From a virus (Duplodnaviria > Heunggongvirae > Uroviricota > Caudoviricetes), in IMG/VR virus record IMGVR_UViG_3300020577_007233, positions 32,001-96,000 of that record: a DNA stretch of 64,000 bases. One strand, written 5' to 3'. Position 1 is the first letter of the stretch. Each line of letters begins with the position of its first letter. The notes below the pieces were generated by a model that had not been told where the DNA came from, did no database searches, and was given only the letters and a program-made list of their open reading frames with translations. Shown one piece after another: positions 1 through 64,000 of this stretch. Position numbers and translations under genes: made by a program.

Positions 1-190
1 CTGGAGGTGCGTCTTTTGCCAATTGTTCTTTAACCTTCTGTGCCTTTTGCTCAAAGGCAACTTTTTCATCAGCCACTATAACTTCTGCATAAGAAGTTTC
101 TTGGCTGTCGTCTGCTTCTTCCTTGATGTTTGAACCATCTTTAGGAATAGCGAATATTGCATCTAGTTGGTCTTGAATTGGCAATGTCAT
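1..190 (-). CDS. hypothetical protein, N-terminal part (runs off the left edge)
   Basis: ATG at 190 shortly after the stop of 208..531; open frame MTLPIQDQLDAIFAIPKDG... to position 1; not in the ORF track because it is truncated. Confidence 0.6.
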   Translation of the reverse strand, partial: MTLPIQDQLDAIFAIPKDGSNIKEEADDSQETSYAEVIVADEKVAFEQKAQKVKEQLAKDAPP

Positions 191-207
191 TACTTCATCC
201 TTATATT

Positions 208-531
208 TCAACCCAACTTGTCAAAGTCTTGCTTTTCTTCAGCAGATAATCCACGACGAGATGGTTCAGCAGAATTCATCGTTGCTGCAAAACTTGTCAT
301 TTTGAGTTCCTCGAAGACCTTCTTCGCTGTTTCATCAAAATCTTGAGTAACAAGCGTAGTCAAATTATCGCTCTTCTTTCTAAGGGTATCAATAGAATCC
401 CACTCAATCTCATGCTGATGATCGACAGTGATATCCATTGTCTCATATTTTGCAGTATTGTACTTCCGCATGATAACTTTGCGGATTGTTGATTTTCTTG
501 TTTTCGCTACTTCATTTGCTTTATCTGACAT
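208..531 (-). CDS. hypothetical protein
   Basis: 107-aa ORF co-oriented with neighbours, GGAG upstream of ATG; no recognisable motif. Confidence 0.7.
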   Translation of the reverse strand: MSDKANEVAKTRKSTIRKVIMRKYNTAKYETMDITVDHQHEIEWDSIDTLRKKSDNLTTLVTQDFDETAKKVFEELKMTSFAATMNSAEPSRRGLSAEEKQDFDKLG

Positions 532-587
532 GATTATGCTCCATTTGTATCTTGAGATCGACTACTACATTTAATCTGTCTACTGAT

Positions 588-2564
588 TCACCCAAACATA
601 TCGCCGGCTTCAACGCCTTTTTTCCTAGCTCTCTTGAGGTCTTCTCGAATGATGGTAAACTCTTTCATGATATCATCCTTTGATTTACCTCTTCCCTGCT
701 TTGGCTTAAAGAAACCAGCAGCCAGTAAAGATTCTACAGCTTTCGTATCAACAACCTTCGTATCTGTCTTTTCTGCAAAGTCTTTCAAACTCGTATAAGG
801 CTGATTCTTTTCGATATTCTCAACAGCCGCATCACTAAGGCCTTTACACTTCAAAGAAGGCATAATTTGCGATTTAGGAACTCCATTGGACGGATCTGCC
901 TTAGATGCAATGTAATATCTAGCCTTACAATCGTTGATATGTCTCTGAAGAATCTCTACATTCATTTCCTTAGCCATCTTTTCCAACGATTCTACCTTTT
1001 CATACTTTGACCTACCGATTTCAACATTGAGATAAGCAGTAAGAAATTCTTCTGGATAATTGGCCTTCAGGTATGCTGTAATGTAAGAATTGTACGCATA
1101 GCAACAAGCGTGAGCCTTATTGAAGCCGTAATCCGCAAACGGCATGATGACTCTATCCCAATAGTCTTGGGCAACTTTACCATCTATACCGTTTTCTTGC
1201 GCGCCAGAAATGAATCTAGCTCGATACTTTGCAAGCAGTTCTGGCTTCTTCTTACCAATAGCTTTGATAACAACGTAACCTTCAGGGATCGAAAAGCCTG
1301 CAACAGCGTTGCATATCTGCATGACCTGTTCTTGATAAACAAGCAGTCCATACGTCTTCTTGAGATATGGCTCAATATGCTTCCTCAAAGAAGAATGGAA
1401 GTAATCTATTGGTTCGACACCGTGCTTACGATTGCAGTAAGTAGGAACTGACTCCATAGGGCCGGGACGGTACAAAGCTATACCTGCCATGATATCATCA
1501 AGAGAGTCAACTCCCATGTTTACCATTGTCTTTTGCATTCCATGCTCTTCGCACTGGAACACTCCGACAAGCTGACCGCTCTTATAGAGATCAAACGTCT
1601 TTCGATCATCTAGAGGCAAATCGTAAACGTCAATATCTATACCATAGTTCTCTTTTACAAGCCTGCAACAATGGTTGATAACAGAAAGGGTACTAAGAGC
1701 AAGAATATCGAACTTGATAAGACCAAGCAATTCAAGATCGTTGTACTCAAACTGAGTAGCAAATGTATACTTAGGCCCATCATTTTCTTCGCCGTCTTCG
1801 CTGACAATCTTGGTCTGGCGAAGCGGCGCTATGCTTGATAGAGGCTCATTCGAAATAACAATACCGGCAGCATGCACTCCGAAAGTAGAAAGTAATCCCT
1901 CGATATTGCGAGAGTGAGTGAGGATATCTGGGTATTTGTCAACGTAGTAACGAAAATTCTTGCACCACTTGTAAGCGTCCTCGACAGTTTTGATTGCATG
2001 TTCATTGCCATCCTGATCCTTAACCTTCAAAAAGGCTCCATATTGCTCAGGGAGTGAGTCAAGAATCTCATTTCCCAACTCATTTGTTTCAACTTTCCAC
2101 TGATCATGACCTTTGAAGAAAGTTCTTTCTGGATCAACAGCCTTGATGACCCTTCTAACGAAGCTCTTCATCTTGAGGCCAGAATACGTTCCTATGTTTC
2201 CAACGTGTTCTCTTCCGTATGTATCAATAATGTACTTATAGATTTCGTTTCGATGCTCATAATCGAAATCTGAATCAATATCGGGAAAGCCCTTACGGGC
2301 AAAAGCTCGACGCTTCTGCAAGAACGAAGAACCTTCGTCTGGCTTTTTGTCAGTCATTCCAAGAGCATAAGCGGTCCATGAGTTGATCTCATTTCTCTTG
2401 CCCTTTTTGCCAGCAGAGTTTTTCCATAGTCCATGAAACTTCTGAAGAATAGGCTTTTCATCAAGCCCTTCAGTTTTTTCCATCTTTTCAAGCTCTTCTT
2501 GAACAAGAGGAAGTAACGACTTATCTTGAATAGCTTCTAGAATTTCTTCTTTAATTGTTGACAT
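588..2564 (-). CDS. dnaE: DNA polymerase III alpha (DnaE), C-terminal fragment: palm aspartates, fingers, HhH, terminal clamp-binding-like motif
   Basis: RKGFPDIDSDF, GVHAAGIVI, LIKFDILAL, GVFQCE, ALYRPGPM, YQEQVMQI, YGFNKAHA, YLKANYPEEF; ends AGDMFG; no PHP domain and no OB fold. Confidence 0.95.
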   Translation of the reverse strand: MSTIKEEILEAIQDKSLLPLVQEELEKMEKTEGLDEKPILQKFHGLWKNSAGKKGKRNEINSWTAYALGMTDKKPDEGSSFLQKRRAFARKGFPDIDSDFDYEHRNEIYKYIIDTYGREHVGNIGTYSGLKMKSFVRRVIKAVDPERTFFKGHDQWKVETNELGNEILDSLPEQYGAFLKVKDQDGNEHAIKTVEDAYKWCKNFRYYVDKYPDILTHSRNIEGLLSTFGVHAAGIVISNEPLSSIAPLRQTKIVSEDGEENDGPKYTFATQFEYNDLELLGLIKFDILALSTLSVINHCCRLVKENYGIDIDVYDLPLDDRKTFDLYKSGQLVGVFQCEEHGMQKTMVNMGVDSLDDIMAGIALYRPGPMESVPTYCNRKHGVEPIDYFHSSLRKHIEPYLKKTYGLLVYQEQVMQICNAVAGFSIPEGYVVIKAIGKKKPELLAKYRARFISGAQENGIDGKVAQDYWDRVIMPFADYGFNKAHACCYAYNSYITAYLKANYPEEFLTAYLNVEIGRSKYEKVESLEKMAKEMNVEILQRHINDCKARYYIASKADPSNGVPKSQIMPSLKCKGLSDAAVENIEKNQPYTSLKDFAEKTDTKVVDTKAVESLLAAGFFKPKQGRGKSKDDIMKEFTIIREDLKRARKKGVEAGDMFG

Positions 2565-3201
2565 TTACATTCTCCGTTGTTATTCTGGGCAAAACAACGC
2601 CAGGGCCGTACACCCAATACCCAATTTGATTATTTTGATTAGAACATCTTTTTTGTTGATTACTATATTTTAGACTATAAGAACCTAGTTTGAAATTCTT
2701 TTCCGATATTTCTAAATCACAAGAATATTCTGTTCCAGAATTATGGTAAAGTTCATTATCTATGTTTTTAACAAGCTGAATGTTTTCATTACGATAATTT
2801 TGCATAAAACTTCTACATAAATTAGCCATTTCTTCCACAAAGAAAAGCCTTCTTAAGTCAAACGAATGCTGACCCAATTCATAATAGCTTATGAGTTCTA
2901 CTTTGAAATAGTCTAGAAAATACAATCCATCTTTCGAATTAACACTAGAAGGAAAACACGGAACTGCGCAGCAATATTTACCTTCATGAAGTTTGTCATC
3001 TAAAATCATTTCAAGAAATGACTGCTCGCCAGATGTTACAAACATGCTTGGATTGCATTCAAGAACATCCTTTTCAGTAAAAAGCTTAGGACAGGTAATC
3101 AACATCGCTTCCTTAGAAACACTCCAAGGAACATCTATGTATTTATATCCATGTTTTTCATAAAATGAAATTGCTTCGACAACTATTTTGTAGTCAATCA
3201 T
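2551..3201 (-). CDS. minimal class II aminoacyl-tRNA synthetase-like protein, probably catalytically degenerate paralog
   Basis: Aligns end to end with 3214..3801 (YKYIDVPW, SGEQSFL, GKYCCAVPCF, FKVELI, LGSY, WVYGPGVVLPR), but the motif-2 Arg is replaced by Pro. Confidence 0.7.
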   Translation of the reverse strand: MIDYKIVVEAISFYEKHGYKYIDVPWSVSKEAMLITCPKLFTEKDVLECNPSMFVTSGEQSFLEMILDDKLHEGKYCCAVPCFPSSVNSKDGLYFLDYFKVELISYYELGQHSFDLRRLFFVEEMANLCRSFMQNYRNENIQLVKNIDNELYHNSGTEYSCDLEISEKNFKLGSYSLKYSNQQKRCSNQNNQIGYWVYGPGVVLPRITTENVNVNN

Positions 3202-3213
3202 TTAGCCCGCCAT

Positions 3214-3801
3214 TTAGTGAAACAATCTCGGAAGAGCAACTCCTGTTCCGTACATCCATCTGCCGCAACTAGGATGAGATCTCAGTCCATAAGAACCCAA
3301 TTCGACACCTTTGCTAGTGACAACATCGTAGTTCACAAACGTATCGCACTCATGTCTTGGATCATCTTCTGTTTGAACAAAGTCAAGCTCATCAGTAATA
3401 ACGCTACCCATAAACGCCATAGCATCATGTATCATGTCGCCAAGACCAAACTCGCTAAAATCTTGAGCAAGCGTATTGATTAACTCAACCTTGAAGAATT
3501 GAGAAAAATGCAAGCCATCTTTCTTGAGTCCGTCAAACTTTCGATAACATGGAGTTGCGCAACAGTATTTGCCCGGAGGCAGTTCTTGATTAAGAATCAT
3601 CTGCAAAAACGATTGTTCACCAGAAGCAACCATTTCTTCTTCTCGAATCGAATTTGGTTCTATACAGGTTGGAAGAGTAACTAATAAGGCTCTTTTGGAA
3701 ACAACCCAAGGAACTTCAATGTACTTGTATTCCGCAATATCTTCGTAGTAACGAATAGCCATATTGACGGCATCATAATCAATCAAGGGAAATCTACTCA
3801 T
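3214..3801 (-). CDS. minimal class II aminoacyl-tRNA synthetase-like ligase (catalytic core only)
   Basis: Motif 1-like YKYIEVPWVV, motif 2-like TPCYR...DGLH..FFKVEL, ELGSYGLR, motif 3-like YGTGVALPRL; no anticodon-binding domain (195 aa). Confidence 0.75.
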   Translation of the reverse strand: MSRFPLIDYDAVNMAIRYYEDIAEYKYIEVPWVVSKRALLVTLPTCIEPNSIREEEMVASGEQSFLQMILNQELPPGKYCCATPCYRKFDGLKKDGLHFSQFFKVELINTLAQDFSEFGLGDMIHDAMAFMGSVITDELDFVQTEDDPRHECDTFVNYDVVTSKGVELGSYGLRSHPSCGRWMYGTGVALPRLFH

Positions 3802-4046
3802 TGTCTACTCCCGTCCATAAACGCAGATCTCGTTGCATTAGACATCTTAATAAGGTCTTCGATAGTGAAAGCAGGAAGTCTAAAACTCAAATAACCCTGT
3901 ATGGCTCCGACTAAATCAGAAAGCTCAACGAGAGCCATAATCTTATTGCCCTGTTCTTCTGCGTCCTGAAGCTCTTGAAGCTCTTCTACAATCTTAGATA
4001 TCTCGCCATACTTGCCCTTTGTGATATGTCTACGATGATAGCCCAT
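3798..4046 (-). CDS. small all-alpha NTP pyrophosphohydrolase (MazG/HisE-like)
   Basis: ExxE...ExxD motif (IVEELQEL...VELSDLVGAI); start moved to MGYH at 4046, which has GGAG upstream; ATGA overlap with the aaRS-like gene. Confidence 0.7.
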   Translation of the reverse strand: MGYHRRHITKGKYGEISKIVEELQELQDAEEQGNKIMALVELSDLVGAIQGYLSFRLPAFTIEDLIKMSNATRSAFMDGSRQ

Positions 4047-4047
4047 A

Positions 4048-4899
4048 TTATTCTCCAAAACACATTGATTCAACCCCGTGCCTTTCGGCATAGGAACTTT
4101 TCTTAACAATGAGCAATTCAATCTCTCTGTCTTTCTCTTCTTCTGTTTGCATGCTTTTTGCTACAGACTTTTTATAGTAAGCAAAACCTTCCTTTTCAGG
4201 ATAAAGCTGCCTAATAGCTTCGCTGTCGTAATACGAGATTGCACAACTGCCTTTGACTGATTTTACAACACCAGCCATCTCTTTATGATCAAATCCCTTT
4301 TTCTTGTTTACATGATAGAAGTTCTTTTCAACATTTTTGTAAGGAGGGTCAAGATAAAAAAGAGCTTCTGGACAATCCCATTTTCTCATACAATCTTCGT
4401 AGTCAAGATTCTCTATGTAAACATGGCGAAGAAAAGCTGCGCATTGTTCAATAAGAGGAGGCAATCTTGCCCAAGTTAGACAAATGTTCTCGCCAGTTCT
4501 AGAAACACACCATGAACCATCTTCCTTACCAAACATGCACTGTCTGTTATAGATGAGATAGTTTCTGGCCCATTCAACAGGGTTTTCTTTCAAGAAATCT
4601 TTATCGCCTTCAATATACTCGTTGGCAAGATCAAAGTCTCTTCTACTATAAGGGGTCGTAACAACTGCGCTTAAGAACTCGTCCCTATGATCTCTAATAA
4701 CTCTAAATAGATTCCATACATGACCATCCAGGTCGTTATAGATCATTCTGTATTTGTCGTCGGGTTTAGGCATGCCATACCCAACCGCAAAACTTCCGCC
4801 AAATGGCTCGCAGTATACGGTATGAGCAGGCAAGTGTTTGATTATCCATTTACGAATTTTCACTTTACCGCCTATTCTTTTTATGATAGTGTCTGCCAT
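4048..4899 (-). CDS. DNA adenine methyltransferase, Dam/D12-class
   Basis: RIGGK, YCEPFGGS, YNDLD, IENLDY, FYLDPPY; start moved to MADT at 4899 with GAGGGGAG upstream. Confidence 0.9.
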   Translation of the reverse strand: MADTIIKRIGGKVKIRKWIIKHLPAHTVYCEPFGGSFAVGYGMPKPDDKYRMIYNDLDGHVWNLFRVIRDHRDEFLSAVVTTPYSRRDFDLANEYIEGDKDFLKENPVEWARNYLIYNRQCMFGKEDGSWCVSRTGENICLTWARLPPLIEQCAAFLRHVYIENLDYEDCMRKWDCPEALFYLDPPYKNVEKNFYHVNKKKGFDHKEMAGVVKSVKGSCAISYYDSEAIRQLYPEKEGFAYYKKSVAKSMQTEEEKDREIELLIVKKSSYAERHGVESMCFGE

Positions 4900-5420
4900 T
4901 CTCTCCCCTCGCCAAGGATCTCCCAAGTGTTTTTTCTGTAATCCACAAGTCGATAAAACTTAGCATCGGAAATGGGAACTTTTCGAACATAATCCGGTCC
5001 TCTTCTTGTATTTTCAAGAACAGGATTCAGCGGGTCATAAGCTTCATACTTTATGATAGCGATTCCCTTAAGATCTTCGCTGCAAAGAGCAAAGGTTGTA
5101 AACCTATTTCTTGAGTTCGCTTCCTTACTCTTCCTGTTAAGTACATTAACTGTATCAAACGGGAAGTACCCATTACCAAACGCCCAGTTATGCTTTATCT
5201 CTGCGCTTATGATAAGGTGTTTGCCGCCTAAATCGCATTCAATATCCCTATGATAGGGTAAATCTCTTTCTGAACCTGCCTCTGCTATCAGATTCTTGGC
5301 TCCAAGTCTGTGAAGAAGACTAAATACAGCCATCTTAGCAAGAACATCGCACTCGAAGTCTTCCTCTCGGAAGCGAGAAGCCTCTTTTCCTTTGATGCTT
5401 TTGTCAACTTGAATCATCAT
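4881..5420 (-). CDS. PD-(D/E)xK-family nuclease-like protein
   Basis: RDIECD...SAEIKHNW (D...ExK signature); likely start MMIQ at 5420, 1 nt after the dnaE-N stop. Confidence 0.55.
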   Translation of the reverse strand: MMIQVDKSIKGKEASRFREEDFECDVLAKMAVFSLLHRLGAKNLIAEAGSERDLPYHRDIECDLGGKHLIISAEIKHNWAFGNGYFPFDTVNVLNRKSKEANSRNRFTTFALCSEDLKGIAIIKYEAYDPLNPVLENTRRGPDYVRKVPISDAKFYRLVDYRKNTWEILGEGREWQTLS

Positions 5421-5421
5421 T

Positions 5422-6831
5422 TCAATACCTATCAACTCCGCCAGCATCCTCAGTAACATCTCGGTCTTCAAACAACTCGGTATTAACAACCTCTTCAATA
5501 GCTGGAACTGCTACTTCTTCGCCAAAGAAATCTTGTTCTTGAACGAAATACTTATCATCAAAACCAAGGAATCGTTCCCAAATCAAGTCATACTTCAAAG
5601 GATCTGGTCCGTAAGAAATGCCTATAGCTCTAAGAAGAACGCTAGCATAACCAGAACCTCGACCACACCCTGTTAGGATGTTCTGATCCTTAGCTTTCTG
5701 TATGTAGTCTCTAACGATCAAGAAATAAGTCGCAAAGTCATACTTGTTATTTTCCCAAGCAACTCTTACGTCCTCAAGTTCTCGCTTAAGTCTTTCAACA
5801 TGCGGAGGGCTTCTATCCCATCCCAATTTCTTCATTCCCTCCCATGAAAGGTGAGAAAGATAGTCAAACGGAGAAGCAAACCCTTCCGGCATTTTGTACC
5901 TAGGCAAACGCATGCCTGAATTCATATTGGTCCAAATGTCCTTTGCGTCAACCTTGTCAGCAACAGTTACGGTATTCAGCAAGAACTCTGGATGAGAACC
6001 AAACATAACAGCCATCTCAGCGGCTGACTTCATGTAAAATTCATGGTAAGGGAAATGCAAGTGCTTTGGATCGTGCAAGCATCTACTTGTAGACATGCAC
6101 ATAAGAATTTCTTGCGAGAGTCCGTGTTCTTTCTTGCAGTAGTGACAGTCATTGGTAGCAATAATCGGAACGTTCATGTCCTTTCCGATTTTAATGATAT
6201 CTGGAATGATCATAGCTTCTGCATCAATGCCATGATACATAACTTCCAAATGGAAGTCTTCCTTGAAGATGTCCTTGAAGATGCCAACAGCTTTCCTTGC
6301 CTCTTCAACTCTACCATGAAGAATGTTTGCGTTGATTACGCTGCTCAAGCAAGCTGAGTTGCACATAAGACCTTCGCTATGCTTGGCAAGAAGCGGAAGG
6401 TCAATACGAGGGTCAATATACCATCCCTCTGTCCAAGACTGCTGAGAAAGGGCGCAAAGATTCTGCCACCCCTTCCAGTTTTTGGCTATCAACACAAGGT
6501 GTCTATTACCCTTGCGACCCTCTGTTTGGCCTTTGATAACTTTAGTACCTTCTCTTTTTTCAGTAAAGCGAAGGTTTCTGTCTTTGGATAAGTAGAATTC
6601 GCATCCAACAATAGGCTTGATGTCAAAGTTCTTTTCTTTGTCATTCCAGCAAGATTGAATGAACTTGACTGCTCCACCGATATTTCCGTGGTCAGTTAAG
6701 GCTAGGGCTTTGAATCCCATCTCTTTTGCAGATTTAGCAAATCCTGAAAGCTTATTCAGCCCGTCAAAAGACGAGTATTCCGAGTGGTTGTGAAGATGCA
6801 CAAAATCCGCATTGGTTATCGTTCTGCTCAT
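5422..6831 (-). CDS. dnaE: DNA polymerase III alpha (DnaE), N-terminal fragment: PHP domain and start of the palm
   Basis: FVHLHNHSEYS, ALTDHGN, KPIVGCEFY, ATNDCHY, YFLIVRDYI, GCGRGSG, DPLKYDLIWERFL, then a 46-aa acidic tail and stop. Confidence 0.95.
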   Translation of the reverse strand: MSRTITNADFVHLHNHSEYSSFDGLNKLSGFAKSAKEMGFKALALTDHGNIGGAVKFIQSCWNDKEKNFDIKPIVGCEFYLSKDRNLRFTEKREGTKVIKGQTEGRKGNRHLVLIAKNWKGWQNLCALSQQSWTEGWYIDPRIDLPLLAKHSEGLMCNSACLSSVINANILHGRVEEARKAVGIFKDIFKEDFHLEVMYHGIDAEAMIIPDIIKIGKDMNVPIIATNDCHYCKKEHGLSQEILMCMSTSRCLHDPKHLHFPYHEFYMKSAAEMAVMFGSHPEFLLNTVTVADKVDAKDIWTNMNSGMRLPRYKMPEGFASPFDYLSHLSWEGMKKLGWDRSPPHVERLKRELEDVRVAWENNKYDFATYFLIVRDYIQKAKDQNILTGCGRGSGYASVLLRAIGISYGPDPLKYDLIWERFLGFDDKYFVQEQDFFGEEVAVPAIEEVVNTELFEDRDVTEDAGGVDRY

Positions 6832-6837
6832 AGTACC

Positions 6838-6866
6838 AATTCGTCATTGTACCGAACAGCCTTTTG
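6838..6866 (-). promoter_or_regulatory. candidate promoter AAAGG-N16-CGAAT upstream of dnaE-N
   Basis: Minus strand AAAAGGctgttcggtacaatgaCGAATT in one of the few intergenic gaps; similar element at about 22305-22333. Confidence 0.3.
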
Positions 6867-6875
6867 CGAAACACT

Positions 6876-7223
6876 CTACGACAAATCCAGAGTGTCTCCC
6901 TTGTTGACTGTCTCTTTCTTCATAAAGATTTCAGATGGAGAAACCGTTGAGCTTATATAGTCAATATTCTCAATAGGAACTTTCTTAACAACCAAGCTGT
7001 GAGTTGAATTGATAACAGTCAGATCAAAGGTATCTTCGGATACAAGGTTTATCCTGACCCTTTCGTGAGATGTAGGCATAGAATGGGCATCTCGCCTGTA
7101 CGAGATAGAAATATCAGTTCTTGCCTTATGGAAGTTTTGAAGCAAAGTTCTAATGGCTTCTTTGTCTTCAACTTGCTCATCAGCAATAACCTGAATTGTC
7201 ATTTGCTTACGAACGTATCTCAT
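6876..7223 (-). CDS. hypothetical protein
   Basis: 115-aa ORF in the operon, 2 nt from the upstream stop. Confidence 0.65.
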   Translation of the reverse strand: MRYVRKQMTIQVIADEQVEDKEAIRTLLQNFHKARTDISISYRRDAHSMPTSHERVRINLVSEDTFDLTVINSTHSLVVKKVPIENIDYISSTVSPSEIFMKKETVNKGDTLDLS

Positions 7224-7225
7224 GG

Positions 7226-7504
7226 TTAGCCATGCTTTCTCGGATCGAATCTTTCTCGAATGCCTTTGGTTTTGTCGCTAACCCACTTTGGCTTAGTCTT
7301 GCGTATATGATCTCGAACATCAGAGCATCTTTCCCAAGCTGGTCTGCCATCTCTAACCGATGGGGCCGAAATAGCACGCCTAACAGCCTTGCCTGTTTCA
7401 GGGTGCTTTACTAGAGCTTCATCGCTCATTTTCTGCAAAATCTCAAAGCGTTCACCAGTTGGCTCGCCTTTGTCATCGAGGATTTCATACTCATAGAATG
7501 GCAT
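7226..7504 (-). CDS. FmdB-family regulatory-type protein (cysteine-less zinc-ribbon variant)
   Basis: MPFYEYE...GERFEILQKMSDEAL.KHPETG..VRRAISAP matches the FmdB pattern MPxYEY.C..CG..FE..Q.MSD..L..CP.CG...R.IS with the Cys residues replaced. Confidence 0.75.
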   Translation of the reverse strand: MPFYEYEILDDKGEPTGERFEILQKMSDEALVKHPETGKAVRRAISAPSVRDGRPAWERCSDVRDHIRKTKPKWVSDKTKGIRERFDPRKHG

Positions 7505-7722
7505 TATCTACTATAACCTTCACACTGAGCAACTATTGATGCTCCGCCTTTTTTCTTGTAAACCTTCCAGTTTACCTTTGAGCCAAATACGGTGACACTA
7601 ACTGGCTCTATTGGATTAGAGCAATCTTTTGTTTCGCAGTTATTACAAAGAGGAACAATTGGACCCATTGGGCCAATTGGCAGTCTATCAAGCGGGATTA
7701 GTTTGCACTTATAGTTGTTCAT
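7504..7722 (-). CDS. small Cys-rich hypothetical protein
   Basis: CNNCETKDC plus a distal Cys; TAATG and ATGA overlaps with neighbours. Confidence 0.6.
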   Translation of the reverse strand: MNNYKCKLIPLDRLPIGPMGPIVPLCNNCETKDCSNPIEPVSVTVFGSKVNWKVYKKKGGASIVAQCEGYSR

Positions 7723-8342
7723 TTCTTACGAATGACTTTTTCCTGCGGCTTGGCTTTTGAAAGAGCTTTCTGTCTTTCAGACAGGATTGACTGAGCCTCT
7801 TCTTCTGTAAGCTGCACTTGATTTGCTGTATTAGAAAGAGTTTGCATAGGAATAGCTCCTTCTATGCTATCTTGAATGCCTTGAATTCGCTCTTGTTCCT
7901 GTTTTAATAGGTCTTGCATATCTTCGGGAGCATCTTCAAAATCTTCGCCGCTATCTTCCTCAAGATCTACTTCTACAACATTTTTGATTTGCTTGTTGCC
8001 AACTTTCAGTGGATTCACTTTGGGTTTAGCAACAGCAATATTGGGTCTAGGAAGGGGAGTGCGAGAGACTGGTGCTGCTGTTGTTTTTGGAAGCCTTTGC
8101 GGAGCAGCAGGCGCTGGCAGAGAACGTCTTCCTTCAATGATTCCTTGTTCAACAAGAAAATCTGAAACTTCGGAGAACATTCCAGCAGGAAAACTGATTG
8201 CAGGTTCCCCTTCTTCGGAAAGGACCGTTATGGTTGGACCATACTCCTCGCTGCTATGAAAGCGAAGAGTAATAGAATACGGGTGATCGTTAGACTCAAA
8301 TTCGTATTCGAAGTCAATCTTTTTGTTCGACTTTATTGCCAT
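7719..8342 (-). CDS. hypothetical protein with Pro-rich and acidic low-complexity regions
   Basis: 207-aa ORF coupled to neighbours. Confidence 0.65.
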   Translation of the reverse strand: MAIKSNKKIDFEYEFESNDHPYSITLRFHSSEEYGPTITVLSEEGEPAISFPAGMFSEVSDFLVEQGIIEGRRSLPAPAAPQRLPKTTAAPVSRTPLPRPNIAVAKPKVNPLKVGNKQIKNVVEVDLEEDSGEDFEDAPEDMQDLLKQEQERIQGIQDSIEGAIPMQTLSNTANQVQLTEEEAQSILSERQKALSKAKPQEKVIRKK

Positions 8343-8538
8343 GTGTTTCCCCTAATATCTTTCTTCGCAAATACTCTCTTATGATGTTTTGCGCTACAAC
8401 GAGTTTTTCTTCATGTTCCCTGACAAACTTGGGCTTAGTTTCTGGAGGAATGTATTTTTCGCAACCATAACAAATGGTTCCATAAACATTGTCTCTTTCA
8501 GCATTCTGAGAACCGCAAAATGGACAAGAAAAACCCAT
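8314..8538 (-). CDS. small zinc-ribbon protein
   Basis: CPFC...CYGC; start moved to MGFSC at 8538, 1 nt after the upstream stop. Confidence 0.65.
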   Translation of the reverse strand: MGFSCPFCGSQNAERDNVYGTICYGCEKYIPPETKPKFVREHEEKLVVAQNIIREYLRRKILGETHGNKVEQKD

Positions 8539-8539
8539 A

Positions 8540-9007
8540 TCAACTGTTATCGTCATTATCGTCGCTAGTGGCTGAATCAAACTCTCTATCCAGTCTAGTT
8601 CCAAACTTCTTATCTAAATGATCAGAATCAACAATATAGGTTTCCCACTCTTTCTTCCAAAAGGGAAGCCAAGCATCAACAACCGAAGGCAAAGGCTCTG
8701 GCGTTTTCCAACCATATTCGTTTGCCCAGTAGGTCAGAAACCGTATATCTTGATTGTGAAGATCTCTAGTAGACGGGTAGTATTCAGCAATATATACTTT
8801 GCCAGTATTGTAGAAATGACAAATCATACCAACATAGCCAAATGGACTCATAATAGTGACTGTTGACCTAATCATCCAGTCTTTTTTCTTGCCTTCAGCG
8901 CCCGTTTTAGCTATATCAGAAGACATTATTTCACAAACTTTGTCGAAGCGACCATTCGCTTCAAGCATAGTTAAATCATTGAACTGAACATCAAACTCAA
9001 CTTCCAT
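8540..9007 (-). CDS. hypothetical protein
   Basis: ORF in the operon; likely start MEVEF at 9007, overlapping the MTase stop. Confidence 0.6.
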   Translation of the reverse strand: MEVEFDVQFNDLTMLEANGRFDKVCEIMSSDIAKTGAEGKKKDWMIRSTVTIMSPFGYVGMICHFYNTGKVYIAEYYPSTRDLHNQDIRFLTYWANEYGWKTPEPLPSVVDAWLPFWKKEWETYIVDSDHLDKKFGTRLDREFDSATSDDNDDNS

Positions 9008-9866
9008 TAAGAATGTCCTCTTGCGGCAGTTCTTCCTTATTACCATTTCGCTCTTTTACCTGAGCGATTCTCTGAGAACGAGGAACATAGTCGCTAGCAA
9101 GTATATCGTCAAAAGAGTTAATCCGTTCAATAGCGTACTTAACATCTTTCTCAGAATTATCTATTCCAATGTAGTTTCTGCCAAGCATCTTGGCTACAAA
9201 ACCAGTTGTTCCTGTTCCCATAAAGGGGTCAACAACCGTGTTACCTCTATATGAGAAAAGTTTGATAATTCTTGTGGCAAGCTCTTCAGGAAATGGAGCG
9301 GGATGATCGTTGTGATTTTTTGTTTCTGGCTGAATAAACCATGTACTGAAAGTCCATTCTTGAAACTCTTCAGGAGTCATGTCTGAAAGCTCTTGATCTC
9401 CCTCAAGCTTCCAGTCGCCTTTTGACCAAACAAGAACGTATTCATGATTTCTTCTAATTGCAGGGTTAGAACAAGACATATAGGAACCGAAAGCTGTAGC
9501 TCTACCAGACCAGTTCTGCTTGTACCAACAAATTTCGGTCCTAAACTTCAGCCCAATTTCTCTTGCAATATTAACCAGATCGCCGTATATTGGCCTCATA
9601 TACTCATCATCATCTTGCCTATTCCTAACTGAATCTATGTTGATAACAAGCCTGCCTCCATTGACAAGTATTCTTTCGCTCTCTACGAATATCTTTTTCA
9701 ACCAATCAACATAAACCTTGTATGGATCATCATCATTACGATTACGATAACCTTCAAGCTGAATGTTATAAGGCGGAGAAGAAAAAACAAGGTGAACGCT
9801 ATTGCTTGGTATTTTAGCAAGACCATCAAGAACATCATCAAGCATTACTGTATTCAAAACGCTCAT
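8997..9866 (-). CDS. DNA methyltransferase, N4-cytosine/N6-adenine beta class
   Basis: SSPPYN (motif IV) before HPAPFP and VDPFMGTGTT (motif I). Confidence 0.92.
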   Translation of the reverse strand: MSVLNTVMLDDVLDGLAKIPSNSVHLVFSSPPYNIQLEGYRNRNDDDPYKVYVDWLKKIFVESERILVNGGRLVINIDSVRNRQDDDEYMRPIYGDLVNIAREIGLKFRTEICWYKQNWSGRATAFGSYMSCSNPAIRRNHEYVLVWSKGDWKLEGDQELSDMTPEEFQEWTFSTWFIQPETKNHNDHPAPFPEELATRIIKLFSYRGNTVVDPFMGTGTTGFVAKMLGRNYIGIDNSEKDVKYAIERINSFDDILASDYVPRSQRIAQVKERNGNKEELPQEDILNGS

Positions 9867-9868
9867 AT

Positions 9869-10636
9869 TTACTCCAAAAGAATATCAACTTTTACTGCAT
9901 CAAGCCGTGATCTAGTTATTTCGATTGCTTTTGAGTTTTTGTCGCTTCCAACCACGAATCTATCTAAGCTCAATCCTGCTTCTAGAAAAGAACCACTGCC
10001 ACAAAAGGGGTCGAGTATTCTGTCTTTAGGATTGCTCCAGGTTTCAACAATTCGCTGCATCAGTTTTAACGGCTTCTGTGTCGCATACCCAGTTTTCTCT
10101 GGCTCGTTTCGACATATCGCAGGAATGTCAATCCACCAATCCTCAAGCAATTTTCCCCTCTTTTCGTAATGCTCCCAAGGAATCTTGTCCTTGGACCAGG
10201 CAGCATCACCGCCAACATGCATTTTGGTCTTATACGGAATTCTTGGCTGATTGAAGACGTAGTTTCCTGTTCCATACCATAAGATCGTATTATGCTTGCG
10301 AGGGAGCCATCTTTTAGCGCTTGCAGGATTACTAAAGCACCATATGATTTCGTTCCTGTAATTATCCCGTCCAAAAAGTTCATCCATTATCACCTTTATG
10401 TAGTGAATTGCTTTCCCGTCCATATGCACAAGTATATTGGCATCTGGATTCATAAGTTTCTTGATATTGAATAGCCTGTCCTTCATGTAAGCAAGAAAAC
10501 CCTCAAAAGTATCACCAACACCATAGTAAATATCCTCAGACTCGCAACTATAGGGAGGGTCAAGATATACCAAGGAAACTGGATCAGTGAGCAGTTCCTT
10601 GCAGTCAACATTATGAAGCTCATAATTACTTTTCAT
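9869..10636 (-). CDS. DNA methyltransferase, N6-adenine beta class
   Basis: YLDPPY, NEIIW, YATQKP, LDPFCGSGS. Confidence 0.92.
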   Translation of the reverse strand: MKSNYELHNVDCKELLTDPVSLVYLDPPYSCESEDIYYGVGDTFEGFLAYMKDRLFNIKKLMNPDANILVHMDGKAIHYIKVIMDELFGRDNYRNEIIWCFSNPASAKRWLPRKHNTILWYGTGNYVFNQPRIPYKTKMHVGGDAAWSKDKIPWEHYEKRGKLLEDWWIDIPAICRNEPEKTGYATQKPLKLMQRIVETWSNPKDRILDPFCGSGSFLEAGLSLDRFVVGSDKNSKAIEITRSRLDAVKVDILLE

Positions 10637-11261
10637 AAGCCCTCAAGTTACGAATGTTTTGTATCTCTTCCTGCTTCATTTTTTCAATATACATAAGATA
10701 CCTTTGCTTAGTTCTCTTAGGCAATGCATTAGACAATTGCTCAAGCTCTTCAAGATTCTGTATTAGAACCAAACTATCAGTTAAAGAAAAGACCTTTTCG
10801 GCTATGTCTAGTTCCTCTTTATCAAAATTCACTCTAACCAGAAAGTCATGCATATGAACTCCGATGAAAAGAGACGCAGCGAGTATAGACTCGCTCTTAT
10901 CTGTCTTTTCGTCAGAATTGATAGTGATGATTATTTCCCTAAGCAATGAATCGAGAACATCGTCGATGTTGATATTCAAGCCAGCGGAAAGTTTCTTGAT
11001 TGAATCTTTTATTGATATCTGTTCATATGCAGCAACAAGCTGAATAATGCTGCCAGCGTGTTTGCATCCATAACAATAAAAATCCTGCCTATCAGGCTTG
11101 TCATAGACAAAGAATGATGGAGTGTTGTCATTGTTATGTCCTGGCAAAGGACAACGATATCTCAGTCTATCACCATCTTGACTCGCGCAGCGTATGCCCT
11201 TAGACGTTAGATAGTCTGTAATTTTTGCTGACTTAGCTATAGTGTCAAGAATAAAGCTCAT
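10626..11261 (-). CDS. CHC2 zinc-finger protein (DnaG primase zinc-binding domain) without TOPRIM domain
   Basis: CPLPGH..DNTPSF...FYCYGC...GSII; the C-terminal half is helical and no RNA-polymerase/TOPRIM motifs are seen. Confidence 0.85.
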   Translation of the reverse strand: MSFILDTIAKSAKITDYLTSKGIRCASQDGDRLRYRCPLPGHNNDNTPSFFVYDKPDRQDFYCYGCKHAGSIIQLVAAYEQISIKDSIKKLSAGLNINIDDVLDSLLREIIITINSDEKTDKSESILAASLFIGVHMHDFLVRVNFDKEELDIAEKVFSLTDSLVLIQNLEELEQLSNALPKRTKQRYLMYIEKMKQEEIQNIRNLRAYEK

Positions 11262-11269
11262 CTATAGTT

Positions 11270-12835
11270 TCAGAAGAAGTCTTCTGCCTTTTGGGATGAT
11301 TTAGGCTTCTTTGTTAGCGGCGCTGGAGGGGGTGTCGGATCGAAAGACAAATCTAAGTCTGGATTTTTTGGTATGCCGTCATCCGCTTTCTTGATGAACT
11401 CCGAAACTTCTGGATCTATACCATAGGCAGAGATATTCAAATCAATAGGTGCCGAAACTTTTCCAATGCTCGCATGAACCTCAAGAGTTGCCTTTGTTTC
11501 GTTACGGAACTTGCCAAACATGGTTGAGCCGTATCTTGACTTGACACAGAACAAGTAAAGCTTTTCTTTAGGTTGATCTGGATGAGGAAACTGAACATAG
11601 ATGTTATCTGCATCAGCAGAGAAGTCGTGAGAACCCCTCAGCGCATCCGAACCAACAGTTTGTTTGCCGTCCTTTTGGTTGCGAAGAGACTTAATCGCTT
11701 CTCTGTTCAACTGAACAGCCGAAACAACGCCAAAACCCATTTTGCGCCCAAGCTGTCGAAGATCCTTGCACATCTGACCATACCAACTGTGTTCAGCGAG
11801 CTTCTGATACCAAGTCTCTGGACTAAGAATAGAGATATAGTCAACAATAACAACGCGAGGCTTGAAGAAATGCTTACGCTTCTCTAGCTCGGCTCTAATC
11901 TTTGATACTGTCATTCTTTCTTGAGCATCAAGAATAGCAAACTTGGAGCTTATCATCTTGAACGACTCGGCAGCCGTTTTGATCTTCATCTTATCTTCTG
12001 GTTTCAACAAATCTGGCTTGCTTATTCTTTCTGAATCAACGCCAGATTCTCTTGAAATCAATCTCTGCATAAGTCTGTTTTTGGGCATTTCAAGAGAAAC
12101 ATAAAGTACATTTTCATTGTTAAGCTTACATACGTTCAGTCCTATGTTAATCATAGTCGCAGACTTAAAACCACCAACATCTGCAACAATAAGAGTAAGA
12201 GAACCTGGATCTAATCCCATTGGCATAGTTTCATCAAAAGGCTTGATACCTGTTGGCAGAACTTTCTTGGGGTTCTTGATCTCTTCCTCAACGGAATTGT
12301 ACCATTCGTCTGCAAATTCATCTACATTAACCCAAGAAGCGGCTGATGTATCGCTTGAACTTGATATAAGAAGGCTAAGGTTTTCGGAGAAATTCTGTAC
12401 AGCCGAAAGATAGTTCTGAGACTGTTCCTTTTGGAACTTGTCAAACAAAATACTACTTTCAACCTTGATAAATTGTTCTCTAACCTTGCGGCATATTAGC
12501 TGAAAGTCTGCCGAATCAACCTTGTCTAAATTGACAACAAGCTGAAAGACTCTCTTCTCGTTTGTATGAGCAATAATAGTGCTTTCAATATCAGTTCCGG
12601 TCCACTTTCGATAGTCGCCGTTAGAAGCTGCCCTGTTTACAAAGTCTAGATAGTAGTTTTCGGTAAACTGCTGAGAGTTCTTATGAGCATCTTCAATAGC
12701 ATAAACAAGAGGTCTAAACTTGTGAGCAAAATACTCTGGACCTAGTTCAAGTGATAGAAACTCTGGAATGAATTTCTGATCGTTAATAAGAAGATTTAGC
12801 AGTTTTTCTTGCGATTCTGATTCAGTTATTGCCAT
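11270..12835 (-). CDS. dnaB: DnaB-like replicative helicase
   Basis: LPTGIKPFD, Walker A-like ADVGGFKS, YVSLEM, VIVDYI, SAVQLNR, DAD. Confidence 0.88.
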   Translation of the reverse strand: MAITESESQEKLLNLLINDQKFIPEFLSLELGPEYFAHKFRPLVYAIEDAHKNSQQFTENYYLDFVNRAASNGDYRKWTGTDIESTIIAHTNEKRVFQLVVNLDKVDSADFQLICRKVREQFIKVESSILFDKFQKEQSQNYLSAVQNFSENLSLLISSSSDTSAASWVNVDEFADEWYNSVEEEIKNPKKVLPTGIKPFDETMPMGLDPGSLTLIVADVGGFKSATMINIGLNVCKLNNENVLYVSLEMPKNRLMQRLISRESGVDSERISKPDLLKPEDKMKIKTAAESFKMISSKFAILDAQERMTVSKIRAELEKRKHFFKPRVVIVDYISILSPETWYQKLAEHSWYGQMCKDLRQLGRKMGFGVVSAVQLNREAIKSLRNQKDGKQTVGSDALRGSHDFSADADNIYVQFPHPDQPKEKLYLFCVKSRYGSTMFGKFRNETKATLEVHASIGKVSAPIDLNISAYGIDPEVSEFIKKADDGIPKNPDLDLSFDPTPPPAPLTKKPKSSQKAEDFF

Positions 12836-13691
12836 TTTGTACTCCCACAGGTATCAACCAAGTATCTTTGGCAGTAACCATTTTCTGAAAACTGTAACCA
12901 AGCGACGTAGTATAGTCTTTATCGAAAGCATCAAATTCACAAATCAATATTGTAGGAAGTTTCGCCTCCATCCTTGACATCAAGAAATCATCAAAAGTCG
13001 TCAGGAAATTCTGATGATTAAAGTCGTTTGATGTTGCTGTTTCGCTGATATCGTCAATACACAACCAATCGCATTCTTTGAGGTCACTGCCTCGTTCCGT
13101 CTTAAGCCTAAGATCTTGCTTTAGTGTTTGATATGAAACTAGAGCGTATGTATCTGCTCTATTCGTATTGTATAGTCTGCGCCAAATTGCTTCTTTCAAA
13201 ACCAAGCAACCAATAAGAGTCTTGCCAGTAGGCATTGACTTTAGCGGTAATCCGCCTTTCTTGGCTTTTACAGGCGAACCATGAATAACCATATTAGCTC
13301 CCTCAAGGAACCTGTTATCCATTTTGGATGCTCTATTGTAGTCTTCTCTTGATACAAACAAGCTTGGGTCTGCATCGCCAAACAAGAACTCGCCAAGAAT
13401 CTTTTGGATTGTTAGCTTATTCTCTTTCCAAACGTCTATTTCTGAACCATCTTTTGATATGATGGCTCCTCTAGCATTATGAAAATTCAGATCCCTATAC
13501 TGCTCAGGAATGATATGGTCAATCAGTCCTCTAACCTCAGCAAATCTGCGACAGAAACACCCGCCCGCTCTGCTGCACTCATCGTTTCCTTTGTAATACT
13601 GACAAACATCAGGCGTACCATCAGCCTTTTTACCTGCTGTTCTGTAAAAGTTGAAACGATAATACTTGATAAGTGTACTAAGGTCTAGCAT
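12822..13691 (-). CDS. DnaC/IstB-like helicase-loader ATPase
   Basis: N-terminal Cys cluster, IPEQY, interrupted Walker A (HGSP...PTGKT), Walker B WLCIDDI, R....LPTIL; adjacent to dnaB. Confidence 0.7.
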   Translation of the reverse strand: MLDLSTLIKYYRFNFYRTAGKKADGTPDVCQYYKGNDECSRAGGCFCRRFAEVRGLIDHIIPEQYRDLNFHNARGAIISKDGSEIDVWKENKLTIQKILGEFLFGDADPSLFVSREDYNRASKMDNRFLEGANMVIHGSPVKAKKGGLPLKSMPTGKTLIGCLVLKEAIWRRLYNTNRADTYALVSYQTLKQDLRLKTERGSDLKECDWLCIDDISETATSNDFNHQNFLTTFDDFLMSRMEAKLPTILICEFDAFDKDYTTSLGYSFQKMVTAKDTWLIPVGVQNGNN

Positions 13692-13737
13692 AAATGACTT
13701 TTCGGCTTACTAAAGAATGAGCTAACAACAAAGCACG

Positions 13738-16725
13738 TTAATTGCTCAAATCAAGATTGATAGCATCTTTTTTCAGGTTTGACTCTGATGCTTCTTCTAT
13801 TGTGTTTGCAAACTTACATCTACCCTTTGCCCACTCTCTCATTTGTTCAAATTCTTTGTCTCTCGTTTTTGACAAAGGAGAAATAGTAGAACAGGATTTG
13901 AGTATGTCTTTGGAAGTTATCTTTCTTTTGCCGTCGCAAAAACACTCAAACATTGAATCTTCAATGGCTTTTTCAATTTCAGCACCGCTAAAGCCTTTTG
14001 TATGAGAAGCAAGGGCGTCAAGATTGAACTCAGAAGAATCATGCTTGAATCTCTTAAGCAGAACATCAAAAATCTGTCGTCTACCAGCTTCGCCAGGCAA
14101 ATCAACAAAAAATACTTCATCAAACCTGCCTGCTCGCATAAACTCAGGAGGAATGTCTTGAACATTGTTAGCCGTGCAAATAACGAAAACAGGAGCCGTC
14201 TTTTCTTGAAGCCATGTCAAAAACGTTCCGATGACTCGCTTTGTTGTTCCGCTATCACCAGAACCTGCCCCTACACCACCAGCAAGACCTTTCTCAATTT
14301 CATCTGCCCAAAGTATGCAATTGTGACAGAGAAAACCGTTAGCAAAGAAATTGTTATTGCCTTCGCAGGAAAGATCGTATGCAAACTGCATACCAACAGA
14401 CTCGATTTTCTGTATCTTGACAGAAATAACATCTGACTCAACAAGCTTAGTTATTGGGCAAGATGAATCACTCTTGAACTTCTTCTTCAAGAACATATTC
14501 AACATAGAAGCCGCCCCATGCTGCATCATTACAGCATCTTCTTCAAATCCGCAGATTTGACTGTACTTGCTTTCGGTAACTCCAAAATTAGACTTAAGGT
14601 AAGCCAAAGATTTACCAAATTTATAGCCAACCATATCAATCAAAAGCGGACGATTGAGTTCGATATGATTCATAAAACCTGCCACGCTAGTAACGGAGGT
14701 TTTTGACAAGTATGGCAACTCAGCAAGAAGCGTTCTAATGAATAGCGGGTCAAGAATAATAGCTGTTCTCAAAGACTTAGAAGCGATAATACCATAAACC
14801 AGAAGCGATTTGCGCAATCTATCAAACGAAGCTTCTGTCTGTATTGGAAATGAAACATAAGGCTTACGAGGGGTTTCTTCGTCCCTATCTACAAAACCAA
14901 TTTGGCCGCCAGCATGAAAGAACCCTCCAAGATACGACTGCAAGGCGTCCATATCTTGAGAGCCAAGATCCCGCAAGAAGGCGCTAATAGCCTCGGCAAC
15001 AACCTTGTTCTTCAACCTTACAAAGCTATCGCCTATCTCCGGTTCAGTAAGGAAAGTCTGGCTCATATAGAAAGCAAAGATATGTCTCGTTGATGAGTTG
15101 TTGCTCGAAAAGAGAATATCGCCAGTTTCTGTGTTACAGTTTCCATTGGAATCTATCATTCCAGCTATGGTTGCCACTCCTTCAAGGCTCGTCATGGGTA
15201 CGGAAATATCAGCGCAATGCAAATTACCGCCAACTCTCGAAACCGCCTTCGTCCCCTTTGCGGTAGGGAATAGTTCTTGAATTTGGAAGCTCTTTACATC
15301 TCTCTTGAGATATTTAGGCATAACAAGAGCATCATTAGCGGCAAGCTTACTTGCCTCAACCCAAATTAAGTCGCCATCTCGGTTCACCATCATCTTATGA
15401 TTGCGAGTAACTTCAATAGAACCAGCAGAAGTTGTGATTTTCAGCATGCTCTTCTTTCGGGCATGCTTAATAACGGCCTTGACCTTTGTTTTCTCTATCT
15501 TCCAGGTCTTTTCATTCAAGGCATAGATATACATTGGTTTATCGCCATTGCCTGCGTCAATAAGATCTTTGATCTTAAAACTCTTGCCTTCGTGATCGTA
15601 AACAATGGAATCACCGCTAACGCATGGAGCAATCGTTTCGGACAGCTTAATAGCATGGCGAGCAATCTTTTCGCTTTCTCCAACAAGGGAATTGAACATC
15701 TTGCCAAAGTCAAGCCTAAGCAAAGGCATCTCATACATTGTTGATGCGGCCTTAGCGGTCAAGCTTTTACCACAACCTGGTAATCCAAGCAAAAGTACAC
15801 CCTTTGGCGGCTTAAGACCATAAGATGCAGCGTCCTTTGAAAAGGAAACTCTTCTAATGTTCATCCAACGAGCAAGGTTATCAAGACCTCCAACATCGTT
15901 CATATTTACTTGCGAGTCAACGTATTCAAGAACATCGGTTTTCTTGATGATCTGTTTCTTTTCCTGAAGAATCATTCCGATATCTAAGGGCTTTAGTCCA
16001 AGTTGATTCGCCATAACAATAGACTTGGAATAAGCTTGATTTGCCTCTGTTAACGTAAGACCCTTAACAGCGTTGACAAGCTCTTCTTCTTGTTTGTTGA
16101 TAATCTTCGATATCGTTGGCATACTGGCAATGATTTTATCTGCGCTTGTAAGAGAATGCAAAACGGATTTGATTTCCTGTTCGTTAGGGAACGGGAAGTC
16201 AAGAATTGCAACCTCTTTCTCAAGGGCTGGATTGCCAATGAAACTTGGACCAGTAAAGATCACATGAGAGTTAGAAACAAGCCTATTCAGGTACTTGATT
16301 TGTCTCTCAATCTGAGGGTTACATCTATCTGGACTCAGATAGCGGTAGAAATCACAAAGAATAAAGATAGAGCCATTGCCTTCGATCTTTTTCTTTTCTT
16401 CGTTCTCAAGTTCGTCAATAATGAAAGCGAGTATCTGTTCTGGATATCTCAAATCAAGCGTTGAATTCGTCTGTAAAGGAGCCTTCTTGCCAAGACTACG
16501 AAGAAGCTTGAAGCAATCCCATTCAAAAGCCTGGTAGCCTCGGTCTTTCGAAACGCTATCAAGATATTCCAGCAATCGTTTCTCATCGCTGCTTGAGATA
16601 TAGATTACTTTGGTTCTTGTTCTAAGTAGAGCAATAAGACTGTTGGCAAAATCAACAGTCGCCATTCCAAGATACTTCTTCCTGAAATCCTGACTATCAG
16701 TTGGTAGGCTCGTTTCTTTCGGCAT
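13738..16725 (-). CDS. Ycf46-like AAA+ ATPase containing an intein
   Basis: DVGGLDNL, PKGVLLLGLPGCGKS, LLRLDFG, VGESE, (intein), CILWADEIEK, PPEFMRAGRFDEVFFVDLP, GFSGAEIE. Confidence 0.9.
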   Translation of the reverse strand: MPKETSLPTDSQDFRKKYLGMATVDFANSLIALLRTRTKVIYISSSDEKRLLEYLDSVSKDRGYQAFEWDCFKLLRSLGKKAPLQTNSTLDLRYPEQILAFIIDELENEEKKKIEGNGSIFILCDFYRYLSPDRCNPQIERQIKYLNRLVSNSHVIFTGPSFIGNPALEKEVAILDFPFPNEQEIKSVLHSLTSADKIIASMPTISKIINKQEEELVNAVKGLTLTEANQAYSKSIVMANQLGLKPLDIGMILQEKKQIIKKTDVLEYVDSQVNMNDVGGLDNLARWMNIRRVSFSKDAASYGLKPPKGVLLLGLPGCGKSLTAKAASTMYEMPLLRLDFGKMFNSLVGESEKIARHAIKLSETIAPCVSGDSIVYDHEGKSFKIKDLIDAGNGDKPMYIYALNEKTWKIEKTKVKAVIKHARKKSMLKITTSAGSIEVTRNHKMMVNRDGDLIWVEASKLAANDALVMPKYLKRDVKSFQIQELFPTAKGTKAVSRVGGNLHCADISVPMTSLEGVATIAGMIDSNGNCNTETGDILFSSNNSSTRHIFAFYMSQTFLTEPEIGDSFVRLKNKVVAEAISAFLRDLGSQDMDALQSYLGGFFHAGGQIGFVDRDEETPRKPYVSFPIQTEASFDRLRKSLLVYGIIASKSLRTAIILDPLFIRTLLAELPYLSKTSVTSVAGFMNHIELNRPLLIDMVGYKFGKSLAYLKSNFGVTESKYSQICGFEEDAVMMQHGAASMLNMFLKKKFKSDSSCPITKLVESDVISVKIQKIESVGMQFAYDLSCEGNNNFFANGFLCHNCILWADEIEKGLAGGVGAGSGDSGTTKRVIGTFLTWLQEKTAPVFVICTANNVQDIPPEFMRAGRFDEVFFVDLPGEAGRRQIFDVLLKRFKHDSSEFNLDALASHTKGFSGAEIEKAIEDSMFECFCDGKRKITSKDILKSCSTISPLSKTRDKEFEQMREWAKGRCKFANTIEEASESNLKKDAINLDLSN
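14320..15624 (-). mobile_element. intein (435 aa) with a degenerate LAGLIDADG-type endonuclease domain
   Basis: Starts CVSGDS; block B IEVTRNHKM; ends AYDLSC...NFFANGFLCHN followed by extein Cys; removal restores IAP-CILWADE; endonuclease-like blocks IAGMIDSNG and YLGGFFHAGG. Confidence 0.93.
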
Positions 16726-17227
16726 TAGCAGATTCTCTCAAGGGTTTTAGCACAACGAAAACAACGTTGTCCATAACCTTCAAATCGTCCCATTTGGCAA
16801 TATCAGAGAAGTCTGCCACGCTTTGTTTAAGCAGGTCTTTGGCTGTGTTCATAAACGCCCTTTCCCTGCCTTTTAGTTGTATTCCGAACTTGACTATGCA
16901 CTTCTTTTCAAGCATGCCTCGGATCTTGTTCTTCTTCACTTTGATGTCGTTAGAACCAGTAGTTAGGTGAAACATCATTTCTTTTGTCTCTACAGGTTTA
17001 CTGGTCACTTTTTTTGAAGCTTCAAACTTCATCTTACCAACATCAGCAAACTTACAGATAGGAATACCATTGTTATGCTTAGCGACTTGAACAAGATCGA
17101 GACCCTTTTCTTTTGCCGTAGAAATGGCAAATCTCTTATTAGTCTCACCCTTGTTGACTCCATTTTCGTCAATAAGAATAACAACCGCTCCATAAATCTC
17201 TTCGTTCGCAAAAATTCTAGTGTTCAC
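16697..17227 (-). CDS. infC: translation initiation factor IF-3
   Basis: ANEEI...VILIDENG..KG...A.EKGLDLVQVA....PICKFAD.GK.KFE, KEMMF, KGRE; probable GTG start at 17227 after GAGGAG. Confidence 0.9.
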   Translation of the reverse strand: MNTRIFANEEIYGAVVILIDENGVNKGETNKRFAISTAKEKGLDLVQVAKHNNGIPICKFADVGKMKFEASKKVTSKPVETKEMMFHLTTGSNDIKVKKNKIRGMLEKKCIVKFGIQLKGRERAFMNTAKDLLKQSVADFSDIAKWDDLKVMDNVVFVVLKPLRESANAERNEPTN

Positions 17228-17237
17228 TTCATTCTCC

Positions 17238-18149
17238 TCAGATGCGCAGTTGAGCGCTCTCTGAAAAAATAACATCGGTTGCTTTAACCTTTAGAGAATC
17301 CAATACACTCGTAAGCTCTCTCTTACAATAATCAACCGGATAAGGCGAAAATCTCTTTGTAGAAGACACAATTCTATCTACACTTTGTTCGCCCTCTTTC
17401 ATGGTATCTTTTAGTATAGCCATGACAATATTCTTGGCCTCTGTTTCGTTCTTACCTTTCTTTGTCATAAGCCAATTGAAAGCTATGACAACTCCATATG
17501 TCATCATAAAACAAATACGACTTGCGGCAAAGGCGGTATCCATTCCATCAAAAGAAACCTCATCAGGAACTTCCTCTTGAATCAAAACAGCTTTCTTGTA
17601 TTGGCTAAGGAAGTTTTTGACAATTCGTTTTTGCAAAATAGCGTGAACATAAAAGTCGCCATCTTCCTTTTCCATTCTTGTAGACTCATGCGAAAAGAAC
17701 CAGTCAATATAGTCTTTAACCATTAGTGGATTCAGTGGTTTTTCTTTGAAGTCGTTAGCAAATCTATTCTTGAGCGACTTCATCATAGTTACGCCAGCCC
17801 TCAGCGTAAGATCATAAGCAGAGTTCTTGTATTTATTCTGAAAACACTTTTTGAAGTAATAGAAAAAATGAGTTGCATCCCAAACATCAACAGGATCGGT
17901 TAAGTATTCCGACATTCCAGATGCTCTGGTTTTTAGCCAGTTACGAGTGCCTTTCTTCTCGTATTTACTTTTAGTCTTCTTAGTTTTCGTTTCTTCGCCA
18001 TATACTTCCAGTTCGTTTTCTCCAAGTATGTCATACAAAGACGCTTGCGGTCTTTTGTCTTTAGGACCAATACCTCTCAATGCATCTTTCTGACTAGCAG
18101 AGATAACATCAAACATTTCATCAATCTTCATTTTGTTCTTTCTTGGCAT
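17238..18149 (-). CDS. hypothetical basic protein (possibly replication-related)
   Basis: Lys-rich ORF of about 303 aa; start moved to MPRK at 18149, 1 nt after the upstream stop; function guessed from context only. Confidence 0.6.
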   Translation of the reverse strand: MPRKNKMKIDEMFDVISASQKDALRGIGPKDKRPQASLYDILGENELEVYGEETKTKKTKSKYEKKGTRNWLKTRASGMSEYLTDPVDVWDATHFFYYFKKCFQNKYKNSAYDLTLRAGVTMMKSLKNRFANDFKEKPLNPLMVKDYIDWFFSHESTRMEKEDGDFYVHAILQKRIVKNFLSQYKKAVLIQEEVPDEVSFDGMDTAFAASRICFMMTYGVVIAFNWLMTKKGKNETEAKNIVMAILKDTMKEGEQSVDRIVSSTKRFSPYPVDYCKRELTSVLDSLKVKATDVIFSESAQLRI

Positions 18150-18150
18150 C

Positions 18151-19260
18151 TTAATGCCCAATCAATAGATATTCAACCCCGGTAACATTCTCAGAAGAAC
18201 GGTATTTATACTCATACTCTATCTCTTTGACAACGGTGTTGGGTTTGTGCTTTTTTACCATGTCTGCTATGACACCAATATCAGCCCAGCTACTGTTATT
18301 GTAGCTGATAACCCATGAAGATTCCTTTGGCAAAGCCTCTAGCAAATTTGCAAATGACTCTTTATATGTTTTGGTTTTTGAAAACTTAGCAGAAGCTTCC
18401 TTAAGATACGCTATGTTTTCAAAACTCTGTCTCGACAGATACTCCTCAAAAAACTTGTACATATAGGCATAATCGCTCTGGTCTCCACCATATGGAGGAT
18501 CTATATAGAACAAATCAATCTTTCCGTTCTTGTTCTTGAGAAAATCGAAAACATCTCCTTGATAGAACGTTGATGATGCCTTTCCAGAATCAAAGTAGAA
18601 AGGCTCCATCTTTGAAAAGTTCATCTCGTTGTTGTTGTTCCTTTGGTGAGCAAGCCTATGCTCAAGGGAAGCAATAACTTGACCGCTATTTAGCCTACCA
18701 CCAACAAAACAGTGAGACATAATGTATTGCATCAGCGTAGACTGAGCAACAGCATATCGTACATAGTTAGCGTCATTAGGAGAGCCAAACAACTCAACGC
18801 AGTTAGCATGGAAGTTATCAATGAACTTCGCTTCTTTCTTTGTTAGGCGAGAGCCTTCATGGTTCTTTTCCATAAAGCCATCACTACTGTTGTTTGCATG
18901 ATTTAGAAGAAGGTTCCAATCGCTTTTGCTAATGGGATACTCATTGCTTCGATGTAACGAAACTCCATTCAAGTACGAAGAACGAAGAAGCTCATTAGAT
19001 ACAACGTTCTTGCCAAGTATCTTGAAAAAGGCTCCAACGACTGCGCTACCAGCAAAAAGATCACAAATAGTTTCAACGTTCTCAAAATCTAGTTCAGCAT
19101 AGATATGCTTACCAATATCTGCAAGCATCTTACGCTTATTACCGACATATGGATTTGAAACATTCATGAAAGATGCTTGAGCGTTTACGGCTTCAACCAG
19201 AAAAAGCTGATCGCCGCTGTCGGCAAACATATCATCATAGTGTTTTCTTTGACGAGCCAT
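18151..19260 (-). CDS. DNA adenine methyltransferase, D12/alpha class
   Basis: PYVGNKRK, DLFAGSAVVG, SNE, FYIDPPY, ISYN. Confidence 0.88.
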   Translation of the reverse strand: MARQRKHYDDMFADSGDQLFLVEAVNAQASFMNVSNPYVGNKRKMLADIGKHIYAELDFENVETICDLFAGSAVVGAFFKILGKNVVSNELLRSSYLNGVSLHRSNEYPISKSDWNLLLNHANNSSDGFMEKNHEGSRLTKKEAKFIDNFHANCVELFGSPNDANYVRYAVAQSTLMQYIMSHCFVGGRLNSGQVIASLEHRLAHQRNNNNEMNFSKMEPFYFDSGKASSTFYQGDVFDFLKNKNGKIDLFYIDPPYGGDQSDYAYMYKFFEEYLSRQSFENIAYLKEASAKFSKTKTYKESFANLLEALPKESSWVISYNNSSWADIGVIADMVKKHKPNTVVKEIEYEYKYRSSENVTGVEYLLIGH

Positions 19261-20802
19261 TTAAGTGCCCTTGAAATCTTTAATCACAAATTCTGGCTCT
19301 GTTTCATAAATACGTCTTCTTGCACGGCTGTGACCTAGCATGTACTTCATATTGTCATGAAAATCAACAATATAGGCATCTTTCTTAATGAATCCAGTTG
19401 ATGTATCTTCGAAAGACCTAATTACTCGTCCTATCCTCTGCAAAGCTCTGGTTTGCGATTTTCCGCTTCCAGCAAGAACAAGACCATCTAGTGGTTTTAC
19501 GTCAACGCCCTCGTCAAAAATACTGGTTGCTATGGTAATAGGAGCTTTCTTGATCCTCATCTGATCGATATGCTTCTGTCGGACTTTTGCTCCATGAGAA
19601 CCATTAAGGAACACGCTGTCTGAAATCATAGACTCCAAAGTATCTCCATGTTCTATGTGTTTTGCAAGAATCAGAACATGCCTTCCTTGCTTAACCATGT
19701 TCTGCGCAATGTTAGCAATCATCAAATTGCGTTCTTCATTCTGAACAATGCCTTCCTTGTAAGCAGTTGCATAAGCTATTTCATCATCACTAAATCGCTT
19801 ACGAGTATGAACAAAATAGATGGTTGGCTTTACCAATATGCCTTTTCTGATCAAGAAAGAAGCATTGATTTCAGCAATCATCTTGCCAAAACAAGCATCA
19901 ATTAATAGATCGTCTCCCATATCTCTCCACGGCGTAGCGGAAAGACCAAAACGGAAACGTGCATTGTAGGAATGATCAGCAATAACCTGACAAGTATTAG
20001 CAGCCCAGTGCTGAACTTCGTCGCATATCATGCCCTTGGCATTATGAACAAGATTAGCTATCACGCCATATCGCTCTTTCATTTCGGCGCTTATTTCTTC
20101 TGGCTCTTCTTCGTCATCGAACTTATGAAACTTTTCACCTAGGGCACGGATTGCTGTTTGAATAGTCATGATGTTAACATCACGAATATCACACTTGCCT
20201 CCGCCGATGACGCCAACTTCCATAGGAGCATTGTTGATGCTCAAGAATCGTTCAAGTTCTGATTTTGCCTGACGCAAGAGGTCTTGCGATGTAACATAGA
20301 AAATGAACGGAGAAACGCCTATCTTGGCTATGATACCAGATCCAATAGCGGTTTTTCCTCCGCCAGTCGCAACCTTGATAATACCTCTTTGGCTTTTTGC
20401 TGCCTTTTCAACAATATCGCTTTGATAATCTCGGAATTCAAGACTCGGTGTTACCCCAATAGCGATCTTGTTAGATTCGAAACTACTTCGTTCGTCAGAA
20501 ACATTTACTGGTACGCAATATGCTCTGAAAAAATCAACTGCTCTACTATAGAGACCTGTTGGAAAATGCACCCCATCCTTCTTGATAGAGCATTTGCACC
20601 ACTTTTCATTGTAACAAACGGCAGTAACATAGCCGTCCCAATCTTTTTGCTTGGTAACTCGCCATGTAGCTTCTGGATCTTTGTATCCAAGAGTCTTCTT
20701 GAACTCTTTATAGATGTCTGATGTCAACCGTCCAATAACGTATGTGGTTGAATCCGTAACCCTTAAAGTTACGGCTGGAAACTTCGTCTCTGTCTCACTC
20801 AT
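19261..20802 (-). CDS. superfamily 2 DNA helicase (UvsW/XPB-like)
   Basis: FRDYQ, ATGGGKT, CDEVQH, GLSATPWR, IFDEGVD, LQRIGRVIR. Confidence 0.92.
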   Translation of the reverse strand: MSETETKFPAVTLRVTDSTTYVIGRLTSDIYKEFKKTLGYKDPEATWRVTKQKDWDGYVTAVCYNEKWCKCSIKKDGVHFPTGLYSRAVDFFRAYCVPVNVSDERSSFESNKIAIGVTPSLEFRDYQSDIVEKAAKSQRGIIKVATGGGKTAIGSGIIAKIGVSPFIFYVTSQDLLRQAKSELERFLSINNAPMEVGVIGGGKCDIRDVNIMTIQTAIRALGEKFHKFDDEEEPEEISAEMKERYGVIANLVHNAKGMICDEVQHWAANTCQVIADHSYNARFRFGLSATPWRDMGDDLLIDACFGKMIAEINASFLIRKGILVKPTIYFVHTRKRFSDDEIAYATAYKEGIVQNEERNLMIANIAQNMVKQGRHVLILAKHIEHGDTLESMISDSVFLNGSHGAKVRQKHIDQMRIKKAPITIATSIFDEGVDVKPLDGLVLAGSGKSQTRALQRIGRVIRSFEDTSTGFIKKDAYIVDFHDNMKYMLGHSRARRRIYETEPEFVIKDFKGT

Positions 20803-20804
20803 AA

Positions 20805-21029
20805 TTACTTCTTTTGAACACTCGGAACATCAATACCTAACTGATATATTCTTTCCGTTGGAACTTTTCTGTTTCTTTTCCATCTTTTCAAGATAGATGC
20901 TTTGTCTCGTCTTACTTCATCAAAGATGCCTGACTGATCTACTTGATCGTCAGATGGCAAAAAAGATGGTTGCCTATTAAGGTCAACATGAGCCATTTTT
21001 TCGAAACTTAGAGAAAGAACTGTCTTCAT
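20805..21029 (-). CDS. hypothetical protein
   Basis: 74-aa ORF with ATGA overlap. Confidence 0.55.
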   Translation of the reverse strand: MKTVLSLSFEKMAHVDLNRQPSFLPSDDQVDQSGIFDEVRRDKASILKRWKRNRKVPTERIYQLGIDVPSVQKK

Positions 21030-21250
21030 TTTGACTCTTGCCTTGATGCTATTCTTTCCTCAAGAACCATCTTCATAGCGAATAGTCCCTCTTTGGAACC
21101 TGATATTCTATGAAACGCATCAATAAAATGACCGTTCCTCATCATTGCAGAAGTATTTTCAAGATTAGAAAGATGCCTCTGCACTTTAGTGAGCATGTTT
21201 CTGAGAAAATCCGCTTCGCTTACTTGGTTTAGATCAAGATTGTCAGACAT
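21026..21250 (-). CDS. hypothetical helical protein
   Basis: 74-aa ORF with AGGAAG upstream. Confidence 0.6.
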   Translation of the reverse strand: MSDNLDLNQVSEADFLRNMLTKVQRHLSNLENTSAMMRNGHFIDAFHRISGSKEGLFAMKMVLEERIASRQESK

Positions 21251-21262
21251 TGCTACTTCCTT

Positions 21263-22297
21263 TTACCAAATTCTTGTCTTCGACAAGAGCGACTGCATCG
21301 TTTGTCCAGGAGGAGTTGTCAAGTCTTCGCTTTGAACTCTCAACAACATCTCAAATGGAACTTCGGTCAATCCTCTCTTCTTTCTTTCTTCTTCCACTCT
21401 GTCCCATAGGTCTTTGCTGAAGTCTTTGAGATTCTTAGTCGTTGACCAGTCCGCCCCTCTAACAGAATCCATCATCTTTTCTGTCAAGCCAAGAAACCAA
21501 AAGTTACCGGCATAAGGGTTAGCTTGAGCGGTCTTGTATTCTTTCTTACCCAAAGAAAGGGCTGTTTCTTCGAGTTCTTGAGACTGACAAAGAATAGCAA
21601 GAGTTGCAAGAAAATTAGAAACCTCTTCATCAGAAACAAAAGCAACACCCAAGAAGTCGATCAACCTTTCCTTCATGAAGTAATTTGAGAAAAGCTCTCT
21701 AATCACAGCTTCAGCCGAATCTCCCTCCCTAAGCATTAACTTCAACGATTCGACCAAAAGAAATGCTGAACGAACAGAGTCTTTTTCAATGTCAAGATTT
21801 ACAAAAATGTAAGGGTCTTCATCATCTATTGCCAGAGCAACATCAAATTGTTCTGAAGACTTGGCAACAATCTTAGCATTTAATAGCGGAATACTCTTGT
21901 ATGGACAAAATATGTTCTTAAGCAACATCCATACTACATGGAATTGGTCCAATCGCATCGCTATAACATCGTTTTCATCAAACGAAACTGTTCTACCATA
22001 TTGGGTTTTGAAATCCCTCAATAATGACAAAAAGAATGTCATTAACGAATTGCGACACTCAATATTATCAACGTTTCTACCGCATATTGTTCCCAAGGAG
22101 TTTACATAAATCGAATAAATCGACGCCATTGTGTCAAGAAGAGTTCCTCCCTTTTTCAGACAAATACAGCCATCCTTGAAGGAAGGCTCTTCACTGTCAA
22201 AAGTTACAGGAAGATCAACAAAGTCACAGTCTAGCCGTTTGCAGAGAATCTGCAAGGCCTTACACACAATAGCAAAGTCACTTATCTTATGTTCCAT
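21263..22297 (-). CDS. hypothetical protein
   Basis: 344-aa ORF; no confident motif. Confidence 0.7.
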   Translation of the reverse strand: MEHKISDFAIVCKALQILCKRLDCDFVDLPVTFDSEEPSFKDGCICLKKGGTLLDTMASIYSIYVNSLGTICGRNVDNIECRNSLMTFFLSLLRDFKTQYGRTVSFDENDVIAMRLDQFHVVWMLLKNIFCPYKSIPLLNAKIVAKSSEQFDVALAIDDEDPYIFVNLDIEKDSVRSAFLLVESLKLMLREGDSAEAVIRELFSNYFMKERLIDFLGVAFVSDEEVSNFLATLAILCQSQELEETALSLGKKEYKTAQANPYAGNFWFLGLTEKMMDSVRGADWSTTKNLKDFSKDLWDRVEEERKKRGLTEVPFEMLLRVQSEDLTTPPGQTMQSLLSKTRIW

Positions 22298-22304
22298 GCC
22301 TTTG

Positions 22305-22333
22305 TATTCGCAAACTTTTCAGTAGATCCTTTC
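22305..22333 (-). promoter_or_regulatory. candidate promoter AAAGG-N17-CGAAT upstream of the 344-aa gene
   Basis: Minus strand GAAAGGatctactgaaaagtttgCGAATA. Confidence 0.3.
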
Positions 22334-23537
22334 AGGATCTGTCATGCTTAAGGTTGACATTGTACGTCCATGTAATGCCAATCTTGGGGTGAATGCCAAA
22401 AAGCTTCTGTTCAGGAGAAGTTCCTGGCATATTGTTTGAAAGCGAATAAACGTCTGCTCCCACGAAAGAACCGTTCATGAGAACTCTTCCGTTATGGGTT
22501 GTATACTCAGAACAGTTATGAAAGTGCCCTGTAAGAGTGTAGTTAGGGATTTGCCTAATCATTCCTGTTATCTTCCTTTCGTAATCAAGGAACGAAGTAA
22601 CCGGAGGATTCTTGGCTTTTACATCATCTCCGTGAGTTAGCAAGAAATTATGATTCTGAATGTTCTTCATCATCCACCAAGTAGTATCAACATGGAACTT
22701 GATTCTTGGCTCATTCTTGAACTCTTGCTGAATGTACTTATAGCAGAACAAATCAAAGTTATTGTACTTCTTCTCAGCGCCATTGGGAGCAATCCGACCG
22801 TGGTTTCCGTACAAACCATAAAACTCAACTTCATCAAACAGCGTAAGCATGTAGTAAATGAAGTCTGATATGCTTCTATAGCCAATCATAACTTGATCAA
22901 AAATCGGCGTACCAATCCAAACTTGGGACCAAGCGCCAGCGGTATTAGCTCCATCAACAATATCGCCTAGCGAGAAAATATGTAGCTTTGGAATTCTATA
23001 GAGTTTTGAGTGCAGTTCTTTGATATCCGTTATTGCTGTCTTCAGATTTTCCATCCGCTTATGAAAGATATCAATGTTGTATTCTGACAAGCCACCTGTT
23101 TCTTCCAAAGTATGCTCATGACCTATGTGAAGATCGCTCAGCATCAAACCCATATCTTCGGCGGTACGATTGGTTTTGACGGATGGGGTATAAATAGGAG
23201 GAGGCGCTGGCGAAAGATTCCTAGCTGCCTTAGAAAGCTTGTCAGCAATAATGTCGGCTTGCAGTCGGTATTTGTCAAGAGCCTTGTGAATACTCAGATT
23301 TGAACGATTCAAACCAGCTTGTAGCTTTTCTTCTCTTATTTCCTCTAGCTCTTTACCTTCTGCTTCGTAGAAGTCGAACTGAGTCCAATCAGTATCTCTG
23401 TTGTATTTGTTCTCAAGAGATTTGGGAGTTCGATTTAGCATATCGGACAACACTCTGTACGGAGTACCCTTCATTCTCTCCATGTAAAGGGTCTTCATTT
23501 CTTCGTGAGTCCATTTTCTACCATCAAAATTTGACAT
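22332..23537 (-). CDS. calcineurin-like metallophosphoesterase with an N-terminal HTH/Myb-like segment
   Basis: SDLHIG, LGDIVDG, GNHGR, THGD, GHFH; N-terminus WTHEE...LSDMLNRTPKS. Confidence 0.88.
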   Translation of the reverse strand: MSNFDGRKWTHEEMKTLYMERMKGTPYRVLSDMLNRTPKSLENKYNRDTDWTQFDFYEAEGKELEEIREEKLQAGLNRSNLSIHKALDKYRLQADIIADKLSKAARNLSPAPPPIYTPSVKTNRTAEDMGLMLSDLHIGHEHTLEETGGLSEYNIDIFHKRMENLKTAITDIKELHSKLYRIPKLHIFSLGDIVDGANTAGAWSQVWIGTPIFDQVMIGYRSISDFIYYMLTLFDEVEFYGLYGNHGRIAPNGAEKKYNNFDLFCYKYIQQEFKNEPRIKFHVDTTWWMMKNIQNHNFLLTHGDDVKAKNPPVTSFLDYERKITGMIRQIPNYTLTGHFHNCSEYTTHNGRVLMNGSFVGADVYSLSNNMPGTSPEQKLFGIHPKIGITWTYNVNLKHDRS

Positions 23538-24249
23538 CTTTTATCCTTTTCTTTAGATCTGACATTACCTTATTGTGGTCAATCAGTTGGGCGTATTTAT
23601 TCTTACGACTCATGCCTAAAGGGTTTACCCTGTATTTGATGAGGTATTCTTGAATGTTCGCAAATTTCTTGCCATTCAAGACAGCTTTACACCAAAAGTC
23701 CAAGTCATGAGTGTATTTGATACTGTTATCCGGCGAATACCCGCCCAACGCTTTGTAGTCGGCTAACCTATACATTGACGTTGGATTGATAATCGGACAC
23801 TTTGAAGCAATAACCAACATCCTCACGATGTCGGCGTGTTCTTTGGGAGGAAAGTCCCAATCTCCAATAAAGCTTCCATCTACTCCGATCTTTTTTGCTC
23901 TACCGCCAACGCAAAAAACATCTGGATGAGCTTCAAGAAAACTATGTTGAACTTCTAACCTGTTTGACATACTTACATCATCTGCGTCATGAATCGCTAC
24001 ATACTTTCCTGTAGCCAACTCAATTGCTTCTTTAGAACGAGCCAAGACCCCTTTATTTTCAACATGATTCACAAAGCGAATTCTTGGATCGTCAAACTTT
24101 GCAATCAAGTTGCCTGTTTGATCGGTTGAGCCATCATTGATAATGATGAACTCGAAATTCTTGTATGTTTGCGCAAGAATAGAAGAAATGGATTCTGAAA
24201 TGAATCCTTCGCAATTATATGCGGCAGTTATAACGCTAATGTCCGTCAT
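23524..24249 (-). CDS. glycosyltransferase family 2
   Basis: ISVITAAYN, IINDGSTD, HDADD. Confidence 0.92.
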   Translation of the reverse strand: MTDISVITAAYNCEGFISESISSILAQTYKNFEFIIINDGSTDQTGNLIAKFDDPRIRFVNHVENKGVLARSKEAIELATGKYVAIHDADDVSMSNRLEVQHSFLEAHPDVFCVGGRAKKIGVDGSFIGDWDFPPKEHADIVRMLVIASKCPIINPTSMYRLADYKALGGYSPDNSIKYTHDLDFWCKAVLNGKKFANIQEYLIKYRVNPLGMSRKNKYAQLIDHNKVMSDLKKRIKDVKF

Positions 24250-25374
24250 TTATCTTTTGTTTCTGAAAAACTTAGCATATTCTTCAGAAACTTTCCCCCA
24301 ATTGTAAGTCTCTTCTACATTTTCCCTACCGTCTTTTCCTAACAAGGTTGATAACTCTTTATCGGAAAGCAACCTATCCATACCCTCGTAAAACTTAGAA
24401 GAAACGGTTCCGTCAAATTCCTTTAACTCTCCCTTTTTGCAAAAGGAGTTTACTCGCAAGCCACCTCTAAGCTGATCAATATGTCCAACATCCATTGCTA
24501 TCCAAGGTTTTTGAGCAGCCATTGCTTCTAAAACAACGATTGGACCGCACTCCTGTTGCGATGGAAACACAAATGCATCGGACGCAAAATAAGATTGAAC
24601 AACATGCTCTCTTGGAATATCGTTAATGAACCTAACAGGCAAACTTTTTGATTCGCAAACAGACTTTACCATAGCTCTCAATCTATTGCCCGGTTCAAAA
24701 GCTAAAGTTGAAGAAATGAAAACAAAAGAGAAGTCTTTTCTCTTTGCATATAGCTTTGAAATAATGGGAGGTAAGAATTCTTGTCCTTTGCCGGGAAAGA
24801 AATTAGAAACGCATAGCAGCATCTTTTCAGACCTAATGCCATAATGTGCCTTGAAGTCAAAACTTGAAGGCTTGAACTCATTCAAATCGACTGCATTGTG
24901 AATAATCGTTACAGGAATACCCCACCTATTACAGGTTGTGGCGTCAATGTAATTCTCTGCATGAGCTATTACTCTATAGTCTTGATGAACCTTTTTGAAC
25001 AACTCAGCAACTTGAGTGTTAGCAGGAACAGAAGATCTCATTCTGTTCATTCCCACAAGGGCAATACTCTTGTTTGCTGTTATTCTGCCTGTATTAGCTA
25101 GTATGGCAGGCCATCTAAAGAACCAATCGCTATAGACAAAAACATGGTCAGCGTTCTCTGCAAGCAGTCTTTCAATAAAGGCGTTTTCGCTATCGCCTCC
25201 AACAGGAACAACATTTACGCCGTTATGAACTCTTGGTAAGTTCCCGTGTTGACAAAAAACAGTGCATTCAAAGCCATGATCTCTTACAAGAGATTCGGTA
25301 ATCTGCTGAACAACTCTTTCCGCACCGCCCGTGTGAAATGGTTGAGCAAAATTAGTGCATACTACTAGCTTCAT
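24250..25374 (-). CDS. glycosyltransferase family 4 (GT-B)
   Basis: GGAER, IHNAVD, KG, FVFPSQQECGPIVVLEAMAA (Ex7E). Confidence 0.92.
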   Translation of the reverse strand: MKLVVCTNFAQPFHTGGAERVVQQITESLVRDHGFECTVFCQHGNLPRVHNGVNVVPVGGDSENAFIERLLAENADHVFVYSDWFFRWPAILANTGRITANKSIALVGMNRMRSSVPANTQVAELFKKVHQDYRVIAHAENYIDATTCNRWGIPVTIIHNAVDLNEFKPSSFDFKAHYGIRSEKMLLCVSNFFPGKGQEFLPPIISKLYAKRKDFSFVFISSTLAFEPGNRLRAMVKSVCESKSLPVRFINDIPREHVVQSYFASDAFVFPSQQECGPIVVLEAMAAQKPWIAMDVGHIDQLRGGLRVNSFCKKGELKEFDGTVSSKFYEGMDRLLSDKELSTLLGKDGRENVEETYNWGKVSEEYAKFFRNKR

Positions 25375-25375
25375 A

Positions 25376-26101
25376 TTAAGTAATCGGATTTTGACGCATT
25401 GGAGTCATAGCGACTCCTTGCCATTTCTTCTTGAACTTGTCATAGCTTTGCGCAAAGAGCTTCATTCTGTCTTTGTTCTTCCCTAAAGTTTGATGAGGAA
25501 GATGTTCAATTTTCGCGGCATAGTTCCAGCCAATCTTAAATCCTGACTGTCTTGCTCTAAAGTTGAAATCTGGATCTTCAAAATAAGCAGGATTGAACTG
25601 CTCATCAAACAATCCAATTTTGTCAACCACTTCTTTTTTGATCATCATTCCGCCGCAACCAACATACGAGTACGGGTCGTTAGGCTTCTTGCAGTTCATT
25701 CTCGGCATAAAAGAACCATCCATTAACCAAGCGTCTGCACCCGCAAGGTCGTATTTCCCTTTTTCCATAAAGTCGTGATACTGTTCAAGCCATCCACTCC
25801 TTACAAACTGATCATTGTCTAAGAAGCAAAGATAGTCTGTTGGCTCGGATTGATAAAGAGCATAACCCATGTTACGCCCGCTAATAACTCCCAAGTTTTC
25901 TTCATTTAGAGCAAGAGTGTGATGTTCAAATCCAGAAAGAGCATCCACCAAATACTCTTTAGTTCCATCAGTTGAACCATTATCAATCATTATAAGATGA
26001 AAAGATGACGGCTCGGTATGCTTGAAAAGCATCTCGATGAATTTTTCAGTAACTGCCTTTCCGTTGTAGGAAAGAACAACTATCGTGGTTTGCTTCATCA
26101 T
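25376..26101 (-). CDS. glycosyltransferase family 2
   Basis: VVLSYN, IDNGSTDGT, FLDND, FDEQF.PAYFEDPD. Confidence 0.92.
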   Translation of the reverse strand: MMKQTTIVVLSYNGKAVTEKFIEMLFKHTEPSSFHLIMIDNGSTDGTKEYLVDALSGFEHHTLALNEENLGVISGRNMGYALYQSEPTDYLCFLDNDQFVRSGWLEQYHDFMEKGKYDLAGADAWLMDGSFMPRMNCKKPNDPYSYVGCGGMMIKKEVVDKIGLFDEQFNPAYFEDPDFNFRARQSGFKIGWNYAAKIEHLPHQTLGKNKDRMKLFAQSYDKFKKKWQGVAMTPMRQNPIT

Positions 26102-26116
26102 TTTAGCATTTCAGCT

Positions 26117-29100
26117 TTACAAGATTTGTACTGTATTCGATTCAGTTGCCGTACCAACGCTAATCCCATCAAACGGAATTACTTCGGCTTTCCATTTCTC
26201 GCCAGACGAGGTATTCACTGCTGGTACAATCCTCACATTTTGCAAGGAAGAAACCTCTGCAAAGTCGTCAGAACCTCTTGGTGCCCTGAGCCACCTGATA
26301 GAACTTTGATCGCTCTGAGTGCTACCCTGCTGTTGTGATTCATTGTCAACGTATGTATATGTTAGCTGAAGCGCTGACGCTGAAGAAACTGTTGGATTTG
26401 GAGATATCGTTACAAACCTGACTGATGGAGGATCGTTCTCAACAGAAACCGCAGCGCTTGTTACTGGATTTCCAATAATGTTATCCGTAGCAGGAAGTAT
26501 CGTAACTTCAAGAGTATTGCCTATCGCTATAGCAATAATGTTGTTCTTGATTTCTCCAACAAGAATTTCGTTGTTAGATATGCCACCAACAGTTACGCCA
26601 AGATCGCCTCTCTTGAATTCAACTCCATTAACATACCATATGATCTGTGATTTAGTTTCTCCATCACCATCCTGGAAGAATTCAAAGTCTGCGAAAGCTC
26701 TTGTTGCTGTCGTTACGGTATCTTGAACTGTTCCGTCATTCTTTTTACCCTTAATTGAAACAGTTGATATGAATGGAGGAGCCTCTATTATCTTAACAGA
26801 TGGAGAACGAACAATCTCGCTCAACGCAGTTCCGTCGCTCGCTCTTATTGTCGCATAAACAGTATCGTTTACCTTGAGTATGCTTTCTTGTCTCTGTCTA
26901 GCATATTGCTCAACGCTTGTTCCGTCTGGAACGTCATCTTTCTGGAATGAGAAAGCGTATATCCAAAGCGGATCATTAGTGTCTTCAAGATTATTCCATG
27001 TTCTTAGATTTCTAAGATACTCTATTTCAACACCATTGATGTACCAACGAATTTCCGTTTGTTCTGTATCTTCATCATTTTGGTTGATATCGAAATACTT
27101 GTAGCTAACGCTCAATTTTTGATAGATAGTCGCAATGGAAGGCGTTACTCTAAACTCAGAAACAACAGGCGGTCTCTGCGAAAGAGGAGGCGGCAAGAAA
27201 ACATTAGTGTTGTACATATAACCAACACCATCTATTGTTACGGGATTATTGGAATCCATATTCAAAACTCTTATACCAAGTTTCATTCTTCCCGCGTTCT
27301 CAATAGAAATGGAGAATGGACCAGACTGCTTTGAGTCAAAGATTACAAAGCCGTCTTGAGGATAAGTCTTGAATACAGCAGGATCAACTATTCCGCCATC
27401 TGCATTTCGAATCTCAACAGCAGATGTTGTATCCCATCTACCGTACTTAGCTTTCCACATGAAACCATCAATGCTCTCTAAGGGTTCATTGAGTGATGAA
27501 TCGTTTTCTTGATTGTATCTAATCGGAATGAAAACCTTACCGAAACGGTCTGATGGAGGCTGTGCGCCGCTCTTGTAATCAGACCAGTTGTATGAATTGC
27601 TCGTTGTTACCCCAACCTCAATCTGAGACAGTTCGGGTTTTGTTGCAGAAACAGAAACAGCAATTTGCTGAGGGCTGTAGTCTGTTGTTTCTGGCGTCAA
27701 GAATATGAAGCTCTCTGTCGGAACGCTATACTCGATATTTATGCCCGTCAAAGCCGGAGCGCCTGGAGTTGGAATAAGTTCGTATTCGCTTTCGATAAAT
27801 GAACTTAGACCGCTGAGCAAAGTAATCTTAAACTGCAAGAATCTTTCATTCAAGAATCTTGCATTAACATCGGTAAGTTCAATCTCTGTATTTGGGTTGA
27901 AAGAATCGCTGTAGTCTGAATAGTTAAAGCCGTCTTCGCTTGTTGCGACCTTCCAGCTTCCATCGGTATTTGGGAAAAGTTCATAGTCAAGAGTAATTGA
28001 GTTGACTATGCTATTGGCCTTCAAATCAACAACACATTCGTATAAGCCCCAACCAATAGAACCTTCAACCCTTCCAAGAGCGTTGTTCAAGACTTCATCT
28101 ATAAAAGTTGCATCCAAAACAGTTTGGCTTTCGCCGCCCGTCTCGTTAGCTATAGTCTCAAGAGAATCAAGATCTGTTCTAGCAACCAATGCTGAAAGAG
28201 TTACAGGGAAAACAACCGAGAAGTTGTTTATGACAACTGGAACTTGGGCAAAACCGTCAATAGCCTGAACGTCCTCTATCGCAGTTTGAAGAGTATTGAC
28301 AGAAAGGTTTTCTTCGTTATCTGTGTTGACATATATGACCTTTGAGTAGATATCGAGCGATTCGTCTAGAAGAATAGAAGAGTTACCAACAATAGCATCA
28401 TACAGAGGTGAGGCTCCAAATGGGATCTCGTTGCGAAGCCTTCCGAGATACTTGGTCATGTCTTCATATTCGCCATTGTTGACAAAAGTTATGATCTGAG
28501 GAATCCATTCAATGTCGCTGTAATAAGCAACTTCTGGGCTTTCCAACTGAGGAGTCTGCGGAGGAGCGAGATCGAAAACAGGATTATCACTCTCCTTGAG
28601 CGTCTGATCGATAACTTGGTTATTCTCGTTGTCTCCGTTTTGATTGCCTCCGCCTTGATTATTACTTCCTTCAACAGCCTGACTTGCTTCTATGCTGCGA
28701 CATCCTTCAAATTCAGTAGGAGGAGTTCCACCAGAATCAGAGCCTCCAGGATTCTGATTAGAGTCCCCACCCGAATTATTAGACCCGCTATCATTCGTTG
28801 TGGGTGTTGAGTCAGTATTGTCCTTGATATCAATAACGGTTTGTCCGTAGAAGAAGTCATCAATAACTGTTATTCTAACTTTGATAGAGTACGGATTTCG
28901 GGTCTCGCCCTCAACTATCTTGAGAGTGTTGCTGCCTTCGTTACCCCCTTCGCCTACAACCTGTTCCTGTATGCCAAGTTTTTCTTTGATCTCTGATATC
29001 TTCTTGAGAATATCATCAGCCCTTGGCAACATAATAGTAGAACCAACACCGTTAGTTATGTAGAAATCATTAGAACTGAAGACTACTGGATATACAAGAG

Positions 29101-32100
29101 CATCTCTTAGAGCGGAATTGTCTGACTGCTGCTGAGATTGGTCGCCTCCATCAGTTTCGCTACCAGCGTTTGAATCAGGGAACAAGAGTATACCCTGCAC
29201 AAGAACTCTTATAGAAGATGACGGATGCTCTCCAACATCATTGATAAGTTCTATAGCAACCGTTGCAGACTGCTTGCCATCAAGTCTAATAGAAGAAGGA
29301 TTGGCGCTTGCCTTAATTTGCAAAAATCCGGCAGGACGACCGCTCGTAAGACCGCCAGCGGTATAGATGTACCTCCACTGATCGCTTGTTCCACCAAACG
29401 ATGTCTTGGCTGTAGGCATCCTAGTAAGAGAATCGTATGAATAAGTAGGAGAGCCTTCTTCTATAAGATCAAAAACGCTCAGAACCTGAGACTTTGCACT
29501 TGAACCTCCAATGAAGTAGTGAGAATCATATATGCTTGCTGAAACACCTCTATACCTTGGAGCAGGTATCTGATCGTAAATGTAATCGTCAAGAGAAATA
29601 GTCAAGTCATTCAAGTTAATCTTGAATGAATCGGTTACAAACTCAAGAGGCTGTTCGCCTGTATCTTCGTTTCTTACCCCTGGAATTGCTCCGCCAAGAA
29701 CATGAATCTCTGAGGTATCGGCAGTAGCAAACGCGAAAGGAGCAACTCTCTCGTAAAGAGTTAAGTCAACTCCACTAAACGCTTCGCTATACGACCAAGT
29801 TCCTGAATCGAAATCGTAAACAAGTATTCTGTCGTTGACAGCATCAATAGAACCCTTTTGTCCTATCTTCCTAATTCCACCTATAATGTAAGCCTTGCCG
29901 TATATAACAACACAAGTTCCGAGAGCAACACCATATGTATTCTGATCGAAAGTTGGCATCACCCCAACGTTTTCCCATGCATCTGTTTCCGTGTTGTATC
30001 TTTCTATTGAGTCTGTTATGGTTAGGTTAGACCCATCAGCAACTATTCCGCCGAAGACGTAAATGTAAATGCCATCTTGGGCTGCCATATGATAGAACCT
30101 AGGAACGGACATGGCTTCCATTGTCGTCCAAGTATCTGATTCGACATCATATCTTTCGTTGTAACCAAGAATAGATTTACCATCAAGCCCACCGATTGCA
30201 TAAAGCTGTTCGCCGTATGGATTGAAAGTCCAGCTAAGAGTTAGGCAACCTCTTGGGTGACTCATTGGAGTCTTAGTTTCCCAAGTGTTGCTGAACGTAT
30301 CGTATATATCAAGAGAACCGCTAAAGACGTTGCTTATTTCGCCTTCTGGCTTTTCTTCTGTTGTGTCCTCTTTTGGCTGCGAAGGGTCGTACTTTATGGT
30401 TACGCAACAAGTCATGCTGCGCTCTACATCTCCTCGTTTATCATACTTTGTTTCTGCCTGAACCTGAGCTTCAAAAGCGCTTTCTGGTCCAAACGCAGCA
30501 ACAAAGAATGAAGCAAAACTTCTTACTGGCCCAGTTGGATTAAGTATGCTATCGTTGACCTTTTCTGTGTATACGGTATCGCTAAGCAATATGATCTTTT
30601 CTGGATTCTTACCAGCAATAGTCAAGAAAACAGGAGTACCGTTTGGTACTGGCTTTTGCTTAAAAGTTACCTCAACAACAAACTCATGTACAGATACGCC
30701 ATCGCAAAGAACTTTCTCTACACTACTACCATTCCTTCTGATATCAACAACTAATATATCAAGAGGCTCTTTTAGCTCAACAGTTGTTGGAGGAACTCCA
30801 CCTTTGATATCTCCTCCGCCTCTTAGATATCTCGTTTCTCCATTGAAGTTAATAGAGGTAGAGCCATTGATGACAAGCAAATCTTTCTTCTTTGCTGCGC
30901 CTGGAGGAATGTCTATGCAAGAACAAATGTTACCAGCTTGGTTGTTATCATCGTCGCCTCCGCTTGTTGATTTTGGTCTTCCTACAAACTTGTTGATTCT
31001 AAGATAAAATGAAGTGCTGTTTCCTGTTTGCGCAAGAGGAACTTGAGCAAATCCTATTTGCTCATTTGCTTGCGTTACTACATATTCTTCCAAATCTTCA
31101 TCATATGTAGTAACCAAATCGTCTCCGTAAAGGATTTCGAAGTCAGATCCAGATTCAACATCAATGATTTGCCCATTATCCAAAACGAATATTGGTTTTC
31201 CTGCGTTATTGGCGCATTCTCTAAAGCACTCAGCAAGGACTCCTCCTGTTATATTTGGATCATGATAAACCGTAACAGGCAAAAGCTGATAACCGTCAGC
31301 ATATAGAGTATTGACATACTGAGGAGTAGTCATTAGGAAACGAGAACCAAAGCCAAGACCCGCAAAGTTAGGCGGATAGATTAGGGCAGGCCTTTCTTCA
31401 AATGCACTTAAACCATCGTAAACAACAGATGCTTTGATTGCATAAAGCTCTGGCAAATAGATGATATTACCTGGACATGGAACGTAAAGTTCCCATGAAA
31501 CACCGCATGCTGGGCCAAAGAAGATTCTTCTTGCCGTTCCGTTTCTTGTGTATGAGAAAACGCCCGGTCCTGCGGGAACGTTGTCTGTAGAATAAAACGG
31601 ACGGTCCTTAGCGTTGCGACCTTTTCTTAATGTCCAACGAACAACCTGCTGTCCTTCAACAGGAATTTTCCTAGGACGCTCAGTATCAGGACTGTCAGGG
31701 TCTATCATATAAACCCTTGCTTGTTGCTCGGCAACGTCAATACAGTTAGAATCAGGTGGTTCTATTGTCGTTTCAACCCTAAGAATACTGTCGAATACAA
31801 TGTACATCTTCTTACGAGCGTAATATCCATTGTATCCCGCTTTACCAAAAAGCATAACAGCTTGAGGAGAATGAGGTGATCTCAACGGTATATCTGCATA
31901 TGAAACTTGCTTAGTTGTTCCATCGGTTAGCGTCTGTAGGCCAGTCCTAAGAGGAATAGAAGTTGCTGGCGGCTGCACCGCTCGACTTCTTCTATCAGAG
32001 AAACCAGGAACGAAAGGCCGTCTTTCAGAAGAACCCCCAAGCCCCTGCGAACAAGGGTTAGAGTCTGAATCGTCATCCGGATCGCATTGAGGGTCTGAGG

Positions 32101-35100
32101 CCTCATATACGGCAACATTACAGTCTGAACCAAAGGGCAATGATTGACCCCTATAGGTTACAACTATACGAGCCATAAAAGGTCTTTGTCTTCTTATCCA
32201 ACAACCATCAAAGCTCTTGAACTTATCTGGGTCAAAAAGAAGGCCTCCGCTTGATATAAACGACTGATCATCAAGAGGAACCGTTTGCTTGCAGAGTATC
32301 TTGACTGAATCGCCGCCCGCAGACTGAGGCCCAACAGGATCTGAAGAAGAAGTTCCTGCTGATCTTCTTCTCTTTGACTTTCTCTTAACGCCAGACTGCG
32401 TTGTAATCGTACCAAAATTGGCAGAGTTATCTCCTATGTTGATAAGCTCCATCGCAAATGGATTGAGCATCTCAATGTGTATAGGAAGAGAAGTAAATTC
32501 AAAAACATTTACGCTTGGGTTCTCTCTGTCTGGTATTGTGTATGAAACTGTTATATTAGAAGACAACGAGTTAATTGATGAAAGAACATCCAAATCAGAT
32601 GTCATCCTAAAGACGCCTCGCAAGAAACCGTTACCAATAGATGTTGAGGAAAGAATATAACAGTCCTTGGCGTCAGGAGTCGCAGTTGTTCTGTCTATGG
32701 TTTCTCCGAAAACGTTCTCTGCAAGCTGAGCAGAACCAACTGTAGAATCAGCAGAGAACTTGATATTGCTGGCGTCAGCTATAGGCGCTCCAAACTCATC
32801 CGTTATTTGAGCGTACAATGCAATTCTCTGATCAAACCACGCTTGTATATCTTTCTGAAACTTTACAGGAGCATCCCAAGCAAGGCTTATAGCGTTCTCG
32901 TTTACAACTTCATATCTTAACTGCTTAACTTCCAAAAGAGGAATATTTGTTTCGTCCGCAGTTTCAAGAGGAACACTAGATACAAAAACAGGAGCCGACA
33001 GGTTTCCGTATCTATCGGCGGCCACAATCGCATAGTAGTTGACTATCTCGTTTTCGAGATTTCTGTCAACAAATCCTGTGTCGGACGAGGAACCACTGAA
33101 TACCAACAACGCAGTAGAATCAACGCCGGCCTCGGTGGTGATTATAGGATAACCACGATCAGACCAGTATACAAGAACTTGCTCTGTGACACCATCATTT
33201 ATAGCATCCCAAGTTATGTAGTTCTTATGATTTCCTGGCTGAACAGTTGCGTTTTGCACTCGGTTAATAAAAGGAGTTGAAACCGCAGCAGTTCTGCTCT
33301 CTGTTGTAGCAAAGCTTGGAATTTCAACAGACAATATTGGAGAGTCAGAGGATAGGCTATAATTTCCTATTGAATTTCTTGAATAGATTCGGAAATGGTA
33401 GTTTCTACCATGAACATAATCAAATGGCAAAGTAACGATATGTTCGCCAACTGATGCTGCTTCGCTATAAACCAAATCTCCATCTATTTCGCTTGAGGGT
33501 TTTTCGCCAAAACCTTCAAAAACCAAAACAGGTTCTCCAGCGGTTCCGTTGCTATTAGTTGGAGTTTGATAAGAAAAATTACCAACACCTTCGGCTTGTT
33601 TTCTAATTATGGAAACACTTCCGCCAGAATAGTTAAAATCAGAAGGAACCATATACTTCAAAACAACGATTCTATCACCGTTATCAGTTACTTTTTCATC
33701 GGCAGTCAAAGGAACCGCAGACATCATAGAAATGTAGCTTGCAGAACGTATTGTCTTGTGTATACTGACTTCTGTGATTTTACCAAAGAACGAGGAAGTC
33801 TTTCCTCCTATGTAAACGTTCATTGGTTCTTGGCTGTAGTAGCCCAAAGTAGTTATACTGCCAGTACCAGCAACAGTGCCATTAACGTAGAACCTTACAG
33901 AAAAAGTATCAACATCGACAGTAACAGCGACATGATTCCATTGATTTGCTATCAATGTTCCAGAAGAAGAAGCGGTCGTAAGGTCATCCATGCTGAAGAA
34001 AAGAGTACCATCCGTGTTCGTTCCGAACTTGAACGTCATCTTATCTTGGTCAGATGTTTCTCTTGACAGAAATACCCTTTTCTCCGCAAAATTGAACGGA
34101 TAGACCCAAGCCATAAACGTATATTTCGTTTGTATGAGCTTATAGTCAGAGTTATATCCATAGATATTGGAAGACCCATTCAGTCTTATGCCACTTACGC
34201 CGCTAGGAACATCTGACGAGTTCAACCATGTTATTTCATTGTTTGACGAAAGACGAACAGGACTATCACTAAAGTCATAGGCGCTGTCGCCTGTTGATTC
34301 GTTTAGATGCCAAAGACCAATAACATCAGCATCTCTCTTTACGCCAGATCCTGTCATTACTCTATATGTAAAGCCTCCGACTCCATGAGGAACGATCTTG
34401 AGTCTAGGTACGGCTGTTAGAAATCGTCCATTGCTAAAGACACCATCGCCATTGAAAGTATAGGCTGCATAGAAATACTCTTGACCTTCTATTAGATTAT
34501 CGTTGTAAGCTCTTTCAACAAAACCTTCGGTTACTATTTCGCCATCAAGGGGGCCAGTAGGATAAGAACCAATCTTTCTAATAATTCTTACGCCAGCATA
34601 TCCGCTTTCTTGATCAGCAAAATAGCTTGAAGCAACTTCGGATGTATCGCTTGTATTTACTGCATCGCTTTCAACAACAGCAAAAAAGTTGATCTTTATC
34701 GGCGTAGAACCAAGGCTTATGAGGTTGTATTTGACTTCTCCAGGATAGGTTGCTTCAAGGCGGTCAACCATTCTTTGAGTCATTATGTGGCGAAGGCCTT
34801 CGCTGTCATTCCATGTCAAAGAACCGCTCTGATCCATAACAACGGAAACAAGCTTATCTGGAAGACTTAGTTCAACCTTATTTGTTTCGCTATCTATATC
34901 AACGATCTTTGTTTGAACAAAAACAGGCTCAAGCTCATTAGAGTCAAACTTGTGAATTGCTTTTACTGCAAGAGCAGAAGCAGGAACAATAATCTTGCAT
35001 GCATTTTCATCCAACGCATCCCTATAAGAATAGGCTCTAATAGCATATCTCTTGTCACAATCTAGGTTCCAAGTTCTAGTCGCTTCGCTGAAAGTAAGAC

Positions 35101-35890
35101 TGCATAACGAGGTATAGGGGTCAAAAGACGAATCTTCGCTAGAGTAGTCCCACATCAAATACGCTTCATCAGTCGTTCCCGAAGCAAATAGGGCAACAGC
35201 ATAATTACCATCAAACGTTATAGACGAAACGCCCGTTAGAGGCGTAATTTCAAATCCGTACCAATTATCATCTACAATTTCTTCTATAGATGTTTTGTAA
35301 ACATATACAGGAACGATATTACCTGGTAAAGTATTATCATCTACTTCATACATCTTCATATGAATAGTTATGAAAGACTGAGAATATTCAAAACTCGAAG
35401 GCAAAGAGCCTTGAGTTAGGTGAACAGAATCAAGATACACATTCTCTGTCTGAGGTGTTATAGATAGGTTGAAACTTCTTGTGTCTTGAATAACAACATC
35501 AGCAGAAACCCAGGCCCATGACGTTCCTATATATGTTGTATGAGTTGATACAACATTGCCGTTTACAGACAGAGAAAAGGTAAAACTAGAAATGCTAGAG
35601 GCTTTAACTCTCAAATATAAAGTGTACTTGCCATATTTGCTGGCAACAATAGGATATGTCAATACAGGCCAATTGTAATCACCTGTTCCTCTTTTGGGCA
35701 AAACAACCATGTATCCGTTACCGTAGTATCCGGTTACTGAATTGTCAAAAATGATATTTGGATTGCCTTGCTCCAAAGAGGAAAAATTGGCAACATCAAA
35801 CGTTGTACCATTATCCGTTACGCTTATTTCAGAGAGGGAAGTCCCAATCTTACGAAGGAAAACAGACACTTTAGTAATGTTAGTGTTCAT
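26117..35890 (-). CDS. giant (about 3,257 aa) multidomain putative virion/adhesin protein: carbohydrate-binding-like, discontinuous vWA, LamG, FN3-like, Kelch propeller, C-terminal Ig-like repeats
   Basis: MDQSGS MIDAS start; GASPLYDAI/TDNEEN/ANETGG vWA end; GLWHLNE...WNHVAVT LamG; repeated (I/F)GG...YD...W Kelch; PP..S...P...IRW repeats; ATG at 35890 preferred over the track's 35908. Confidence 0.8.
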   Translation of the reverse strand: MNTNITKVSVFLRKIGTSLSEISVTDNGTTFDVANFSSLEQGNPNIIFDNSVTGYYGNGYMVVLPKRGTGDYNWPVLTYPIVASKYGKYTLYLRVKASSISSFTFSLSVNGNVVSTHTTYIGTSWAWVSADVVIQDTRSFNLSITPQTENVYLDSVHLTQGSLPSSFEYSQSFITIHMKMYEVDDNTLPGNIVPVYVYKTSIEEIVDDNWYGFEITPLTGVSSITFDGNYAVALFASGTTDEAYLMWDYSSEDSSFDPYTSLCSLTFSEATRTWNLDCDKRYAIRAYSYRDALDENACKIIVPASALAVKAIHKFDSNELEPVFVQTKIVDIDSETNKVELSLPDKLVSVVMDQSGSLTWNDSEGLRHIMTQRMVDRLEATYPGEVKYNLISLGSTPIKINFFAVVESDAVNTSDTSEVASSYFADQESGYAGVRIIRKIGSYPTGPLDGEIVTEGFVERAYNDNLIEGQEYFYAAYTFNGDGVFSNGRFLTAVPRLKIVPHGVGGFTYRVMTGSGVKRDADVIGLWHLNESTGDSAYDFSDSPVRLSSNNEITWLNSSDVPSGVSGIRLNGSSNIYGYNSDYKLIQTKYTFMAWVYPFNFAEKRVFLSRETSDQDKMTFKFGTNTDGTLFFSMDDLTTASSSGTLIANQWNHVAVTVDVDTFSVRFYVNGTVAGTGSITTLGYYSQEPMNVYIGGKTSSFFGKITEVSIHKTIRSASYISMMSAVPLTADEKVTDNGDRIVVLKYMVPSDFNYSGGSVSIIRKQAEGVGNFSYQTPTNSNGTAGEPVLVFEGFGEKPSSEIDGDLVYSEAASVGEHIVTLPFDYVHGRNYHFRIYSRNSIGNYSLSSDSPILSVEIPSFATTESRTAAVSTPFINRVQNATVQPGNHKNYITWDAINDGVTEQVLVYWSDRGYPIITTEAGVDSTALLVFSGSSSDTGFVDRNLENEIVNYYAIVAADRYGNLSAPVFVSSVPLETADETNIPLLEVKQLRYEVVNENAISLAWDAPVKFQKDIQAWFDQRIALYAQITDEFGAPIADASNIKFSADSTVGSAQLAENVFGETIDRTTATPDAKDCYILSSTSIGNGFLRGVFRMTSDLDVLSSINSLSSNITVSYTIPDRENPSVNVFEFTSLPIHIEMLNPFAMELINIGDNSANFGTITTQSGVKRKSKRRRSAGTSSSDPVGPQSAGGDSVKILCKQTVPLDDQSFISSGGLLFDPDKFKSFDGCWIRRQRPFMARIVVTYRGQSLPFGSDCNVAVYEASDPQCDPDDDSDSNPCSQGLGGSSERRPFVPGFSDRRSRAVQPPATSIPLRTGLQTLTDGTTKQVSYADIPLRSPHSPQAVMLFGKAGYNGYYARKKMYIVFDSILRVETTIEPPDSNCIDVAEQQARVYMIDPDSPDTERPRKIPVEGQQVVRWTLRKGRNAKDRPFYSTDNVPAGPGVFSYTRNGTARRIFFGPACGVSWELYVPCPGNIIYLPELYAIKASVVYDGLSAFEERPALIYPPNFAGLGFGSRFLMTTPQYVNTLYADGYQLLPVTVYHDPNITGGVLAECFRECANNAGKPIFVLDNGQIIDVESGSDFEILYGDDLVTTYDEDLEEYVVTQANEQIGFAQVPLAQTGNSTSFYLRINKFVGRPKSTSGGDDDNNQAGNICSCIDIPPGAAKKKDLLVINGSTSINFNGETRYLRGGGDIKGGVPPTTVELKEPLDILVVDIRRNGSSVEKVLCDGVSVHEFVVEVTFKQKPVPNGTPVFLTIAGKNPEKIILLSDTVYTEKVNDSILNPTGPVRSFASFFVAAFGPESAFEAQVQAETKYDKRGDVERSMTCCVTIKYDPSQPKEDTTEEKPEGEISNVFSGSLDIYDTFSNTWETKTPMSHPRGCLTLSWTFNPYGEQLYAIGGLDGKSILGYNERYDVESDTWTTMEAMSVPRFYHMAAQDGIYIYVFGGIVADGSNLTITDSIERYNTETDAWENVGVMPTFDQNTYGVALGTCVVIYGKAYIIGGIRKIGQKGSIDAVNDRILVYDFDSGTWSYSEAFSGVDLTLYERVAPFAFATADTSEIHVLGGAIPGVRNEDTGEQPLEFVTDSFKINLNDLTISLDDYIYDQIPAPRYRGVSASIYDSHYFIGGSSAKSQVLSVFDLIEEGSPTYSYDSLTRMPTAKTSFGGTSDQWRYIYTAGGLTSGRPAGFLQIKASANPSSIRLDGKQSATVAIELINDVGEHPSSSIRVLVQGILLFPDSNAGSETDGGDQSQQQSDNSALRDALVYPVVFSSNDFYITNGVGSTIMLPRADDILKKISEIKEKLGIQEQVVGEGGNEGSNTLKIVEGETRNPYSIKVRITVIDDFFYGQTVIDIKDNTDSTPTTNDSGSNNSGGDSNQNPGGSDSGGTPPTEFEGCRSIEASQAVEGSNNQGGGNQNGDNENNQVIDQTLKESDNPVFDLAPPQTPQLESPEVAYYSDIEWIPQIITFVNNGEYEDMTKYLGRLRNEIPFGASPLYDAIVGNSSILLDESLDIYSKVIYVNTDNEENLSVNTLQTAIEDVQAIDGFAQVPVVINNFSVVFPVTLSALVARTDLDSLETIANETGGESQTVLDATFIDEVLNNALGRVEGSIGWGLYECVVDLKANSIVNSITLDYELFPNTDGSWKVATSEDGFNYSDYSDSFNPNTEIELTDVNARFLNERFLQFKITLLSGLSSFIESEYELIPTPGAPALTGINIEYSVPTESFIFLTPETTDYSPQQIAVSVSATKPELSQIEVGVTTSNSYNWSDYKSGAQPPSDRFGKVFIPIRYNQENDSSLNEPLESIDGFMWKAKYGRWDTTSAVEIRNADGGIVDPAVFKTYPQDGFVIFDSKQSGPFSISIENAGRMKLGIRVLNMDSNNPVTIDGVGYMYNTNVFLPPPLSQRPPVVSEFRVTPSIATIYQKLSVSYKYFDINQNDEDTEQTEIRWYINGVEIEYLRNLRTWNNLEDTNDPLWIYAFSFQKDDVPDGTSVEQYARQRQESILKVNDTVYATIRASDGTALSEIVRSPSVKIIEAPPFISTVSIKGKKNDGTVQDTVTTATRAFADFEFFQDGDGETKSQIIWYVNGVEFKRGDLGVTVGGISNNEILVGEIKNNIIAIAIGNTLEVTILPATDNIIGNPVTSAAVSVENDPPSVRFVTISPNPTVSSASALQLTYTYVDNESQQQGSTQSDQSSIRWLRAPRGSDDFAEVSSLQNVRIVPAVNTSSGEKWKAEVIPFDGISVGTATESNTVQIL

Positions 35891-35918
35891 GAAATACAAA
35901 GACCCCAATCGGCTATAC

Positions 35919-38900
35919 TTATCTTATCGGGTATCCAGTCGCAAGTTTCCTTATTGATTCTTCGGAAACGATTCTGTATTGGTTGTACCCAAAAAGCCAT
36001 ATGTCGTCTCCCAAAACCAAAACCTTATGAATGCTGGTAAGCTTAGAATCAGTATGAACAACGAAATCATCGGTATAAACGAGATATCGTCCATCTGAAA
36101 GCCCGATTACAGCCTTTGTGAAGTCAGAATCAATGTCGTTTACCGAGATCTCAGAAGATCTCTGTGCGTCAGCAAATACATCAAGGAGTTGCAAGGATAG
36201 ATTCTTCGTGTAGAACGTTCCGCCGTCTTGGAACAATCCCTTTGTCGTTGCAAAAAGAATCTGAGAACGATGCTTCTGTATCTTGTTTACAATCTTGTCA
36301 TTCACAATTCCTACCCTAGTCCAGTTAAAACCGTCTGTAGAGTAATAGCTTTCGCCTAAATCAGAAACCGCCAATACAACATCTGGTGATGCCATTATAT
36401 TTACGGTACTGTTTGTTGATACAACTTTTTCCCAAGACAATGAGCCTATCTTTCTTGCATAAATTCCATCTTCCGCTCCAATTACGAGGTTGCTTCCAAA
36501 AACAGAAGCCATACTGTAAAGTTTCTTAGGCAAACCTGTTGCGGTATCCGCAACAACCTCTCCTGCGGAAATATCGTAGAAATAGAGCTTGGCTTCGTCA
36601 AGAATGTATATGACATCCTTGTATCTTCTTATGCTCTTTATGAGCAAAGTTCGATCAGAATCAATAGCAAGTTTGGTTATGTCCTTCGTCACAGTATTTA
36701 TGAGAAGTACGCCTCCAAGTCCACCAACCCAAACCGTCCCAAGTTCAGGAACTGATAAAACACAGTTTGCATATGGTAAGCTAAGGTTAGTGGTTCCGTG
36801 GTCAAAGGATAGGTCATAATCAACAGTAGATTTGGTCTTGTCATACCAGTTACTATTGCATGGGACTATACACTTTGCTTGAAACAGAGGCGCTGTAGAA
36901 TCAATAAGACCCGGCGTAACTCTCTCTAAACCAATACCTCCGCTGAGAATGTTAGAATGATGAACTTGACTCAAATGAGATGGCATACCAGAATTTATCC
37001 ACTCAAAAGTATCTTCCAAAACCCAATGAGGCATGCCTACATTCTTAATCGCAGAATCAACAATACTTAGTTCTATCTTGTTGTATTTTCCTATTGCTTT
37101 CGAAAGCTCAAGAGTACCATCTATTGAATTTGCAATTGCAATAACATTGTATCCTGAATAGTCTTCAGGGAAAAGATCTCCAACAGCGCCTGACGGAGTG
37201 TTCTTGTATCTTGAAACACCAAATCCAGGAATCTGGTCTCGTTGAGTTTTACCTCCAAGAGAAGTTATTCTGATATTACCAAACTTAGCTAAAAATGTTT
37301 CATTCTCTTCGCCGGTAACAGGACCGCCACCGCTGCCGCCCGGACCACCACCATTACCAGTAGTTCCTTGAAGAGGATCTGGTGGATCTACGTCTACATT
37401 ATATGCGGCAATTCTTCCAGCTATAAATCTAGTTGCTGGATACCAATATTGCTCCATATGACCAAGGCTTGCTACAGCATCGTTATGCGTTGTAATAACA
37501 TCCCACCATATAACGCCATGACCCCCCATGAGGTAAATGCTCTTATACAAAAACTCGGAGAAATTGGGATTAAGATATCTCGCATCCGCTCTAAGGTGTC
37601 TATCCCACAAAAACGGAACAAACTCCTTATGACCTGCTCTTCTTGCAACATCAAGGCAGTTTCTTATTGATAAGATATGAAACATTCTTGATTGAATAGG
37701 GTCCATAGCTCGTCTTTCTGTTGTGTTATACAGAAATGGCGAATCATAATCAACAACTGGATCCCAAAGGTACAAAGAATGAGCCATATATTCAAACAGC
37801 CCTACCCAGTTATGCCAATAGGAATTTTCAAGCTCCCTATATGGGTCTTCAATATCAGGATTAGTTGTTCCAAAGTTCTGTCCATGAATAGCCCAGTTAC
37901 CAATCTGAGGGACAGAGCCATATAGTCCTATCTTGCCTATTCCAGGCCTTAGTCCCCTAATCGTAGCGATAATCTGAGACATCCAATAGACCCATCTTTC
38001 AGTCCATTGCGTTTGTAGGTAAACATCTTGCTCTGCAACGGTTTTGCCAGTTGACCATCCAGGATTAACTTGATCTTGAACCCAAATCCACCAGTTTCTA
38101 GCCGTTCTTGGAGCTAAACCAGAAGCGGGAGACGATCTAATCAAAGCTGTTTGTTGTCTTGCTGTATAGAACTCAAGACCATCACCAATGCCAATTCCAA
38201 TAGCGCTAGTAGAGCTTCCGTCTCTATAAAGAGCAGGCTCCCAATTCATCCAAAATTCTCCAGTATAGCCCTCTGGAATAAGCTTTGGCTGATTATTGTT
38301 GTTTACTCCCGTAATGTTGTTAATAAGAGTTTGTTTTGCTAGAGATAGTTTACTTTCTTGATATAGCCAGAGAAGCGCATCGCCTGATTTTGAAGTTATG
38401 TCACCTGAACCTCCCATGCAAGGAATCCAACTATGACCAACATTCCAATCATAAAATCCTGGAAACTGGTAGTAACCAAGCATGTTTGGATTTACTTCGC
38501 TAGGTACGTTTTGTGAATAGTAGTTATGCATGTCCCTAGATGTACATATCTTCCTACCGCCTAGTAGGGGATCTCCGGTATTGCAAATAGTTCCTGCGCC
38601 GATCACGCTTGTGTATGTATTGAAGTTCTCTTTCCAACTTATTTTTTGAGGCAGAAGACATTCTTTCCTAACAATCCTGCCTATAGTTACAGCAACAGCC
38701 TGATGGTCAAGTTCTATCTTTTGAGCGTAACTATCATAAGCGCTTTCTGTTGAAATAGAAGTTCCATAATCAGCATACCAACTATTAATTGGCATATAAA
38801 CCCAAGGGTCAAGACCCGTAAGAAGCATGTCAAGAAACCAGTCTCTACCTCCCTTAGAATAGTCTGCTGTCAAAAATTCAGACCTATCATAATAAGCCGG

Positions 38901-38981
38901 AACAACATAATTATATGAATCATTATCTATACGATGACTATGCGGCTCGCCATCCTCCAACATAAGATTCAAGCAATTCAT
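35919..38981 (-). CDS. putative glycoside-hydrolase (GH56/hyaluronidase-like barrel) plus beta-propeller virion protein; start uncertain
   Basis: GEFWMNWEP, TIRGLRPG..IGLYG, YMAHSLYL, GGHGVIWWD resemble GH56 landmarks; Gly-rich linker; C-terminal YYSTDG..W BNR/propeller repeats. Confidence 0.55.
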   Translation of the reverse strand: MNCLNLMLEDGEPHSHRIDNDSYNYVVPAYYDRSEFLTADYSKGGRDWFLDMLLTGLDPWVYMPINSWYADYGTSISTESAYDSYAQKIELDHQAVAVTIGRIVRKECLLPQKISWKENFNTYTSVIGAGTICNTGDPLLGGRKICTSRDMHNYYSQNVPSEVNPNMLGYYQFPGFYDWNVGHSWIPCMGGSGDITSKSGDALLWLYQESKLSLAKQTLINNITGVNNNNQPKLIPEGYTGEFWMNWEPALYRDGSSTSAIGIGIGDGLEFYTARQQTALIRSSPASGLAPRTARNWWIWVQDQVNPGWSTGKTVAEQDVYLQTQWTERWVYWMSQIIATIRGLRPGIGKIGLYGSVPQIGNWAIHGQNFGTTNPDIEDPYRELENSYWHNWVGLFEYMAHSLYLWDPVVDYDSPFLYNTTERRAMDPIQSRMFHILSIRNCLDVARRAGHKEFVPFLWDRHLRADARYLNPNFSEFLYKSIYLMGGHGVIWWDVITTHNDAVASLGHMEQYWYPATRFIAGRIAAYNVDVDPPDPLQGTTGNGGGPGGSGGGPVTGEENETFLAKFGNIRITSLGGKTQRDQIPGFGVSRYKNTPSGAVGDLFPEDYSGYNVIAIANSIDGTLELSKAIGKYNKIELSIVDSAIKNVGMPHWVLEDTFEWINSGMPSHLSQVHHSNILSGGIGLERVTPGLIDSTAPLFQAKCIVPCNSNWYDKTKSTVDYDLSFDHGTTNLSLPYANCVLSVPELGTVWVGGLGGVLLINTVTKDITKLAIDSDRTLLIKSIRRYKDVIYILDEAKLYFYDISAGEVVADTATGLPKKLYSMASVFGSNLVIGAEDGIYARKIGSLSWEKVVSTNSTVNIMASPDVVLAVSDLGESYYSTDGFNWTRVGIVNDKIVNKIQKHRSQILFATTKGLFQDGGTFYTKNLSLQLLDVFADAQRSSEISVNDIDSDFTKAVIGLSDGRYLVYTDDFVVHTDSKLTSIHKVLVLGDDIWLFGYNQYRIVSEESIRKLATGYPIR

Positions 38982-40332
38982 CGCTTATTGGTTGAGGAAG
39001 ATCAAAAAGAGCCAAACCACTAACGCTTCTTAGGCCGCCTTCAATAAAGTTATCAGTTTCAAACTGCTGATGAAGAGGATTGGTTTGATCGAAAGCAACA
39101 GCAGCATCAGAATATGTTCCAAGATTAACCTTAGCAAGAGTATTGTTTGCCGCAAAAAACACTCTTAGTTCATTTTCTTTTTCCCACTCTTTGATTTCTG
39201 CAAGCGTGTTACGAAGGTTCAAAGGAAGATTAGTGAAGAATGCTGGATTACTGCCTTGATCTGCATTACCCCATCCAGCAGGATTAAGAACAAGAACAGC
39301 CTGATATCCATAGGCTTTTAGCGCTGTAACATCAGCTATACCGTCAAGCAATTCACCCCAACCGCTAACGGTCTGTGGATTAACATACTGCTGTCCAGGA
39401 AGAGGCAACCTTCCTTCAAGACTCTTTTTGTCTTGAGTGCTGAAAAGAAAGTATCGTCTTGGATTGTCTCTTGCCGAAAAATAAGCTCTAGGCGCACCCG
39501 CTCCTGCAAGCTCAACTCCGTAAACCCTTCCACTTACCCTAGGGCCTACATTATAGTCGCCATGATTATTCCAATACCAAACAAAGTAAGGTTCATACGA
39601 ACGAAGCGCAGCTATCTTTCTGTAAGCTTTTGATTGATAGAAAGCGTTCTGCGTGCTTGTGTAGTAATCTTCATACCTAAGCCATATTTTCCACGTTCTT
39701 GTTTCACCAGGCTCAATCTTGTCAAGAATACCCTTTCCTGGTATATTGACATTTCCTTCCATTCTAAAGTAGGCCTTAAGAGAGACAGGATCAAAATCAA
39801 CATAGATCCTAAAAGGATAGTTGTAGTTCGTAGATACCGACATCATTTGGCATCCATAAGTAGGAACGCTTGGAGTGGAATTTTCTATAGTAAAACAGGG
39901 AGCAAACCAGTTAACGCCATAAATAGCATTAGGGTCACCAAACTTATCTGTCGCCGGATTACTAGGAACTGGATAAGTGTTAGAAACAGGTCTCATTCCG
40001 TAAGAGTCGTGACTCATGTAGTTTACAGAATGTCTCAACAAAGAACTTCCGCCAGCCCCTGTCCAAGACGGATGATACATACCAGAAACCATTCTGACAA
40101 ATGGAGCAGATTGTTGTAACTGAGAAACATTCTTAACCGTAACGGTTATATTAATGCCTCTCCATTCTTTCAATTCTTTTGTAACTGTTACATTCCATGT
40201 TGACGGGTTATTGCTAATGGGAGTTCCATTGGCTGCGTCTTTAACTATGGTTTCTGTGTAATCATTAGGGTCAAGCCAAATAAGTGCTTGGTTATTAGGG
40301 TTTCCGCCCTCTCTAGGTGTAAATAGCCCCAT
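38938..40332 (-). CDS. putative GH27/36-like protein (beta-sandwich plus incomplete TIM barrel)
   Basis: IEPGETRTW sandwich end; LKAYGYQAVLVLNPAGW, FDQTNP.HQQF, VSGLALFD resemble the first half of a clan GH-D barrel. Confidence 0.45.
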   Translation of the reverse strand: MGLFTPREGGNPNNQALIWLDPNDYTETIVKDAANGTPISNNPSTWNVTVTKELKEWRGINITVTVKNVSQLQQSAPFVRMVSGMYHPSWTGAGGSSLLRHSVNYMSHDSYGMRPVSNTYPVPSNPATDKFGDPNAIYGVNWFAPCFTIENSTPSVPTYGCQMMSVSTNYNYPFRIYVDFDPVSLKAYFRMEGNVNIPGKGILDKIEPGETRTWKIWLRYEDYYTSTQNAFYQSKAYRKIAALRSYEPYFVWYWNNHGDYNVGPRVSGRVYGVELAGAGAPRAYFSARDNPRRYFLFSTQDKKSLEGRLPLPGQQYVNPQTVSGWGELLDGIADVTALKAYGYQAVLVLNPAGWGNADQGSNPAFFTNLPLNLRNTLAEIKEWEKENELRVFFAANNTLAKVNLGTYSDAAVAFDQTNPLHQQFETDNFIEGGLRSVSGLALFDLPQPISDELLESYVGGWRAA

Positions 40333-40335
40333 ATC

Positions 40336-43300
40336 TTATCCTCCGGGTCCAAAGCCATTCAGACCCCCAAATAGTCCATCGGAATTATCGAAGTTAGAAT
40401 TGTCTGAAGACCCAGAAGATCCTGATGAATCGTTAGAACCTGACGATTGATTAGAACCGCTATCTGTAGAACCATTAGACAACTCATCTTCGTCGGTTCC
40501 TCCGCCCTGAGAACCCAGATCGCCTAGACCACCTATAAGCTCGTTAGGCAATATGCCATCAGAAGTAAGCTCACTTCCAAAATGACCAATAACGGAGGAC
40601 TGAGAGTTATCTGTATCGTCTGACCACGTTTTGTAGGAACCAAAATCGCTTATCTTTGTGGCAGTTGTATTTGTGGATGGAGTTAGCAGAAGAACTCTAA
40701 ACTCAGGGACTTGAAAAGCAGTTGTAGTTGTTACGCCCTGATCATTTGTTGTTTCGATTATTCTCGCAGTTGGGTACAACTGAGAAAGGAATCTTTCAAT
40801 AGCATACAAGGTTTTTGTTACTCGGTCCTTTGTAAAGCCTTTTAGTTTTGTAATTTGACCATCAGCATTTCGTTCAACCTCTAAGAGCGAAGTTCTAGCT
40901 GTTTCAAACTTTTCAGCAGCAGTATCCGCTCCTGCTTTGTGAGCATTCCGATCATTGTATTCTGGCAAAACAAGTTCGCTTATTTCTTGAGCAGGCCTTT
41001 CGGACAAACTCATAGAGTTTAGCTTTACGCCATCAATAAACAAAGAAACAGCGGACAGATAATTCGTATCAGCCCATCCTCCGTTCTTGGCTTTGAACTT
41101 CTTATACTGATTAGCTATAGTTACAACAGAACCAAGCTTTTGCTTAACATCAAAGCAAACAAACTTTCTCAGTCTATCTGTGTTGGTTGTAAACCTATAT
41201 CCTATCGTCTGTGCCTCTCCATTGACATATACAGTAGGAATGATGTTGTGCTTGAATTCGGAATGAAGAGACAATTTCCCAGGACGTTCAGATATAAACA
41301 ATCGTTCTTCAGAACCAACAAAAAGCTTATTATCAATGACGTTCAAAGATGTTGCAGGAAGGATAGAAGAGTTAACTCTTAGTTGAGCAAATGCTGGCTC
41401 AAAAGCAACAGTTCGATCAGTATAAATGTCACTAAGGCTTGACGTTGCAAGCAACCCGTTGTCGGTGGAAATATAGATCCTGTCATTCCATATGACAAGC
41501 TTTCTTGCTTTAGAAGCATTTTCCATTACGCCTATTCTTTCAAAGACATACTCAGATGGTTTTCTTCTCCATAGCATGAAATCAGTAATAGCGTAAATGT
41601 AACCATTTTTCTGCGCGAAAGCATAAATCGGCCTTTGTTCCGTAAACTCGCTACTAAAAGTCCACAGTATTCCGTTGTTATAGCTTTCAAATATGCCTAA
41701 TTCGTTGCTAACAATTATTCGTTGTCTAGGCTCATCAAAAAGCATGGCATAGGCTTCAGTGCTGCGAGGACCAAAGATAGGAGTTTGCTGAAAGAAGAAT
41801 GACCCCTGGCCAATATTTCTTCTTAGCTTGTAAACTCCCAAGTCTGTACTACAGAAAACGTTACCGTCCTCATCTTGAACAATATCTCTTATGATCTTTG
41901 CGTTTTCGACACCAGAAATCTCCGTCCAAATACTAAAACCACCAGCATCTCCGCCTCGACCAAACAATGCCCCTCTATTTGAACCTGCAAAGTAAGTCTC
42001 ATATCTACTTGAGTAGAAGAACTTAGTAACAGGAGTTATCGTTTCAAATCTTCTGTCCCAAGATACTCCAAAATCCTCGCTCGTATAGATACCGTCACTT
42101 GTTGCAGCAACAAGAATGTCCAAATCACCAGCCGTTTGAATAATCTCGTAAAACACAACGGCATCGCCTATTGTTTCTTCGCCGTCTTCAGGAGCATATC
42201 TATAGCCACTATCAACGCTTATGGTTGAAATCTGTACAGGCTCAAGCTTCTCTTTAATTCTTCCGTCATGATTGACTTCAGGAATCTGAACTTTCTCAAA
42301 CACTCCAACAGCAACCTGCTGAGCGCTTGCTCCCTCAAACCTATTTCTGGGAAGGATATTCTGAGTTTCCTCAAGACTGTTGAACTCAACAGTAACCGTT
42401 GGAGGAGAATCAAAAGCAAAGGTTAGGTTATCTTCTATTTCGAAACCCGTAGCTGCAAGCTGCGATTCAAAAGTCAATTCACCGCTATCTTTGTTAAGAG
42501 CATAAAGGAGACCAAAAGAAGAAGCATCTTCTCCGTTCAAGAAAACAGAATAAACAGTAGTTCCTGAAATATCAGTTTCGGTTGTGTAGGTTTGATAGTC
42601 TGTAGAAGTCCAATCGGAAACGGTAAGCTTGTCGTCCAGATTGATTCTTCTGTCGTTATTGTCATCTATCCATTCGTGCTTATGAACAGCTATTCTAGCT
42701 ATAGTTTCTTCTCTAACTGGATCTTCAAGCAAGCTGATGTTTCGAACGCCTGTCAAGTCAATACTTGTTGAACCGTTTTTAGTAACAACCTTACCAAGGA
42801 AAACGGCACTTGTAACAGCGATATTGCTTTCTGTAACAAAAAGATCTGCTTCGTTTCTGAACTTACGAACCATGTAATAGACTTTGCCTGTTTGCTTAAG
42901 AACAGAATAATCTACATAGTATGTAATAGAAGGAGCAACAGTAGCAACAAGACTGAACGAATACTTATTGCCAACGGAACGATAGATTTCATATCCATCA
43001 AACTGTCCGCCTGTCGGAATCCATGTAAGCTGAACGTTTGAACCAGCAACAACAGTCTCAAGCGAACCAGGAGAGTTTAGAGTTGACATAGAAAGGGGCT
43101 TGAGAGTAGTTAGTGTGTAGTTTATGTACCTATCATCTCTAGGATTTAGAGACTCTTGATCGTACAAATCAACTGTTGTAACAAAGTAAACATATGACGT
43201 TTCGTTTTCTACCTCATAATCAGTGTATGAAAAAGTAGAAGCAGAAACTGTTTCAAGAAGTTCAAAACCATTCGTATCCAAGGTCGCCAAGTCAAGAGAA

Positions 43301-45021
43301 CGATAAATCCTATAAGCCTTAACCGATTCGGTTGCCGCCGCACTCCAGGTTATCGTATTCTGCTTGTCTCCTGCAAAGCCAATTTGTTGCTGAGGAGGAG
43401 GTGGTCTCGTTACCCCTCCTACATCGCCGGTTTCATAACTTATGGTTCTATTTTCGCTTTCGTTTCCAAACTCATCAACACAGCCAACGGAAAACGTATA
43501 TCTACTGTTTGGTAGCGAATAGGAGGGATCAAGGGAAAAGATTGTTGAACGACCAACGTTTAATTCGGAAACTAATGATGTTTCTGACAAGTCAGACAAA
43601 TCGGTTCGAGTAATAGAAATGCGATTGTACAAGAAAATAGACGGAGAGTTTTCCCATCTGAAAACTAGCGTCTTATCAGATCTGTCAGTTATTGACAAAG
43701 ACTGAGGAGAATCAGGAGCTATAAAGTTCTTTGTGTAATGTCGGATTCTTTTGCCAGCACTCTTCAGTCCGTTTGTATCTATGTTTCTAATAGTTATGTA
43801 GTAGGTTGTTCTGTTTTCAAGAGATTTGTAATATGTTTGACCGCCTCTTGTATAAGGGAAAACCTCAATCGATCTAGTTGTATAGCCAGCAAGAGTTGGA
43901 ATCCAGTTGGATGTTATTACTGTTCCGTCATTACGATATTCTTCAAGAAGAATTTCCGAGGAACCGTCAAATGCGGAATACGGATCTATGTCTGAAGCCC
44001 AGCTTAACGTTATACCGTTGGTTGAGTTTCCTGAAGTTACTTCGTAATCAATGACGGTTATTTGCAAAACATCTGGCGGGCCACCAGTATCGACAGGGAA
44101 AGCAAGCCTTGTAATACCATCAGATTCAACATCTCTAACTGAAACAGACTTAAGAACAACAAGGTATCTTTGCTCGTTAGTCAAATCCCCAATAGTCATA
44201 TCAACAGATGAGCTATCAACTTCAACAGTAAAAGTGCTTCCTGTTGCAACTCTTTCTTCGTTTACAGGCGTAACATACGCTCTATACGTTGCTATATTGC
44301 CATATGGAGCGGAGTTCCATATAAGATGAACTGCATTTTTTGTATTTACAATCCTGACCGAACCAGGATCTGCTGGAACGCTTAAATCTTTATCCGTTAC
44401 AACAACAAGAGAAGATGAAAACGAACTGGCGTTTTCGCTAAGGTCATACGCCTTAACTTTGTAGTAATAGATCGTATTCTCTTCTAATTCAACATCTGTA
44501 TATGTTGCTTCTGTTGTTTCTTCTACAAGAGAATAGGCTATATTGTCAAGACTCTTATATACTTCATATCTTGCAAAATCTATGTCTGCATTCTGAGTCC
44601 AGGTAAAAGTTACAGAATCAGTTGACTTTACAGATATAGATAGTCCAATTGGAGCAGAAGGAGCGGTAGTGTCAGAATATTGAACATGAGAAATATCTGA
44701 AAATGCGCTTATCTGTCCGATTACACCAGGCCTCAGTCTCATCCATGCGTACACTGTGCTATTGTCAAGCAAGGACTTGGAATAATCTCCAAACGTTCTT
44801 GCTATGTATCTTTCTATCATACCCCATCCGCTTGAAACAGAAAGAGTAAACGGAGAAGGAGAGGATAAGTCCCATCCCTGAATAACACCAGGTCCAACCA
44901 ACTCAGATATGAACGCCATATGAGAGTCAATAGCAGTAAACCTTCTTCTGTCAACGGAAGCGGAATAAACGTCTCCCGTAATGAAGGCTTCTAAACCAAA
45001 ATGTGGGGTTCTAACAGGCAT
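40336..45021 (-). CDS. large putative virion/tail-fibre protein with FN3 repeats and BNR beta-propeller
   Basis: DTTAPSAP.GL...YEVYKS...YYYKVKAYD..N.S and further FN3 repeats; SEDFGVSW BNR; Gly/Ser-rich C-terminal tail. Confidence 0.8.
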   Translation of the reverse strand: MPVRTPHFGLEAFITGDVYSASVDRRRFTAIDSHMAFISELVGPGVIQGWDLSSPSPFTLSVSSGWGMIERYIARTFGDYSKSLLDNSTVYAWMRLRPGVIGQISAFSDISHVQYSDTTAPSAPIGLSISVKSTDSVTFTWTQNADIDFARYEVYKSLDNIAYSLVEETTEATYTDVELEENTIYYYKVKAYDLSENASSFSSSLVVVTDKDLSVPADPGSVRIVNTKNAVHLIWNSAPYGNIATYRAYVTPVNEERVATGSTFTVEVDSSSVDMTIGDLTNEQRYLVVLKSVSVRDVESDGITRLAFPVDTGGPPDVLQITVIDYEVTSGNSTNGITLSWASDIDPYSAFDGSSEILLEEYRNDGTVITSNWIPTLAGYTTRSIEVFPYTRGGQTYYKSLENRTTYYITIRNIDTNGLKSAGKRIRHYTKNFIAPDSPQSLSITDRSDKTLVFRWENSPSIFLYNRISITRTDLSDLSETSLVSELNVGRSTIFSLDPSYSLPNSRYTFSVGCVDEFGNESENRTISYETGDVGGVTRPPPPQQQIGFAGDKQNTITWSAAATESVKAYRIYRSLDLATLDTNGFELLETVSASTFSYTDYEVENETSYVYFVTTVDLYDQESLNPRDDRYINYTLTTLKPLSMSTLNSPGSLETVVAGSNVQLTWIPTGGQFDGYEIYRSVGNKYSFSLVATVAPSITYYVDYSVLKQTGKVYYMVRKFRNEADLFVTESNIAVTSAVFLGKVVTKNGSTSIDLTGVRNISLLEDPVREETIARIAVHKHEWIDDNNDRRINLDDKLTVSDWTSTDYQTYTTETDISGTTVYSVFLNGEDASSFGLLYALNKDSGELTFESQLAATGFEIEDNLTFAFDSPPTVTVEFNSLEETQNILPRNRFEGASAQQVAVGVFEKVQIPEVNHDGRIKEKLEPVQISTISVDSGYRYAPEDGEETIGDAVVFYEIIQTAGDLDILVAATSDGIYTSEDFGVSWDRRFETITPVTKFFYSSRYETYFAGSNRGALFGRGGDAGGFSIWTEISGVENAKIIRDIVQDEDGNVFCSTDLGVYKLRRNIGQGSFFFQQTPIFGPRSTEAYAMLFDEPRQRIIVSNELGIFESYNNGILWTFSSEFTEQRPIYAFAQKNGYIYAITDFMLWRRKPSEYVFERIGVMENASKARKLVIWNDRIYISTDNGLLATSSLSDIYTDRTVAFEPAFAQLRVNSSILPATSLNVIDNKLFVGSEERLFISERPGKLSLHSEFKHNIIPTVYVNGEAQTIGYRFTTNTDRLRKFVCFDVKQKLGSVVTIANQYKKFKAKNGGWADTNYLSAVSLFIDGVKLNSMSLSERPAQEISELVLPEYNDRNAHKAGADTAAEKFETARTSLLEVERNADGQITKLKGFTKDRVTKTLYAIERFLSQLYPTARIIETTNDQGVTTTTAFQVPEFRVLLLTPSTNTTATKISDFGSYKTWSDDTDNSQSSVIGHFGSELTSDGILPNELIGGLGDLGSQGGGTDEDELSNGSTDSGSNQSSGSNDSSGSSGSSDNSNFDNSDGLFGGLNGFGPGG

Positions 45022-45022
45022 G

Positions 45023-48000
45023 TTATATGTGAACTCTCATACTGACGAACTCATTGTTCTCAAGCTCAAACATGATTGAGAAATTCTTGACAATCGGAAC
45101 GTCTGAGTAAGAGCCGCAATAAACTTGCGATGCAAGATCATTAGCCTTGAAAGTAAACGAGTTACTGTTGTTCTCAAAAGTCTCGCCATTGTATACGTCT
45201 ATCGACAGATAATACGTCTTATTGGCGTCTATGTTAGAGGTACTTGGAGTATAGTTGACACTTATTGTTTCTCCTGGATCGGTCGTAAAACCTTCTACAG
45301 GAATGTCAGCTTCATTTACAAGCCAATTGGTAAGATCGTTACCACTAAAGGCGGTATACTTCAAATCAGTTCTTTCTGGATCGTTATAGAATCGTACCCT
45401 GAAATGCAATGTTTCAATGTTTGGACTTGTGTTCATAAAATCAAAAGATATAGTATCAACATAAGTTGTTCCGCAAGACTCTATAAAAGCATGGTCTTCA
45501 GAAACTGTCGAATTTCCAAGCTCGCTTACAGCCTCAATCTTAACATAGTAATAGGTACTACACTTGAGCGTTGTTGTTCCAACAGGAGTAAACGATAGTT
45601 GCTTTGTTTGACCTGGACCAAAGACTTCTCCGCCTGTTGAGAATATATCTCCATCAGAGCTAAAGCCAATATGGGAAACAGAACTGCTAGCGCTGTAAAC
45701 CAAGGTTGTTAGTCCTGGATCTTCATAAAAGCTGACATTGAAGTTGTAAGTTCTCTCAGAAGCGTCTGAGTTTTCAAAGTTCCATTCAACCGCATTGAAG
45801 AACAAAGGCGACCCATAAGGACTGTATTCGCCTGGAATTTCACCAGATGCTTCCGCTCTTGTTGGAGTTATGAATCTTATTCCAACCCTCATGCCGCTAC
45901 CAATCTGTCCGTCTTCTGTAGTAAAGATACGGTTTTCGTCAACAATCTGATACTCAGCAAAATCTGTTGAGTTATTCGTGTTTATACCAAAAACGATATC
46001 AGCAGCAACGGGTAGAATCTTCGTTGAAGTTACTATACCGCTCTTGATTCTGCTTGGCAGAGCAAAGTTTGTTGTAAAGAAATGAGTAGAGTCGCTAGAA
46101 ATACTCCTAATAACAACATTTCTCAAAGAGGGGCTTAGTCCTCTTACTCTGCTCTTCATAACAACTCTGAACTGAATAAACTGTCCCGACAAGAACGAAA
46201 TGTCTGCATTTTGTTCCTTAGCATCAACAGAGAATGTAAATTCCTTATCTAAGATTTCATCTTTTGTGGCCCCAGTTCTAACGTAAATAGTCACGCTAGT
46301 GTTGTCTGGAACTGTTGCATCCCAAGAAATTTTGTCCCAAGATACAAGATTGTTTGTTCCATTGAAGAATTCGCTGTAATATTCGCCAGTTTCTTCTTCA
46401 ACCAAATCGCCAGAATAGAATCTGTCGTTACCTTCTCTGAGCGATGTTGTATTGCCGGTTTCGTCAACCTTGAGAATCCTGTTGCGGTTAATAAATGCCG
46501 CGAGATCAGAAATGCTGATTTCGTCAAACAAATTAGCGTCAAGCTGTGTCTGAGACACATCTGTAAAGAGCTTAGTTTCGTTACCAGCCCTGTCAATAAG
46601 CTTAAGGTATACCTTTTTGACGTTTTCTACCCTTCCTATCTTGTAAATATAGGAATCAGAAATGAACCATATCAAACCATCTTCGCCCTCAACAACGTCC
46701 TTTATGGCTTCTCTGTGGGTATATTTGGCAGTCCAAACGTTATCAAGGTAATAGAGTGTATTGCCAATAGCGGCGTACAGTACGCCTCCAATGTTTTTCA
46801 TGGAGTAAACGGCAGATGGAACCGTCTTGAACGAATGAATAAATGGAGAGTTTGGAACCTTGGACCTCTTTACTTGCCCGCTAGAACCAAAACCTGCAAA
46901 TATATAACCTTGACCGTTAACGGTTGCTTTGCCTATACTTGTAACATTTCTATCAGCATTGACATCAACAATTTGCTGAGTATTATTCTTTGTGTCAAGT
47001 TTGTAAATTCTACCTTCGTATCCGGTTGCAGCATAAAGTTCCCTGTCAGACTCAACAAGACTATATATTGCGCCGCTTACGTTGCGGAATACTTCAGTTG
47101 TTGAAGTTCCGTCAAAACTATACAGGGCACCATAACTGCCTCCACCGCCACCAATATACAAAACCTCATCGAAAACAACTGCGCAGTAGGCGTGAGTGTT
47201 CGAGGGTAGAGTTCTCAGAAGTTCAAACTTCATTGTCCCGGTATTCAAAACCCATATCTTACCGCTTCCGTTAGGGCTTCCAGTACCAGCGTAGACTTTG
47301 CCTTGATATTCAATCAAGAACTCAACAGATGCGCTTGGGTTTGCTATACCACCAACAGTATCAAGAGTATCAATCTTATCCCATGCCTGCGTAATACCGT
47401 TGTATTTGTAGACATTCGCTGGACTTGAAGTGCCTGCCATAATAACAGGATCTCCGCCAACTGGATGATAGTTCAAAAGTCTATTTCCGCTACCACTTGT
47501 AAATGTGTATTGTCTGCTAACGCTGTCCAGAATGTCGCCTATGTTATGCAAAAGGAATCTTGTAAAAACAATAGGCTCTAAAGGAGTTTCTCCGTCGCTA
47601 GTAAAGTTGGTGAAGTTCGAAACAATCATCTTATCAATACCAGACGTTGCATCGAATACGCCTTCTGTATCAGATTCAAGAGGAGAAACATTGACTTCGA
47701 AAACGGTTCTGTCTCTTCTTGCTCCAAGAGTTATTTTGCCTGTAGGAGGGGTGCGATCCAGTATGATTCTGTCAAACGGGAGATCTGTTGTTTGATCATT
47801 AATCTGAACCGTATTTACATCTCCGCCTGTCATCGCGTAAACGCTACCACCAGAAGAAATAAGCTTTTCAAGCCTTGTAGCTTTGTTGCCTATAGCTATC
47901 TGTTGAGCCTTATTCTGCTTGAAATCTCCAAACTTCTCAACATCAAAACGTACATTGATGCTAACAATGTCAGTTTCAAAAAGAGGATAGCTAAAGCGTA

Positions 48001-51000
48001 TAAGCTTCTTTTCTGGAGAAAATGAGTAGCCTCTTGTTAGCTTATTTCCATTAAGTGATACTTCAAATACTGCGTTTGAAGGAATCTCTCTATCATCAAT
48101 ACCAACGACTCTAAATGTTTGTAGATCATCATTTTTCTTGTGAGCAACAGGACTTAGAGTAAAGTCTTGACTAGAGAATTTTGTTGTCTCTGTCTTTTCT
48201 GTAGTAAATGACTCTTCGATAAAAGTAATCTGAAACACATTGTAAGTTGAAGCAATCCAAAGAATGTTTGGATCTTTCCATATAACAGAACGGGCATTTA
48301 CGAAAATTGGAACATTTACGTCTCCAACACCTACTTGATTAATGGATGCAGGAGGAGCATTTGTGTTATCAAAGTTCAAAGGAAGAACGCTTATACCAAC
48401 CATCTTGTTGACACCAGAAGTGGTTGCTATATACCTAATGGCCGTATTTCTAATTGCAATATCATTGATTCTGTTCGAGTTCAATCCGTTAGCTGTCGTG
48501 AATACGCTGACTCCGTTGCTGTCGTAACGAATAAGACCCTTATCAGAACCAATCCAAGCAACATCACCAGCATCAGTTCTTACAACATTCAGCGTGTTTG
48601 ATGGTAAACCGTTTTCGGTAGTGAAATGCTGAACCTCAGAAGCAACGATATCTATTGAACGGTTAGTCTGATTTACATTTTCCTTTGTTACAAGAATCTT
48701 GTTATATGTGTTGACAAGGTTGACAACATACAAACCATTATTTGTGCATACGAAAAGATTGTCAAGATTGTCAACTTCTATAGCGTTTGCCTCTGAAGCT
48801 CCAAAATTCAACTTGAAAAAGTACGAATGGTCAGCACTTGCGTAAACGCCCTGAGACGTAGCAAGATACATATTAGACTTCTTATCAAAGGATATACCGT
48901 TGACCGTAAGTTCTTTTACGTTTGAACTATCCGAGTCAACAACATAAGCCTTCTTAGTTGTCTTGTTATAGAAAATGAGACCATTTTCTGTTCCAAGCCA
49001 TGCGTCTCCTCGATTATTTGTTGCAGTAGAAAGAACCTGCTTGTTGGGAATATTGGTTGTAGCAGAAGAAACAAGTCCTATCTTGAATGGATTTACGGCA
49101 TCAGAAAGGTAGTATTTTAGACTTCCAACAACAAGCCTTGTTGAAAGATTATCAGAGAAGTCTCCGAAACGAAGTTCCTTTCTATTCAAAGAACCATCCA
49201 ATCTCAAGTCAAGATCGACGGTAACATCAAACATTGGAACCATTGTCTTGCTTGAGAAATCAATAACCCTTGCTTGCGTGAACAAATCCCGATTAGGAAT
49301 GTTCTCGTTAGCAGGTGAAACTTCCGAACTCTCAAACAGAATATGCAAATAACTACTAAACTTACGAGATATCGTTGGTCTGTAGCATTGTCTTGGAAGG
49401 CCAAAATCAAACTCTACGTCAAAGCTTGTAGTATAGCCAGCAGGTGGAAACTGATTACTGCTAATCCACTTCTGATTGTAAGCATCCCATTTGATTGCAT
49501 ATACGCCAGGACTCTTGAAGCTAACATCGCTTTCTCTAGCAGAGTATGGGTCATAAGGAGAAGCAATCTTTTCCTGTTGTTTCTCGAATACAACGAATAT
49601 ATCTCCCGTAGAAGTGTTAAGACCGCAACGAGGGTGAGTGGAATCAAAATCTCCGCTCGTAAGTTGCATTACAGGTTTAGCAAAAACAAGTCTTGAGTTT
49701 ATGAAACGACCAAACAACTGGTAGTTATAGTCAACAACGTCATTCCATACAACAGCAACTTGACCCTTCAAGTCAACAACAAGGTCCGAGTTATCAGCCT
49801 TAGAGAAAAACAGACCGGAGACAGAGAAATCGCTTCCGCCCTGACCGCTTGATACCCAGTTCTTAGATCCATCATCGTAGGCTGCCATCTTAATAGAAGA
49901 CGATCCATTGCGATTGAAAGATGTCCAAGAAACATACAGTTTAGTATTGTTTGCTATGAGAGCGGGTCTCTTTGCTCCAACAGGATCTGCTGTTATTTGA
50001 ATGTCCGTCCCGCCGAAAATAGCGCTTTCCCACTGTCCATTAGATGCACTTCTGCGACAATAGAAAATTTGAGGATGACCATTTCTGTAGTCTTCCCAAA
50101 CAACGTGTACATTGTCCTTAACGTCTATTGCCACCTTTGGAGCAAAAGAATCATAAAGGTTGGATGTAAGAAGGAAAGGATCAGACCATGAAGTTCCATT
50201 GCCATAAACAACAGATATGTCAGTGTAATCGCCTCTTGTTGTTTCATAAACGACATATATACCGCCAGCAGAGTCAACGGCTATGCACGGATTTGAAGAG
50301 CTAAAAGCGTCTGACACTATAAGCTCTGGTTCTCCCCATCCTTCGCTTGACGTAAACTTGTTGTAGTAAATTTGTCTACGACTCAATCCCAAACCATCAT
50401 CATGCCATGCTGCATGCATTACACCAAATCTGTCTGTAAATACAGATGGACGACCTGCGTTACCCTGATTCGTGCCAGAAGTTCTGGTTGTTGTTTCTGC
50501 TATAAGTTGATATGATTGGTCTGTGCTTTTCTTACCAAAGAGTTTCAGTTTCGTCTTCTTGCCCATTAAGCGATACTGAGTCATTGAGGTTGTGTCGTAT
50601 ACAAAAGACTGCTCAGTTCCTTCGAAAACAACCTCTTGAGGCAAGAACCAAAGATTTTCTGAACAAAGACCGTCATTAACGTAAAGCCCAACTCCCTTGG
50701 GTTTTCCGACAGTAGACGGGGTATCGCTGTCTTCAACTTCGTCAACCCTGAAATCAAAATCAACAGTCCAGCCCTTTTCGTTGTCAACCCTATCAAACCA
50801 AGGAGTTCCTTTCTTTCTATGGGCGTAAAACCACTTACCAGTTGACAGTGTTCCGTAAGGACTTGGGTTGTAAGTGTCTATGATCTGATAATCTCCGTAG
50901 AGATTGTATTCAGGGAACAGTGATGTTTGAGGAAGAGTTGTAAGCCTGCTAGCAACCTGAGAACCCACACCGTTAAGAGCAACAACATCGTAGAACAAAG

Positions 51001-53287
51001 AGAAGAAATAGTTAATAGAAGAAGTCAAGGACTTCAGTTCAATCACAAGTTCATCTATTGTTTTGCCGACCAAAGAGGTTGAATAAACTTCTGTTGAAGT
51101 TCCTGCAAGGAATATCTTCAACTCACTACTTTCTGTTATTTGAACATCAAAGCTATAGCTAAAGATAGAATCATAAAGAGATAGAAAACTAAGCGCCTGA
51201 ACGTTAGCCGTTACAAGTGCTGATTCGGAAGACAAAAGCGTTGTTCTGTTAGATATGGTTGTATCTATAACAAGGCCTTCTTGTATGTAACTAACAGCGG
51301 TAAATGGCGTTGTCTTTACGAGTTCCCAAAAATTGATCTTAGGATCGAATCCGGCAATAAATGTAGAATCACTATCATACTTTGGTATGAAATAGCTATC
51401 AAAATAGCTAGCGCCTTTGGAGTGAGCAATATACAAGATACTCTCGTCAGGAGAAAGAGTTAGGCCGTTAACTTTGAGATCGAAAACATCTACGCTTTCA
51501 GTAGAAGCAAGAACGGGCTTCTCTGTTTCTATAATCTTGTAGGTTTCGCCGCTCTCAGCCGCATTTAGAGGGTTTGAAGCAACAAGAACATTGCCTTCAT
51601 GTTCTGTTATATCAGAAATAGAAGACCCTGTAAAGTCAATAAATCGTTCTAAGTGAATGCTTGAATATACAGAAGAACCAGGTTCATAATACCCGTCTAT
51701 GTTATATGCTATTCTCTTGAAATAGCCTGTAACTTCAGAACCGGCACTAGACCCAACTTCAATAAATCTATCACTTGAAAACTCGTTAAACAAATCTGAA
51801 CCGTCAAGAATAAGCGAATTTTCTGCGTAAACCTTGATTGTGTTTTTCTTACCAACAATTATGATATTTCTTGGTTTTGTCAAGTCCAGGTCGAAAGACA
51901 AAACAGAACTTGCTCCGAGAAGAAGCTGAGCCTTGTTTGTGTAGAAACGAATTTCAGCGAATCGCTGTCCATCTCCCAGTGAGATTCTTTGATATCCTTC
52001 TTCGCCAATAACGCTTACGGCAAGTTCAATAGTCCATCCTGTTTCATTGGAAACATCTCTTTCCCAAAGATTGCCAGCGACCCTAAAGCGGCTTGTTTCG
52101 TAGTGTTCAAACAAATCGTTCGTATCACTAGAAGCAACGGATATGTAATAATCAACACCCCTTCTAACAAGGTTATCTGGTATTGTAAACTTGAAATCAT
52201 AGCTCTCAATAATAGTAGAAAAGACGTTCGAGGCTCCTGGCGCTGTTCCAAGCCTCAACGAAGCAAATCTCGCAGATCTATCAAACGGCTGAATAACATC
52301 CCACTCTATTGTTGGATTTACGCTATTTACGCCAAGATTTTCAACAAGACCATCAACCCTAAGATTGATAGCCCTAAATCCTGCGTCTTGTATAGTAACC
52401 GTATTAGAAGCAACAATGTCGCCGGAAAAGATTCCGTCACTAGGTGTGACAGTAAAGTATACTTCATCATTAGGCTTGAAAGCAAGTCGAACAAATCTTT
52501 GATCGTCAGCCTCAGAAATAACATTACCATTGATGTACCACCTAATAAGGCTCTTGTCCTTAAGAAGCAGTTTACCAGAATCCGAATCATTAACAACATA
52601 GTTTGCTTCAAGTATATCGTTTACGTTTGGATTGATAGGTAGAATCTGAAGGCTATCAATAACTGGCGGCTTCTTAGAAACAACTACTGCGGAAGCAAAT
52701 ACTGTTGGACCTTTTTCCATCCCGTCATCAGGAGTTGCTTCTGCATACCAGGTGTCACCAAACCTAACGTATTCGCTTGATATCTTTTGGTAGTTATCAA
52801 ACTGACTGTAATGTATTCCGTTCCTGAACCATTTTGTCTTGATAACAGAAACTTCCGTTGTGTTACCAAGCTTAAGTTCGAGATCATTTCCTTCTGAAGG
52901 CTCGTCAGGAGATATTTTGGCAGAAGTCAAAAAGGGAAGACGGTTAATGTTGAATGAGAACTTTACCCAATCGCTTTCCTCATTGGTTGTGTCTTTTACT
53001 CTTATTTGTCCATAGAAAATCTCGCCTCTTTGAACGAACTTAGGCTTGAATCTCCAATACTGGGATCGGTCTCTAGCGTATGGTTGACGAACAACATCAG
53101 ATGCAAAAGAAGAAGAACCCCAGTTGATGGCATGCTTGGCTATTCTAATTTCATAGGAAAGCTGCTTAATGGCAGGAGTCGTTGTGGCTATTTCCCAGTT
53201 AATGGAAATGATATCAAGAGGAACTGTTATTACACTTCCTCCAACTTCTTGATTGTTGACACTAACCTTTGTTATCGTAATTGCCAT
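45023..53287 (-). CDS. giant (2,754 aa) putative virion protein with Ig-like, BNR and regulator-propeller repeats
   Basis: IRWYING Ig-like repeats; HVVWED.R.G..QIFY repeats; FTTENGLPSN...WIGSDKGL and FTTANGLNSN propeller repeats. Confidence 0.8.
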   Translation of the reverse strand: MAITITKVSVNNQEVGGSVITVPLDIISINWEIATTTPAIKQLSYEIRIAKHAINWGSSSFASDVVRQPYARDRSQYWRFKPKFVQRGEIFYGQIRVKDTTNEESDWVKFSFNINRLPFLTSAKISPDEPSEGNDLELKLGNTTEVSVIKTKWFRNGIHYSQFDNYQKISSEYVRFGDTWYAEATPDDGMEKGPTVFASAVVVSKKPPVIDSLQILPINPNVNDILEANYVVNDSDSGKLLLKDKSLIRWYINGNVISEADDQRFVRLAFKPNDEVYFTVTPSDGIFSGDIVASNTVTIQDAGFRAINLRVDGLVENLGVNSVNPTIEWDVIQPFDRSARFASLRLGTAPGASNVFSTIIESYDFKFTIPDNLVRRGVDYYISVASSDTNDLFEHYETSRFRVAGNLWERDVSNETGWTIELAVSVIGEEGYQRISLGDGQRFAEIRFYTNKAQLLLGASSVLSFDLDLTKPRNIIIVGKKNTIKVYAENSLILDGSDLFNEFSSDRFIEVGSSAGSEVTGYFKRIAYNIDGYYEPGSSVYSSIHLERFIDFTGSSISDITEHEGNVLVASNPLNAAESGETYKIIETEKPVLASTESVDVFDLKVNGLTLSPDESILYIAHSKGASYFDSYFIPKYDSDSTFIAGFDPKINFWELVKTTPFTAVSYIQEGLVIDTTISNRTTLLSSESALVTANVQALSFLSLYDSIFSYSFDVQITESSELKIFLAGTSTEVYSTSLVGKTIDELVIELKSLTSSINYFFSLFYDVVALNGVGSQVASRLTTLPQTSLFPEYNLYGDYQIIDTYNPSPYGTLSTGKWFYAHRKKGTPWFDRVDNEKGWTVDFDFRVDEVEDSDTPSTVGKPKGVGLYVNDGLCSENLWFLPQEVVFEGTEQSFVYDTTSMTQYRLMGKKTKLKLFGKKSTDQSYQLIAETTTRTSGTNQGNAGRPSVFTDRFGVMHAAWHDDGLGLSRRQIYYNKFTSSEGWGEPELIVSDAFSSSNPCIAVDSAGGIYVVYETTRGDYTDISVVYGNGTSWSDPFLLTSNLYDSFAPKVAIDVKDNVHVVWEDYRNGHPQIFYCRRSASNGQWESAIFGGTDIQITADPVGAKRPALIANNTKLYVSWTSFNRNGSSSIKMAAYDDGSKNWVSSGQGGSDFSVSGLFFSKADNSDLVVDLKGQVAVVWNDVVDYNYQLFGRFINSRLVFAKPVMQLTSGDFDSTHPRCGLNTSTGDIFVVFEKQQEKIASPYDPYSARESDVSFKSPGVYAIKWDAYNQKWISSNQFPPAGYTTSFDVEFDFGLPRQCYRPTISRKFSSYLHILFESSEVSPANENIPNRDLFTQARVIDFSSKTMVPMFDVTVDLDLRLDGSLNRKELRFGDFSDNLSTRLVVGSLKYYLSDAVNPFKIGLVSSATTNIPNKQVLSTATNNRGDAWLGTENGLIFYNKTTKKAYVVDSDSSNVKELTVNGISFDKKSNMYLATSQGVYASADHSYFFKLNFGASEANAIEVDNLDNLFVCTNNGLYVVNLVNTYNKILVTKENVNQTNRSIDIVASEVQHFTTENGLPSNTLNVVRTDAGDVAWIGSDKGLIRYDSNGVSVFTTANGLNSNRINDIAIRNTAIRYIATTSGVNKMVGISVLPLNFDNTNAPPASINQVGVGDVNVPIFVNARSVIWKDPNILWIASTYNVFQITFIEESFTTEKTETTKFSSQDFTLSPVAHKKNDDLQTFRVVGIDDREIPSNAVFEVSLNGNKLTRGYSFSPEKKLIRFSYPLFETDIVSINVRFDVEKFGDFKQNKAQQIAIGNKATRLEKLISSGGSVYAMTGGDVNTVQINDQTTDLPFDRIILDRTPPTGKITLGARRDRTVFEVNVSPLESDTEGVFDATSGIDKMIVSNFTNFTSDGETPLEPIVFTRFLLHNIGDILDSVSRQYTFTSGSGNRLLNYHPVGGDPVIMAGTSSPANVYKYNGITQAWDKIDTLDTVGGIANPSASVEFLIEYQGKVYAGTGSPNGSGKIWVLNTGTMKFELLRTLPSNTHAYCAVVFDEVLYIGGGGGSYGALYSFDGTSTTEVFRNVSGAIYSLVESDRELYAATGYEGRIYKLDTKNNTQQIVDVNADRNVTSIGKATVNGQGYIFAGFGSSGQVKRSKVPNSPFIHSFKTVPSAVYSMKNIGGVLYAAIGNTLYYLDNVWTAKYTHREAIKDVVEGEDGLIWFISDSYIYKIGRVENVKKVYLKLIDRAGNETKLFTDVSQTQLDANLFDEISISDLAAFINRNRILKVDETGNTTSLREGNDRFYSGDLVEEETGEYYSEFFNGTNNLVSWDKISWDATVPDNTSVTIYVRTGATKDEILDKEFTFSVDAKEQNADISFLSGQFIQFRVVMKSRVRGLSPSLRNVVIRSISSDSTHFFTTNFALPSRIKSGIVTSTKILPVAADIVFGINTNNSTDFAEYQIVDENRIFTTEDGQIGSGMRVGIRFITPTRAEASGEIPGEYSPYGSPLFFNAVEWNFENSDASERTYNFNVSFYEDPGLTTLVYSASSSVSHIGFSSDGDIFSTGGEVFGPGQTKQLSFTPVGTTTLKCSTYYYVKIEAVSELGNSTVSEDHAFIESCGTTYVDTISFDFMNTSPNIETLHFRVRFYNDPERTDLKYTAFSGNDLTNWLVNEADIPVEGFTTDPGETISVNYTPSTSNIDANKTYYLSIDVYNGETFENNSNSFTFKANDLASQVYCGSYSDVPIVKNFSIMFELENNEFVSMRVHI

Positions 53288-53291
53288 TTAT

Positions 53292-54359
53292 TCATATCCT
53301 AACCGAGGCCTTAAAAAGCTTCAGGGCACCATTCTCTACGCTAACAATAGAGTCGGCATCAAAGATGTTTTTCTTTACGAACTTGATTTCGTCTTGGCTG
53401 GCAAAATCCCTTCTGACTTGCCACATCGTCCTATCCCCCTTGAACAGAACTCCATCGTTACGTCCGGCATAGAAATTCTTGCCGTTACTTAGCACTGACG
53501 TAACCCCAAGCGATGTTGGGTCATCGAATGCGAAACAATTACTTACAATACCTTGATAGAAAAGAGATTGTTCAACAATAGCTTCTGCCCCAACGTTAAT
53601 GATCTTTGCGATAGTCTTTCCGTCAACAGTATACTTACCTGAAAATACTACTTCATCTAAAAGGCCTGCATTGTTTCTAAGAAGAGAACTATAACCAATT
53701 GCAGAGTTGTTAATGTGGAAATATACAGACGAGTTATCATTTAGATTCTCTGGAATAGAAAGACCATCCTCAGAAAAAAGCCTTACAGCTTTGCCGTCAA
53801 TAAACACGTTCAGCTTTCTAGACGGTCCATAATAAGAAATCCAAAAATGATGAAACTTACCGCTTAAGTAAGCCTCAGTCTCAACCACAACATCCGTTCC
53901 GTCAGAAGAGCGAAGATAAATCTTCAAAACGTTCAACCCATCTTCTCTGCATTCTTCGTAAAAAGCAAACGTACCATCTGTTGCTGTAACAAAGCCAGTG
54001 GAACTTGAATAAGAAAAGTTAGACTTGTCAAACAGCGACATACGATAATAAACAGAAGTGTTAGTCAGCGGATTGACTGTTGGTGAAATCCAAAAAGGCC
54101 TAAGCCAAAAACCAAAAGAAAACTCATCCGTCTTGGATAACAAAAGAGGGAGAAAAAGAGAAGCTTTAGGTCTCATTCTAAGACCATTACCGTAAACTGA
54201 TTTTTCAGGAAAAGAGTATTGCTCACCCGAAGATTGAAGAAGCTGATCGCTAAGCTCTTCTCTGAATGGGCTTGATTCAAACTTCATCAAGAACTTGGCA
54301 TTGCTTATCAAAGATCTTGAATAGTCTGCTTTGGCTATGTTTAGGTCAATCGTTTCCAT
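53292..54359 (-). CDS. LamG/concanavalin-like domain protein, putative virion component
   Basis: FSFGFWLRP, FHHFWISY, LNVFIDG, GLLDEV. Confidence 0.65.
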   Translation of the reverse strand: METIDLNIAKADYSRSLISNAKFLMKFESSPFREELSDQLLQSSGEQYSFPEKSVYGNGLRMRPKASLFLPLLLSKTDEFSFGFWLRPFWISPTVNPLTNTSVYYRMSLFDKSNFSYSSSTGFVTATDGTFAFYEECREDGLNVLKIYLRSSDGTDVVVETEAYLSGKFHHFWISYYGPSRKLNVFIDGKAVRLFSEDGLSIPENLNDNSSVYFHINNSAIGYSSLLRNNAGLLDEVVFSGKYTVDGKTIAKIINVGAEAIVEQSLFYQGIVSNCFAFDDPTSLGVTSVLSNGKNFYAGRNDGVLFKGDRTMWQVRRDFASQDEIKFVKKNIFDADSIVSVENGALKLFKASVRI

Positions 54360-54360
54360 A

Positions 54361-55779
54361 TTAGACTTTGCTATATTTTACACTAAGAGAGAACCTGTTA
54401 TTAGGGAATTCGTCATTTGACTCTGCAATACTTCTTTCGATCCAAACATAAACAACTTCATTTGGTCTTAAATCGCTACCACTAAGCCTATTGCCTCCAA
54501 CGTTTATCGAAACTGCACTTTCCTCGTTTGTAACATCGTAAAAGGCCGAAACTCTCGAACCTGAAGGAGCTTTTGTGCCTGATTTTGTTCTTTGACTTGG
54601 AGCGGTGTCTATGTAGAAAGAATCTCCAACGCCTATTGTATAAGGTAGTCTTTGATCAAGTTCAATCGTGCCGCTAGTTGGGTTGTAAGATTTGACAATT
54701 CTTACTTGACCAATATTCTGACCACTTGTAAAGACAAGAGGGGCTGAAACAAAATGAGACGAGTCAAACTCGCCAACCAAATCTGTAACAGTAAATGCCG
54801 TTATACCGCTCGTCGATGCGGTTCCTGCAAAATAATCGCTCAACGGAGCTTCTATAGCAAGACGTATCCTTGATAGGTTATTTCTACTGTTAACATTGAA
54901 AAATACCTTCATATTTTTGGCGACATCACTTGTGTTAATGTTTTTGATCGCAACGCATCTGTATTGTTTTCGATCCGGGCCAAAGTTAGTATCAAAGAAA
55001 TCATTCTTAAGTATCTCTCTAACAATAGAATTCTTCGGATGCATTCTAAGCGGAGTGTCAAAAGAGTTTCTTTCGGAAATATATGCTATGTTACCGACCC
55101 ATTTGCCAACTTTCATGATCTCATCATTTATTTGAACATATTCAGACTTCTGTAGATCTACCAACGAGAACCTAGGACTCAAAGATTGAGGATTAATGTA
55201 GATAACACTGTCATATATAGACATAGTATCAGACAATAGCAATCCGTCATGTATTTCGCTTAGGCTTACATACCCCCCAAGCGATTGAACGAGATTATTT
55301 TGTACAGCAACTGGTTCAGCAGACGTAAGAATGAATCTGATATCTTGATCTAACGAAGAAAATACCGAGTTAACATCAATGTTTGTTGAATTGAAATAGG
55401 CCCACTTGCCTGAGATGTCAACAAATGCGGTATCACTTAGTATGAGGGTTGAAGTAAACCCCGCTGAGTTAATAACATCAGCAGATACATCAGGATAAGT
55501 ATTGAGTAAAGTTACTAGATCGTCAATCGTTTGACCAACAAGGGGAATCTGTATAACAGTTGACTCTACTCCACTCTCGTCCTTGAATACAACAGCAAAA
55601 ATCTTTACGTCATTAGCTGTCAAGATACAGGCTTTAGCTGATGTAAATAGCGTTATTGATGTTTCGCTCTTTACGAATTGTACCCTAAAGACAGAAAGAC
55701 TGTCACCAACATATGATGGAACAGTCTCTGAGGTCAAGTTGTAAGTGCCTGAAAATTCTGGCTTGTCAAGAACGCTCAT
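54361..55779 (-). CDS. hypothetical beta-rich putative virion protein
   Basis: 472-aa ORF within the structural cluster; QINDEIM, GQVRIVKSY segments. Confidence 0.65.
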   Translation of the reverse strand: MSVLDKPEFSGTYNLTSETVPSYVGDSLSVFRVQFVKSETSITLFTSAKACILTANDVKIFAVVFKDESGVESTVIQIPLVGQTIDDLVTLLNTYPDVSADVINSAGFTSTLILSDTAFVDISGKWAYFNSTNIDVNSVFSSLDQDIRFILTSAEPVAVQNNLVQSLGGYVSLSEIHDGLLLSDTMSIYDSVIYINPQSLSPRFSLVDLQKSEYVQINDEIMKVGKWVGNIAYISERNSFDTPLRMHPKNSIVREILKNDFFDTNFGPDRKQYRCVAIKNINTSDVAKNMKVFFNVNSRNNLSRIRLAIEAPLSDYFAGTASTSGITAFTVTDLVGEFDSSHFVSAPLVFTSGQNIGQVRIVKSYNPTSGTIELDQRLPYTIGVGDSFYIDTAPSQRTKSGTKAPSGSRVSAFYDVTNEESAVSINVGGNRLSGSDLRPNEVVYVWIERSIAESNDEFPNNRFSLSVKYSKV

Positions 55780-57341
55780 ACTTGTACCTCTGTAAAGGTG
55801 TCTCCGTCATATACGAACAACTTTTTTGCGTTTCTGGGTACAATATACAACAACGAGTTGTCTGAATAAAGTCGCATGAACTGGAAGCTGAATGAACGAA
55901 CAAAGCTAAGAGTTGACTCATCGTAAGAGTAAAGATTCCCGTTCTTGCAGCCCAAGAAAAGCTTGTTTTCATACTGATACATCGTCGTTATTTCAGAGTC
56001 AACTTCGCTCAAGCTAAAAGCTTCTTCCAAAACAAAGCCCGTCCATCTATATACCAATGCGGTTGAATCCGATGTCTTGACTGAAATGTAAAGAGTATCA
56101 CCAAAGAAGGTAATACAGTTTATCTGTTCATTGACGTAGGTAATAAATGAGTTGATTGGATTAAGTCTATAGATGGCTGGCTGTTCTCCATTTTTAGCAA
56201 GCCAAACAACGTTCATACCTTTTTGAACAGCAATATCCGAAACGTCTTCATTATTTACATCGAACAAGACTCTAAACGATTTTGTTGCTTGAGACGTTCT
56301 GTTAGCTCCGTAGTCTTGAAATTTAACCTTGAGCGTTTTTACTCCGTCATCTTCGGTAAGCTTCCAAAACTTAACGTTTGCAAAAGACTCTGGCGCGCCA
56401 ACAATATCAGTATCCGCTGATTCAATGAACTGCATTGAGTGAACTCCTGTAATCTCATCGTAAGAATAAAGACGTACCGAAACGTTCTCGTCCCTTGTAA
56501 ACTGATCTGCGTTATTTATCTGTACATATCCTGTTGGTGGTTTAGTATCAATCAAGAAAAAGCCTTCCTGTATGATAGAAACATCTCGTATGTTTACTTC
56601 TTCTGACTTATTGCCATCATCGTCAGCTAAATAAACAGTAATAACGTAATCGTCAGATGGAGGAATAAGAGTAGTATCCCACACTAAAGGACCGCTTCCT
56701 ACGGGGATTTTTTGAGCCACCGGAGTAAATGGAACAGAAGCCTTTACGGAACTGAAGTAGATGTAATACTTTGCTCTTTGCGCAAAACTATTCAAAACAG
56801 ACGTATCATCAAAAACGAATTTGATGCTTGTTCCATACCTCTGTCCAGGAACAGGAGAAAGTACCGCTGGCGTAACAGGTAATGACTTGAGAACTGTAAA
56901 AGACGCCGCAGAAACAGAAAGATCGCTTCTTTCGCCTCTACTATTTACCGCCCTAACTCCAACCCTAACATTGTTACTTTTGACGCTATTGCCAACTCTC
57001 CATAGATACTTACCAACTCCTGTTGGCACGGAAGCAATCATCTTCCAATCAGGCTCCGTCATATAGTCATAGTTCTCTGTAAAGTAAACCTCATACCATA
57101 CTTCAAGATTATCCGCAGAAGGAGGCTTGGGTTCTTTCCAGGATATTTCGATTTCCCTTGTCAGTATATTCTCTCCGCCATTTGGATAGACAAGAGTTGG
57201 TCTATTTATGGCGTTTTGAGGGCCAGAGGTTAAAAGAGTTGGAATTGTTGGTTGCGTAGGCGGAGTTACAATTCGCCAATCAAAAAAGAGATTGAATTCA
57301 TCAGGGATGGACCAGCTATATGAAACAGAAACTGAACTCAT
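55776..57341 (-). CDS. putative virion protein with FN3/Ig-like domains and a C-terminal propeller fragment
   Basis: YPNGGE...ISW...VRAVNSRG..S; DTKPPTG.V.IN; DGVKTL.VKF.D..N. Confidence 0.7.
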   Translation of the reverse strand: MSSVSVSYSWSIPDEFNLFFDWRIVTPPTQPTIPTLLTSGPQNAINRPTLVYPNGGENILTREIEISWKEPKPPSADNLEVWYEVYFTENYDYMTEPDWKMIASVPTGVGKYLWRVGNSVKSNNVRVGVRAVNSRGERSDLSVSAASFTVLKSLPVTPAVLSPVPGQRYGTSIKFVFDDTSVLNSFAQRAKYYIYFSSVKASVPFTPVAQKIPVGSGPLVWDTTLIPPSDDYVITVYLADDDGNKSEEVNIRDVSIIQEGFFLIDTKPPTGYVQINNADQFTRDENVSVRLYSYDEITGVHSMQFIESADTDIVGAPESFANVKFWKLTEDDGVKTLKVKFQDYGANRTSQATKSFRVLFDVNNEDVSDIAVQKGMNVVWLAKNGEQPAIYRLNPINSFITYVNEQINCITFFGDTLYISVKTSDSTALVYRWTGFVLEEAFSLSEVDSEITTMYQYENKLFLGCKNGNLYSYDESTLSFVRSFSFQFMRLYSDNSLLYIVPRNAKKLFVYDGDTFTEVQV

Positions 57342-58909
57342 GATGGAACGCTTCCTTCGCTATAGTTGATCGTGAAAATTCCGTCCTTCAAACCAACAGT
57401 TAGCGTATCAAACAACACAGTAACAACTAAGGAGTTGGAACCATTTGGGGCCAAGGCAAACGGAAGAGAATAAGTTCCAACAATAGAAAGATCTTCGCTC
57501 GCTGTCAAAGAATCAATCATTAGGTTCTTATATACTCCGTCGTTCCTTAATGTATACGATTTAGTGTAAGACTTACCCTTGTCAATAGAGCCAACATCAA
57601 AATCTTCACCATCAATAAGTTCGCTGTTGTCTGAAGAAAATGTCAAACTCGTATGCGGTAAAACAGAATATGTTAGAGTAAAAACAAACGGATTATTTAG
57701 GGAATCGTTAGAAGAAACGCTAACTGTAATTGACTTGTTGCCCAAAGTAGAAGTAATAGTGCTTAGATTCAAAGTTGCATAATTCGATGCTGATATACTA
57801 GCTCCTGCAACAAGGGTTGTACCTGCGCCTACCGTTGCATCTCCAGAAACTGTTACACCATTGATAGTAAGAGCAGTTTGCCCCTGATTATAGAACAAAA
57901 TACTCACTGTTCTTGCTATTTCAAGAGGAGCAGAAGCTATTGCAAACGATTTGTTTTTGATTATTTGCGTTGATCCATAAAAAGGAACAATCACAGGGGG
58001 ATTGACTTCGTTCGGAGCGTCAACCTTGAAACTCATATACAAGAAAAATGTAGCGGCGTTTACTGCGTTACTAGATATTTTCAATCTTTGCGCGTCAAAA
58101 GCACCTTGAGCGGTGGTGTCTAGCGTTACTATTAGCTCTTCTTTTTTAGTTGGAGATATAGACGTAGGAAACGAAGCAAAACTTATTTCCTTTATGCCAG
58201 CATCCGAAATTTCTATGCTGTCAATAACTAAATCATCTGAACCGTTGTTCTCTATGAAAAAAGATACCTGAGTTGATTCGTTCTGCACAAAAGAACCCAA
58301 ATCAACAGAAACTGAGTCTTCAACTGGACTGTCGTTGTAGGTTACTGTTATAGTTGGACCAGAAACTTCAGCAACCTCTATAACTTGAAGTATCTCGTAA
58401 ACATAGATCTTCTGCGAGACAACCATATTCGAAGCGCTGAAATTAAATCTTGCAAAGAGAGAGGTCGCTGCCAGCAATTCGCTTCTAGAAGGAACTCCGG
58501 TGGTTAGGTCAAAAGTAATTTCCGCTGTCTTGAAACCAGAATCAGAAGGCGAATATGTTGATGTCTTGTATTTTGGCACAAGAGTTTGTACTGAACTGTC
58601 TAGAGCCAAAGAAAGATGTGCAGAAATTGAACCATTTGTATTTGGAGATTCAATTTTGAACCTAATGTAATAGGTAATACTATTGACTTCATAGTTCTCG
58701 TATAAGTTCAAGAAAGTAGTTCTGTCTGAGTCTTCAAACTTACATACAAATAAGTCTGTTGTGTAATTCTTATCAGGAGATGAGACGTAAGAAAACTTGA
58801 CGTTAGTTGGATTAGCGCCTACAATCTGTGCTTGATCTATCCAAACACCACCACCACCCGCCGAAATAGATGACGGTTGTAATAGATAGTTTTCTAGAAT
58901 TGTTGCCAT
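57338..58909 (-). CDS. protein with tandem ASH/choice-of-anchor-D-like Ig domains
   Basis: Three repeats of LGS...F.I.N.G...L.I...SN....F. Confidence 0.7.
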   Translation of the reverse strand: MATILENYLLQPSSISAGGGGVWIDQAQIVGANPTNVKFSYVSSPDKNYTTDLFVCKFEDSDRTTFLNLYENYEVNSITYYIRFKIESPNTNGSISAHLSLALDSSVQTLVPKYKTSTYSPSDSGFKTAEITFDLTTGVPSRSELLAATSLFARFNFSASNMVVSQKIYVYEILQVIEVAEVSGPTITVTYNDSPVEDSVSVDLGSFVQNESTQVSFFIENNGSDDLVIDSIEISDAGIKEISFASFPTSISPTKKEELIVTLDTTAQGAFDAQRLKISSNAVNAATFFLYMSFKVDAPNEVNPPVIVPFYGSTQIIKNKSFAIASAPLEIARTVSILFYNQGQTALTINGVTVSGDATVGAGTTLVAGASISASNYATLNLSTITSTLGNKSITVSVSSNDSLNNPFVFTLTYSVLPHTSLTFSSDNSELIDGEDFDVGSIDKGKSYTKSYTLRNDGVYKNLMIDSLTASEDLSIVGTYSLPFALAPNGSNSLVVTVLFDTLTVGLKDGIFTINYSEGSVPS

Positions 58910-58918
58910 TACTTATCC

Positions 58919-60037
58919 TTAAGCTGAAACTTCCCACTGTATTCTGAGCGATGCGTTTTTTCTACCAAGAGTAGCCGAACCAAATCTTGCAACAAACTCA
59001 ACAATGTTTCTTTCATTAGGTTGCAAGACATAAGGAAGAGATGGAACTCCTATCAAAGACACTTCCCCATCAGAAGATATGCTCAAAAGCCTAATACCAT
59101 AAGAAATGCCTCTGTTGCTTACGCTTATATTTCTGTTTATGATGGTTCGCTTGTTAAAAGACCCAAGATTAACCGTTTCATCTTCTGCAACCTCTTCAGA
59201 AGACTCTTGAACAATTAAATCAAAAGCCTTGGCAACTGTATATGTGATGGTAAAAATAAACGGGTTTTCATCAGAGTCATTAGAAGTTATAGTAACAATT
59301 ACGGACTTGTTTCCAAGATCTGCTGTATCCAGTCTAATAGCAAAAGATGTTGATGCGTTAAATCCCAAGGTTACGCTACTGGAAGCTGTAGGGTCAGTGG
59401 TAAGCAATTCATTACCTGTAATCAAGGTAAGATCTATGCCGTTTTGAGAAATGATCAAGTTAGGAGTTGCATAGTTGAAAATGCTGAATGATATATCAGT
59501 AATGCCTTCTTTAGGATAAGAACCCAAAGAAACAACAGAGTCATTTTGGACTTGAGAACCATTATATACAACAGCAATATCGGGAACCAAAGTAGAGGGA
59601 GACGTTACTGTAAAGAAAAAGGTATGATTATGCTTGGGAGTAGAATCATCACTTGATAGAACTGAGACTTCAAAACTCTTATTACCGACTACTGTAGTGT
59701 CAAACTTAACTGTAAATGATATACCACTAGAACCTTGAACTATATTCAAAGCTCCTGAGCTAGAGGGGTTTGAGTTTATTACAGCAGAACCGCCAGTCTC
59801 GATACTAATACCGTTTTGAGGTATAGTTAATACGCTACCAGTATCTCCTACGTTTTTGACGTAAAGAGTAATAGATGTGTCTGTATTCTGAACAAATGAG
59901 CCAACAGAATGAAAGCCTCCATCTGTAAGAATTTCTCCGCTTGCAGAGTTAAGTCTTACCTCTATTCGAGGAAACAATGGATTATCTGGCTCAATTGGCC
60001 CCTCTACTGACTGATTTGGTGGATCTGTTATTGGCAT
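58919..60037 (-). CDS. protein with three ASH/choice-of-anchor-D-like Ig domains
   Basis: Repeats (V/L)GS(F/Y)...KN.G...; ITSNDSDENPF; strong GGGGGAG upstream of ATG. Confidence 0.72.
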   Translation of the reverse strand: MPITDPPNQSVEGPIEPDNPLFPRIEVRLNSASGEILTDGGFHSVGSFVQNTDTSITLYVKNVGDTGSVLTIPQNGISIETGGSAVINSNPSSSGALNIVQGSSGISFTVKFDTTVVGNKSFEVSVLSSDDSTPKHNHTFFFTVTSPSTLVPDIAVVYNGSQVQNDSVVSLGSYPKEGITDISFSIFNYATPNLIISQNGIDLTLITGNELLTTDPTASSSVTLGFNASTSFAIRLDTADLGNKSVIVTITSNDSDENPFIFTITYTVAKAFDLIVQESSEEVAEDETVNLGSFNKRTIINRNISVSNRGISYGIRLLSISSDGEVSLIGVPSLPYVLQPNERNIVEFVARFGSATLGRKNASLRIQWEVSA

Positions 60038-60060
60038 TCAATCTCCCCCTTTACACTAAC

Positions 60061-63000
60061 TTAGCCGCCGCTATTTTCCGATGTACCGCCTCCATTACCT
60101 CCATTACCTCCATTACCTCCATTACCTCCATTACCTCCATTACCTCCATTACCTCCATTACCTCCATTACCCGAACCATTATCACCTGAGCTAGTTGTTT
60201 TTCCAACAGGCCCCGGACCTGCCCCAATCCATACAGGAGAATTATCGGAAATTGAAGATGCTCCGAACTTCTTAACCTTGTAGTAGTTTGGATTTCCAAA
60301 CGAACCTTTTGTATCGTCAGCCGTGTACTGATCTCTGAATAAAGTAAAATCATTGAAAACCGAAACTTGCTGATCAAGTGTTCTTGTTGTTTCAAGTGCT
60401 TCTGCTCTTTGTGAAAGTTCCGAGAAAGAAACCTTCTTGCATTGGCCAGGAACGTCAACAACAATAATAGCAAGACCATCAACGTTTACAACACCATCAT
60501 CCGCTTCAACAGTAAATGAGCCTCTATAGATGCCGTCTGATATTCTTTCGAGAGGCAAAGATAGTTGATCGTTAATTCCTTGCTGATAAACACTCATTGT
60601 TACAGGATCAAGATAGTTGAACCTTGAAACAGTTTGAAGCTTTTCAATAAGCGTTATCTTTCTCTTGTCCTTAAACTCGATTCTTGCATAAATAGTTGAT
60701 ACTTGCGAAGGCGTTTCCTTTATCGAGGTTAGATTTGTGTCATCAATGACTGTTTCGGTTTTGTATTCGCTTACAACCATGTAGTTCTTGTATTTAGGAA
60801 CAGGCTGCGTGAAATCACTATCAAAGTACAAATCAACTTTGTACTCAAGATTATCATAGATAGCCATGAAGTCTACACAGAACGTACTTGTTTTGCCAAA
60901 GAATGTCAAAACCTCACAACAAACCCTCTTAAGTCCGTTTCCAGGAGAAGCAACCCAAGGAGCAACGAAAACGTCTCTCTGGGTAAAGTACCCTCTAAAG
61001 AAGTCCCTTTCTTGTTCAGTAGATGCTTTGTCTGTTTGTGTTTGAACCGGAAGGTTTGGACCTATTGGGAGCCACTCAGACCATTCTTCATCGTTTTCAT
61101 TTCTCAAACGATATGCGTAAGTTCCAGGAACGCCTATGATGTTAAACTCAAGAAAACAGTCATTAACAACAGGAACGGGTTTACGCAAATCGAGGTATGT
61201 AGAAAAGGCGACATATTTTTCCGAAACTCTTATCTTTTGATACTGTTCGGTCGTTCTTTCGGGATCGCCTCCCATAACAAAGAATGTCGAATCCGTCTCA
61301 TCAGTAAACATGCATGGTAAAACAAGATCGGTGTTCTGAGCCGTAAACTTACATCCCAAAGAACAAGTCTGAGAATAGATCTTAGAACCATCATGCATAG
61401 CAAGGTTCAAATTTTGGAAAGGATCTACAAAGATAGAAACATTGTAAAGAACCAATCCGCTTGTACTAAAGTTTGTAACTCTACGGTCATACCCACCTTG
61501 TCCAGAACAAATAAACTCATCTGTTTCTGAGTTATACATACCCATAAAACAATCAGGAGACAAAGGCAACTGATTGCTTTGTATTCTTGAGTACCTTAAG
61601 TCTCTCCAAACAATATAGAACAAATCAAAACTCGTTGTTGCAACCCTAGGAGATAGGCATTGATTATCCGTAAGAGATATTCTGTAGTCCTCAAAGCCTT
61701 GTCCGCTACAAATCCAAGTTAGAGAATCGGTTTCTTTATTCCATGTTTCCGACTTTGTTTCGCTACAAGGACAGGTAAAAGAGAACTCGTTTTCAACAAA
61801 GAAAACTCCATCTCTATAACTTTCAACTACAGCATGATATGTAGCGCCGCAAAGAAGAGGCTGTCTTACTATTGAGCTTGAAAATGTGTGCGAGTTCTGA
61901 GATTCGTACAACTCAAAAGGAACAACTTCAGGTGTATAAACCGCATTTATTGACTGTCCTGGTTCAACAACAAGACCGCTTACAGGGAAAACGGAAGATC
62001 CAGAGATCCAGTTAAGAGTATCGCTTCTTGTAAACGAAGACATTATTGAATGAGTCTTTTCGGCATCAGCATAGAAAGTTACTCTAAAATGAACAGTCTT
62101 ATTTAGGCTTGTATTATTGACAAACTTGCAACTAATATCGCATCGTTCGCTCTGCTTTGTTGGGCAGTAATAAACGAACTCAGTTTGATCGACAATCTCT
62201 GCATTATCAGCAAGAACGACTCTAACTTCGTCCATAGAGGGATTTACAAATGATGTTATGGTCAAAGTCTTTCTGTCTGAAGATATTCGTATTGTATCAA
62301 ACGACTCTAGGCCTATTACGCTGAAGTTTGGATATGTAACTCCTGGAGCAGCAAAATAGTTATTGCCAGCGACCACACCGGCAGCCGTTGGGAAAATAGC
62401 AATGATCGGAGAAGTAAACTTAATAACCGAAGTAACAGAACCGCTTGTCCCAATAGGATCAAAGTGCAAAAGAACAGTCTTTATCTTGTCGCCTTTTTCG
62501 AATCCAGGAAGCTCCTTAAGGGGTGAATCAAAAGTCAACCCAGTAAACAACCCAGAGTTTGAGTTTATGTAGCTGGCCGTTTGAGGTGATGTTGCAACAG
62601 GAGCAAGATCATCAAACTCGACCATAGCCCTAAACAAGGAATCCTCAGTTCTGCTAATACCCAAATTCAACCCATTATACGGTTGAAGCATTTTGATGTT
62701 TACAGAATTGCTAAAATCAACAGGAATGGAATTGACTTCGAATTCAACAACAATGTAGACAACCTTACCTGAAATATCATCATCATACGATGGCAAATAG
62801 CTAATGTTATAAACAGTAGAAGCTGTTGCAGTTAGACCGTTATATTCCAACTGTTCATCATTTACCTTCCACCCGTCTATGCTTGTCTTAGATGATATTG
62901 TCTTCAGCGGTATGGTTCTTTCTCTGTCTTCGTAAAACAAAAGATTGAAATGATATAAGTCTGATGTGGGCGCAGTGAATGAAAACTCTATGGCGCAATT

Positions 63001-64000
63001 TAGTTGCGACATCGGATCAAGATTAGGATCAAGGTATGGGTCTATAGCCTTATTCCAGTTATAGATAAACTCATCAACCTCATCTTGTTTGCAATTATCA
63101 AGAAGCTTATTATCAACAGCCTTAGAAAGAGCGGCATAGATTTGGTTTTGTCCATTTCTGTTGTCTTGCCATGCGATAAGTCTTCTACCCTTACAATCAA
63201 CGGCTATGCATGGATTTACACTTACGCTCTCAGAATTTGTAATGCGAATGTCATGTCTAAATGGTTCATTTCTACTTCTGAAACCAGAATAGTAAATGTC
63301 CCAGAATTGGTTACGGTTGGACTGCCAAGCCAAGTGAACTTTATCTATCTTGTCCAAAATGATATCTGGAACCTTGTTTTGATAATCAAGCGAAACAGTA
63401 ACAGGAAGCTGCGTAAAATCGTCAACAGCATTTAGGCTGTAATTGAGTTCAAACTCATCTTGATCAACCATCAATGATTCAGCCGTAGTAAACGAATGTA
63501 GTTCGTCATTAAGGTCGTCTTCTGAAATAACGATTATCTTATCTATCTGCGGACCATATTGTATGTCTTTAACTGTTCCAAACTGCGTAGATGAGTTTTC
63601 AAACTTCAAGGCCGTTGAAGAAGAAATAGCTGTAAAGGACATGGTTCTTGTTTTCCAGTTTGGTCTTTCAAGAGCGGCACCAGTACGAGTATTTATTGAA
63701 AAATTGGCAATAGTTGGACCGGCAGTTACTTTGACCTTCTTAGTAATAGATGTTCCTTGAAGATAGCTGTCAACATGATTAGATATATCAAAGAAAACAT
63801 AATAAGTCTTACCCGGAACCGTTGTAATCGTTGTTGTAACGTATCCCTTGAGTATAGACAAGCCAGACTGCAACCCTGTTAGTTCCATCCAGCTAGAAAC
63901 AGTGCTATCAGCGCTTATGCTTCTTCTGTAAACAGAACCGTAACCAACAGTCCAGTCAGTAACACCCTGATAACCGTCAAACATTTCCGTAGCATCTGCA
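60061..64000 (-). CDS. large putative virion protein, 5'-truncated by the window edge; DUF642-like galactose-binding domain, BNR-like repeats, (NGG)9 tail
   Basis: Frame stays open past the Met at 63984 to the window end (..ADATEMFDG); TVPGKTY.V.FD...FTA.SSST.L.F...YGP.ID; WQDNRNG..QIY. Confidence 0.75.
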   Translation of the reverse strand, partial: ADATEMFDGYQGVTDWTVGYGSVYRRSISADSTVSSWMELTGLQSGLSILKGYVTTTITTVPGKTYYVFFDISNHVDSYLQGTSITKKVKVTAGPTIANFSINTRTGAALERPNWKTRTMSFTAISSSTALKFENSSTQFGTVKDIQYGPQIDKIIVISEDDLNDELHSFTTAESLMVDQDEFELNYSLNAVDDFTQLPVTVSLDYQNKVPDIILDKIDKVHLAWQSNRNQFWDIYYSGFRSRNEPFRHDIRITNSESVSVNPCIAVDCKGRRLIAWQDNRNGQNQIYAALSKAVDNKLLDNCKQDEVDEFIYNWNKAIDPYLDPNLDPMSQLNCAIEFSFTAPTSDLYHFNLLFYEDRERTIPLKTISSKTSIDGWKVNDEQLEYNGLTATASTVYNISYLPSYDDDISGKVVYIVVEFEVNSIPVDFSNSVNIKMLQPYNGLNLGISRTEDSLFRAMVEFDDLAPVATSPQTASYINSNSGLFTGLTFDSPLKELPGFEKGDKIKTVLLHFDPIGTSGSVTSVIKFTSPIIAIFPTAAGVVAGNNYFAAPGVTYPNFSVIGLESFDTIRISSDRKTLTITSFVNPSMDEVRVVLADNAEIVDQTEFVYYCPTKQSERCDISCKFVNNTSLNKTVHFRVTFYADAEKTHSIMSSFTRSDTLNWISGSSVFPVSGLVVEPGQSINAVYTPEVVPFELYESQNSHTFSSSIVRQPLLCGATYHAVVESYRDGVFFVENEFSFTCPCSETKSETWNKETDSLTWICSGQGFEDYRISLTDNQCLSPRVATTSFDLFYIVWRDLRYSRIQSNQLPLSPDCFMGMYNSETDEFICSGQGGYDRRVTNFSTSGLVLYNVSIFVDPFQNLNLAMHDGSKIYSQTCSLGCKFTAQNTDLVLPCMFTDETDSTFFVMGGDPERTTEQYQKIRVSEKYVAFSTYLDLRKPVPVVNDCFLEFNIIGVPGTYAYRLRNENDEEWSEWLPIGPNLPVQTQTDKASTEQERDFFRGYFTQRDVFVAPWVASPGNGLKRVCCEVLTFFGKTSTFCVDFMAIYDNLEYKVDLYFDSDFTQPVPKYKNYMVVSEYKTETVIDDTNLTSIKETPSQVSTIYARIEFKDKRKITLIEKLQTVSRFNYLDPVTMSVYQQGINDQLSLPLERISDGIYRGSFTVEADDGVVNVDGLAIIVVDVPGQCKKVSFSELSQRAEALETTRTLDQQVSVFNDFTLFRDQYTADDTKGSFGNPNYYKVKKFGASSISDNSPVWIGAGPGPVGKTTSSGDNGSGNGGNGGNGGNGGNGGNGGNGGNGGNGGGTSENSGG
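60089..60169. repeat. perfect 9-bp tandem repeat (CCTCCATTA)x9 encoding (Asn-Gly-Gly)9
   Basis: Counted directly in the sequence; in frame near the 3' end of the 60061 CDS. Confidence 0.97.

Follow-up and report, generated by a model that had tools for sequence, protein, structure and literature searches.

C-family polymerases are the replicases of bacteria, and to our knowledge every member studied biochemically carries its catalytic core in one chain. Jumbo phages in which the catalytic module of Pol III alpha is split have already been published: a computational study (Iyer, Anantharaman, Krishnan, Burroughs and Aravind 2021; PMC7824862) described, in the group 2.2 jumbo phages, a minimal Pol III alpha made up of two proteins, the N-terminal one binding nucleotide and the C-terminal one Mg and DNA, which are encoded by separate genes and were proposed to reconstitute one enzyme. 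That minimal form is devoid of PHP or other domains, occurs beside a family B polymerase and was suggested to be auxiliary (PMC7824862). The enzyme described here is likewise broken between the nucleotide-binding and metal-binding subdomains, but it is a full-size DnaE whose PHP site is intact; it has no PolB alongside and is the only recognisable polymerase. Also unlike the group 2.2 form, it has close unsplit relatives and an overlapping duplicate of the N-terminal palm subdomain (palm-N).

In cyanobacteria, DnaE-n and DnaE-c are encoded by two genes apart in the genome and are joined by a split intein (cited in PMC3919608). The dnaE studied here also consists of two genes lying apart, but, unlike the cyanobacterial enzyme with its protein trans-splicing, it has no Hint domain, and its ends at the break are a hairpin plus tail on one side and a palm-N copy on the other; neither split Hint halves nor junction nucleophiles were found. 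The cyanobacterial cut lies at a different site. Among family B enzymes, PhiKZ DNAP-N and DNAP-C form a split replicase that is a stable 1:1 complex by cryo-EM (PMC13648687). As in PhiKZ, a phage replicative polymerase here comes from two genes, although our two-chain complex is a predicted one and the enzyme is of a different polymerase family with an unrelated fold. Further split family B enzymes are Methanothermobacter PolB and the T4-related gp43 encoded in two cistrons, and we know of no duplicated overlap reported at the break of a split family B replicase. Aeromonas phage Aeh1 NrdA is an essential enzyme that is split in its catalytic core and works as separate chains; there, insertion of a gene for a free-standing homing endonuclease at the break is considered the cause of the split.

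We analyzed a window of 64,000 nucleotides (positions 32,001 to 96,000 of the 257-kb virus record IMGVR_UViG_3300020577_007233). A sequence-only reading of this DNA had described dnaE in two ORFs with five genes between them, and all of these are present, the five minus-strand ORFs occupying 2565..5421. The features are as follows.

5422..6831, minus: dnaE N-gene, 469 aa; PHP exonuclease domain, palm N-subdomain with GRGS and ERF, hairpin and acidic tail
6232..6798, minus: PHP domain core, residues 12-200, from Pfam and conservation
5557..5862, minus: palm N-subdomain copy A, residues 324-425, with the GS motif and WERFLGF within it
5653..5664, minus: GRGS, residues 390-393, the GS motif inside copy A
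5521..5565, minus: hairpin-like motif after ERFL, residues 423-437, with F424 and D434 invariant
5425..5520, minus: acidic tail, residues 438-469, with the C-terminal motif GGVDRY at 5425..5442; the stop codon is at 5422..5424
probably 4881..5420, minus: P0007, without a family match
4048..4926, minus: Dam-type D12 methyltransferase
3798..4121 as ORF, minus: small phrog_6408 protein
3214..3801 and 2551..3201, minus: two paralogous phrog_4806 proteins
588..2564, minus: dnaE C-gene, 658 aa; decayed palm-N copy, catalytic strand, thumb, rest of palm, fingers and HhH domain
2289..2564, minus: head, copy A', residues 1-92, a degenerate palm N-subdomain duplicate without a GS motif
2268..2285, minus: catalytic strand PDIDSD, residues 94-99, with D95 and D97
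1707..1715, minus: KFD motif with K284 and D286, the third catalytic Asp
1188..1691, minus: fingers domain, residues 292-459, from Pfam
705..959, minus: HhH (HHH_6) domain, residues 536-620, from Pfam

The two dnaE ORFs are spaced 2857 bp apart, the N-gene with its own stop and the C-gene with its own start, and the catalytic core, in DnaE-type enzymes a single polypeptide, is divided over them. The break had been placed in the conserved stretch from ERFL to PDxD. This location is right, but the break does not fall in a bare loop: in this lineage the loop carries an insert of ~110-130 aa, inside which the break lies, and some unsplit relatives hold the same insert in one chain.

The N-gene matched the Pfam families PHP (PF02811, E 4.3e-40, residues 12-200) and DNA_pol3_alpha (profile positions 2-97 of 260). 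Its residues 3-423 aligned with residues 3-413 of M. tuberculosis DnaE1 (7pu7_A, E 4e-62), stopping at ERFL. This DnaE1 (7pu7, 5lew), an active PHP proofreader, was the best sequence and structure match for both halves. The enzyme in the window keeps all nine PHP metal-ligand positions of M. tuberculosis DnaE1 (H14, H16, D23, H48, E78, H111, C161, D228 and H230, which we take to be the equivalents of the ligands in that enzyme), and these were invariant in 56 of 56 N-halves, as were GRGS (G390-S393) and R420. Unlike the window enzyme, M. tuberculosis DnaE1 is one polypeptide with a single palm-N and, as in bacterial DnaEs, 7 residues between ERFL and PDxD; it also has the OB and tau-binding C-terminal region of bacterial DnaE, which the window enzyme lacks. 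The acidic N-gene tail noted earlier was confirmed (15 D/E and 3 K/R in the 47 residues after WERFL), and one subclade without it has only 14 residues after ERFL. The hairpin-like motif after ERFL occurs in all split forms and in one kind of unsplit relative (type B). A GF-x-D motif and an R-to-Y spacing are shared by eye only, and we do not claim the hairpin and tail as decayed copies of the catalytic strand.

The C-gene matched positions 69-260 of DNA_pol3_alpha, DNA_pol3_finger (PF17657, E 5e-52) and HHH_6 (PF14579, E 8e-10). All three catalytic Asp are on this gene, as had been read from the sequence, and D95, D97 and D286 were invariant in 60 of 60 relatives; with the Pfam domain boundary as a guide, we take D286 to be the equivalent of E. 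coli D555. The protein ends ~40 aa past HHH_6. PF01336, which the bacterial homologs compared carry, had no match in the C-gene, and the C-terminal OB fold and tau-binding region of bacterial DnaE1 were not found. The partition of the active site proposed earlier also stands, with the GS motif and first Arg on the N chain and the second Arg, three Asp and fingers on the C chain; only both chains together hold the GS motif and three catalytic Asp of a DnaE-type enzyme.

The sequence-only reading had suggested looking for relatives with the same break or a fused version, and both kinds were found. The matching protein clusters came from ENA, JGI, NCBI, Logan and Tara assemblies, with contigs up to 505 kb. 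The 120 best clusters for the N-half (52-98% identity) were 429-502 aa long, except one with an intein, and the 120 best for the C-half were mostly 616-683 aa, nearly all beginning with the same head; taking the 120 best clusters of the two halves together, identity ranged from 49 to 98% and nearly all were half-length. Megablast of the locus against 50,697 phage records gave no match. The protein matches among these records were all unsplit enzymes with less than 40% identity, so that the search yielded no cultured phage that has this split. PolA and PolB families had no match in a complete relative (498,568 bp, terminal repeats) or in a 98% complete relative, where the two DnaE pieces were the only polymerase matches, and the same was true of the 257-kb record that contains the window. 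In the sole polymerase of phages with ~0.5-Mb genomes, the halves of the nucleotidyl-transferase site would lie on different proteins.

The genes between the halves in the window were missing or only partly present in relatives. The halves are adjacent in relatives L002 (14-nt gap) and L004 (8-nt overlap), separated by two genes in L006 and by five genes in L007, L008 and the window. The view that the split was a singular event caused by the five intervening genes is not tenable, because the halves are adjacent in relatives and the split is widespread; since the relatives with adjacent halves are more distant, the five genes in the window are later insertions. An endonuclease-caused split of the Aeh1 nrdA type does not fit either: no endonuclease family matched any of the five inserted genes, L002 and L004 have the halves directly next to each other without an intervening gene, and the inserted genes, unlike in Aeh1, are secondary.

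Close unsplit relatives of two kinds, with intermediates, are on hand for comparison. The junction length is 16 aa in bacteria and, among the unsplit relatives, 25-27 aa (type A), 61-66 aa, or 126-136 aa (type B), and the type B junction comprises hairpin, linker and head in one chain. Trees of the N-part and the C-part, built by a quick method, agreed with each other: split and unsplit forms were interleaved in one major clade, suggesting that one-chain and two-chain forms are interchangeable. An AU test against a single split clade was borderline (p = 0.040), and the group was named after the tree had been seen.

The head of the C chain is a duplicate of the palm N-subdomain. It had been read as an 89-aa extension with basic patches that possibly serve in docking, but it contains 15 acidic and 18 basic residues, and the charge in relatives is similar and not net basic. 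The head places 92 residues ahead of PDIDSDF, with G55-K-R-N58 where GRGS would be and with N58, P75, R85 and R90 invariant. A bacterial DnaE HMM matched heads alone in a co-linear manner (HMM 297-379 versus head 3-84, best i-E 1.1e-5), whereas shuffled and reversed controls gave no better than 0.18. When the head was folded alone (pLDDT 74.5), its top five structural matches among 48,161 chains were all C-family polymerases, and the matches began at residues 289-318 (Z 6.5-5.0, 82-86 residues aligned, rmsd 3.9-6.6 Å). In one canonical huge-phage DnaE, residues 320-430 aligned with the N-half (E 5e-8) and residues 329-440 with the C-half head (E 2e-10 with the catalytic strand; E 0.017 in the same register for the head alone), and tblastn alignments to canonical phage DnaEs extended into head residues 2-55. 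Foldseek returned Pol III alpha as four of the five top matches to the head, at E of only 2.6-8.7, and hhalign of the head with the N-half profile was not significant (E 0.37) though in the expected register. No DnaE was found with the head profile among PDB sequences, direct BLASTP of the tail region with the head gave nothing, and hhalign of the whole N profile with the whole C profile gave a spurious match only.

Structure prediction of the two chains as a complex, also suggested earlier, gave a score of 0.86, compared with 0.00 for the best of three controls. Among solved complexes 58 of 80 reach this mark, as do 2 of 110 mismatched pairs; these counts apply only roughly here, because custom alignments were used. 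Contact agreement between runs was at least 86% and partner pLDDT at least 82, and the predicted interface comprised the GRGS loop, residues 419-437 (including the hairpin-like motif), head residues 28-90 and strand residues 93-101. Such a pass is expected for the halves of a protein with a solved single-chain structure, and the result therefore indicates likeness, not binding. The acidic tail (residues 438-469) and head residues 1-27 were placed without confidence, and the model is uninformative on whether they touch. The earlier idea that acidic and basic appendages dock the chains found no support: the tail is missing from a whole subclade, so charge docking cannot be the general mechanism.

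Based on the strict conservation, the separate stop and start of each gene, the sole-polymerase status and the complex prediction, we consider it highly probable that the two genes encode two subunits of one C-family (DnaE-type) replicative polymerase, which is assembled without splicing. On this reading it originated by duplication, decay and fission. Heterodimer formation and the order of events are what we infer from these data. Of the unspliced heterodimeric replicase proposed in the sequence-only reading, the two chains and the divided active site are thus retained and the charge docking is dropped. The N chain would contribute the PHP domain for proofreading and the half of the Pol-beta-like palm that binds nucleotides (GS motif and ERF), and the C chain the metal-binding strand (D95 and D97), K284/D286, thumb, fingers and HhH DNA-binding domain, which would make the active site composite. 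Judging solely by conservation, copy A of the N chain is the palm-N likely to sit at the active site. We propose that the palm N-subdomain of a single-chain enzyme first underwent a partial tandem duplication; unsplit type B relatives still show this state. The first copy would have retained the GS motif, while the second, now the C-chain head, would have lost it but stayed linked to the catalytic strand in the canonical way; the break may then have come in the linker that joins the copies, where conservation is poor. An extra interface tying the chains together is probably made by the hairpin after ERFL and the helical decayed copy, and after the split the inter-gene junction may have become a site where cargo genes accumulate, five of them in the window. 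It can be tested how an essential active site survives fission, for which an overlapping, complementarily decayed duplicate is a clear candidate intermediate. It can also be tested which interface suffices for reassembly, and the answer could give a natural intein-free split point for engineering DnaE-type polymerases.

An improbable alternative is that polymerase activity resides in the C chain alone, where the chain's own decayed palm-N would complete the palm. The N chain would then be an accessory subunit or a separable PHP exonuclease and would use its palm piece for docking only. The C chain does have a full-length palm topology, in which the head runs co-linearly with the palm-N of E. 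coli alpha from residue 289 onwards, a canonical short link from the palm-N copy to the catalytic strand, and an invariant N58 at the position of the GS serine. However, the GS motif is lost in the head and GRGS and ERF are invariant in 56/56 N-halves, the opposite of what this alternative predicts. Moreover, when C-half residues 1-298 were folded alone, the head (pLDDT 87-96) was co-linear with the palm-N of E. coli and M. tuberculosis alpha from 289/317 but off its canonical position (rmsd 13-14 Å), and the catalytic strand was disordered (pLDDT <50).

We regard it as very improbable that the halves are ligated after translation by a cryptic or atypical split intein made of tail and head. 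Inteins are common in the gene family, many N- and C-halves carrying LAGLIDADG/Hint inserts, and an Asn-Ser pair (N61-S62) is conserved in the head, but those inserts lie at other sites and, by palm-N homology, S62 sits in the helix after the GS loop. The absence of intein hallmarks noted earlier is borne out by Pfam, in which Hint/intein families had zero matches on either half, tail and head included. The head is predicted to be alpha-helical and is a palm-N homologue, whereas inteins are all-beta; the tail and the head up to N61 amount to only ~105 aa, the short-tail subclade has 14 residues after ERFL, and unsplit type B relatives retain the insert as ordinary sequence. Joining at the RNA level (an intron or trans-splicing), or by recoding where the halves are adjacent, seems slightly less credible still. 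All seven genes are on one strand, and a promoter and terminator scan between the halves gave nothing convincing, but an Rfam search of 1..9000 had no match and found no intron, and the gap is filled by five conserved protein genes in the window and 0 to 5 in relatives. Furthermore, the N-gene always ends in a conserved C-terminal peptide and stop codon, the C-gene is provided with an ATG and a GGAG Shine-Dalgarno sequence of its own, and the junction geometry varies (14-nt gap, 8-nt overlap, kilobases). A broken gene or an assembly artefact has nothing in its favour except the unusual arrangement and is extremely improbable, given the same split in independent assemblies from several sources, catalytic residues invariant down to ~50% identity and complete genomes whose sole polymerase is the split enzyme. 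This also bears on annotation: in huge-phage bins, a "DNA polymerase III alpha" gene of half length is neither a fragment nor an error.

As a speculative and rather unlikely extension of the two-subunit reading, the GGVDRY tail and the decayed copy of palm-N may be not relics but functional components of a replicase gated by assembly. Until docking of the PHP/GS chain, the spare copy would keep the C chain inactive and its catalytic strand disordered; the conserved C-terminal peptide would then link the enzyme to another replisome partner, and one-chain and two-chain forms would have replaced each other repeatedly in the lineage. If true, this would offer a natural series on dividing an essential active site by duplication, complementary decay and fission. 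GGVDRY-like C-termini were found on no other protein of the 257-kb record. A role of this motif as a nucleotide signal (Shine-Dalgarno sequence for the next gene) was ruled out, as synonymous sites and downstream sequences are variable; because the synonymous sites vary, GGVDRY is conserved at the protein level.

We found that the window's DnaE is genuinely split over two genes; the split is conserved, involves no intein and gives a composite active site. The source record is 256,820 bp long and was rated 51% complete by CheckV, and its source is therefore a huge phage. The genes concerned are as follows.

5422..6831, minus strand: N-gene, 469 aa
Between the two, 2857 bp, minus strand: five genes (a no-family gene, a D12 Dam-type methyltransferase, a small phrog_6408 protein and two paralogous phrog_4806 proteins)
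588..2564, minus strand: C-gene, 658 aa

In Pfam searches, the N-gene product matched PHP over residues 12-200 and the DNA_pol3_alpha profile (260 positions) over positions 2-97, and the C-gene product matched the same profile over positions 69-260, together with the finger domain and HHH_6. The N chain bears GRGS at 390-393 and WERFLGF at 418-424, followed by 45 strongly acidic residues to its end; the C chain has 92 residues before PDIDSDF, with D95 and D97 present and D286 within a KFD motif. These coordinates and profile placements bear out the sequence-only reading in its two ORFs, in its division of PHP and GRGS from the three catalytic aspartates, and in its count of five genes across about 2.85 kb. 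The TGA of the N-gene (5422-5424) lies one base ahead of the ATG of the following gene, and the C-gene has its own GGAG and ATG, its start overlapping the end of the preceding gene. No intein family matched either half in the Pfam search, in agreement with the lack of intein hallmarks noted before; an Rfam search of window 1..9000 gave no match, and a promoter/terminator scan found no convincing terminator between the N-gene and the C-gene.

The best 120 protein clusters for the N-half showed 52-98% identity and lengths of 429-502 aa, except one with an intein, and those for the C-half showed 49-98% identity and lengths of mostly 616-683 aa, with the same head (C-half residues 1-92) starting nearly all of them. 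Such half-length clusters came from assemblies of ENA, JGI, NCBI, Logan and Tara, the contigs reaching 505 kb, and PHROGs holds half-length families with matches to each half. Of the relatives whose search had been proposed, with the same break or in fused form, both kinds were found, the latter as unsplit genes. In the window's record and four IMG/VR relatives (one, at 498,568 bp and bearing terminal repeats, has a completeness rating of 100%, and another one of 98%), the two pieces were the only DNA_pol3_alpha matches, and no family A or B polymerase was matched; judged by sequence, the two-gene DnaE would be the phage's replicase. All nine PHP metal-ligand positions of the N chain, which correspond by alignment to those of M. 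tuberculosis DnaE1, were invariant in 56 sequences, as were G390, R391, G392, S393 and R420; on the C chain, R85, R86, R90, P94, D95, D97, D99, K284 and D286 were invariant in 60 sequences. This pattern argues that both halves are under selection for catalysis, with the complete site on neither.

Unsplit relatives at 44-58% identity were used to locate the cut, and differed in the distance between ERFL and PDxD.

Length from ERFL to PDxD, both motifs counted in
Bacteria and one phage protein: 16 residues
Type A (unsplit, short insert): 25-27 residues
Two intermediates: 61-66 residues
Type B (unsplit, long insert): 126-136 residues

P0137 is an example of type A and P0143 of type B. A single type B chain carries as its insert the post-ERFL hairpin motif of the N-half, then a variable linker, then the entire C-half head, and split forms are cut within that linker. 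The break therefore lies inside a lineage-specific insert and not in the bare canonical loop. The sequence-only reading had placed it within the conserved ERFL-to-PDxD stretch; on the canonical fold the GS motif is indeed parted from the catalytic strand, but the type B comparison moves the break itself into the insert.

The head of 89-92 residues, which had been read as an extension with basic docking patches, is very probably a decayed duplicate of the palm N-subdomain (palm-N), as several comparisons indicate. When heads alone, with the RRAFAR-PDID part cut off, were searched with an HMM built from 53 bacterial DnaEs, they aligned in a single co-linear register (HMM 297-379 to head 3-84; best i-E 1.1e-5); 5 of 100 heads scored i-E < 0.01, and shuffled and reversed heads gave nothing < 0.18. 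Folded alone from a 68-sequence alignment, the head formed four helices (pLDDT 74.5), and among 48,161 representative PDB chains all of the top five matches to this model were C-family polymerases: 5lew_A (Z 6.5, 86 residues aligned, rmsd 3.9 Å), 5fku_A (Z 5.5), 9qpc_A and 5m1s_A (Z 5.3 each) and 7pu7_A (Z 5.0). These matches begin at residue 289-318, which is the palm start; the Z values are modest, and the specificity of the predicted fold for C-family polymerases is striking. One stretch of a canonical DnaE of 1179 aa, from the 595-kb phage LR756511.1, aligned to both halves: residues 320-430 to N-half residues 313-423 (E 5e-8), and residues 329-440 to C-half residues 2-97, the alignment running on to residue 134 (E 2e-10). 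The register was unchanged with the head alone (residues 1-84; E 0.017), and when the C-half was aligned by tblastn to canonical DnaEs of phages, many of the alignments reached into head residues 2-55. Head and N-half did not match significantly by hhalign (E 0.37), though the register was as expected; a search of PDB sequences with the head profile brought up no DnaE, and Foldseek gave E-values of 2.6-8.7 for the head. In the alignment to canonical DnaE, G55-K-R-N58 of the head occupies the GRGS position, which argues that the head (copy A') has lost the GS motif.

Since the GS motif is invariant in palm-N on the N chain (copy A) and lost in copy A', copy A would complete the active site beside D95 and D97, with copy A' located elsewhere. 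When C-half residues 1-298 were folded alone, the head was modeled with pLDDT 87-96, and the connector and catalytic strand (87-98) with pLDDT < 50; the head ran co-linear with the palm-N of both E. coli and Mtb alpha, but at an rmsd of 13-14 Å, whereas the model outside the head superposed at 4-5 Å. This predicted fold is consistent with copy A' lying elsewhere. Complex prediction with N (1-469) and C (1-500) scored 0.86 against 0.00 for the best of three controls, a level that 58 of 80 solved complexes attain, as against 2 of 110 mismatched pairs; these counts are a rough guide since the alignments were custom-made. Contact agreement between runs was at least 86%, and partner pLDDT was at least 82. 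The confident predicted interface comprised the GRGS loop (385-396), ERFLGF and hairpin (419-437), copy-A helices (353-383) and PHP residues of the N chain, and head residues 28-90 and the catalytic strand (93-101) of the C chain. Such a score is expected for the halves of a protein with a solved single-chain structure, and as a model-based measure shows likeness, not binding.

Docking by charge, proposed earlier between the acidic tail of the N chain and the basic patches, was not supported as a general device: the head is not net basic, having 15 acidic and 18 basic residues in the window and a similar charge in relatives, and some forms lack the tail. In one N-half subclade, to which L004 belongs, the chain ends 14-18 residues past ERFL, with the hairpin alone retained, and unsplit type B proteins have no comparable acidic tail. 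The majority of split N-halves nevertheless keep a conserved acidic stretch with GGVDRY at the extreme C-terminus (window 5425-5442), which is absent in unsplit relatives and in the short-tail subclade and occurs nowhere else in the 257-kb record. Because synonymous codon positions and downstream sequences vary among relatives in this region, selection acts on the peptide, and the tail is not junk.

Two trees rooted on bacterial DnaE, one from 76 rows of the N part and the other from 67 rows of the C part, were built separately and agreed in three respects. Both contained a basal unsplit clade made up of a canonical-length form and the two intermediates (support 100). Other clades were purely split, among them the one that holds the window (C-tree support 96), and in a further clade of 35 rows (C-tree support 95) type A, type B and split forms were interleaved; P0157, for instance, is of type B and was sister to a split form in both trees (97 and 99). 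A post hoc AU test against one clade uniting all split forms was borderline (p 0.040). Given this interleaving and the AU result, fission, or else re-fusion, probably occurred more than once. The simplest order of events would lead from a single-chain enzyme through partial tandem duplication (type B) and complementary decay to fission in the linker.

Cyanobacterial DnaE is split and ligated by a split intein (PMC3919608), whereas the window's DnaE is intein-free. The cyanobacterial cut is at another site. Group 2.2 jumbo phages have a split minimal Pol III alpha with nucleotide-binding and Mg/DNA-binding subdomains on separate, distant genes (Iyer et al. 2021, PMC7824862); the kind of cut is the same as in the window's DnaE, but that enzyme is without PHP and stands beside a family B polymerase, and the window's DnaE is unlike it in both respects. 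Split replicases of family B are established: in that of PhiKZ the N subunit binds the C subunit in a stable 1:1 complex (PMC13648687). Our literature search found no paper on a full-size, PHP-bearing DnaE split with an overlapping duplicate. The features that most merit experimental work are the anatomy with its duplicate overlap, the relatives that are unsplit, and the C-terminal peptide with its conservation.

The neighborhood is kept across relatives, with DnaB, a DnaG zinc-ribbon protein and methyltransferases upstream and three small genes, RecA, a Toprim protein and SpoVS downstream, and the loci differ in what lies between the halves.

Genes between the halves, with N-half identity to the window
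L002: 66%; nothing, 14-nt gap
L004: 60%; nothing, 8-nt overlap
L006: 81%; two genes
L007: 78%; five genes
L008: 70%; five genes
Window: -; five genes

Homology comparison of these loci showed that in L006 the small protein and one phrog_4806 gene adjoin the C-half, that the methyltransferase is additionally present in L007, L008 and the window, and that the genes on the N-half 3' side differ among loci; the window has a tandem duplicate of the phrog_4806 gene. Gene content between the halves thus shows stepwise accumulation. Because the number of genes varies from 0 to 5 and content builds stepwise, the five intervening genes are cargo that landed in a pre-existing inter-gene junction and not the cause of the split, which itself is old, widespread and independent of inserted genes.

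The phrog_6408 protein and the two phrog_4806 proteins, the latter labelled histidyl-tRNA-synthetase-like by PHROGs, form a cassette (window 2551-4121) that has no Pfam match; the phrog_4806 gene is single-copy in relatives. The first gene past the N-half, P0007 (window 4881-5420), lies beside the Dam-type methyltransferase; it matched nothing in Pfam or PHROGs, and L006-L008 have no homolog of it at the same site. In L012, the methyltransferase directly follows the N-half stop. A 54-nt relic in L007 (12897-12950) has an inserted 241-aa gene on one side and the methyltransferase on the other. The relic encodes the final 18 residues of a window-type N-half tail at 100% amino-acid identity, although the N-half of L007 itself is only 78% identical to the window's; it looks like a footprint of recombination at the N-gene 3' end, where cargo may have been inserted repeatedly. 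Inteins (LAGLIDADG_3, Hint, Intein_splicing) are frequent within both polymerase halves of relatives, never at the split: they occur in N-halves P0023 and P0127-P0160 (about 600 and 830-1270 aa), in C-halves P0273 and P0285, and in neighboring AAA ATPase and methyltransferase genes (L006:68-3064; L008:5937-7850). The intein-bearing N-halves examined retain the half-type C-terminus, the majority ending in GGVDRY. The primase, too, seems to be split over two genes, the DnaG zinc-ribbon protein by DnaB and the Toprim protein by RecA; in L002 the pieces (3966-4583 and 17047-17802) are ~13 kb apart with the polymerase genes between, and L004, L006, L007 and L008 are arranged likewise. A phage-encoded gene for an IF3-like translation initiation factor (IF3_N and IF3_C) is present in the replication neighborhood of relatives (L004:5632-6126, L006:1-96, L007:1618-2154).

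Follow-up and report, generated by a model that had tools for sequence, protein, structure and literature searches.

A MazG-like protein and a minimal seryl-tRNA synthetase-type core form a conserved viral gene pair that is joined by a probably non-catalytic second core in a large phage

Within the locus of a split DnaE polymerase, a phage with a genome of 256,820 bp carries a three-gene cassette that is best explained as one copy of a conserved viral two-enzyme unit, consisting of a MazG-like protein and a minimal class II core of the seryl-tRNA synthetase (SerRS) type (mini-SerRS), together with an extra dead subunit (Table 1). The cassette was analyzed in a window of 64,000 nucleotides (IMGVR_UViG_3300020577_007233, positions 32001 to 96000), and the synthetase-like proteins are referred to as copy A and copy B. 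We are highly confident about the identity of the two paired proteins and their linkage. Our best explanation as a whole, a host-takeover or counter-defence unit of two enzymes with a dead extra subunit, is given a little less than an even chance.

Table 1. Genes of the cassette and its surroundings, with positions counted from the first nucleotide of the window.
Feature	Position	Strand	Support
Split DnaE, C-terminal half	588..2564	-	Pfam DNA_pol3_alpha, finger, HHH_6
Copy B, second mini-SerRS core, 216 aa	2551..3201	-	PHROG 4806, E 3e-24
Copy A, minimal SerRS-type class II core, 195 aa	3214..3801	-	PHROG 4806, E 1e-29
MazG-like ORF, Atd1-like family (phrog_6408), 82 aa	3798..4046	-	PHROG E 7e-34
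Dam-type N6-adenine DNA methyltransferase, directly upstream of the cassette	4048..4926	-	Pfam MethyltransfD12, E 7e-25
Split DnaE, N-terminal half (PHP and start of palm)	5422..6831	-	Pfam PHP E 4e-40, DNA_pol3_alpha

The three ORFs and the overlapping ATGA that joins the MazG-like stop to the start of copy A, both described from the sequence alone in an earlier note, were confirmed at the same coordinates, and judging from the PHROG E-values in Table 1 the three-ORF pattern is far beyond chance. The ATG of the MazG-like ORF lies one base past the methyltransferase stop and is preceded by GGAG 7 nt upstream; copies A and B are separated by 12 nt, and the end of copy B overlaps the start of dnaE-C by 14 nt. 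Such tight packing suggests that the cassette is co-transcribed. Promoter-like sites were no more frequent than expected by chance, and the terminator-like sites (13 compared to 5.1 in shuffled sequences) are all weak stems of 5-7 pairs, located mostly within coding sequence, and therefore no operon boundary was read from them.

The AF2 model of the MazG-like protein (pLDDT 94.6) has HisE 2a7w as its top Foldseek match (prob 0.99, rmsd 1.1 A, 56 aligned columns), with MazG 1vmg and 3cra also among the top matches; the best eight are HisE/MazG chains with probabilities of 0.99-0.75 and, for this short protein, E-values of at least 0.4. Across 63 relatives, Y3, H4, K18, E21, E22, E25, E41, D44, and T72 are invariant, and these include the EExxE and ExxD metal ligands (E21, E22, E25, E41, and D44). 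Both the ExxE...ExxD pattern and the all-alpha NTP-pyrophosphatase fold proposed in the earlier note are thereby borne out, and the model shows a predicted HisE/MazG all-alpha fold with a complete acidic metal-ligand set. The protein scored below the cut-off of Pfam PRA-PH (16.6 bits compared to 21.3, E 0.01), one relative (P0272) just exceeded it (21.5 bits), and searches of NCBIfam and PADLOC returned no matches. While helical fold and metal site are the same as in HisE and minimal MazG (2a7w, 1yvw, 1vmg), the MazG-like protein has additional invariant segments, an N-terminal G-Y-H and a C-terminal T..AF..G.R, which lie outside the sequence and fold matches obtained to HisE/MazG chains, and, in contrast to HisE, it lacks a histidine-pathway context.

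For copy A, the AF2 model (pLDDT 95.8) bears out the class II core fold that had been proposed for the 195-aa protein. The Foldseek matches listed all come from SerRS or PylRS, the best having an E-value of 2e-9, and VIA-align superimposed SerRS chains with Z-scores of 19.0-17.0 and rmsd values of 2.5-2.9 A, covering 186 of the 195 residues at best; residues 162-389 of 1ser_A align to model residues 1-195 (Z 19.0, rmsd 2.8 A). At the sequence level, the profile of the mini-SerRS family matched SerRS chains in the PDB with an E-value of 9e-7, and hhalign aligned the family to one bacterial SerRS with a probability of 94.7. A 232-aa bacterial protein is intermediate: it matches the serS model TIGR00414 (E 1.8e-16, albeit with only 60 bits compared to a cut-off of 302) and aligns to the phage family through motif 3 (hhalign probability 96.8). 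Neither copy matched Pfam, NCBIfam, or PADLOC, and copy A thus did not match TIGR00414; a single-sequence search of copy A against PDB sequences yielded no match, and the family profile, when cut down to its C-terminal half, matched no synthetase, so that this half on its own has no sequence-level link to SerRS.

The class II motifs 1, 2, and 3 that the earlier note had seen are represented in copy A by P31, R87, and R192, respectively, and these residues are retained in 62, 62, and all of the 63 family sequences, respectively. S60, E62, E106, E167, S170, and T186 are conserved as well. E62 and E106 align to the glutamates of the SerRS TxE and KVE elements, and T186 is assigned only from its spacing and from where the structural alignment ends; from the range of this alignment, we take T186 and R192 to be Thr380 and Arg386 in the numbering of Thermus thermophilus SerRS, and E62, E106, and T186 presumably have the serine-site roles of their counterparts in the T. 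thermophilus structures. With bacterial SerRS (class IIa), copy A shares SGEQ (TxE-type), the C(F/Y)R of motif 2, the F-K-V-E strand, the E-x-x-S Mg ligands, and the G-T-G-x-A-x-P-R of motif 3. Model and alignment together show copy A as a predicted complete SerRS-type class II core that has kept the residues for ATP and Mg and, presumably, those of the amino acid site. It differs from SerRS in being half the size, in lacking the coiled-coil arm, in being paired nearly always with a MazG-like protein, and in its almost entirely viral distribution. The protein begins at the catalytic core, and there is no coding room for an N-terminal tRNA-binding arm, as its start overlaps the MazG-like stop; its motif-2 loop is also about 6 residues shorter than in SerRS. 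Of the class II synthetase cores known to us, copy A is one of the smallest. Proteins of this family are routinely mislabelled as 'histidyl tRNA synthetase'.

The SerRS-like amino acid:carrier-protein ligases are likewise shortened class II cores that have no tRNA-binding domain; they activate a small amino acid, are descended from the SerRS of the methanogen type, and have a neighbouring carrier protein as their target. Bll0957 of Bradyrhizobium (3mey) matches copy A with a Z-score of 14.7, ranking below bacterial-type SerRS, and no carrier-protein gene was found by Pfam and PHROG among the seven genes of the block. The best structural matches also include chains of HisZ and of HisRS-like proteins (Z 16.7-17.4), which would suit a non-catalytic mini-SerRS that senses a ligand and regulates the pyrophosphatase as HisZ, a HisRS paralog, regulates HisG; copy B, in addition, demonstrates that the fold tolerates the loss of catalytic residues. 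However, HisZ has dispensable catalytic motifs and a HisG partner, whereas no HisG-like gene was found among the seven genes of the block, and the motif-2 arginine, the Mg-binding glutamate and serine, and the motif-3 arginine are kept in 62 of 63 members. Such conservation is expected of an enzyme that adenylates and not of a sensor, and we regard the regulatory role as highly improbable.

Copy B is 41% identical to copy A and is the only one of the 63 sequences with R87P, E167K, R174K, T186P, H98Y, and G172S. Thus, its description as a second copy holds, but the claim that this paralog has motifs 1, 2, and 3 fails, since the motif-2 arginine is replaced by proline; the Mg-binding glutamate is lost as well. 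In the phylogenetic tree, copy B clusters (SH-aLRT 95) with P0021, P0009, and P0022, which come from other jumbo phages, and its branch is 1.1 long (median 0.45); the closest relatives (L122, L125-L127) do not have it. These comparisons indicate that copy B is not a local duplicate and was acquired separately. It is probably non-catalytic and may represent either a non-catalytic subunit, possibly a heterodimer partner of copy A, or a decaying gene.

The mini-SerRS family comprises 1,701 cluster representatives at 50% identity. Of 82 loci in which the linkage of the pair was examined, 80 (approximately 98%) have a MazG-like gene that shares its strand with mini-SerRS, in either order. End-to-start fusions of core and partner arose in several lineages; they were seen in 4 loci, in 15 of 246 proteins, and in 8 further cases, and the join is located 8-12 residues past the PR of motif 3. 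The repeated adjacency or fusion that the earlier note had proposed to look for is therefore strongly evident. Among phage records, 276 contain the core and 218 the partner, while 185,579 species genomes yielded no more than 33 loci, each of them on a contig from a metagenome-assembled genome; the mini-SerRS family is almost entirely viral. No conserved third gene accompanies the pair among approximately 290 flanking genes analyzed by clustering and Pfam, with the 25 commonest neighbour families listed; YqeY, RlaP, a CCA-adding enzyme, and RNR are local add-ons. Neither longer mini-SerRS proteins nor proteins with short N-terminal extensions had informative extra domains.

The position of the pair between dnaE-N and dnaE-C recurs in loci L002, L003, L006, L122, L125, and L126, the last three of which also have the methyltransferase gene preceding it. 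Together with a structural match to Pol gamma B (Z 13.4), this would fit a class II accessory subunit of the Pol gamma B kind, or a modifier of the polymerase, serving the split DnaE. However, Pol gamma B ranks far below SerRS, gene content at the dnaE split differs between relatives, and most of the approximately 80 other loci have no DnaE adjoining the pair and present unrelated contexts. The suggested link to the polymerase locus therefore holds only in close relatives of this phage, and a role in its service, which we rejected on the distribution of the pair, has an almost negligible likelihood.

Our literature search found no paper on the mini-SerRS/MazG-like pair, and MazG-like enzymes are treated only in general terms by Iyer et al. 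2021 (PMC7824862). The MazG-like partner can nevertheless be connected to an experimental result: in a single in vitro report, Atd1 (anti-TIR defence 1) of Pectobacterium phage PcCB7V was described as a MazG-like ppGpp pyrophosphatase that cleaved no rNTPs (Ho et al., 10.1101/2022.06.09.495361). The preprint gives no accession for Atd1, but it states that ORFs within 4 genes of listed NTases were screened, and QQG33502.1 is on its NTase list (10.1101/2022.06.09.495361). QQG33500 lies two genes from QQG33502.1 and is the sole HisE/MazG-like gene within four genes, whereas the canonical MazG of PcCB7V is approximately 50 genes away. Within four genes of this canonical MazG, nothing is annotated as a nucleotidyltransferase; a gene for a DNA ligase is two genes off. 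From screen design, NTase list, and gene map, we deduce that QQG33500 is very probably Atd1. The MazG-like protein of our phage is equal in length to QQG33500 and 50% identical to it over 80 residues (E 3e-27), with the EExxE and E-x-x-D residues aligned, and by this similarity it probably belongs to the ppGpp-degrading Atd1 family. In PcCB7V, the mini-SerRS gene is five genes from the NTase and hence outside the four-gene range of the screen; Atd1 was studied alone, whereas the MazG-like protein described here is accompanied by mini-SerRS.

Because the MazG-like partner is in the family of QQG33500, very probably Atd1, the evidence points more to control of an alarmone than to a modified-nucleotide pathway. 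The two proteins would act as one complex, in which the core would bind ATP together with serine or something closely similar to it and form an aminoacyl-adenylate, from which the acyl group would be passed to an acceptor chosen otherwise than canonical SerRS chooses tRNA-Ser. The MazG-like partner would hydrolyze a pyrophosphate-bearing nucleotide, with ppGpp being the single substrate reported for the very probable family member Atd1. The target would be the starvation alarm axis that leads from uncharged tRNA via RelA and ppGpp to toxin activation: the pyrophosphatase would remove the alarmone, and mini-SerRS would intervene at an earlier step, at the 3' ends of tRNAs, or else share the nucleotide pool of its partner. 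We put this mechanism forward tentatively, as possible rather than probable.

Some neighbours and fusion partners hint at a link to translation or tRNA. YqeY adjoins the pair, a CCA-adding enzyme and Pth are near it, RlaP was found near it as well, and PTH2, RNA ligases, and Thg1 are among the flanking genes; furthermore, the MazG-like domain is fused to RF-1/GGQ, and a sister phage (core 83% identical to copy A) has an ArgRS-N/MazG-like chimera. Such recruitment of tRNA-binding and ribosome-rescue domains would be consistent with the care of tRNA 3' ends, in which the core docks on the CCA end of a host tRNA, the partner strips a blocking pyrophosphate, for example one attached by defence enzymes of the toxSAS/CapRel type, and the core then acylates the freed 3'-OH, protecting the end and lowering uncharged tRNA. 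Reportedly (Kurata et al. 2021), ppGpp and 3'-pyrophosphorylated A76 both carry a 3'-diphosphate group. However, the coiled-coil arm and the motif-2 loop are the tRNA contacts of SerRS, and of these copy A has lost the former and shortened the latter. Furthermore, no tRNA gene was found in the 256,820-bp genome, RNA-related neighbours are a small minority of the approximately 290 flanking genes, and the ArgRS-N chimera rests on a single 1.6-kb contig. We therefore consider tRNA 3'-end care unlikely.

The surroundings of the pair are heterogeneous: nucleotide-metabolism genes (RNR, DHFR, and dCMP deaminase) are about as common next to it as RNA-related ones. Further fusions join the MazG-like domain to a cupin-like one (66 representatives), to radical SAM, and to a PolB-type exonuclease. 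The cupin-like domain gave weak hints of Cupin_2, Cupin_7, and DUF4437 only; a PDB profile search returned nothing meaningful for it, and the Atlas only unnamed viral clusters. The three kinds of fusion suit a role in alarmone control no better than a pathway that handles small molecules or nucleotides. The earlier note had envisaged such a pathway, leading to an aminoacylated or adenylated nucleotide: the core would attach an amino acid to a nucleotide that is free, or adenylate a nucleotide, and the MazG-like protein would trim the triphosphate, yielding a signal, an inhibitor, or a precursor of modified DNA. Consistent with this, fusion is common among enzymes of successive steps, as seen here for core and partner, cupin-like and radical-SAM proteins are typical tailoring enzymes and in every such fusion the mini-SerRS gene is next, and the HisE-like fold acts on base-modified ATP. 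Nevertheless, if QQG33500 is Atd1, the partner cleaved no rNTPs in vitro. Acylation of a free nucleotide is also not known to us for any class II paralog, and amino-acid-modified DNA has, to our knowledge, not been reported for the well-studied phi92-like, phiCbK-like, and Certrevirus phages that carry the pair, which leaves this pathway decidedly unlikely. Finally, it appears very unlikely that the two proteins form a composite enzyme with a chemistry new to class II synthetases, which might, for example, serylate or adenylylate a pyrophosphate-bearing nucleotide or a blocked tRNA 3' end and remove the pyrophosphate; large phages would thus disarm alarmone- or tRNA-directed immunity, and in this phage the dead subunit would retune the activity.

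The pair is widespread but unstudied as such, with the MazG-like partner probably being the sole member with an experimental record (Atd1). As Atd1 was screened and assayed without its near-constant synthetase-like neighbour, the reported activity may be half the story. This phage provides a natural pair of a presumably active and an apparently dead copy (A and B), which is useful for dissecting subunit roles. Mini-SerRS occurs in over a thousand phage lineages. The substrate of the pair, once worked out, would define a new use of the aminoacyl-tRNA synthetase fold and would also inform our view of the way in which large phages deal with the stringent response and with TIR- or tRNA-directed defences.

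The synthetase-like and MazG-like genes belong to seven tightly packed minus-strand genes running from dnaE-N through dnaE-C. Reading the junctions directly in the sequence revealed one base between the methyltransferase stop and the MazG-like ATG, the ATGA overlap of the MazG-like stop with the start of copy A that the earlier note had described, a 12-nt gap between copies A and B, and a 14-nt overlap of copy B with the dnaE-C start. The 205-aa ORF lacks a match in Pfam, PHROGs, or PADLOC; in relatives, a gene encoding 177-192 aa occupies the same site. The whole viral record is a single jumbo-phage contig of 256,820 bp, in which ARAGORN found no tRNA or tmRNA genes.

Coordinates of features in the window, in contigs of relatives (L-numbers), and in protein cluster representatives (P-numbers)
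Feature	Sequence	Position	Strand	Remark
dnaE-N	window	5422-6831	minus	
205-aa ORF	window	4881-5498	minus	overlaps dnaE-N end and methyltransferase start
Dam-type methyltransferase	window	4048-4926	minus	
MazG-like ORF	window	3798-4046	minus	82 aa
aaRS-like copy A	window	3214-3801	minus	
copy B	window	2551-3201	minus	
dnaE-C	window	588-2564	minus	
Cupin-like/MazG-like fusions	P0248-P0365			e.g., P0257:1-189
Cupin-like/MazG-like fusion	L028	4788-5606		
Cupin-like/MazG-like fusion	L081	5175-6002		
Cupin-like domain	L062	6521-7126		
MazG-like/RF-1 (GGQ) fusion	L019	5306-5989		also P0293, P0295, P0300
Radical-SAM/MazG-like fusion and mini-SerRS	L131	3001-4687		
ArgRS N-terminal/MazG-like chimera	L123	178-606		
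dnaE-N with Hint_2 and LAGLIDADG matches	L125	1-2380		
PcCB7V region of the pair	L084	96503-107985		

Pfam returned no match for the synthetase-like protein, and copies A and B matched PHROG 4806, labeled "histidyl tRNA synthetase", with E-values of 1e-29 and 3e-24, respectively. For the predicted structure of copy A (pLDDT 95.8, from an alignment of 63 relatives), the Foldseek matches listed were SerRS and PylRS cores. In an exhaustive structural comparison, SerRS came first (Z 19.0-17.0, rmsd ~2.8 Å, 186/195 residues aligned), followed by HisRS/HisZ (Z ~17), PylRS (16), the carrier-protein ligase Bll0957 (14.7), Pol gamma B (13.4), and AsnA (13.3), which bears out the class II aaRS fold proposed in the earlier note. 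At the sequence level, the family profile reached SerRS chains (E 9e-7), a bacterial SerRS aligned with the family at an hhalign probability of 94.7, and these alignments place SGEQ on the TxE motif of SerRS, C(F/Y)R on motif 2, and F-K-V-E on the second strand of motif 2. Furthermore, a 232-aa bacterial relative (serS model E 1.8e-16) bridges the two, aligning with the phage family through motif 3. In comparison to SerRS, the motif-2 loop of the phage core is approximately six residues shorter and the N-terminal arm is absent, with residues 162-389 of 1ser_A corresponding to model residues 1-195; given the SerRS-type matches and the missing arm, the PHROG 4806 name is therefore a misnomer. 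Near-invariant positions of the family include P31, S60, E62, R87, E106, E167, S170, T186, and R192, which would correspond to the ATP, Mg, and serine ligands of T. thermophilus SerRS. Copy A is a minimal SerRS-type core ("mini-SerRS") that looks catalytically competent, and it is not a canonical tRNA-Ser synthetase. That a protein retaining these positions serves as a sensor is unlikely.

Copy B is indeed a second aaRS-like gene, as previously noted. The residues that define the fold are retained in it, as is the segment S60-E62-Q63; among the 63 sequences, it is the sole carrier of R87P, E167K, R174K, T186P, H98Y, and G172S. In a quick maximum-likelihood tree, it did not pair with copy A; it fell into a group (SH-aLRT 95) with copies found on contigs of other jumbo phages, and its branch length was 1.1 compared to a median of 0.45. 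Moreover, the closest relatives (core identity to copy A, 96% and 83%) carry dnaE-N, methyltransferase, MazG-like gene, core, and dnaE-C without copy B. Lost residues, tree position, and absence from these relatives together mark it as a recent, separately acquired insertion that has lost catalytic residues; it may be a pseudo-enzyme that serves as a subunit, or else a gene undergoing decay.

The small protein matched PHROG 6408 (E 7e-34) and, under the cut-off, Pfam PRA-PH (E 0.01). Its family is unusually conserved (mean column identity 59%), with Y3, H4, K18, E21, E22, E25, E41, D44, and T72 invariant. HisE and MazG chains were the first structural matches of its model (pLDDT 94.6), with probabilities up to 0.99 and an rmsd of 1.1 Å over 56 aligned columns, in agreement with the suggested all-alpha MazG/HisE-type fold; the E-values are weak, as is to be expected for a protein of 82 residues.

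Linkage of the two genes was assessed in 82 loci: 80 from IMG/VR, fetched via the synthetase-like protein, the annotated phage ESCO9, and the window. A same-strand MazG-like gene was present in 80 of them, in either gene order and mostly overlapping the mini-SerRS gene or within 60 nt of it, and one-ORF fusions of the pair were found in 4 loci and at least 23 further cluster representatives, invariably joined 8-12 residues past the motif-3 PR. The repeated adjacency that the earlier note proposed to look for is established, and we consider the identity of both proteins and their linkage solid. The mini-SerRS family comprises 1,701 representatives at 50% identity; 276 phage records carry it and 218 carry the MazG-like partner, including phi92/phAPEC8-like, Certrevirus, phiCbK-like, Brevundimonas and other jumbo phages as well as Acinetobacter and Campylobacter phages. 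In a set of 185,579 species genomes, the family is confined to 33 contigs, each belonging to a metagenome-assembled genome. No conserved third gene was found beside the pair among ~290 flanking genes. In some lineages, YqeY, a CCA-adding enzyme, Pth, and RlaP adjoin it, and a direct role of the pair in tRNA 3'-end care is conceivable, if rather doubtful.

In the window, two genes encode the parts of DnaE; 2.9 kb of cargo separates them, and an intein is absent. In a close relative (L125, core 96% identical to copy A), dnaE-N encodes 854 aa, with Hint_2 and LAGLIDADG matches predicting an intein, and an additional ORF of 477 aa occupies the split in another relative; cargo at this position therefore varies. 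The place of the pair within the polymerase locus, which the earlier note had called suggestive, is a landing site specific to this clade, with variable cargo, and no functional link. A role of the pair as polymerase accessory is unlikely.

A search for longer forms revealed further fusions of the MazG-like domain. In 66 representatives, it follows a virus-specific, cupin-like domain of ~190 aa with an invariant HxH...H (H52, H54, H134) and weak cupin matches, which is absent from the window's genome; 5 representatives carry a radical-SAM, 3 an RF-1/GGQ, and 2 a PolB-type exonuclease domain. The RF-1/GGQ domain (peptidyl-tRNA hydrolase type) is C-terminal, with Pfam matches under the family cut-off (E 7e-5 to 9e-5). 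A mini-SerRS-sized gene follows the fusion in all three contigs examined (two cupin, one radical-SAM) and is synthetase-like by Pfam in two. In contig L131, a 331-aa radical-SAM/MazG-like fusion overlaps a 232-aa mini-SerRS (serS E 1.8e-16), and the contig has further genes for EngB-like and Der-like GTPases and a spore permease. The arrangement appears to be a Firmicute-like, chromosomal form of the pair. In a sister phage (L123, core 83% identical to copy A), the tRNA-binding ArgRS N-terminal domain (Pfam E 5.7e-9) replaces MazG-like codons 1-17, giving an in-frame, 142-aa chimera with residues 18-82 that is still ATGA-coupled to the mini-SerRS; 99% DNA identity to the relative L122 begins exactly at the junction.

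Ho et al. screened phage ORFs up to four genes from listed nucleotidyltransferases (NTases), among them QQG33502.1 of phage PcCB7V, and obtained a MazG-like PcCB7V protein, Atd1, which releases pyrophosphate from ppGpp (Km ~50 µM), not from rNTPs or c-di-GMP, and relieves TIR-STING and retron-TIR toxicity (10.1101/2022.06.09.495361). QQG33500, annotated as phosphoribosyl-ATP pyrophosphatase and 50% identical to the window's MazG-like protein, lies two genes downstream of QQG33502. The only canonical MazG of PcCB7V is ~50 genes away, with no annotated NTase within four genes and a DNA ligase two genes off. From the NTase list, the gene map, and this distance, we deduce that Atd1 is very probably QQG33500. 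If so, its mini-SerRS partner, QQG33497, five genes downstream of the NTase, fell outside the screened range. In PcCB7V, two inserted ORFs split the pair, which is adjacent in phiTE, and the genes shortly upstream of it encode a CCA-adding enzyme, Pth, and the MNT-like NTase.

We tentatively favor a host-takeover or counter-defence unit that would act on the uncharged-tRNA/RelA/ppGpp alarm axis. Its chief competitors are direct tRNA 3'-end care and the earlier proposal that the pair makes and turns over an aminoacylated or adenylated nucleotide, the latter being improbable. A literature search found no paper on the MazG-like/mini-SerRS pair, to which the window contributes an inactive-looking extra copy, a tRNA-free jumbo-phage genome, the dnaE-split context, and a wider catalogue of MazG-like fusions.
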